From Bacteroidetes bacterium CG2_30_32_10 (GTDB taxonomy: Bacteria; Bacteroidota; Bacteroidia; Bacteroidales; CG2-30-32-10), in NCBI GenBank assembly GCA_001872995.1, contig MNXO01000012.1, forward strand, positions 1 through 33,719: a stretch of 33,719 nucleotides of DNA, written 5' to 3'. This document shows positions 1 to 33,719 of this stretch, in pieces (the stretch's first letter is position 1; every line of letters starts with the position of its first letter). Both the position numbers and the translations under genes were made by a program. Below the pieces are notes generated by a model that searched no databases, had not been told where the DNA came from, and saw only the letters and a list, made by a program, of their open reading frames with translations.

Positions 1-278
1 TGATTTATAAATCCATTGTGTTCAAATGAAAAGCCCATTGCTAATCTTTTAAAAATAGAATAATCAACATACAATTTAACATTATCGCCTGCATCATTAA
101 TTGTTGAAAACATTGGTAATAAATAGGTATCATTATATTTAATTTGATATTTACAAAAACCAATATTGGCACCTATATTAAATTTATATGGATTGTTGGT
201 TGGCTTTTCTTTTTTTTCTTGGCTAAAAGCACTTAGGTATATAAACCAAAGAATTATTAAAAACTTAAATTTTATCAT
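1..278 (-). CDS. 5' part of a secreted/outer-membrane protein, possibly a beta-barrel, running off the left edge
   Basis: Not in the ORF track. Manual translation from ATG at 278 is open to the edge: MIKFKFLIILWFIYLSAFSQEKKEKPTNNPYKFNIGANIGFCKYQIKYNDTYLLPMFSTINDAGDNVKLYVDYSIFKRLAMGFSFEHNGFIN. It has a signal peptide ending AFS|Q followed by alternating beta-strand-like segments. Confidence 0.7.
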   Translation of the reverse strand, partial: MIKFKFLIILWFIYLSAFSQEKKEKPTNNPYKFNIGANIGFCKYQIKYNDTYLLPMFSTINDAGDNVKLYVDYSIFKRLAMGFSFEHNGFIN

Positions 279-551
279 TATTTTTAATTGGTTTAATTTT
301 ATGTATCGAAATTAATAAAAGGTTTTGAAAATAACAAAAATACTTTTTAAGTAAGAAGGTTAAAATCTTTGGGTTTGTTTTAATTATAAATATTGATTTA
401 CAAAATCAATTTTGTTCAAATCGCCAATAAAAACGAAGCTTTTGGGTTTTCATAGTTTATATTTTGGGATGTTTGGTTTGTCTATTTGTCAACAAGTTTA
501 ATGTAATTCTTTTTCAGGACAAGACATTTTCTATTTAAATGCGATTATTTT

Positions 552-559
552 TAACTTTG
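552..559 (+). promoter_or_regulatory. Bacteroidota sigma70 -7 element (TAnnTTTG) for the alkaline phosphatase gene
   Basis: TAACTTTG 30 bp upstream of the ATG at 589. Confidence 0.6.
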
Positions 560-588
560 TAAAATATTTCACTAATTAAAAAAAAACA

Positions 589-1986
589 ATGAAAAAAATA
601 GTAATATTAGTTTTAATTTCCCTTATTTTTTTATCTTTCACCAACATTTCGAATGCAGGAAACCCAAACAATAAAAAGAAACCTAAAAATATCATACTTC
701 TCATTGGAGATGGGATGGGTTACAATCAGATAAAATCCTGCGATTATTACTATGACCAAATACAAGCTTATGAAAAATGGGAAAATCATTATTGGGTAAG
801 CACTTATCCTTATGGTTCGTCTTATAATTCTGACTCTGTGTGGACATTTTATAATTATGTAAAAAGTCGTTATACCGATTCAGCACCAGCCGCCACAGCC
901 ATGGCAACGGGTGTAAAAACTTACGATGATGTGATTGGACTTGATCATTTATATTTAAAAGTAGAAAATGTTTGCGAATTAGCTAAGAAAAACAATAAAA
1001 GTACGGGGGTAATTACCACTGTTCCTATTCCACACGCAACCCCTGCTGGTTTTTTAGCTCACATTGTTAATAGAAACTATTATCATTCCATTCTAACACA
1101 AATGCTTATTGATAGCAAAGCCGATGTTGTTATGGGATGTGGCAATCCTGATTTCGATAACAATGGTAAACCTACTACCAAAGAATCTGATAGATATATT
1201 TATTCCAGTATTTGGAAAGATATTAAAAATGAAAGTCTGGAGTTTACCGATGAAACTGGTGTAAAAAGGACAATAAGTAGTTGCGATGCTGATAATACGC
1301 CTGATAAATGGTTTTTGTGTGAAAGATTTTCAACGTTCGACAGCATTGCCAAAGGATTATTTATACCAAAAAGATTGCTTGGCATTCCTCAAGTATTTGA
1401 AACCCTTCAACAAGAAAGAGATAAGAAGAGTGAAGAATTAAAACCTTATGATACGCCTTTTAATCCAAATATTCCTTCGCTTTCAACTATGGTTGGTGCA
1501 GGTTTAAATGTTTTACAAAAAAACAACAATGGTTTCTTTGTGATGATAGAAGGAGGTGCTATTGATTGGGCTTGTCATGGAGGAGATGCTGTTCGTTTGA
1601 TAGAAGAGGTCAATGAATTTAATAATGCCGTTGCCACAGTTATTGACTGGGTTAATAAAAACAGCAATTGGGACGAAACATTAGTTATCGTAGTAGCTGA
1701 CCACGAAACTGGTTTTTTAACTGGTAAAAATATCAACGAAAAAAATTATAAAACAGAAAAGCTGCAACTCGAAAATAATGGCAAACTAAATATGTCTGGT
1801 ATGGTATTCAACACGGGGAGTAAGACCAAAAGCTATTACTCTCATTCCAATTCATTAATACCAATATTTATCAAAGGAAACGGAAGCGAAGTGTTCACGA
1901 AATATATAGATGAATCTGATTTGGTTAGAGGCAAATATATGCAAAACAATGAAATAGGATTAGCTTTAAAAGAATTACTAAACTAA
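589..1986 (+). CDS. phoA: Alkaline phosphatase (PhoA family), secreted
   Basis: Signal peptide; KNIILLIGDGMG; catalytic Ser in TDSAPAATAMATG; HATPA; metal-ligand motifs IEGGAIDWACH and ADHETG; C-terminal His (SHSN). Confidence 0.93.
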   Translation: MKKIVILVLISLIFLSFTNISNAGNPNNKKKPKNIILLIGDGMGYNQIKSCDYYYDQIQAYEKWENHYWVSTYPYGSSYNSDSVWTFYNYVKSRYTDSAPAATAMATGVKTYDDVIGLDHLYLKVENVCELAKKNNKSTGVITTVPIPHATPAGFLAHIVNRNYYHSILTQMLIDSKADVVMGCGNPDFDNNGKPTTKESDRYIYSSIWKDIKNESLEFTDETGVKRTISSCDADNTPDKWFLCERFSTFDSIAKGLFIPKRLLGIPQVFETLQQERDKKSEELKPYDTPFNPNIPSLSTMVGAGLNVLQKNNNGFFVMIEGGAIDWACHGGDAVRLIEEVNEFNNAVATVIDWVNKNSNWDETLVIVVADHETGFLTGKNINEKNYKTEKLQLENNGKLNMSGMVFNTGSKTKSYYSHSNSLIPIFIKGNGSEVFTKYIDESDLVRGKYMQNNEIGLALKELLN

Positions 1987-2006
1987 ATCGAAATTTTATA
2001 AATTTG

Positions 2007-2266
2007 GGTTAATCCTTTTTTTGAGGTGCTTTTTTATAATTTTTCGAGAAACTTTGTATAATAGCTATTACACAAAGAGCCTCAAAGAAACCTCAAAAAT
2101 CACAAAGACTCATAATTGAACAAACAGGTTAATCCTTTTTTTGAGGTGCTTTTTTAATTTTTTTTGTGCAACTTTGAGAAAATTTTGTGCAACTTTGTGT
2201 AATAGCTATACCATAAAGAGCCGTAAAGAAACCTCAAAAATCACAAAGACCTATGATTGAAAAAAC
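2007..2266 (+). repeat. Two tandem imperfect direct repeats (2007-2125 and 2127-2266), each containing a heptamer-ladder palindrome
   Basis: Identical 30-mer GGTTAATCCTTTTTTTGAGGTGCTTTTTTA at 2007-2036 and 2127-2156. Both copies share TAATAGCTAT centres and AAAGAAACCTCAAAAATCACAAAGAC. Copy 1 ends ATAATTGAACAAAC and copy 2 ends ATGATTGAAAAAAC, the start of the GxxExxY gene. Confidence 0.93.
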
Positions 2267-2633
2267 CGAAAACGAACTATCAAATACTATTATTGGGTGT
2301 GCTATTGAAGTTCATAAACAATTAGGACCCGGTTTATTAGAATCGGCTTATCAGGAATGTTTGTTTTATGAGCTTGTTAACAAAGGATTGACTGTAATAA
2401 AAGAAAAACCTATGCCCATCATTTATAAAGATGTAAAACTTGATCATGGATATAGAATTGATTTACTCGTAAATAATAAGGTGGTAATAGAGATTAAAAC
2501 TGACGAGGTATTTACAGATGTCCATACTGCACAAGTTTTGACTTATCTTAAATTAGGTAATTATAAACTCGGTCTATTACTTAATTTTTATGTTACAACT
2601 CTTAAAACAGGAATAAAACGAGTTATCAATTAA
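2253..2633 (+). CDS. GxxExxY protein (PD-(D/E)XK nuclease superfamily)
   Basis: 126 aa; EVHKQLGPGLLESAYQECL signature; RIDLLV...IEIK (D...ExK); HTAQVLTYLK; LGLLLNF. Confidence 0.95.
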   Translation: MIEKTENELSNTIIGCAIEVHKQLGPGLLESAYQECLFYELVNKGLTVIKEKPMPIIYKDVKLDHGYRIDLLVNNKVVIEIKTDEVFTDVHTAQVLTYLKLGNYKLGLLLNFYVTTLKTGIKRVIN

Positions 2634-2659
2634 AATAGTAGCACAAAAAAGAATTAACC

Positions 2660-2667
2660 TATATTTG
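2660..2667 (+). promoter_or_regulatory. -7 promoter element for the 2685 ORF / TonB receptor unit
   Basis: TATATTTG(CA) matches TAnnTTTG, 18 bp before the TTG start. Confidence 0.6.
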
Positions 2668-2684
2668 CATTTTATTGATATGCT

Positions 2685-3203
2685 TTGAAAAGAACAATCA
2701 TCATACTAATCCTTTTACCTTTTCTGTATTTAAACATCGGATTTTATCCATTTTTCCTACTAAAACAGCAATTGATTAAAAAGGAAATCAAGCTAAAATT
2801 GAAAGGGAGCATTCCTAATAATGAATTAACAACATTAATATTCGATAAAGCTACTTATACATCTATAAAGTGGATCAATAAAAAAGAATTTTCTTTTAAT
2901 GACCACATGTATGATGTTGTCAAAATTGAAAACATCAATAATAATAACATCAAGGTAATTTGTATTGATGATATAAAAGAGAAATTATTATTTATACAAT
3001 TAGATAAACTCACTAAAACCAGCAAAAAAAGTAAACAGAACAAAGAATTCTTTTTATCTAAATTGCTTATCAAGGATTATATGCCAACTAATAAATTAAT
3101 TGTAGAGCGTTTTTATAAAATAATTAATCGCTTTAGCCTAATAAAAGACTTTTACAACTCTTTTGAAACGGAAAAACCCAGTCCTCCTCCTAAATTCTGT
3201 TAA
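2685..3203 (+). CDS. Hypothetical membrane-anchored protein with C-terminal PPP tail, upstream of a TonB-dependent receptor
   Basis: TTG start; N-terminal hydrophobic segment; core EFSFNDHMYDVV...CIDDIKE; ends KPSPPPKFC. Confidence 0.75.
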   Translation: MKRTIIILILLPFLYLNIGFYPFFLLKQQLIKKEIKLKLKGSIPNNELTTLIFDKATYTSIKWINKKEFSFNDHMYDVVKIENINNNNIKVICIDDIKEKLLFIQLDKLTKTSKKSKQNKEFFLSKLLIKDYMPTNKLIVERFYKIINRFSLIKDFYNSFETEKPSPPPKFC

Positions 3204-3363
3204 TAATTTCTTTTAAGTGTTTAATAAATATTAATCCCATTAGGTTTAAAACCTCTGGTATTTTATTATTACACCCAATTTAATATTTGTTTGCTTATTG
3301 TTGTTTAGAAACAACTTTGAGGAAACGAAAAACATATTTATAAATTCAAATAATCGTAAAAAG

Positions 3364-5775
3364 ATGAAAAAAACAATACTTTTCTTTTTAATATTTACAA
3401 GCGTTATATCAATAAATAAAGCTCAAACCATATCGGTAATAGATAAAACAACCTTGCAAACCATTCCAAATATTACCATTACTGATTTGATTTCAAACAA
3501 AACCATTGTAACAAATGCAAAAGGTCAGGTTGATATAAGCCCTTTTAAACATTCTGACAGCATAAAAATTAGTTATGTGGGTTATCAAACAATGGTATTA
3601 AGTTATCAACAAATCATTGCCAATAAAAACAAAGTGATGATGAGCGAAAAACTATATTCATTAGGCGAAATCGTAATATCTGCCAACCGATTTGAGGAGA
3701 AAAAAGAAGATATTCCTTCGCAAATGCAATTAATAAAATCAAAGGAACTTACTTTTATGAATCAACCAACTACTGCTGATATTATTACACAATCGGGAAA
3801 CATACTTGTTCAAAAAAGCCAAATGGGTGGTGGGAGTCCAATTATTCGTGGTTTTGAAGCGAATAAAGTTTTGATGGTAATTGATGGTGTTAGGATGAAC
3901 AATGCAATATATCGTGTAGGTCATCTTCAAAATATCATCACCATTAATAATTCTGTTTTAGACAAGGTAGAAGTAATTTTTGGACCTGGCTCCGTAGTTT
4001 ATGGTAGTGATGCTTTGGGTGGTGTAATGCACTTTTATACCCAAAACCCTGTTTTGTCATCAGAAGTTGGTAAAACCAATATAAGTGCAAATGCATTTAC
4101 TAGGTATTCAACCGCTTCAAACGAAAGTACTTCTAATATAACGTTTAATATTGGTGGACAAAAAGTCGCATCTCTCACAAGTATCTCTTATTCTAAGTTT
4201 GGCGATTTACGCCAAGGCAATATTCGCAACCCCTTTTATGGTGATTGGGGAAAGTGCAATTTTTATGTGAAACGTTTTGATAACAAAGATAGTATGTTGG
4301 TTAATGACAATGTGAACATACAAAAGAACTCAGGTTATAGCCAGATTGATTTGTTTGAAAAGATTTTGTTTAAACAAACCGATTTTCTTTCTCATTTAAT
4401 AAACATACAATATTCTACTTCATCAGATATTCCTCGTTACGACCGACTAACAGAGATGTCGGGAGGTAAACCAAAATATGGTGAATGGTATTATGGACCA
4501 CAAAAACGCTTACTTGCTGCTTATAACCTAAACTATAAAAGGCAAAGTCTTGTAATGGATAACCTAAACCTTATTTTATCATACCAAGATATTGAAGAAA
4601 GCCGTTACGACCGCAAATTTAAAAAGAACTTTAAAAACTGTCGCATCGAACAAGTAAATGTAATGGCTTTGAACTTGGATGTGGAGAAAAAAATAAAGAA
4701 AAATGAACTCAGATACGGGCTTGAGGGAACCTACAATAAAGTAAATTCCTCTGCACACATTCAAGACATCATTGCTGATACTACCGCCTCATTAGACACA
4801 AGGTATCCTGATGGCGGTTCTGATATGAAATCGTTTGCACTTTATTTAACACATACCTACGAATTGAATCCTAAATTTATTATTACAGATGGGATTCGCT
4901 ATAGTTACGTTACATTGGATGCAACTTTTGAAGATACCACCTTCTATCATTTTCCTTTTAAAGAAGTAAGCCAGAAAAACAACGCATTAAATGGCAATTT
5001 AGGCGTTGTTTGTATGCCTGGTAGCGAATGGCGATTTGCACTTCTCGGTTCTACTGGGTTTCGAGCTCCTAATGTAGATGATTTGAGTAAAGTATTTGAA
5101 AGTGTTCCTGGCAACATCATTGTACCAAATCCTGATTTGAAACCAGAATATACTTATAATGGCGAAATAACTATAGGAAAAGGGTTTAATAATAGGATTA
5201 ATATTGAAGGAGTTGGTTATTATACCATTTATAAAAATGCTATCACCACAAAACCTGTAAAATTTAACGGAAAAGATAGCATAATGTATGACGGTCAATT
5301 GAGTCAAGTAACGAGCAATGTAAATGCACTCGAAGCTTATATATATGGGACAAGTATAAATTTAAAAGCAGATATTACTGATAATTTTTCTATTGCAAGT
5401 TCTTTAAATTATACTTATGGAAGAATTAAAACGGATACCACGGCTTATCAATTGGATCATATTCCTCCTGTTTTTGGAAAAACCTCCTTCAACTTAAATT
5501 TAAATAAATTCAGATGCGAATTTTTTGTGATGTATAATGGCTGGAAGCGAGAAAAAGATTATAATAAATATGGAGAAGACAACTTTAAAAGCGCAACACC
5601 CAATGGGATGCCCGCTTGGTTTACTTTAAATCTTCGGACTGCATATCAATTTAACAAACACATTCAGCTACAAGCTGGATTAGAAAACCTATTAAATCAA
5701 AATTATCGCGTTTTTGCTTCAGGCATTGGAGCACCAGGACGCAATTTGTTTGTAACACTTAGGGGAAACTTCTAA
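3364..5775 (+). CDS. TonB-dependent outer-membrane receptor
   Basis: Likely start is ATG 3364 (MKKTILFF signal peptide) rather than 3298. N-terminal extension (ISYVGYQ); plug motifs SPIIRGFEANKVLMVIDGVR and EVIFGPGSVVYGSDALGG; GFRAPN and NPDLKPE; ENLLNQNY...PGRN; terminal Phe. Confidence 0.95.
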   Translation: MKKTILFFLIFTSVISINKAQTISVIDKTTLQTIPNITITDLISNKTIVTNAKGQVDISPFKHSDSIKISYVGYQTMVLSYQQIIANKNKVMMSEKLYSLGEIVISANRFEEKKEDIPSQMQLIKSKELTFMNQPTTADIITQSGNILVQKSQMGGGSPIIRGFEANKVLMVIDGVRMNNAIYRVGHLQNIITINNSVLDKVEVIFGPGSVVYGSDALGGVMHFYTQNPVLSSEVGKTNISANAFTRYSTASNESTSNITFNIGGQKVASLTSISYSKFGDLRQGNIRNPFYGDWGKCNFYVKRFDNKDSMLVNDNVNIQKNSGYSQIDLFEKILFKQTDFLSHLINIQYSTSSDIPRYDRLTEMSGGKPKYGEWYYGPQKRLLAAYNLNYKRQSLVMDNLNLILSYQDIEESRYDRKFKKNFKNCRIEQVNVMALNLDVEKKIKKNELRYGLEGTYNKVNSSAHIQDIIADTTASLDTRYPDGGSDMKSFALYLTHTYELNPKFIITDGIRYSYVTLDATFEDTTFYHFPFKEVSQKNNALNGNLGVVCMPGSEWRFALLGSTGFRAPNVDDLSKVFESVPGNIIVPNPDLKPEYTYNGEITIGKGFNNRINIEGVGYYTIYKNAITTKPVKFNGKDSIMYDGQLSQVTSNVNALEAYIYGTSINLKADITDNFSIASSLNYTYGRIKTDTTAYQLDHIPPVFGKTSFNLNLNKFRCEFFVMYNGWKREKDYNKYGEDNFKSATPNGMPAWFTLNLRTAYQFNKHIQLQAGLENLLNQNYRVFASGIGAPGRNLFVTLRGNF

Positions 5776-5779
5776 TAAG

Positions 5780-5812
5780 AATAGCGATGCTTTGTTGAAA
5801 AGCATCGCTATT
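5780..5812. terminator. Intrinsic terminator hairpin between the convergent TBDR and suf genes
   Basis: Perfect 14 bp inverted repeat AATAGCGATGCTTT-GTTGA-AAAGCATCGCTATT, followed by T-rich sequence, just after the stop codon. Confidence 0.85.
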
Positions 5813-5948
5813 TTAAATTTTTTTGCCCACTTTGTAGTATCAAAATTAAGTATTGCTAAAAATTTATAATTAACCTCTAACATGATGTATAAAATACAAA
5901 TGTTTGCCTGGTTTTGTTGATGCTGATCGAATAAGTATAAGGATAATA

Positions 5949-6272
5949 TTATAGCAAACCTAATTCGAGCATTGCTGCTTCTGATATCATATCTTTATCC
6001 CAAGGCGGCTCAAACGTTAAATCAATCTCAACGTCCGAAATGCCTTCAATTAATTTAACTGCATCGCGAACTTCTGTAGGCATTGTTTCTGCAATTGGAC
6101 AATTGGGGGAAGTTAAGGTCATTTTGATATATGCCTTCTTATTTTCATCGACTTTAATTTCATATATCAACCCCAAATCATAAATATTTACAGGTATTTC
6201 GGGATCGAAAATTGTTTTTAAGGTATCTACAATCTTACTTTCTAGGGCAAGGTAATTATTTTGATTTTCCAT
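5949..6272 (-). CDS. sufT: SufT-like DUF59 Fe-S cluster assembly protein
   Basis: DPEIPVNIYDLGLIY, MTLTSPNCP, FEPPW motifs; last gene of the suf operon. Confidence 0.9.
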   Translation of the reverse strand: MENQNNYLALESKIVDTLKTIFDPEIPVNIYDLGLIYEIKVDENKKAYIKMTLTSPNCPIAETMPTEVRDAVKLIEGISDVEIDLTFEPPWDKDMISEAAMLELGLL

Positions 6273-6279
6273 AACTTAA

Positions 6280-6705
6280 TTATTTAGACATTTTTGTTTT
6301 AAAAGCCAATGCATAAAGCTTCATTTGCTTAATCATTGCTGTTAAACCATTGGCGCGAGTAGGAGAAAGATGCTCTTTTAAACCTATTTTTTCAACAAAA
6401 TCGAGCTTTGAATTCAAAACATCATCGGGTGTTTGATTTGACAAAGCGCGAATTAGCAAACCAACAATTCCTTTGGTGATAATAGCATCGCTATCGGCTT
6501 TAAAAATAATTTTATCACCCTCCAGTTCGGCATTTAACCATACCTGCGATTGGCATCCTTCTATTAGATTGCTTTTAGTTTTATATTTTTCATCAATAAG
6601 AGGTAAGGTTTTACCAAATTCAATGATGTAACTATACTTATCCATCCAATCGTCAAAGTTAGAAAACTCTTCAACGATTTCATTTTCTATTTCTTCTATT
6701 TTCAT
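6280..6705 (-). CDS. sufE: SufE sulfur acceptor
   Basis: IEGCQSQVWL, ADSDA, HLSPTRANG. Confidence 0.95.
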   Translation of the reverse strand: MKIEEIENEIVEEFSNFDDWMDKYSYIIEFGKTLPLIDEKYKTKSNLIEGCQSQVWLNAELEGDKIIFKADSDAIITKGIVGLLIRALSNQTPDDVLNSKLDFVEKIGLKEHLSPTRANGLTAMIKQMKLYALAFKTKMSK

Positions 6706-6748
6706 TTTCTATTTCTTTAAATTAATCGATTAAAAGACAAGCACCAAT

Positions 6749-7966
6749 TTAGCTAAACATTTCTATTACTTTTTGTAAGGATTTAATCATCCCATCAATT
6801 TCTTCTTTGGTATTATATAAAGCAAAAGAGGCACGAATGGTTCCGGGTATGCCATACCAATCCATAATAGGTTGTGCACAATGATGACCCGTCCGCACAG
6901 CCACGCCTAATTTATCTAATATAGTGCCAGCATCATAAGGATGAATATTTTCGAGTAAAAAAGAAATAACAGCCGCTTTTTCTTTGGCTGTTCCGTAAAT
7001 TTTTAAACCATTTATATTCAATAATTGATTGGTAGCATAGTGTAAGAGTTCAGCTTCATACAAAGCAATATTAAACAATCCAATAGAAGAAACATAATCT
7101 AAAGCTGCTTTAAGGGCAATACCATCGGCAATATTGGGTGTACCTGCTTCAAATTTGAAAGGCAAACTACTGTATTCTGTTTTTTCGAATGTAACTTTGC
7201 GAATCATTTCGCCTCCACCTTGGTAGGGAGGCATTTCTTCTAAAAGCTTTTCTTTGCCATACAATACTCCAATGCCTGTTGGTCCATACACTTTATGCCC
7301 AGAGAAACAATAAAAGTCGCAATCCAATTCTTTTACATCTACTTTGAGATGAGAAACTGCTTGTGCTCCATCAATTAATACTGGAATATTGTATTTATGA
7401 GCAATATCAATTAATCTTTTGATGGGGTTGATAGTTCCCAGTGCATTGGAAACATGGGTGATTGCCAAGAGTTTTGTTTTATCAGTAAAACGTTTTTCAA
7501 TATCGGTTAAATTTAATTCACCGGTATCAGTGATAGGAATCACCGCTAATTTGGCTTCTTTTTCTTCGCAAATTATTTGCCAGGGAACAATATTCGAATG
7601 ATGTTCCATCCCTGATAGCAATATTTCATCACCTTGCTTCAAGTATTTTTTCCCAAAAGAAGAGGCGACGAGGTTAATAGATTCGGTGGCACCACGGGTA
7701 AAAATAATTTCGTAGTCGTGTTCGGCATTGATAAAAGTTTTCACAGCTTTACGCGATTCTTCGTAAGCTTGCGTACCCATTTGACTTAAATAATGCACTC
7801 CTCTGTGAATATTGGCATTGTCTTGTTCGTAATATTTGCTAATGGCATCAATTACCACTTGCGGTTTTTGGGTAGTAGCAGCATTGTCAAAATAAACCAA
7901 AGGACGATTATAAACGGTTCTTTTGAGTATAGGAAAATCCTGTCTAATTTTATTTATATCGAACAT
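6749..7966 (-). CDS. sufS: Cysteine desulfurase SufS
   Basis: YFDNAATTQKP, EHHSN, DGAQ, FSGHK (PLP lysine), VRTGHHCAQP (group II catalytic Cys). Confidence 0.97.
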   Translation of the reverse strand: MFDINKIRQDFPILKRTVYNRPLVYFDNAATTQKPQVVIDAISKYYEQDNANIHRGVHYLSQMGTQAYEESRKAVKTFINAEHDYEIIFTRGATESINLVASSFGKKYLKQGDEILLSGMEHHSNIVPWQIICEEKEAKLAVIPITDTGELNLTDIEKRFTDKTKLLAITHVSNALGTINPIKRLIDIAHKYNIPVLIDGAQAVSHLKVDVKELDCDFYCFSGHKVYGPTGIGVLYGKEKLLEEMPPYQGGGEMIRKVTFEKTEYSSLPFKFEAGTPNIADGIALKAALDYVSSIGLFNIALYEAELLHYATNQLLNINGLKIYGTAKEKAAVISFLLENIHPYDAGTILDKLGVAVRTGHHCAQPIMDWYGIPGTIRASFALYNTKEEIDGMIKSLQKVIEMFS

Positions 7967-7972
7967 ATTCGC

Positions 7973-9382
7973 TTATAGTTTACTTAAATCAATATTAAAC
8001 TGTGTGGGCGACTTGGAGTTACAATGCATAACGCATTGGTCGCAAACTGAAAGTTCGCCTCTCAGGCGTTTAGAAACCATATTACCCAAACGTACCCTTA
8101 GTGCTTCGATAGGAATTTTATTAATTACCTCATCCGCAAAAGCATACATCAACAACATTCTTGCACAATCTTCGCCCAAGCCACGCGACCGAAGATAAAA
8201 CATGGCTTCATTATCTAATTGCCCCACGGTAGCTCCATGGCTGCACTTTACATCATCGGCATATATTTCTAAATGCGGCTTGGTATTGATGGTCGCTTCA
8301 TCGGTTAGCAAAATATTTTTATTTGCTTGAAAAGCATTTGTTTTTTGAGCATCTCTTCGCACCATAACTTTGCCACTGAATACTGCTTTGGCTTTATCAT
8401 CAAGAATGCCTTTATACAACTCTTTACTATTGCTATTGGGAAGTAGATGGTCTACAAACGTATGATTATCGACAAACTGGGTTTTGTCTGCCAAATAAAT
8501 TCCATATAAATTGGCTTCGCAACCTTCTCCGTTTAACGAAATATCAAGGTCGTTTCTAATAAAGCCTGAGTTTAAAGTAAGCACATTAGAGGTAAGCATC
8601 GCATAATTCTTTTGCTCCACAAAAGTAGTATTAAGTAGCGTTGAGTTTTTACCTTTATTTTGCACCCGAATGTGGTTTAATTGGGCATTCTCATCAATTA
8701 GAATTTCGGTTACCGCATTTGAGAAACTATTCGTTTGCGTAAGCGAGTGGTCGCAGGAAACCAAAGTAATGCTGCTGTTTTTTTCAACTATAAACAAGTT
8801 TCTAGGTTGCACAAACACCTCTTCGGTAGTATTGATGATGTTAATAATTTGAATGGCTTGCTCAACTATTATATTTTGTGGCACATAAATAAAAATGCCA
8901 TCTTGAGCAAAAGCGGTATTGAGCGCAACAAAACCATTTTTATCATTCTTGGCATATTTATTAAAATGTTTTTCAATAATTTCGGGATATTCTTCAAGGG
9001 CTTTTTCGAAACTGCCGATAATAGTCCCATTATCAAGTTTTGTTAATGGAGTATGCTTATAGATATATCTCCCATTGAAAAGTACTACCACAAAGGTATC
9101 TAAATCGGGTACTTCACACTGAAAAATACTTTCTATATCAACATCTATTGGTTTTGTTTGTAAATGATGTTGGTATTCTGCTTTTAAATAAGGCTCTATA
9201 TTGGTTAAACGCCATTCTTCTAACTTGGTATGAGGAAAACCTATTTCATTGAATTTTGCAATGGCATTATTTTTAATATCAATCATTGACTTGCTGTTGT
9301 TTTTAAACAGCAATTGCTTGTTTTTTTCAAATAAGGCAAGCATTTTGTCCTTAAGGGAAATATCTATTGTAATTTGTTCCAT
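7973..9382 (-). CDS. sufD: Fe-S cluster assembly protein SufD
   Basis: EEWRLT, YKGILD, PHLEIYADDVKCSHGATVG, FYLRSRG. Confidence 0.96.
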   Translation of the reverse strand: MEQITIDISLKDKMLALFEKNKQLLFKNNSKSMIDIKNNAIAKFNEIGFPHTKLEEWRLTNIEPYLKAEYQHHLQTKPIDVDIESIFQCEVPDLDTFVVVLFNGRYIYKHTPLTKLDNGTIIGSFEKALEEYPEIIEKHFNKYAKNDKNGFVALNTAFAQDGIFIYVPQNIIVEQAIQIINIINTTEEVFVQPRNLFIVEKNSSITLVSCDHSLTQTNSFSNAVTEILIDENAQLNHIRVQNKGKNSTLLNTTFVEQKNYAMLTSNVLTLNSGFIRNDLDISLNGEGCEANLYGIYLADKTQFVDNHTFVDHLLPNSNSKELYKGILDDKAKAVFSGKVMVRRDAQKTNAFQANKNILLTDEATINTKPHLEIYADDVKCSHGATVGQLDNEAMFYLRSRGLGEDCARMLLMYAFADEVINKIPIEALRVRLGNMVSKRLRGELSVCDQCVMHCNSKSPTQFNIDLSKL

Positions 9383-9393
9383 ACTTTTAATGA

Positions 9394-10158
9394 TTAAATA
9401 CTTGCATTGGCTTCTAACTCTTGTTTAATCCAATCGTACCCTTTTTCTTCCAATTCAATGGCAAGGTGTTTGTCGCCCGATTTCACAATTTTTCCATCGT
9501 ACATTACATGCACGAAGTCTGGTACAATATAATCTAACAAGCGTTGATAGTGGGTAATCACTACGGTCGCATTGTCTTTAGTTCTGAGCTTGTTAACGCC
9601 ATTGGCAACAATACGCAAGGCATCAATATCGAGACCCGAATCTGTTTCGTCGAGAATAGAAAGGGTAGGATTGAGCATAGCCATTTGGAAAATTTCATTT
9701 TTCTTTTTTTCTCCACCCGAAAAACCTTCGTTCACGGAACGATTGTTTAATTTTGATTGAATCTCCACCAATTTTTTCTTTTCTTCCATCAATTTCAAGA
9801 AATCGGCACCTCCAATAGGTTCTAAACCTTTGTATTTGCGAATTTCGTTTACGGCAGTTTTCATAAAATTAGCCATACTAACCCCAGGAATTTCGACAGG
9901 ATATTGAAAACCTAAGAAAATACCTTCTCTTGCTCTTGTTTCGGGGGGTAAATCGAGTAAATTCTTACCTTTGTAAAGAATTTCTCCTTCGGTAACTTCA
10001 AAAATATCGCGACCAGCAATTACGGAAGCAAGTGTACTTTTGCCAGTGCCGTTGGGACCCATAATGGCATGCACTTCACCCGCTTTTACTTCTAAATTAA
10101 AATCTTTTAAAATTTCTTTTTGGTTGATAGATACGCGTAAATGTTTTATTTGTAACAT
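9394..10158 (-). CDS. sufC: Fe-S cluster assembly ATPase SufC
   Basis: Walker A GPNGTGKS, FQYPVEIPGV, VNEGFSGGEKK, ILDETDSGLDIDAL, ITHYQR. Confidence 0.98.
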   Translation of the reverse strand: MLQIKHLRVSINQKEILKDFNLEVKAGEVHAIMGPNGTGKSTLASVIAGRDIFEVTEGEILYKGKNLLDLPPETRAREGIFLGFQYPVEIPGVSMANFMKTAVNEIRKYKGLEPIGGADFLKLMEEKKKLVEIQSKLNNRSVNEGFSGGEKKKNEIFQMAMLNPTLSILDETDSGLDIDALRIVANGVNKLRTKDNATVVITHYQRLLDYIVPDFVHVMYDGKIVKSGDKHLAIELEEKGYDWIKQELEANASI

Positions 10159-10183
10159 AAATAATTTTTTTTAAATGAATGAA

Positions 10184-11632
10184 TTAACCTACACTGCCTT
10201 CGAGGCTAATGGATAATAATTTTTGAGCTTCTACGGCAAATTCCATAGGTAGTTTATTTAATACTTCTTTGGCGTAGCCATTTACAATTAAACTAATAGC
10301 ACTCTCGTTGTCAATGCCACGTTGTAAACAATAAAACAACTGGTCTTCAGAAATTTTGGAAGTAGTGGCTTCGTGTTCGACAATAGAAGATTTGTTGTTG
10401 GTTTCTATGTAAGGGAATGTATGAGCTCCACACTTATCGCCCAACAATAAAGAGTCGCATTGGGTATAGTTTCGCGAATTGATAGCGTTTTTAGAAACTT
10501 TAATTAATCCACGATAAGAATTATTGCTTTTGCCAGCCGAAATACCTTTTGATATAACGGTGCTTTTGGTGTTTTTACCCAAATGAATCATTTTAGTTCC
10601 AGTATCCGCCTGTTGATAATTGTTAGTAACTGCCACTGAATAAAACTCACCCACCGAATTGTCGCCTTTGAGGATAAGACTAGGGTATTTCCAAGTAATG
10701 GCAGAACCTGTTTCAACCTGTGTCCACGATATTTTAGAATTATGCCCTTTGCAAAAACCTCGTTTGGTAACAAAATTATAAATACCCCCATCACCGTTTT
10801 TATTACCGGGATACCAATTTTGAACGGTTGAATATTTTACTTCCGCATTGTCGTGTGCAATGATTTCAACAATGGCGGCATGCAATTGATTTTCGTCACG
10901 CATAGGCGCTGTGCAACCTTCCATATAACTAACATAGCTGCCTTCGTCTGCAATAATCAAAGTGCGTTCAAATTGACCGCTATTGGCTGCGTTAATTCTA
11001 AAATAGGTGGATAACTCAATAGGACATCGAACACCAGGTGGAATGTAGCAAAAAGAACCATCGCTAAAGACTGCCGAATTTAAAGCAGCAAAAAAATTGT
11101 CGGTATAAGGCACTACTGAACCCATATATTTTTTAACTAAATCGGGATGCTCTTTCACTGCTTCGCTATAAGAACAAAAGATAATTCCTTTTTCGGAAAG
11201 CGTTTCTTTGAAGGTAGTTTTCACCGAAATGCTATCAACCACAGCATCAACCGCAACCCCAGAAAACAGTTTTTGTTCTTCTAAAGAAATGCCGAGTTTA
11301 TTGAATGTTTTAAGCAATTCGGGGTCCACTTCATCTAAACTATTGAGCGTTTGTTGTTTTTTGGGAGCGGCATAAAAAATAATATTTTGATAATCGATGG
11401 GAGGGTGATGCAAATGTGCCCAAGTGGGTTCTGTAAGCGTGAGCCAATGACGATAAGCCTTTAAGCGAAATTCGAGCATAAACTCGGGTTCATTCTTTTT
11501 GGCAGAAATATATCGAACGGTATCTTCTGATAAACCGATGGGGGAGGTTTCTGTTTCTATATCGGTAACAAAACCATATTTATAATCACCTTGGGTAAGT
11601 TCTTGTATGATATTGTTTTTGTCGTTTTCCAT
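10184..11632 (-). CDS. sufB: Fe-S cluster assembly protein SufB
   Basis: [66 protein letters not shown]. Confidence 0.98.
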
Positions 11633-11653
11633 GATAAATAAATCAATTGTCGT

Positions 11654-11688
11654 TTATTTAGATTAAATATAAATAATATGCAAAAATA
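11654..11688 (-). promoter_or_regulatory. suf promoter: -7 element plus adjacent AT-rich palindrome (candidate Fur-like operator)
   Basis: TATTTTTG on the minus strand at 11681-11688; 11-1-11 palindrome TTATTTAGATT-A-AATATAAATAA (one mismatch) at 11654-11676, between it and the sufB start. Confidence 0.6.
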
Positions 11689-11919
11689 ATTAAATCGTAT
11701 GGAATATCCCAATAAAAAAAATAAATATTTTTAAACGTTCTTAAAAAAAAAGACCTCAAACAAAGAATTATTAAAGAGTTCCAAAATGGATAGTCCTAAT
11801 TGGCAATTTGGGATAAAATATAATAACAATTGAAATCCATGAGTTTAGCCTCCTAGTCTAATGCCTAAGCAACTGAATAGTAAAAGAGATGGTATAAAAA
11901 TTAATTTGGGGGAGTCTAT

Positions 11920-12819
11920 CTATTTATTGTTTAAGGGAGCTAATGCAGCTTGCAAAACGTGATAATCGCTGGCATCATACACAAAAGCTACAATTGATAA
12001 ATTGTCTTTTTTCCAATCGCTTTTCAGCGTTAGTGTATATGAATTATTAAATGTATCTCCTATCTTAATTGAAGCATTCCCAATAGTAGTTCCCCAAGTT
12101 GAGTTAACAACGCTTCTTAAAACGTGCATGTGAACATAATCAATGATATCGGGGGTGCTACCAATGCTTGGGTCGCTGTTTTTTTGTGGTTTAATAATAC
12201 TATCTTCCATAATGCACACACATAGCTTATAATTGCCCGTTAATGCAATATTGAACTTTGTATTAACTCTTGTAGTATAATTGCTTGTAGTTGTATTATA
12301 ATAGTTTTTAACATTAATAATTGCTTCTGGAGATGTAGTTACAATACTTGCAATTTTACCATCCCACGAACCATAAGCATTAACAAAGCTTCCATTATAT
12401 TTTGTTCTATTTATTAAACCAGCAGGGTATCCAGTGATACTCCATACGGCATTCCATTCATCAACAGTTGGCAATACTCTAAAGTCATAAGTATAATCAC
12501 CAGAGGAAGCGGGTGCTGCAAAAGTACCTTGATGGACCGCCAAAACCACTAATTGATTGCCGTATTTTTGCAATAATTCGTGTGCTTTCACATGGGCTTT
12601 AGGGCAATTTACGCAAGTGTGTCCAGTATAATCTTCTAACAATACAACTCTTTTATCTATAGTATCTGTAATGGTATTTCCTGTTAAAACACCTGTTGTA
12701 TCTATAATTACTGATTGTTGTTTTTTGTAAGGTTCGTCAATTTTACTACAGGCGAAAAATGAAAATGCAATTACCAATGTTAGTAATAGTAATTTGCTTA
12801 TTTTAATTATGTTTTTCAT
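11920..12819 (-). CDS. Omp28-related outer-membrane lipoprotein with thioredoxin-like CxxC
   Basis: Lipobox FSFFAC; VLLEDYTGHTCVNCP; GYPAGLINR; YVHMHVLR; C-terminal IVAFVYD...VLQA. Confidence 0.85.
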   Translation of the reverse strand: MKNIIKISKLLLLTLVIAFSFFACSKIDEPYKKQQSVIIDTTGVLTGNTITDTIDKRVVLLEDYTGHTCVNCPKAHVKAHELLQKYGNQLVVLAVHQGTFAAPASSGDYTYDFRVLPTVDEWNAVWSITGYPAGLINRTKYNGSFVNAYGSWDGKIASIVTTSPEAIINVKNYYNTTTSNYTTRVNTKFNIALTGNYKLCVCIMEDSIIKPQKNSDPSIGSTPDIIDYVHMHVLRSVVNSTWGTTIGNASIKIGDTFNNSYTLTLKSDWKKDNLSIVAFVYDASDYHVLQAALAPLNNK

Positions 12820-12837
12820 AGATTATAATTTTAAAAA

Positions 12838-14505
12838 TTAAAAACTACTTGTAATAGTTAATGAAATTCCATTAGAAGCAGGAACTTGCCTACATACACC
12901 GCCAACACAGGTTATGCCTTGTCGTTGTTTGCCATAAGATAATGCAAAACGATTGGTGCCTTTGGTAAATCCAAAAGCAGCATTATAATAATGAAAGCGT
13001 CTTTTGGTGTCAGGATTGTCGTAATTATATAAATCGGCAACAGAAAAAAACCATTTTGGAGCTATGGTATATTCTAACAAACACATCGCCCAATCGTGTT
13101 CATCTTGTTTTGCCATTAGGCTATGCAATTCCATACGTAGTGTATTTGTAGTATTAAATTTATAAGATATATCTAGCACTACAATATTTGCAAATATTGT
13201 TGGAGCACCAGGATGTCCTTCAATAATGTCTTTATTGTATGTAATATATGCATAAGTTAATATCGCTTTAATGCTTTTAGAAAATTTTCGGTTAATTTCA
13301 ATGTTAAAATCTTCAAAATACTTTTTATCTCCCATTTTAAAGAAATCTGATTTATAACCCAAAGTGCCATCGGTTCCAATAGCAATTGTATCATTTAATT
13401 TTTGCTTATCAATAGAGTTGGCTAATGAATAATTTACAGAAACTTTGGTTCCATAAGAACCACCAAGCCAAGAGTCTTTTTTTATGTTGTACATAATACT
13501 TCCTTCATAACCAATTTCGCCATTAGGTTGTGTTCCATAAGGATACATGGCGGTTAAGGTATAAGCATGTTGTTTGGTAAGAGCAGGTAGATAATTAATA
13601 ATTAATACATTACCAACTTCGTTTCTGTCAGAACGAAAGTCCATATTGTCAATTCTTTTGGCAGAAAGGATAACTCCCAAGCCTTTTTGTGAATAACTTG
13701 TAGAAACAAACAAACCTTCTCCATGTTTATAAATCATATTATTACTGGCATTCGGGTCGTTGATTTTATAAGCATATTCGCCCATTATACCAAAACCACT
13801 TCGGGTAATATTTAATCTTCCAGCATAAGCTCCTACATTTTCGGGTAAATTATAAACAGGGTCTGAGCTAGGCTGATATTTACTAACAAAACTTCCTCCA
13901 ATTGTATATTTAGTTTTCATAGCATCCAAACCAAATATATCATTAATAAAGAAATTGCCATCAAAACCTCTTACAATACCTACTCCTTTATCGAAAAAGA
14001 AACGCTGATTACCAATAAGTCCTTTTAATTCTATTCCTTTATAAGGTTTGTATTTCACATGTATTCCATCCATGGCATTATCGTAGCCTAAACTTCTTTC
14101 TTCGTAAGTTCTAAATACCATTCCACTACCAAATTGGTCATAAAAATTACCCACCGTAACTTGTAACCCATCATTTGTATAAGAGGCAAAACGATATGGT
14201 ATACCATTACCTTTATATCTTGGATCAAAGCCTAACATAGCATTTTGATAACTTTCGAAACGAATACCCGCATTAAAATTACCATTGGAATAAATAATAT
14301 TTGCAAAACCATTCATCAACAATTTTTCTGGCACATTTGGAGCGCCAATTAGACTATCTTTCAAATAATATTGAGCATCCATTTGAAAATTTCCGTGTAT
14401 TTGCCCACCACCAATAGTTTGTGATTTTGCAAATATTGGAGAAAGAACCACTGATAAAATAAAAATCGTATAAACTTTTCTGAAATAATTTTTCATAGTC
14501 ATCAT
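12838..14505 (-). CDS. Outer-membrane beta-barrel protein, DUF6029-like
   Basis: Signal peptide; TVGNFYDQFGSG...R; INYLPALTKQH; C-terminal YGKQRQGITCVGGVCRQVPASNG; terminal Phe. Family recognised from memory. Confidence 0.75.
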   Translation of the reverse strand: MMTMKNYFRKVYTIFILSVVLSPIFAKSQTIGGGQIHGNFQMDAQYYLKDSLIGAPNVPEKLLMNGFANIIYSNGNFNAGIRFESYQNAMLGFDPRYKGNGIPYRFASYTNDGLQVTVGNFYDQFGSGMVFRTYEERSLGYDNAMDGIHVKYKPYKGIELKGLIGNQRFFFDKGVGIVRGFDGNFFINDIFGLDAMKTKYTIGGSFVSKYQPSSDPVYNLPENVGAYAGRLNITRSGFGIMGEYAYKINDPNASNNMIYKHGEGLFVSTSYSQKGLGVILSAKRIDNMDFRSDRNEVGNVLIINYLPALTKQHAYTLTAMYPYGTQPNGEIGYEGSIMYNIKKDSWLGGSYGTKVSVNYSLANSIDKQKLNDTIAIGTDGTLGYKSDFFKMGDKKYFEDFNIEINRKFSKSIKAILTYAYITYNKDIIEGHPGAPTIFANIVVLDISYKFNTTNTLRMELHSLMAKQDEHDWAMCLLEYTIAPKWFFSVADLYNYDNPDTKRRFHYYNAAFGFTKGTNRFALSYGKQRQGITCVGGVCRQVPASNGISLTITSSF

Positions 14506-14521
14506 ATTTAATGGTAGTATT

Positions 14522-15043
14522 TTACTTAATATCTTCGCCTTTGATTATTTTTCTTACGATATCAATTATTTCAAGTTCTCCACCGTCTGAAAAAGAGGTG
14601 TGTTGCCAAACAATTTCTTTTTTTCCATTAAGAATGAACATATGGGGAACTAAATTTACATTCATCGCTCTTTTAAAGTCTTGATTTGGGTCGAGCAATA
14701 TTTCGAAATCCCAACTATTTCCATTTGCTAGTGGTTTCACTTTGTCAGAAGAACGAGAATCGTCAATAGAAACAGCAATTAGTTTTACACCAGTTTCTTG
14801 TTGCCAGTCAGCATATACATCCGCAATTGTATTGAGCTCTTTGCAGCACGGTTTGCACCAAGTAGCCCAAAAACTAATGATAATTGGTTTCCCATTGTTT
14901 TCAATTTGACTACTGTTGAATGTATTGCCCTCAATCGTTTTTAGGTCAACAGAAGGTATTTGAGCAAGCTTTTTCTCAGTATCTTGAGAATATACTGCCA
15001 TTACTAACATTGAAATCAATAGCATTAAACCGATTTTTTTCAT
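14522..15043 (-). CDS. TlpA-family thiol-disulfide oxidoreductase, exported
   Basis: Signal peptide; IISFWATWCKPCCKEL; AVSID; cis-Pro loop LVPH. Confidence 0.92.
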   Translation of the reverse strand: MKKIGLMLLISMLVMAVYSQDTEKKLAQIPSVDLKTIEGNTFNSSQIENNGKPIIISFWATWCKPCCKELNTIADVYADWQQETGVKLIAVSIDDSRSSDKVKPLANGNSWDFEILLDPNQDFKRAMNVNLVPHMFILNGKKEIVWQHTSFSDGGELEIIDIVRKIIKGEDIK

Positions 15044-15118
15044 AATAATTTTTTTTAAGTTTTAAATGATTGTTGCAATAATTACACCATTTTTAAGAAA
15101 AAGGAAATTTATGAGTTG

Positions 15119-15126
15119 CAAATATA
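15119..15126 (-). promoter_or_regulatory. -7 promoter element for the tlpA operon
   Basis: TATATTTG(CA) on the minus strand, ~75 bp upstream of the start. Confidence 0.55.
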
Positions 15127-15167
15127 AAAAATAAACAATCATACATCAAAACATTTTTATATATAAA

Positions 15168-15851
15168 TTAATTAATATGTTGATAAAAATTAATTGATAA
15201 CTCTTCCTTTAAAATAGAAGGTTGTTCGATTTCAGATGGTTCGGGTTCAATTTCATCATCTTGTTCTTCTTCCCATTCGTATTTCTTACTTTGAGGTCCT
15301 TGATGACGGTAAAACCAAGCAATTACAACTCCTGCAATCAATCCCATTAAATGCGATTCCCAAGAAACTTGTTCTTTCATTGGGAAAATGCCCCAAACCA
15401 TTCCTCCATAAAGAAAAATAATAAGCATAGAGATCGCCATTAATTTCCCATCACGCCTAAGAACGCCACTACAAAACAAAAATGAGGCATAACCATAAAT
15501 AATACCACTTGCTCCTATATGATAGGCATCTCTTGCAATAATCCACACCCATAATCCTGTTAAAATATATATCATTATTGAAACTTTTATTGCTACTTCT
15601 CGATAAAAATAAAAGATCCCCCAGCTAAGTAAAAATAAAGGGGCGGAGTTAGCCAAGAGGTGCGAAAAGCTTGCGTGTATGAGAGGAGCTGTAATAATAC
15701 CAATCAAACCTCTTGCTTGTAGAGGCAATATTCCATAATCGGAAAAATCTAAATGAAAAACATATTCTATCAGTTTGATTAGCCAGATGATAGTTAAAAA
15801 GCAAAACGGGAAAATCAATGAATTTAATACTTTTTTATTTTCCTCTTTCAT
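15168..15851 (-). CDS. Rhomboid-family intramembrane serine protease
   Basis: Several TM segments; HASFSHLLAN; HIGASG (catalytic Ser); SWESHLMG (catalytic His); acidic tail. Confidence 0.93.
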   Translation of the reverse strand: MKEENKKVLNSLIFPFCFLTIIWLIKLIEYVFHLDFSDYGILPLQARGLIGIITAPLIHASFSHLLANSAPLFLLSWGIFYFYREVAIKVSIMIYILTGLWVWIIARDAYHIGASGIIYGYASFLFCSGVLRRDGKLMAISMLIIFLYGGMVWGIFPMKEQVSWESHLMGLIAGVVIAWFYRHQGPQSKKYEWEEEQDDEIEPEPSEIEQPSILKEELSINFYQHIN

Positions 15852-16001
15852 TTAAAGATTATTTTAAAAAAAACCTAATAATAAATATATTTACAAAGCC
15901 TTTTCATAAAAATTGTTAAATATATCTACTGTTTGAGCAAAGTAAATCAATTTTATTGTAATTTTACCATTCTTTAACAAGTAAAAATAAAATCTTAAAA
16001 T

Positions 16002-17759
16002 ATGAATACTAAAATAAGCAATATGAAGCGATTTCTAACTTTTTTTCTTGTAATATGTTTTGTTTTATCTATAAACATAGTCAAAGCTCAAAACAATAAA
16101 TCAGAGCAAAACAATGCTGAAAAAAGAAAAGCTCAAAACGATAATGAATTTGATAATAGTAAAAATAAAAGTAACAATCCTATTGCTCCTAATAAGGATA
16201 TCAAATATATTGATAATAATTATAGCAATAAAAGCGACATATCAGATTTAAGTAATAAATTTTCTTCTGCACTTCAGATAATCAATTTATCTTATGTTGA
16301 TACTGTTAATGAAAACAAGCTTGTAGAAACTGCAATTATTAAAATGCTTGAAGAACTTGACCCACATTCTGTTTACATTAGTGCAGCAGAATTAAAAGCT
16401 GCAAATGAACCTTTAGAAGGCAATTTCGAAGGTGTAGGCATACAGTTTCAGATAATAAAAGACACAATAGAAGTGGTGGCAACTATTGCAGGCGGTCCTT
16501 CAGAAAAAGTGGGTGTGATGCCTGGCGATAAAATAGTGATGATTGATAAAGAAAGTGCTACTGGCAAAAAAATTTCCAATGATTATGTCCTGAAAAAACT
16601 TAGAGGAAAGAAAAACACTAGAGTAAATATTATGATTTTTCGCAGAGGAGTTAAAGAGTTACTCGATTTTACTATAACAAGAGATGTAATTCCTTTGAAA
16701 AGCATTGATGCTACCTTTATGGCAACTGATAATATTGGTTATATTAAGTTAGATCGTTTTGCACAATCATCTATCTTAGAATTTAACCAATCGCTTACCG
16801 AATTGAAAAAGAAAGGAATGAAAAGCCTTATTCTCGATTTAAGAGGTAATTCTGGTGGTTACCTTAATACAGCCATTGATTTAGCTGATGAATTTTTACC
16901 CAAAGGGAAATTAATTGTTTATACAGAAGGAGTTCATAGTCAACGAATCAATTATAATGACAAATACAAAGGAGACTTTGAAGATGGAAAATTGGTTGTA
17001 TTAATTGACGAAGGTTCTGCTTCTGCTAGCGAAATTGTTGCTGGAGCAATTCAAGATTGGGACAGAGGTTTAATTATTGGTCGTCTTTCTTTTGGAAAAG
17101 GGTTAGTTCAAAGACCGTATGATTTACCTGATGGTTCCGTGATTAGATTAACTACAGCCCGTTATCACACACCAACTGGTCGTTGTATTCAACGTCCTTA
17201 TATAAATGGCGTTGATAAATATTACGAAGACCTTGAAGATAGATTTAAAAAAGGAGAACTTTATACTGCTGACAGCATTCATTTTCCTGATTCTCTCAAG
17301 TACTACACTTCCAAAAATAGGGTAGTTTATGGTGGAGGTGGAATTATGCCAGATATTTTTATTCCTATTGACACTACAGAAACTTCTATTTATTATTCTT
17401 CGCTTGTTCGTAAAGGAATTTTAAATCAATTTTCTCTCCAATATGTTGATGACCATAGAAAAAAATTAAAAGAACAATATACAAACCTTGATTATTATGT
17501 AAAAAATTATGTTGTTGAAGAGGAGGTATTTAATCAGCTTGTAGAATATGCAATCAAAGACGGTGTTAAAAAAGATGATAAAGGAATTGAGACTTCTAAA
17601 AATTTAATAAAAAGAGATTTAAAAGGGCTGATAGCAAGAAATCTTTGGGATACAGGTGCTTATATTCAAATATTTATGCAAACAGACAATGCTTATATTA
17701 AAGCTATTGAAGCTATCAATGATTCTAATACATTCAAAAAAAATAAAATTCAGGAATAA
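16002..17759 (+). CDS. S41 C-terminal processing peptidase (CtpA/Prc-like) with PDZ domain
   Basis: LDPHS, FEGVGIQF (PDZ), DLRGNSGG, SASASEIVAGAIQD, FGKGLVQ, LTTARY. The start may be ATG 16023. Confidence 0.95.
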   Translation: MNTKISNMKRFLTFFLVICFVLSINIVKAQNNKSEQNNAEKRKAQNDNEFDNSKNKSNNPIAPNKDIKYIDNNYSNKSDISDLSNKFSSALQIINLSYVDTVNENKLVETAIIKMLEELDPHSVYISAAELKAANEPLEGNFEGVGIQFQIIKDTIEVVATIAGGPSEKVGVMPGDKIVMIDKESATGKKISNDYVLKKLRGKKNTRVNIMIFRRGVKELLDFTITRDVIPLKSIDATFMATDNIGYIKLDRFAQSSILEFNQSLTELKKKGMKSLILDLRGNSGGYLNTAIDLADEFLPKGKLIVYTEGVHSQRINYNDKYKGDFEDGKLVVLIDEGSASASEIVAGAIQDWDRGLIIGRLSFGKGLVQRPYDLPDGSVIRLTTARYHTPTGRCIQRPYINGVDKYYEDLEDRFKKGELYTADSIHFPDSLKYYTSKNRVVYGGGGIMPDIFIPIDTTETSIYYSSLVRKGILNQFSLQYVDDHRKKLKEQYTNLDYYVKNYVVEEEVFNQLVEYAIKDGVKKDDKGIETSKNLIKRDLKGLIARNLWDTGAYIQIFMQTDNAYIKAIEAINDSNTFKKNKIQE

Positions 17760-17777
17760 ATAAAACTCAATTTAATA

Positions 17778-19166
17778 ATGGAAGTATTTTATGTATGTTG
17801 TGGATTGGCAATAGGTTTTCTTATTGCTTGGTTTTATATTAACAATAAAGGAAAAAATAAAATAGATAATTTGCAGCAATCTTTCTATGATTTAGAAAAA
17901 GATAAAATAAAAACAATTGCTGAATATGATAAATCGAATGGTATCTTAGGTGAAAAGCTTGAAACATTGATTAAAGAAGCCGACATCAACAAAAAAGAAT
18001 TATTGGAAGAAAAACTTAAATCCGAAGCTTATTCTACTAGACTTGCAAAAGCAGAAGTTGAATTTCGCAATCTACAAGAAAAACTTGCTACACAAAAAAC
18101 AGAATATGAAGAACTCCAGAAAAAATTAACTATTGAATTTGAAAATATTGCAAATAAGGTTTTAAAAGTACACTCTCAAGAGTTTACTTTGTCAAACCAA
18201 AAGAATATTGGCGATATTCTTAATCCTTTGCGTGAAAAGATTACTGATTTTGAGAAAAAAGTTAATGAGGCTTACGATAAAGAGCTTAGGGATAAAATAA
18301 GCTTGAAAGAAGAAGTTAAAAAACTATATGAATTAAATCATAAAATTAACGAAGAAGCTCGTAACCTTACAAGAGCACTTAAAGGAGACTCAAAGAAACA
18401 AGGAAACTGGGGAGAAGTGGTGCTTGAACGTATTTTAGAACGTTCGGGACTTGCCAAAGGGCAGGAATATGAAATGCAAGTTTCTATTACCAATGAAGAC
18501 GGCAAGCGTTTTCAACCAGATGCAGTGGTTTTTTTGCCTGATAAAAAACACATCATTATTGACTCGAAGGTATCGCTTGTTGCTTACGAGAATTATGTAA
18601 ATGCCACAGATGAAGAGCGGAAAGTACAATTTATAAAAGAGCATTTGCATTCAGTTAGAACTCACATCAAGGAGCTTAGTGAAAAAAACTATGAAAAATT
18701 AGATAGTTTTAATACTCCAGATTTTGTTTTGCTTTTTATACCTATAGAGTCATCGTTTGGAGTTGCAGTGCAAGCTGACCAAGAGTTGTTTAATTTTGCT
18801 TGGGATAATAAAATTGTTATTGTGAGTCCTTCTACATTACTTGCAACTTTGAGAACGATTGCTTCTATTTGGAAACAAGAAAATCAAACTAAAAACGCAC
18901 TCGAAATAGCAAGTCAAGGCGGTGCTTTATACGATAAATTTGTTGGTTTTGTTAAAGATTTAGATAAAATAGGAATTAATATTCGCCAAACACAAAATTC
19001 TTATGATGATGCTATGAATAAACTTCAGATAGGGAAGGGCAATCTAATTACAAGAGCTGAAAATATAAGAAAATTGGGTGCAAAGACTAAAAACACATTG
19101 CCTGAAAAGTTTGTTTCGGAAGAGGAAACAGGGACCCTTTTTGATCAAAGCAAACCGGAAGATTAA
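17778..19166 (+). CDS. rmuC: DNA recombination protein RmuC
   Basis: N-terminal TM, long coiled coil, QGNWGEVVLE, QPD...IIDSK, DFVLLFIPIE, SPSTLLATL. Confidence 0.95.
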   Translation: MEVFYVCCGLAIGFLIAWFYINNKGKNKIDNLQQSFYDLEKDKIKTIAEYDKSNGILGEKLETLIKEADINKKELLEEKLKSEAYSTRLAKAEVEFRNLQEKLATQKTEYEELQKKLTIEFENIANKVLKVHSQEFTLSNQKNIGDILNPLREKITDFEKKVNEAYDKELRDKISLKEEVKKLYELNHKINEEARNLTRALKGDSKKQGNWGEVVLERILERSGLAKGQEYEMQVSITNEDGKRFQPDAVVFLPDKKHIIIDSKVSLVAYENYVNATDEERKVQFIKEHLHSVRTHIKELSEKNYEKLDSFNTPDFVLLFIPIESSFGVAVQADQELFNFAWDNKIVIVSPSTLLATLRTIASIWKQENQTKNALEIASQGGALYDKFVGFVKDLDKIGINIRQTQNSYDDAMNKLQIGKGNLITRAENIRKLGAKTKNTLPEKFVSEEETGTLFDQSKPED

Positions 19167-19172
19167 AAACAA

Positions 19173-20294
19173 TCACACATTTTTATTTTCTTTCTTTCTA
19201 CTTTTAATAGCAATAAGGAACAATGTTAAAAACAGAATAACAAGGTATGTTCCAAAAAACAAAAAGTACAAAATGCTCCATTCGTTGATAAACTGCAAAA
19301 CAATAACATTAAGAATTGCTGAAATAATTGATATTGTGATAAAAACTAAAGCCACCTGCTTGTCGTTTAAACCAAGATATGATAAATGATGTGTTGTGTG
19401 ATCTTTGCCACCAATAAAAGGTGAAGTGCGTTTAGCCAATCGTTTAATAAATACAGTCGTTGTGTCAATAAGTGGTAAAGCAAATATTAGTGAAACGGAA
19501 ATGATTTGTTTAGAAAAAAAATAACTTTCGTTGTTGTCGTTATTAATATTCCAAAAATAAACAATACCCATTGCTGCTAAAAAGATTCCTAAAAATTGAC
19601 TTCCTGTATTGCCCATATACATTTTGGCTGGATGCCAATTAAACTTTAAAAAACCAATTAAAGTGGCAAGCAAGCCAATTAAGATTAATATATGAGGATT
19701 TCCAATATCATTTTGAATAAAAATATTTAAAAGAACACAAATAATAATAGATGCCGAAATAGAGGTTGAAATTGCATCCATATTATCAAGCATATTAATT
19801 GAATTCATAATGCCAACCACCCAAATTAGTGTAAGAATATAATCAAGGTAAACCTGATTGAAAAAATGGATATAAGTTCCAGTAAAAATTAAAATGAAAC
19901 CGCAGGTTAATTGGGTGAAAAATTTCAAGAAAGGCTTGGTATTATATGCATCATCAAATAAACCCATCAAAAATCCCAAAGTGCTCGAAAGTAAAATGCC
20001 GAGAAATTGAGCGTTTAAAAAGAATTGGCTTTTTTCAAAAATAAAAGAGTAAGAAATAATGGATAAAAGAAAGATAATATAAAAAGATATGCCACCAATT
20101 GCAGGCTTAGATTGAGAAGCCCAGCGAATTGCGTTTTCTTCTCCATTTCTAATGCCCAGTGTATTGGCAAACTTCAATAAAAGACTATTTATTAATACCG
20201 AAAATAGTATGGAACAAATGAAAAAAGCGATATAAATAATTGGCAAATAGTATTCTGAATTAATCAAAGATTGAATGAACGCAAACATAAACAT
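19173..20294 (-). CDS. wecA: WecA/MraY-family (glycosyltransferase family 4, PNPT) undecaprenyl-phosphate sugar-1-phosphate transferase
   Basis: Polytopic; PAIGG, GLFDD, NSINMLDNMD, FNWHPAKMYMGNTGS, DHTTHHL. Confidence 0.88.
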   Translation of the reverse strand: MFMFAFIQSLINSEYYLPIIYIAFFICSILFSVLINSLLLKFANTLGIRNGEENAIRWASQSKPAIGGISFYIIFLLSIISYSFIFEKSQFFLNAQFLGILLSSTLGFLMGLFDDAYNTKPFLKFFTQLTCGFILIFTGTYIHFFNQVYLDYILTLIWVVGIMNSINMLDNMDAISTSISASIIICVLLNIFIQNDIGNPHILILIGLLATLIGFLKFNWHPAKMYMGNTGSQFLGIFLAAMGIVYFWNINNDNNESYFFSKQIISVSLIFALPLIDTTTVFIKRLAKRTSPFIGGKDHTTHHLSYLGLNDKQVALVFITISIISAILNVIVLQFINEWSILYFLFFGTYLVILFLTLFLIAIKSRKKENKNV

Positions 20295-20302
20295 TTAGAA
20301 TA

Positions 20303-20845
20303 TTAAAACTTACTTATGAAATTAGCAAAAGGTTTGCCTTTTTTATCTTTATCTGAAATGGTTGGATTGGCTATGTTCCATGCGATATTTAAATCCGAAT
20401 CGCTCCATAATAAAGTGTCCTCAGCTTCTTTATTGTATTTATTGCTGCATTTATAGGTAAAAATAGTATTATCTTCAAGTGTAAGAAATCCATGAGCAAA
20501 GCCAACTGGGATGTATAGCATTTTTTTCTCATATTCATCAATAATAAGAGAAAAATATTTGCCATAAGTAGGAGAATTTTTACGAATATCTAAAGCCACA
20601 TCAAGCACGCTGCCTTTTATAACACGCACTAATTTGCTTTGTGCATAAGGTGGGTTTTGAAAGTGCATTCCTCTAAGAACTCCTTTATTTGATTTTGATT
20701 GATTATCTTGTATAAACTCTTCAATGATGCCATTTTTTTCAAATATTGCTTTGTTATATGATTCGTAAAAATAGCCTCTTTCATCTTCAAATACTGAAGG
20801 TGAAATTATTAACAATCCTGAAATATTGGTATTGATTACTTCCAT
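20303..20845 (-). CDS. rfbC: dTDP-4-dehydrorhamnose 3,5-epimerase
   Basis: DERGYF, QDNQSKS, GVLRGMHFQ, DIRKNSPTYG, GFAHGF. Confidence 0.97.
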   Translation of the reverse strand: MEVINTNISGLLIISPSVFEDERGYFYESYNKAIFEKNGIIEEFIQDNQSKSNKGVLRGMHFQNPPYAQSKLVRVIKGSVLDVALDIRKNSPTYGKYFSLIIDEYEKKMLYIPVGFAHGFLTLEDNTIFTYKCSNKYNKEAEDTLLWSDSDLNIAWNIANPTISDKDKKGKPFANFISKF

Positions 20846-23256
20846 TTTTTATTTTTAAAATTAATCGAGCTTAAAAATTTTTTTAATTTGCTTTGTATGG
20901 CATCATCGTCATAGTAGCCATATCCGTAGCCGTTTGAATAATTTTTAGATTTTCCATAAGATAAGTACTGCGAATCAACTGCATTTAATATGATTGATAA
21001 ATTTTTTATGTTGTTTTCATTGATTAATGCATCAACATTGGCAATATAGCTTCGTTTTGAATGGTTAGCATAAAATACATATATTGGATAATCTGCTTTG
21101 ATAAGACTTTTCATACCATCAGTTACTAAACCAATAGGAGGATTGTCGATAATAATAAAGTCGTACGTTAATTTAAGTTGTTCAATTAGGTCGTCCATAC
21201 GCTTATTCAGAATTAATTCAGAAGGATTTGGTGGAATGGGACCCGCTGTAATAAAATCAAGATTATTAATGCTGCTGTGGTTAATACAATTATCTAAAGT
21301 TGTTTGTCCTGCTAATATAGTGCTTATTCCGTATAGGTTTTCGGAACCAAAACCAGAATGTATCTTTGGCTTACGCATATCCAAATCGAGTATGATAACT
21401 TTTTTATCCGAAAAAGCAAGAATACCAGCTAAATTGATAGCAATAAATGTTTTGCCTTCGCCAGATACGGTAGATGTTATTGCAATAACCTTTGCTCCTG
21501 ACTCATTAGAAATAAATTGAAGATTGGTTCTTATTATTCTTAGGTATTCTGCAATTAATGATTTAGGTTTTTTATCAACAATCATTTGCGAAATAGGTAT
21601 ATCATACTTATATTTCGGTAATATACCAAGCAAAGGAGCATTGCTGTGTTTTGATATGTCTTCAACTGATCTAATTTCATTATAAAATAAATAAATAACC
21701 AATACTACAATCAAACTAATTAAAAAAGCGGCTATAATAGCACCTATATATATTCTTTTTTTCTGAGGAGAAACTGGCTTGCTTGGAGTAGTAGATTTTT
21801 CGAGAATTAGATTTTGAGATACATAACCCGCTTTCATAATCGAATATTCTGCTCTTTTTTCAATTAGTTGATTATGGAATTGTTCGTTAATAGCATATAT
21901 TCTTTGTAGTCGATTAAGTTCAACGGCATTAAAATCGCCCGTTTTGGCATTGATAAGTTTTTCGTAGCCTTGTATTTTTATTTTAAGTTCTGATTTGCGA
22001 TGTTGAATGTTATTCTTCAAAGATTTTATACTTTCGATAAGTAATTTTTTTTGGATGTTAATTTGGTAATTAATAGATTCTATTTGGCTGCTATTGAGGG
22101 TTACTTCGTAGAGAAGTTGTTCTCTTTTCAATAGCAAATCCTGCAAATTATTCAATAAACTAGAAATTATTCCTTGAAATTCACTACCAGCAATAGTTGC
22201 AATAAGTTTATAAATATCAACGTTTTCAGATGCATTAAAAGTAATTTCCACTTCATTGAGCATATTTTCTTCCAATTCTAGTTTAGAAAATTGGTTTTCC
22301 AATTCATTCTGACGTGAAAATAATGTTGGAACAACATCTAGTTTAATAGTATCAATTTTATTGGTTTTTTTAAATCTTTCTAACTGATTTTCAGATTTTG
22401 CAAGCGTATCATACATTCGGTTTATCTGATTGTCAATAAATTCAATAATTTTATTGGTACTTTCTGCTTTTTTTTCAATATCATATATAACAAATTCTTC
22501 GGCAATAGTATTAACTATGTCTGAAGTTTTTTGGGCATTTTCGTCTCTAAAAGTAATACTAACTGTTTTGGCTGCTTCATTGATGATGCTAATGTTCAAT
22601 GGTCTTACATAATTAGATAAATTGGTAGAAGGATTATTAATGATAAAATAGTAATTATCGCTATTTAATATTCCACTTTTATTAAAAACCACTTCAGGAT
22701 TGGTTACTTTAACATCTAAATCGACATCTTGAAAAACTATTTTTTCGGTCAATCCAAAAGTTTTTTCAATTTTGGAGTTATCGCTAATGCAGTAAGAGAT
22801 TTTAATTTGTTTGTCGTCATTGAAATTAATATATATAGGAATCCCATAAATAGCAGGGTTTTTTATAGAATATTTTATTTCAAATGGGGAGCTTTTGTAT
22901 AGCTCAAAATTTAATAGTCTGCCCTCTGTATAATAAGAAATATCTAAAGGTAGTTTACTTATCACTCTGTTTAAAAACAGGGAAGAACGCATTAATTCTA
23001 TTTGTTTTGCGAGATTGTTGTCTTCTTCAACATTAATGTTATTGGTTTGAAAAATTTTTTGAGCTTCGTTATCGCTGCTTAATTGAATAATGGAATGTGT
23101 TTCATAAATGGGTGGCGTATATCGCAGATAGATATAAGAACCAGCGATAGCCATTATAAATAATATTGCGAAAAGTAAAAGATTTCTTTTGACTAAGAAT
23201 AAAAATAACTTTGGGTCAATTTCTTCATTGATAATTGAAAACTTCTTAGGCTGCAT
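20836..23256 (-). CDS. wzc: Wzc-type polysaccharide co-polymerase / tyrosine autokinase
   Basis: Two TM segments around a coiled-coil periplasmic domain; Walker A STVSGEGKT, A' DLDMRKP, PPNPSEL, Walker B IIDNPP; C-terminal YSNGYGYGYY cluster. Confidence 0.95.
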   Translation of the reverse strand: MQPKKFSIINEEIDPKLFLFLVKRNLLLFAILFIMAIAGSYIYLRYTPPIYETHSIIQLSSDNEAQKIFQTNNINVEEDNNLAKQIELMRSSLFLNRVISKLPLDISYYTEGRLLNFELYKSSPFEIKYSIKNPAIYGIPIYINFNDDKQIKISYCISDNSKIEKTFGLTEKIVFQDVDLDVKVTNPEVVFNKSGILNSDNYYFIINNPSTNLSNYVRPLNISIINEAAKTVSITFRDENAQKTSDIVNTIAEEFVIYDIEKKAESTNKIIEFIDNQINRMYDTLAKSENQLERFKKTNKIDTIKLDVVPTLFSRQNELENQFSKLELEENMLNEVEITFNASENVDIYKLIATIAGSEFQGIISSLLNNLQDLLLKREQLLYEVTLNSSQIESINYQINIQKKLLIESIKSLKNNIQHRKSELKIKIQGYEKLINAKTGDFNAVELNRLQRIYAINEQFHNQLIEKRAEYSIMKAGYVSQNLILEKSTTPSKPVSPQKKRIYIGAIIAAFLISLIVVLVIYLFYNEIRSVEDISKHSNAPLLGILPKYKYDIPISQMIVDKKPKSLIAEYLRIIRTNLQFISNESGAKVIAITSTVSGEGKTFIAINLAGILAFSDKKVIILDLDMRKPKIHSGFGSENLYGISTILAGQTTLDNCINHSSINNLDFITAGPIPPNPSELILNKRMDDLIEQLKLTYDFIIIDNPPIGLVTDGMKSLIKADYPIYVFYANHSKRSYIANVDALINENNIKNLSIILNAVDSQYLSYGKSKNYSNGYGYGYYDDDAIQSKLKKFLSSINFKNKKWK

Positions 23257-23257
23257 A

Positions 23258-24007
23258 TTATTTAAATAAATTGTAAATCAATAAAGTTGTTGATAATAGA
23301 GTTAAGTAGGGTGCAATGTTTTCAAGAATACGTTGAGCCACTTTTGGTCTGGGTTCTACATAGATTATATCATTTGCTTGTAGAACAAGGTTTGATGCTT
23401 TCATTCCTTCAATTGTTGAAAGGTCTATTAAATAAACTTTTGGATTATGCAAATCGCCACGTATAAGTTTAATTTTATGTGCTTTGCCATCAGAAATTCC
23501 ACCAGCCAGCGCAAGAGCTTCAATGAGAGTGGTATTTGTGTTTGAAAGCGTAATTACGGTAGATGTTCCGCCTTGTCCACCAGGGAAAATGATAACTCGG
23601 TTGTTGGTAACTTTTAATTGCACAAAAGGTTTGTTATAATATTTGGCATATTTATTTTCGAGTTTTTTTTCGGCTTCGCGAAGGGTTAAATTGCTTAATT
23701 GTTCGCGACCAAGCAATGGAAGTTTAACTTTTCCATCAAATTCAACTTGATAGGTGGAATTGTTGGTTGTATTTTGACTGTTCATATTGGCTTCTAATGG
23801 GTTGATTAGTTTTTCTCCTTCATTAGTAAACAATTTAAACATCAACTCATCGTTTGGTGCAATTTTGTATTCAGGTTTCAAGGTGTCTTCTTTAAAAGAA
23901 GAATAAGGATAGTTTTTTGTTCTTAACATTTGGCTTGGATTAAGCAAATGGCAAGAAGTTAAAAGCAAAATGGGAAGAAAAACAATTAGGAATAATAATC
24001 TTTTCAT
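23258..24007 (-). CDS. wza: Wza-type polysaccharide export lipoprotein
   Basis: Lipobox LLTSC; YKIAPND; DGKVKLPLLG; EALALAGG; LQANDIIYVEP. Confidence 0.92.
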   Translation of the reverse strand: MKRLLFLIVFLPILLLTSCHLLNPSQMLRTKNYPYSSFKEDTLKPEYKIAPNDELMFKLFTNEGEKLINPLEANMNSQNTTNNSTYQVEFDGKVKLPLLGREQLSNLTLREAEKKLENKYAKYYNKPFVQLKVTNNRVIIFPGGQGGTSTVITLSNTNTTLIEALALAGGISDGKAHKIKLIRGDLHNPKVYLIDLSTIEGMKASNLVLQANDIIYVEPRPKVAQRILENIAPYLTLLSTTLLIYNLFK

Positions 24008-24025
24008 TTAGCAATATTTATTGTT

Positions 24026-24033
24026 CAAAAGTA
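24026..24033 (-). promoter_or_regulatory. -7 promoter element upstream of wza
   Basis: TACTTTTG on the minus strand, 19 bp before the ATG. Confidence 0.55.
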
Positions 24034-24071
24034 ATAAAAAATTATTATTCTGACATTAATATATGAATAAA

Positions 24072-25256
24072 TTAACCAAGTAGTTTGTAATAAAGTTGTT
24101 TCATATCTTCTACAAGACGAGTATAATGGTATTTATTTTTTACAAAATTCCAGCCATCATTGCTTAATTCTTTGCGAAGTAAGTTGTTTTCTACTAATGA
24201 CAATAGGTTTTCATCAAAAGTTTTAAAATCTTGGGCGTTTGAGAGCAAAGCTGTTTTGTTTTTAAGAACCACATCTTCTATACCCCCAACGGCTGTAGTA
24301 ACAATTGGTTTGTTAGATGCTTGTGCTTCAATTAAACTTACAGGGGTTCCTTCGTTTAAAGAAGTGAGGGCTATGATGTCCATTCCTGCATTCACCCAAT
24401 CGGCTTCTTTTATCCAAGAGGTGAAGGTTAAGGTCGCTTTTTGAGTTATATTAGCATTTGTAGTAAAATCAATATTAAGTTCTGTGGCTTTGGCTTCTAT
24501 TTTTTTTCTGTCTTCTCCATCCCCAACAATGAAAGCCCTAATTTTCTTTGAAGTGCTTTGTTGAAGGTTGCGAATAGCATAAAGAAACATAGTGTGGTTT
24601 TTAATGGGAACAATTCTACCGATAATGCCAATGGCTATTTCATCTTCTTCGATATTGTATTTTTGGCGAAAATCCTTTCTTTTGTCATCCATGTGCTCTC
24701 TAAAACGGCTAAGGTCGAAACCCAGAGGGATTACTTCTACTTTATCCTTTCCACAAATTTTATATTTATCTGTTAAATCAAACTTTTGTTTTTCTGATAT
24801 GGCAATAATTTTAGAGCTTTTTTTGGCTAAATTTCTTTCAATTCGTTTATAAAATGTAGCTTGAAAATTATTGAAATATGCATCGAAAACATGCCCGTGA
24901 AAAGTATGAACAATCACTGGAACTTTCTCATTTATTGCGGCATACCTGCCCAAGGCTCCGGCTTTTGAGGCGTGGGTGTGAATTATGTCTGGTTTAAATT
25001 TTTTAATAATTTCTTTTATCTTCTGATATGCAATATAATCATATTTTATATTTAAAGAACGCTTCATTTCTGGGATAATGATAGGTTTAAGTCCCAAATT
25101 GCAAACAATAAATTCAGAATTTTCTTCAGTATCATCTTTTTCGCCACCAATTAATAGTGTTTCAAATTCGGGTGCAAGATATTTGGATAGATATGCTGCG
25201 TTGTAGGTAGGTCCTCCTAAATTGAATCTATTAATAATTCGTAAAACTTTTGGCAT
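24072..25256 (-). CDS. GT4 (GT-B fold) glycosyltransferase
   Basis: NLGGP, PDIIHTH, HTFHGH, GRIVPIKN, EGTPVSLIEA (ExxxxxxxE). Confidence 0.95.
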   Translation of the reverse strand: MPKVLRIINRFNLGGPTYNAAYLSKYLAPEFETLLIGGEKDDTEENSEFIVCNLGLKPIIIPEMKRSLNIKYDYIAYQKIKEIIKKFKPDIIHTHASKAGALGRYAAINEKVPVIVHTFHGHVFDAYFNNFQATFYKRIERNLAKKSSKIIAISEKQKFDLTDKYKICGKDKVEVIPLGFDLSRFREHMDDKRKDFRQKYNIEEDEIAIGIIGRIVPIKNHTMFLYAIRNLQQSTSKKIRAFIVGDGEDRKKIEAKATELNIDFTTNANITQKATLTFTSWIKEADWVNAGMDIIALTSLNEGTPVSLIEAQASNKPIVTTAVGGIEDVVLKNKTALLSNAQDFKTFDENLLSLVENNLLRKELSNDGWNFVKNKYHYTRLVEDMKQLYYKLLG

Positions 25257-25279
25257 TTCTATGCTATTTTTTGTTTATA

Positions 25280-25287
25280 CAAAGATA
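25280..25287 (-). promoter_or_regulatory. -7 promoter element upstream of the GT4 gene
   Basis: TATCTTTG on the minus strand, 24 bp before the ATG. Confidence 0.55.
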
Positions 25288-25298
25288 GTATTAATAAT

Positions 25299-25329
25299 AA
25301 AAAAAGAGGTTGTTGTAACCTCTTTTTTT
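25299..25329 (-). terminator. Intrinsic terminator after the ornithine carbamoyltransferase gene
   Basis: AAAAAAAGAGGTT-GTTGT-AACCTCTTTTTTT perfect inverted repeat with a T-tract on either strand. Confidence 0.85.
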
Positions 25330-25354
25330 TAGTTTTAACTTAAAGATTGCGAAA

Positions 25355-26356
25355 TTAGCAACCTAGGGTTGCAATCATAATTGCTTTTATGGTATGCATC
25401 CGGTTTTCGGCTTCGTCAAAAACAACTGATGCTTCAGATTCAAAAACATCATCCGTAACTTCCATTCCATTAAGACCGTATTTATTGAAAATATCTAATC
25501 CAATTTTTGTGTCTTTATTGTGGAATGCAGGTAAACAATGCAAAAACTTTACTTTTGGATTGCCTGTTTTAGCAACTAATTCTTTATTTATTTGATAGGG
25601 TTTAAGCAACTTGATGCGTTCTTCCCAAACTGAATCTGCTTCTCCCATAGATACCCATACATCTGTGTATAAATAATCAACACCTTTAACAGCATCAGCT
25701 GCATTATCAGTTATAGTAATTTTTGCACCTGTTTGTTTTGCAATTTCTCTGCATTTATTAACAAGTTCTTCGCTTGGTTGACATGCTTTTGGAGCTGCAG
25801 CACGGAAATCCATTCCCATTTTTGCTGCACCAACTAACAAAGAGTTTCCCATATTGTTGCGAGCATCGCCTAAATAACAAAAAGAAATTTTATTTAAAGG
25901 CTTGTCGCTGTGTTCTTTCATTGTCATTAAATCGGCGAGAATTTGGGTTGGGTGAAATTCGGTTGTTAAACCATTCCAAACAGGAACACCAGCATATTTG
26001 GCAAGTTCTTCAACTATTGCCTGTCCATAACCACGGTATTCAATGGCATCATACATTCTGCCAAGAACTCTTGCGGTGTCTTTCATTGTTTCTTTTTTGC
26101 CTATTTGTGAACCAGAGGGTCCAAGGTAGGTGATGTGAGCTCCTTGATCGAGTGCAGCTACTTCGAAAGCACAACGTGTACGGGTGGAGTCCTTCTCGAA
26201 TATAAGTGCAATATTTTTGCCTTTTAATCTTTGTTGTTCGGTACCAGCGTATTTATTTTTTTTTAAATCTACTGATAAATCGAGAAGAAATTGAATTTCT
26301 GTAGGTGTAAAATCAAGAAGTTTTAAAAAATGTCTGTTTTTTAAATTGAATGCCAT
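25355..26356 (-). CDS. argF: Ornithine carbamoyltransferase (ArgF/ArcB type, possibly catabolic)
   Basis: [32 protein letters not shown]. Confidence 0.95.
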
Positions 26357-26395
26357 TGTTTTTAAGTTTTATATTAGTAAAAATTTATTTTTGGG

Positions 26396-26403
26396 CAAAA
26401 TTA
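26396..26403 (-). promoter_or_regulatory. -7 promoter element upstream of the OTC gene
   Basis: TAATTTTG(C) on the minus strand, 40 bp before the ATG. Confidence 0.55.
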
Positions 26404-26553
26404 CACAATCCCTTTTTCATTTTCAAAAATTAAATGAATCCCAAAATTCTATTAACGAATGTAACTGAATTAAAGGGAACATTCTATAATATTTTTTAAG
26501 GCATAAAATATAATAGGTCAAATGCAGATTTGAATTACGAAAGCAATAACAGC

Positions 26554-28695
26554 TTACTTTTTAGAATCAATAAGAATATTAAGTATTTTGATGCCTGCAT
26601 CAGCAATCATTGTACCAGGACCAAAAATGCCTACCACTCCAGCATCATAAAGAAACTGATAATCTTGAGCAGGAATAACGCCACCTACAATAATCATCAT
26701 ATCATCTCTTCCCAATTTCTTAAGTTCTTCAATGATTTGCGGAACAAGTGTTTTATGACCTGCAGCAAGACTGGATATGCCAACAATGTGAACATCATTT
26801 TCCACAGCTTGTTTTGCTGCTTCGGCAGGAGTTTGAAACAAAGGACCCATATCCACATCAAATCCCATATCTGCATAAGCAGTTGCAACTACTTTAGCAC
26901 CTCTGTCGTGCCCATCTTGTCCCATTTTTGCAATCATAATACGTGGGCGACGACCTTCTATCTTCGCAAATTCATCAGCAAGTTCTCTGGCTTTTTTGAA
27001 ATTACTGTCATTTTCTATTTCCATTTTATATACTCCTGAAATTGAACGAATAGTAGCTTTATATCTACCAAATATTTTTTCGCAAGCATCTGAAATTTCA
27101 CCAAGTGAAGCACGTTTTCTTGCAGCATCTATTGCCAATGCTAATAAATTTCCTTGTCCAGTCTGACAAGCATTAGTAATGGCATCTAATGCTTTTTTAA
27201 CCTCATCGCTATTTCTTTCAGCTCTTAGTTTTTTCAAACGAGCTATTTGCGATATACGAACGGCAGTGTTATCTACCTCTAAAGTTTCGATGGGGTCTTC
27301 TTTATCTAAGCGATATTTATTTATACCTACAATTACGTCTTTACCTGAATCAATCTTTGCCTGTTTGCGTGCAGAAGCCTCTTCAATTCGCATTTTTGGC
27401 AAACCTGTTTCAATAGCTTTTGCCATTCCACCCAATTCTTCAACCTCTTGTATTAGTTTCCATGCTTTGTGAGCGATTTCGTGAGTTAATGCTTCTACAT
27501 AATAAGAACCAGCCCATGGATCAATGGCTTTGCATATATTAGTTTCTTCTTGTATAAATATTTGGGTGTTTCTTGCAATACGAGCGGAAAAATCAGTGGG
27601 TAGTGCAATTGCTTCATCAAGAGCATTGGTGTGAAGAGATTGCGTATGACCCAAAGCAGCAGCCATCGCTTCAATACAAGTACGAGCTATATTATTATAG
27701 GGGTCTTGCTCTGTTAAACTCCATCCAGAAGTTTGCGAATGTGTTCTTAAGGCAAGCGATTTAGGGTTCTTAGGATTGAATTGTTTAACCAATTTTGCCC
27801 ACAACATTCTTGCTGCACGCATTTTAGCTATTTCCATAAAATGATTCATTCCTACACCCCAGAAAAACGACAATCTTGGTGCAAAAGAATCTATGTCCAT
27901 ACCAGCTTTAACGCCAGTACGCAAATATTCTAAGCCATCAGCTAAAGTATAAGCCAATTCAATATCAGCAGTGGCACCAGCTTCTTGTATATGATATCCA
28001 CTAATGCTAATAGAATTGAATTTAGGCATGTTTTTGGATGTAAACTCAAATATGTCAGCAATAATTTTCATAGAAGGAGTTGGCGGATAAATATAAGTGT
28101 TACGAACCATAAACTCCTTTAAAATGTCATTTTGAATGGTTCCGCTTAGTTTTTCCATTGATACGCCTTGTTCTTCGGCAGCAACAATATAAAATGCAAG
28201 AACTGGTAATACAGCTCCATTCATAGTCATTGAAACAGACATTTTATCTAAGGGAATTTGGTCGAAAAGAACTTTCATATCAAGAATAGAATCGATAGCA
28301 ACACCAGCTTTACCAACATCACCAACAACGCGTTCGTGGTCAGAATCGTAACCACGATGTGTAGCTAAGTCAAATGCAACAGATAATCCCATTTGACCTG
28401 CTGCAAGATTTCTTCTATAAAAGGCATTTGATTCCTCTGCAGTAGAAAAACCAGCATATTGTCTAATTGTCCAAGGCTGCATCACATACATAGTCGAATA
28501 AGGACCTCTTAGAAAAGGCGCTATGCCTGCTGCATAGTTCAAATGTTCCATTCCTAACAAATCAGATTCCTCATAAACTCCTTTAACTGGAATTTGCTCG
28601 GAAGTAATCCAATTTTTACCAACATTATCTTTACTTTCAGAAGAGTTAGTATTTGTAATTGTTTTATATTGAATATTTTTAAAATCTGGACGCAT
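26554..28695 (-). CDS. scpA: Methylmalonyl-CoA mutase, catalytic B12-binding subunit
   Basis: [43 protein letters not shown] (DxHxxG), SSLAAGH. Confidence 0.98.
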
Positions 28696-28719
28696 AATAA
28701 TAATTTTGAGGATTCGTAT

Positions 28720-30591
28720 TTATATTCCTAAAAGGTGATTAAATTTTTGAAGTGTTTCTAAGACATTGGTTCTAATATGAATAAAGGCATCTACACCCGC
28801 TTGTTTAAGATTATCAATAATAGCTGTAGGATAGCCAGCAACAATAACTTTAATATTATTATTTCTTTCTTTTATTTGTTTACAAGATTTAGGTACTATT
28901 TCTGCATATTCATCATCAGAACTACAAATGACAATAATATCGGCATTAGCGTTAAAAGCTTCTTTCGCGCCTTCTTCAACAGTTTGAAATCCATTGGTAT
29001 CAATAATATCATAACCGGCACATCCAAAGAAGTTATTAGCAAACATTGCACGGGCTTTTCGCATAGTAAGATTGCCTATGGTCATCAAAAATACTATAGG
29101 TTTCTTATTCCCTTTTAAAACAAAGTCTTCGGTAGCCATACGCAGTGCTTCAAATGCGGTAGCTCCACGATAGGTTTTTAATTTAGAAGTTAAATCTTTA
29201 ATATCTTTGTTTGGCTGCAACTTATCGAGCATTGTTTCTTTCTGATTAGCATGTTGATTGGTTCCTAACATAACAGTTTTACGCATTGCAATATCCATAT
29301 CTCTTTGCTGGCAGGTTTTTTCAATTTCTTCATAAATTGAGCCATTAGTAATTTGTTCAATTAATCCACCTTTTTCTTCAATAGATTGGAACAATTTCCA
29401 AGCTGCATTAGCAATAGAATCGGTTAAATTTTCTATATAATATGAACCTCCAGCAATATCGGCTACTTTGCTAAAATACGCTTCTTCTTTCAATATGATT
29501 TGAGTGTTTCTAGCAACACGATTTGAAAAATCATCAGGTTTTTTGTAGGTTAAATCAAATGGAAGTACGGTAATTGAATTTGCACCGCCAAGAGAAGCTG
29601 CCATTGTTTCTGTTGTGCTACGAAGTACATTCACATAAGGATCATAAATAGTTTTATTCCAAAAAGAAGTAATCGCATGTATATTCATAGACGCAGATGC
29701 GATGTTCTGAGGTTTATATTGTTCCACAATTTTCGCCCATAATAATCTTGCTGCTCTTAATTTGGCAATTTCCATAAAGTAATTTGACCCAATAGCGAAT
29801 GAAAATAGCATTTTAGATGAAATACTATCGATAGAAATTCCTCTATTTGTCATTTCTGCTAAATACTCATTTGCCGAAGCAAGACTATAAGCAAGTTCTT
29901 GAACAATGGATGCACCAGCATTATGATAATAATGACCATTAATGGTTATTGTTGAAATATTTGGAAGATGAGACTTGGTTGTTTTAAGAACTTCGGCACA
30001 TTCATCAAAATCTGCATTTTTAGATTTATAGAAATTGCCGTGTAGCAGGCAAAAGCTTATTGGGTCAAAATTAATTGAGCCTTTTAATTTTTTAATTTCA
30101 ACATTTTGATTTTGTAATTCTTGGATTAATAAATCCAAAAAAGAGGGATAGGATGTTGCTCCAAAAAAATGAATACTTGTAGTGTTAATATCAATACCTT
30201 TCAATATTTGTCTAATATCATCAGGTGTTTCAATATAATGGGCGTTAAAACCGATAGCATTTGCACCTCTTTTAATTGCTTCTAATGCAATTTTATTTGC
30301 TTCAATCACACTTTTAATGTCCACTTCTTGTCTTATTTCCCAATCGTTTCCATTAGTCTTTGTTCCTCTAACAAAAGGAAAATGTTGGGGTAATGATTTT
30401 AAATGTTCAAGATTGGTGAGATTTTCTTGTCTGTAATAAGGTTTTATCTTTAATCCATCAATGGTTTTCCAGATAAGTTTTTTTTCATAATCGCCACCTT
30501 TAAGGTCTTGCATTATTTTTTCTTCCCATTGTGGTGTTGAAATGTCTGGAAATTCGGAAAATAATTGATCTTCGTTATTGTTTTTACTCAT
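28720..30591 (-). CDS. mutA: Methylmalonyl-CoA mutase small subunit
   Basis: PFVRG, YFMEIAKLRAARLLW, DPYVNVLR, AGGSYYIE, ICSSDDEY; lacks DxHxxG. Likely start is ATG 30591, because the longer ORF reads through the promoter box. Confidence 0.93.
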   Translation of the reverse strand: MSKNNNEDQLFSEFPDISTPQWEEKIMQDLKGGDYEKKLIWKTIDGLKIKPYYRQENLTNLEHLKSLPQHFPFVRGTKTNGNDWEIRQEVDIKSVIEANKIALEAIKRGANAIGFNAHYIETPDDIRQILKGIDINTTSIHFFGATSYPSFLDLLIQELQNQNVEIKKLKGSINFDPISFCLLHGNFYKSKNADFDECAEVLKTTKSHLPNISTITINGHYYHNAGASIVQELAYSLASANEYLAEMTNRGISIDSISSKMLFSFAIGSNYFMEIAKLRAARLLWAKIVEQYKPQNIASASMNIHAITSFWNKTIYDPYVNVLRSTTETMAASLGGANSITVLPFDLTYKKPDDFSNRVARNTQIILKEEAYFSKVADIAGGSYYIENLTDSIANAAWKLFQSIEEKGGLIEQITNGSIYEEIEKTCQQRDMDIAMRKTVMLGTNQHANQKETMLDKLQPNKDIKDLTSKLKTYRGATAFEALRMATEDFVLKGNKKPIVFLMTIGNLTMRKARAMFANNFFGCAGYDIIDTNGFQTVEEGAKEAFNANADIIVICSSDDEYAEIVPKSCKQIKERNNNIKVIVAGYPTAIIDNLKQAGVDAFIHIRTNVLETLQKFNHLLGI

Positions 30592-30643
30592 AATCAATAA
30601 ATTTAGAGAGTTGCTTTTATTAATTTTTAGTTTAAATAGCCCA

Positions 30644-30651
30644 CAAAAATA
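30644..30651 (-). promoter_or_regulatory. -7 promoter element for the mutase operon
   Basis: TATTTTTG on the minus strand, 53 bp upstream of ATG 30591. Confidence 0.55.
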
Positions 30652-30746
30652 CAATAAAATATTTATACTATAAATCTTTTACCTCGTATTTTTCGTTATA
30701 AAAACAACTGAAATACGCTGTTATAAAGGGAATTAATTTGAAAATT

Positions 30747-31313
30747 TTACTTCCAACGAAAAGTTGAAATATCAAAACCAGCCAAATCGAGCACTCTATC
30801 AATAACCGTATCAATTAACTCATCAATTGTTGAGGGTTTAGAATAAAAGGAAGGGCTTGCAGGACAAATTATACCTCCAGCAAGCGTTATTTTTTTTAAG
30901 TTTTCTATATGTATTAAGTTAAAAGGCATCTCGCGGGTAACTAGAATTAGTTTTTTTTTTTCTTTAAGCATCACATCAGCGGCTCTAGTGAGCAAATCGT
31001 TTGAAATGCCATTAGAAATTCTGCCTAAAGTTCCCATTGTGCAAGGACAAATAATCATAGCATCATATTTTGCCGACCCAGAGGCAAAAGGAGCAAAAAA
31101 ATCATCGGGAGCATATATTTTATAAGGAAATTGATGATAATACTTGTTTCCCAACTCATATTCCCAAACTTTTTTGGCATTCTCAGAAAAGATAATTCCA
31201 CAATCATCAACCTGATTATCTATTGTTTGCAGCTTATTTATTAGTGATTTTGCATAAATTGCCCCACTAGCACCAGTTACACCAACTATAATTTTTTTTT
31301 TATTTTCATTCAT
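30747..31313 (-). CDS. ubiX: UbiX-family flavin prenyltransferase
   Basis: IVGVTGASGAIY, ASGS, PCTMGTL, RAADVMLKE, REMP, PSFYSKP. Likely start is ATG 31313, overlapping the upstream stop codon. Confidence 0.93.
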   Translation of the reverse strand: MNENKKKIIVGVTGASGAIYAKSLINKLQTIDNQVDDCGIIFSENAKKVWEYELGNKYYHQFPYKIYAPDDFFAPFASGSAKYDAMIICPCTMGTLGRISNGISNDLLTRAADVMLKEKKKLILVTREMPFNLIHIENLKKITLAGGIICPASPSFYSKPSTIDELIDTVIDRVLDLAGFDISTFRWK

Positions 31314-31923
31314 TGTTAAACTGATAATAAAAAGTAAATACCAATAAATTGTTAAACTGTCCACGTTTAAACTTGTAAATACTACCAACAGCTTGCTTGC
31401 GAATTGGTATTATTGAGTATGAATGACTTAGATTAAACAAAAGTTTTTTTGTTAATTTATAGGTTATTCCAAAGTTATAAGACAGTTCATAACTATAAAA
31501 ATAGCGATTCCCTTCCTCATATAAGCGATAGCCATCACTTTCTTCTTTATAGTTAATTAAATAGCCCATGCTTACTCCAAGATTAATAATAAATTTTTTC
31601 TTGTAATGGTAGTTTAAGGATAAGGGCACTTCAGCATAATTAAAATGCAAGCGATAATCTCTATCATTAAAATCAATACTATCTGGAGCGTGATGGCTGC
31701 CCTTTTGAATAAATTTCATTTCTAATTGCCAACTAAAATTATCATTAATTTTACGGTTAACAAAAGCTCCAGCCAAAAAACCCGCTTTATGGTAACCCCC
31801 ATAAGTGTCGCCATCAACTTGACTGGCAGTCATTCCTGCCATTATACCTCCATTAAACTTTTGTGCTGATAAGGAATAGGAAAGGAAAAGAGTGAAAAAT
31901 ATACCAAAAATACAATGTTTCAT
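31306..31923 (-). CDS. Small outer-membrane beta-barrel protein (PorT/OmpA-barrel-like)
   Basis: Signal peptide ending LSA|Q; SQVDGD, FIQKGS, NYAEVPL typical of Bacteroidota 8-stranded barrels. Likely start is ATG 31923. Confidence 0.8.
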   Translation of the reverse strand: MKHCIFGIFFTLFLSYSLSAQKFNGGIMAGMTASQVDGDTYGGYHKAGFLAGAFVNRKINDNFSWQLEMKFIQKGSHHAPDSIDFNDRDYRLHFNYAEVPLSLNYHYKKKFIINLGVSMGYLINYKEESDGYRLYEEGNRYFYSYELSYNFGITYKLTKKLLFNLSHSYSIIPIRKQAVGSIYKFKRGQFNNLLVFTFYYQFNNE

Positions 31924-31991
31924 AAGTTTACATTTTACCAATAAGGCTGTAAATTTACAAAATAAATATTAAGTTTTTATTGAAATGAAAT

Positions 31992-32348
31992 TTAGTAGAG
32001 AAGGTATTTTTTTGCAACCTTTTCCCACTTAGCATCATATTTGCTATCCACAAAATAGATGAGCAAATCGGCATCATACTTGCTATCTACAAAATAAATA
32101 AGTTTATCAGCATCGTATTTGCTTTCGGTGAAGAACCACAAGCCTTCATTTTGTGTAACATCGTACTGACTGCTTACTTTATAAACAAGCAAATCGGCAT
32201 CATACTTGCTATCCACTACAAATACTTTAATTTTTGCATCGTATTTGCTATCGCATGAAAACACTTTTTGTGAAAAAGCTAAATTATAATGAAGAATACC
32301 TCCCCACCATACAAGCAAAACAGCGAATTTGAGAATAATGGATTTCAT
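31992..32348 (-). CDS. Secreted repeat protein, DUF6150-like
   Basis: Signal peptide AFS|Q, then six ~13-aa repeats of the type (I/V)(Y/F)xVDSKYDAD with a central NEGLWFF. Confidence 0.8.
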   Translation of the reverse strand: MKSIILKFAVLLVWWGGILHYNLAFSQKVFSCDSKYDAKIKVFVVDSKYDADLLVYKVSSQYDVTQNEGLWFFTESKYDADKLIYFVDSKYDADLLIYFVDSKYDAKWEKVAKKYLLY

Positions 32349-32423
32349 AATATTTTGTATTTAATGAATAACTATTTTAAATAAAAACCCTGTCTATATT
32401 AAGTATTCAGTATTATTGAATCT

Positions 32424-33584
32424 CTAATTAAAAATATATTTATGGTTATATATAATGCTTTTAGCAATATCTTTCATCATAGCATTTGCTTGAAATATCA
32501 TATCTATATCATTAGGAAAAGGTATAGGCTGTGAATTCTTTACTTTTTGGAGAGTTTCTGGTTTCAGTGCATCGAAATCGCCATTTGCTTGAGTAAACAC
32601 ATTGACAAAAGGAGTTTGAACGGTAATAGGTTCTGTTTTAATTAATTGTTTAGTTACATTGTTATAAAAATCAATATATCCAGAAATAATTGATTCTTTA
32701 TTTAGAACTGTTTCGGACACTTTGCAAGAAATGGTTTTAGTTTTAGCAACTTTAAGATCATTGCCTAAGCTGTCTTTCATTACATTTCCCCTGCTATCAT
32801 AAACATATTGCCAGCCATCAGCTACCTCTTTGGTTTCAAACCAATTGTTTGTATTCACTTGTTCGGGAGATACGCTAATAAGCTTGATGTTTAAATAAAT
32901 ATTGTAGTCGTAATCTAAGCCTGTATTTTGCTTGGCATCAAAGTTAATCCACTTGCTATTCATATCAGTTAGGCTTATTTTCAATAACTCTTCTTCAAAG
33001 TTTGGGTGGAAAGGAATGCCGGTTTGGTTTTGAATTTTGAACAGCACATTGGTGGTGCCTAAAAAAAGCGCGATTTGAATTTGGTTATCTACATCTTTAA
33101 AGTCATTGTAATAACCTTTAACTCTAAGAAGGTCATCATAAGCTTGACGTGCACTGTTTTTATCTTTCTTTTTCAGCAAATCCATTGCATGTGCATAGAA
33201 AAAAGTCGCTGCTTTCAATTTGGCGGCGATAATTTCTTCATCATAATTGATATACTTATAGTTAATGGCTGATAAAATATTGCCTGGCAACACTTTTACT
33301 TTATCTTCTCTGTATTTAAGAGAGCGATAAAAGTTAAAGATTTCGTCCCAAATATCAGGTTGACCAGTTTTTCTGAGATATTCGATTTGGTCATTGTCTT
33401 TTTGATTGGCAATGGCATAAGCGTCTTTTAATACATTAATTTCTTTTGCCGAAGAAGGTTTCTTTTTTAATTTCTTCACCGATTTTTCAACCGCCTTATC
33501 GTACATTCCTTTGTTTAAGTAATGAGTAGAGCTGCATCCCATCATTATACTTGCTACTATTAATATAACCGCTATTTTTTTCAT
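32424..33584 (-). CDS. Hypothetical lipoprotein (helical N-half, beta-rich C-half)
   Basis: MKKIAVILIVASIMMGC lipobox from ATG 33584; long open frame. Confidence 0.8.
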   Translation of the reverse strand: MKKIAVILIVASIMMGCSSTHYLNKGMYDKAVEKSVKKLKKKPSSAKEINVLKDAYAIANQKDNDQIEYLRKTGQPDIWDEIFNFYRSLKYREDKVKVLPGNILSAINYKYINYDEEIIAAKLKAATFFYAHAMDLLKKKDKNSARQAYDDLLRVKGYYNDFKDVDNQIQIALFLGTTNVLFKIQNQTGIPFHPNFEEELLKISLTDMNSKWINFDAKQNTGLDYDYNIYLNIKLISVSPEQVNTNNWFETKEVADGWQYVYDSRGNVMKDSLGNDLKVAKTKTISCKVSETVLNKESIISGYIDFYNNVTKQLIKTEPITVQTPFVNVFTQANGDFDALKPETLQKVKNSQPIPFPNDIDMIFQANAMMKDIAKSIIYNHKYIFN

Positions 33585-33660
33585 TATGAAAAGCATTTTA
33601 TTGTATGATTAAACGACTGTTTTTTATTTTTTCTATTAATTCATTAAACAAAGATTGAGC

Positions 33661-33668
33661 CAAAATTA
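33661..33668 (-). promoter_or_regulatory. -7 promoter element upstream of the lipoprotein gene
   Basis: TAATTTTG on the minus strand. Confidence 0.45.
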
Positions 33669-33719
33669 GTGAATAATTTCAAATAAAATAGTCGAACCAA
33701 AAATTACTTATTCAAATTT

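Follow-up and report, generated by a model that had tools for sequence, protein, structure and literature searches.

A probable transposase-less insertion cassette with ISL3/ISAon1-type ends carrying a GxxExxY nuclease gene and its heptamer array in a Bacteroidales genome

The 653-bp segment at positions 2007-2659 of the window, the 33,719-nucleotide stretch of contig MNXO01000012.1 that was analysed, is most probably a mobile insertion cassette that has ISL3/ISAon1-type ends, lacks a transposase and carries as its cargo a GxxExxY nuclease gene together with the heptamer array of that gene. The window sits on contig C140 of the source genome, G000 (Bacteroidetes bacterium CG2_30_32_10), a metagenome-assembled genome (MAG) of 2.11 Mb in 182 contigs that is 75.7% complete and has 31.5% G+C. 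The cassette entered an 8-bp AT-rich target between a phosphatase-family gene and the next gene, duplicating the target, once the source and the sister species had diverged. Its cargo consists of the intact GxxExxY gene and the inverted CACAAAG-heptamer array that is typical of the gene family, and an ISAon1-type transposase would move the whole cassette in trans. The heptamers would serve as DNA binding sites for the accompanying nuclease, and nuclease and array would form a selfish unit in itself, which here rides in a transposon cassette. Such a module in a transposon vehicle would account for the near-identical proteins in distant Bacteroidota. The left TAnnTTTG copy at the insertion site would drive transcription into the cassette, and the right copy would still serve the downstream gene.

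Both flanking genes lie outside the element. The upstream gene (589-1986, plus strand) encodes a 465-residue protein of the alkaline phosphatase family (PF00245, 193.4 bits), and the downstream gene (2685-3203, plus strand) encodes a 172-residue protein without a family match. Each has an orthologue on contig C128 of the same-genus genome G001, which matches window positions 1300-2005 at 76% and 2685-3206 at 69% DNA identity. The match that includes the upstream gene stops at window position 2005, and the orthologue of the downstream gene begins 32 bp past its end. This 32-bp spacer carries a single copy of ATAAATTTG, and window positions 2006-2684 are absent there, so that the contig presents an empty site. 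In the window, the left copy of the target duplication, TAAATTTG at 1999-2006, corresponds to the single copy at the empty site and is repeated at seven of eight positions by the right copy, TATATTTG at 2660-2667, which is probably the -7 box of the downstream gene. These two are the sole TAnnTTTG boxes on the plus strand between 1900 and 2760. Duplications of 8 bp, the length produced by ISL3-family elements such as Tn7546 (PMC9782665), also flank other copies: the two sides agree at eight of eight positions around a gene-less copy on G000:C7, at seven of eight around its orthologue on G001:C164 and at eight of eight at locus L170. At locus L178 the boundaries set by the script agree at three of eight positions, and the printed ends, read by eye, are GCTTCACT on both sides. 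No empty-site joint was seen among the contigs of four public runs.

The ends of the cassette belong to a recognisable family. The 23-nt head of the repeat, with up to three mismatches, is present in seven of 41 related genomes, while a reversed control pattern is present in none of the 41. In G006 the head is found some 120 nt away from seven ends of contigs (six starts and one end), five of the heads being left ends followed by the start of an ORF and two being right ends; this is the placement expected of a multi-copy IS that breaks assemblies. In G005 the C-terminus of a transposase lies inside the terminal inverted repeat (TIR) and matches PF01610 (DDE_Tnp_ISL3, E 1.5e-12), NF049917 (ISAon1, E 1.1e-15) and NF033550 (ISL3, E 2e-10). 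A complete element of 1485 bp, with ORFs of 131 and 359 residues, lies between such TIRs on G011:C328. The left TIR (IRL) of the window, at 2007-2029 on the plus strand, agrees with the TIRs of these transposase-bearing elements, whose ORFs match PF01610 and NF049917, at 20 of 23 positions (G006) or 19 of 23 (G005 and G011). Since the same ends bound transposase-bearing elements in related genomes, the 30-nt head is, as judged by sequence comparison, the left TIR of an ISL3/ISAon1-type insertion sequence. It is not the nuclease's own cis element, as which the original prediction had taken its “invariant head”, whose identity between the units spans 2007-2036.

The right TIR (IRR), at 2641-2659 on the minus strand, lies just past the stop codon of the nuclease gene. 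It is degenerate and 4 nt shorter than IRL, and was recognised from an inverted repeat between 2000-2021 and 2645-2666 (86% complementary) and from a minus-strand match at 2659 with at most two mismatches to the 15-nt core. The degenerate right TIR and the target duplication of seven in eight count against the cassette, as does the result of a strict test in which both TIR cores had to lie within two mismatches: among 80 loci of close homologues, five (L154, L160, L162, L170 and L178) have both cores in the order IRL, palindrome, gene and IRR, and the window failed on its right side. Those five loci are in Lentimicrobiaceae, Prolixibacteraceae and Bacteroidales MAGs. Matches to NF049917 were obtained in five of 12 other genomes of the family. 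The ISAon1 element of G001 was considered as the source of the cognate transposase and rejected. We only infer mobilization in trans, since a search of the source genome, at 75.7% completeness, turned up no ISAon1/ISL3 transposase (no NF049917 match) and the transposase-bearing element of the sister species has different TIRs.

Two tandem units, at 2007-2126 and 2127-2266, occupy the region upstream of the nuclease gene. Their heads (2007-2056 and 2127-2176) are 88% identical over 50 nt, the first 30 nt being the same at all 30 positions, and their bodies (2032-2125 and 2173-2266) are 82% identical over 94 nt, with 21 nt extra in unit 2. Both bodies are imperfect palindromes with a central TAGCTA, which were delimited by inverted-repeat search, folding and motif scan. 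In unit 1, the first copy of IRL is followed by palindrome 1 (2016-2103; apex at 2062-2067), in which the inverted heptamer arrays have decayed to CTTTGTA at 2052, CACAAAG at 2071, CTCAAAG at 2081 and CACAAAG at 2101. The unit ends in a remnant of the first five codons of the gene (2112-2126, plus strand), recognised by in-register alignment with 2253-2267, in which the ATG has decayed to ATA. Unit 2 begins with an internal copy of IRL (2127-2149, plus strand) that is identical to 2007-2029, and its palindrome 2 (2136-2248; apex at 2203-2208) has left-arm units at 2162, 2172, 2183 and 2193 and right-arm units at 2212 and 2242, together with two decayed ones. Two tandem units with an identical 30-nt head and a palindromic body, directly preceded by a TAnnTTTG box, had been described in the original prediction, and the repeat search and TAAATTTG at 1999-2006 bear out that description.

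What looks like a two-unit “array” is the left end of one transposed cassette in duplicate, comprising TIR, palindrome and first five codons. Duplicated left parts recur elsewhere. Locus L160, which is partly masked, has two IRLs and keeps about 33 codons in its first unit; two palindromes are present at L164 and L180, and three at L155/L156. By a strict count, which overlooks the decayed arrays of the window itself, 15 loci have a palindrome of this kind upstream, and five of them have at least two. From these duplicated left parts at other loci, the two-unit array is a recurrent by-product of the cassette lineage. The duplication may have arisen by nested self-insertion followed by recombination, and slippage is another possibility.

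The nuclease gene (2253-2633, plus strand) is intact, encodes 126 residues and is the sole ORF of the cassette. Against TIGR04256 (cut-off 35) its product scores 149.1 bits, and against PF13366 (cut-off 22) 143.8 bits, the profile matches covering residues 8-125. It matches no other family beyond weak matches to Cas4 models (E 1e-4), which are consistent with a PD-(D/E)XK core. In an alignment of 44 sequences of relatives, Gly27, Tyr33 and Asp70 are invariant, while Glu30, Glu80 and Lys82 are conserved in at least 90%; from this conservation both the GxxExxY motif and the D...ExK triad are intact, in agreement with the lone 126-residue gene that had been predicted. The function of the PD-(D/E)XK family PDDEXK_3 is given as unknown in literature of the Pfam era (PMC3424549). 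Sequence and profile searches of the PDB with E values up to 10 yielded no solved relative, and a search of the ESM Atlas returned GxxExxY clusters alone. A search for vehicles gave no match in phages, and seven of 72,556 plasmid records match, every one at less than 60% identity.

The source genome contains two gene-less copies, on contigs C7 and C70, which answers the proposal that orphan copies be sought there. The copy at C7:2422-2568 has both TIRs (cores alike at 14 of 15 positions), one palindrome, and the ATG with three codons, the same kind of first-codon remnant as that which ends unit 1 of the window. A perfect 8-bp direct repeat lies on either side of it. Its orthologue on G001:C164, upstream of a dapD-like gene, keeps the first nine and the last 20 or so codons of the nuclease. 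Since the G001 copy retains more codons than that on C7, the two appear to represent stepwise decay of one old insertion at the dapD locus. The copy at C70:5846-5942 has decayed further and has a truncated PF05635 gene as its neighbour. On G001:C153 there is a pseudogene copy (78% DNA identity, four stops) whose right TIR is well kept, far better than that of the window. In all, the 2.1 Mb of the source genome holds four palindromes of this type, two on C140 and one each on C7 and C70.

The closest relatives of the protein span different orders and even another phylum. They were sampled as 80 loci at 67-92% protein identity from named genomes, and include proteins from an Ignavibacteriales MAG (92% over 106 residues), Paludibacter (90%), Porphyromonas and Flavobacterium MAGs (89%) and Lacihabitans (85%); proteins at 84-92% identity occur in records of Cytophagales, Flavobacterium, Paludibacter and Ignavibacteriales. 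These proteins are far more alike than is the flanking phosphatase gene between two congeneric species, which, as a comparison of sequences, argues for horizontal transfer of the nuclease. The flanks of a paralogue on G000:C170 lie on different contigs in G001, which was used for the empty-site comparison. A second GxxExxY gene, at G000:C70:14258, is accompanied by CACGAAT arrays and by a perfect outer inverted repeat of 12 nt, and lacks ISAon1 ends; gene and arrays are absent from the orthologous intergenic region on G001:C72. Modules of array and gene are thus gained or lost as units without an ISAon1-type vehicle.

Of 29 GxxExxY genes, taken from the source genome and from 25 genomes related to it, most are flanked by short units with a 7-nt core. 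The core varies (CACAGAG, CACAAAG, CGCAAAG, CGCAGAT or CACGAAT) and stands upstream of the gene, with its reverse complement downstream; the upstream-downstream complementarity exceeds that of all 50 shuffles in 17 of the 29. At least a partial CACAAAG/CTTTGTG array is present at 75 of the 80 closest homologous loci and a full one at 49, compared with three full and 397 partial arrays (8%) at 5000 random positions, all drawn from one AT-rich genome, the source. The arrays enclose the gene at 23 of the 80 loci, form a complete palindrome upstream, as in the window, at 18, and do both at eight; the array is partial at 26 and absent at five. The co-occurrence of repeat and protein that had been proposed as a check is thus found, and the prediction that the repeats are the cognate element of the nuclease is supported by this co-occurrence for the palindromic bodies and fails for the TIR head. 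The apex of the upstream palindrome (…GTGTAATAG|CTATTACAC…) is identical to the two outer ends of an enclosing module joined right to left, so that, by its sequence, the upstream form looks like a circular permutation or a tandem junction of the enclosing form. A C-terminal tail that ends in Leu is present in nine of 11 CGC-type and two of 71 CAC-type proteins, with two independent pairs on supported branches of a tree that is poorly resolved; this is a hint that the tail may follow the second base of the heptamer. Genes of the PF05635 four-helix-bundle family are abundant in these genomes, the source having seven matches and one relative as many as 25, and they too have inverted arrays on their flanks, of other motifs.

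The arms of these palindromes do not behave as the two strands of a stem. In 32 non-redundant upstream palindromes from 23 loci, the spacing of the units peaks at 10-11 nt. When the i-th unit of one arm is assumed to pair with the i-th unit of the other, and cores within one mismatch of CACAAAG alone are used, the spacers between cores have the same length in ten of 68 arm pairs, and there eight of 33 positions are pairable; of the core pairs that depart from the consensus, 11 of 101 are compensated in the Watson-Crick sense. The covariation for which a check had been proposed is therefore not seen, and 13 gene-enclosing arrays gave the same result. Folding of the plus-strand RNA of the two units in the window gives weak z-scores of -2.3 and -1.6, and the minus strand of unit 2 gives +0.1. 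Against Rfam 15 at permissive thresholds, the best matches in 1800-2800 are plant microRNA models with E 0.22, far below gathering scores. From the helical spacing, the non-pairing spacers, the few compensations, the weak folding and the lack of an Rfam match, the arrays look like iterated motifs on one face of the helix, which would be protein-binding sites, rather than a co-evolving RNA stem. Their co-occurrence with the gene suggests that the heptamers are bound by the adjacent nuclease.

Several other explanations of the repeat have to be weighed against the cassette. That it is an assembly artefact, or a plain local tandem duplication without a mobile element, is very improbable. Even though metagenome assembly often breaks or collapses repeats, and the public contigs are fragmented here, the junction between units 1 and 2 is bridged in two of four separate public runs (X1 and X9) by contigs that extend at least 31 letters to either side of it, and a third run (X5) has a junction contig with 36 and 30 letters on either side. 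Since these contigs come from separately assembled runs, the duplication is real and not the assembly artefact that had been considered with the prediction. In run X2 there is a hint of a different order of the units. The units also differ at 12-18% of positions, and the locus shows TIRs, a target duplication and, in G001, an empty site. A structured leader RNA, acting as a riboregulator or attenuator of the nuclease gene, which had been one of the two roles originally proposed, would suit palindromes that lie between a promoter-like TAnnTTTG box and a start codon. It is nevertheless a poor fit and improbable, given that no Rfam family is matched even at E 0.1, that z-scores are weak and spacers non-complementary, that pairing comes without covariation (11 of 101), that units are freely duplicated, deleted and decayed among close relatives, and that the same palindromes are found without any gene. 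RNA could also act in another way: inverted arrays may pair in the transcript and be cut by RNase III, which would insulate an inserted gene from host transcripts. Inverted arrays that enclose the gene are frequent in the GxxExxY family and occur around PF05635 genes as well, the family of the rRNA intervening sequences, and the 23S rRNA intervening sequences have complementary ends that are cut by RNase III (PMC4990558). In the window, however, both arms lie upstream and cannot enclose the gene, pairing is limited to the heptamers between unequal, non-pairing spacers with few compensatory changes, and folding is weak, with the minus strand of unit 2 at +0.1. A role in RNA is thus unlikely; it is kept as a rival for the gene-enclosing arrays and fits the upstream-only palindromes of the window poorly.

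The strongest of these rivals is the likeness to REP and RAYT, the other role originally proposed, according to which the nuclease would recognise, cut and spread the palindromic units as its own mobile substrates, the transposon ends being incidental. RAYTs are Y1/HUH enzymes, and a REP is a short, perfect hairpin that a genome carries hundreds of times. That arrays accompany the GxxExxY family far above chance, that palindromes of this type lie scattered without a gene (at least seven matches in G017, for example), and that the module at G000:C70:14258, absent from G001:C72, shows modules to come and go without ISAon1-type TIRs, all speak for such a way of working. However, the insertion in the window is bounded by ISAon1-type TIRs and an ISL3-type 8-bp duplication and not by the palindromes, the source genome has four palindromes of this type alone in 2.1 Mb rather than many dispersed copies, and its gene-less copies resemble decay products at orthologous sites rather than new insertions. 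The protein has a PD-(D/E)XK fold and is no Y1/HUH transposase, so that membership of the REP/RAYT class fails while the analogy may hold as a way of working. As an explanation of the insertion it is doubtful, though less so than either RNA-level reading, and the transposase-less cassette is preferred.

The GxxExxY/PDDEXK_3 family is large and widespread and has no known function or substrate, and the window gives two handles on it. One is how a lineage moves: it is carried by an ISL3/ISAon1-type cassette, for which there is a clean empty site as well as a target duplication. The other is that the flanking palindromes act like repeats of a 7-nt motif set at helical intervals, unlike an RNA or DNA stem whose arms co-evolve, and so direct attention to the binding and cleavage of DNA with defined heptamer arrays. 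Tentatively, and with somewhat less than even confidence, GxxExxY proteins may be nucleases specific for helically phased heptamer arrays, forming minimal selfish modules that spread by homing or transposition into arrays, decay, and at times hitch-hike in IS-derived cassettes across orders and phyla. If this is true, the window would be the first case in which the array module and the transposon vehicle can be separated. For annotators, it is a caution that “invariant repeat heads” beside such genes may be transposon ends. Among the papers listed for GxxExxY, PDDEXK_3/PF13366 and TIGR02436/TIGR04256/S23p, we found none that describes the pairing of this nuclease family with helically phased inverted heptamer arrays; for the last group of names, the one relevant paper among those listed is that on the Coxiella IVS.

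Each of four known systems shares features with the cassette and differs from it in others. Like the REP/REPIN-RAYT systems, the cassette has one small gene flanked by palindromic repeats of a dispersed kind, but the gene encodes a PD-(D/E)XK fold and the repeats are few-copy heptamer arrays with units one helical turn apart. The intervening sequences of 23S rRNA that bear an ORF, such as the Coxiella IVS, count as selfish elements that were acquired horizontally (PMC4990558). They have in common with the cassette a small selfish ORF, inverted repeats at the borders, horizontal acquisition and decay of the ORF, whereas the cassette is intergenic between protein genes, its ORF belongs to PF13366 and not to S23p/PF05635, and both arms are upstream. 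Elements of the ISL3/ISAon1 group (NF049917, NF033550 and PF01610) share with it TIRs that begin with GG and 8-bp duplications; the cassette, however, lacks a transposase ORF, the nuclease being its only ORF. Mobile insertion cassettes (MICs) are IS-derived, have no transposase and are movable in trans by a related IS (PMC3129680), and MICs and MITEs are both treated as transposase-less IS derivatives (see also PMC5444012). IS-family TIRs, a duplication of the length typical of the family, a passenger gene, the lack of a transposase and gene-less miniatures are all common to these elements and the segment at 2007-2659. The latter differs from them in that its cognate transposase was not found in the source genome, which is 75.7% complete, in that its left end is duplicated internally, and in that its passenger is a GxxExxY nuclease with a palindromic array of its own. 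The outer layer is an ordinary IS-derived cassette, and it is the passenger that is unusual.

In the source genome, a second GxxExxY gene (G000:C70:14258-14581; about 1440-1880 in the fetched locus L003) has CACGAAT arrays alongside it and an outer inverted repeat of 12 nt that is perfect. In a genome of the same genus (G001), the orthologous intergenic site, on C72, has neither this gene nor its arrays, and the matches to the two flanks of the gene are 4 nt apart. A fourth GxxExxY paralogue of the source genome (G000:C158:6487-6840, locus L004), which scores only 71.8 bits, has no flanking arrays. Its ExK residues are gone, with IKIIAEE in their place, and the gene may have decayed or been re-purposed.

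The C-terminal end of the protein may vary with the type of heptamer that flanks its gene. Among the 93 GxxExxY proteins of the fetched loci that were compared, a two-residue C-terminal tail (N-x-L) is present in 9 of the 11 proteins with CGC-type heptamers versus 2 of the 71 with CAC-type heptamers, a comparison in which the tree resolves too few independent pairs for a test. The protein of locus L184, which is placed inside a CAC clade, is apparently a separate case.

In one public sequencing run (X2), a 171-nt contig related to window positions 2007-2266 carries a body like that of unit 2, with five differences, followed by a single A and then another head. This may point to a different order of the units, or to an additional one, within the population. 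In the two-IRL cassette of a Lentimicrobiaceae MAG (L160), a masked run of N in the first unit, at about 868-967, covers the right arm of the first palindrome. Palindromes of the form CTTTGTG-TAGCTA-CACAAAG occur without a gene at four loci of the related genome G017 (L077, L078, L081 and L082). They are enclosed in turn by a further inverted repeat on the outside (AGAGTTTATACCGAAT … ATTCGGTATAAAC), which suggests that the gene-less palindrome is nested within another miniature element.

A SufE-like gene of the window, which belongs to a suf cluster of sufE, sufS and sufD-like ORFs, has a short triple repeat of TTCTATT in steps of about 10 nt at its 5′ end (6685-6715). The repeat codes for an N-terminus rich in E and I, and looks like ordinary coding repetition.

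Genes of the PF05635 four-helix-bundle family are multi-copy across the source genome and 20 relatives: the source genome has seven matches, and the relatives have up to 25 each. Short-motif arrays, mostly inverted, sit beside many of the 28 PF05635 loci inspected by eye (in the range L122-L151), and the motif, on the same by-eye reading, differs between loci, ACAAG/CTTGT and GGCAGT/ACTGCC being two examples.
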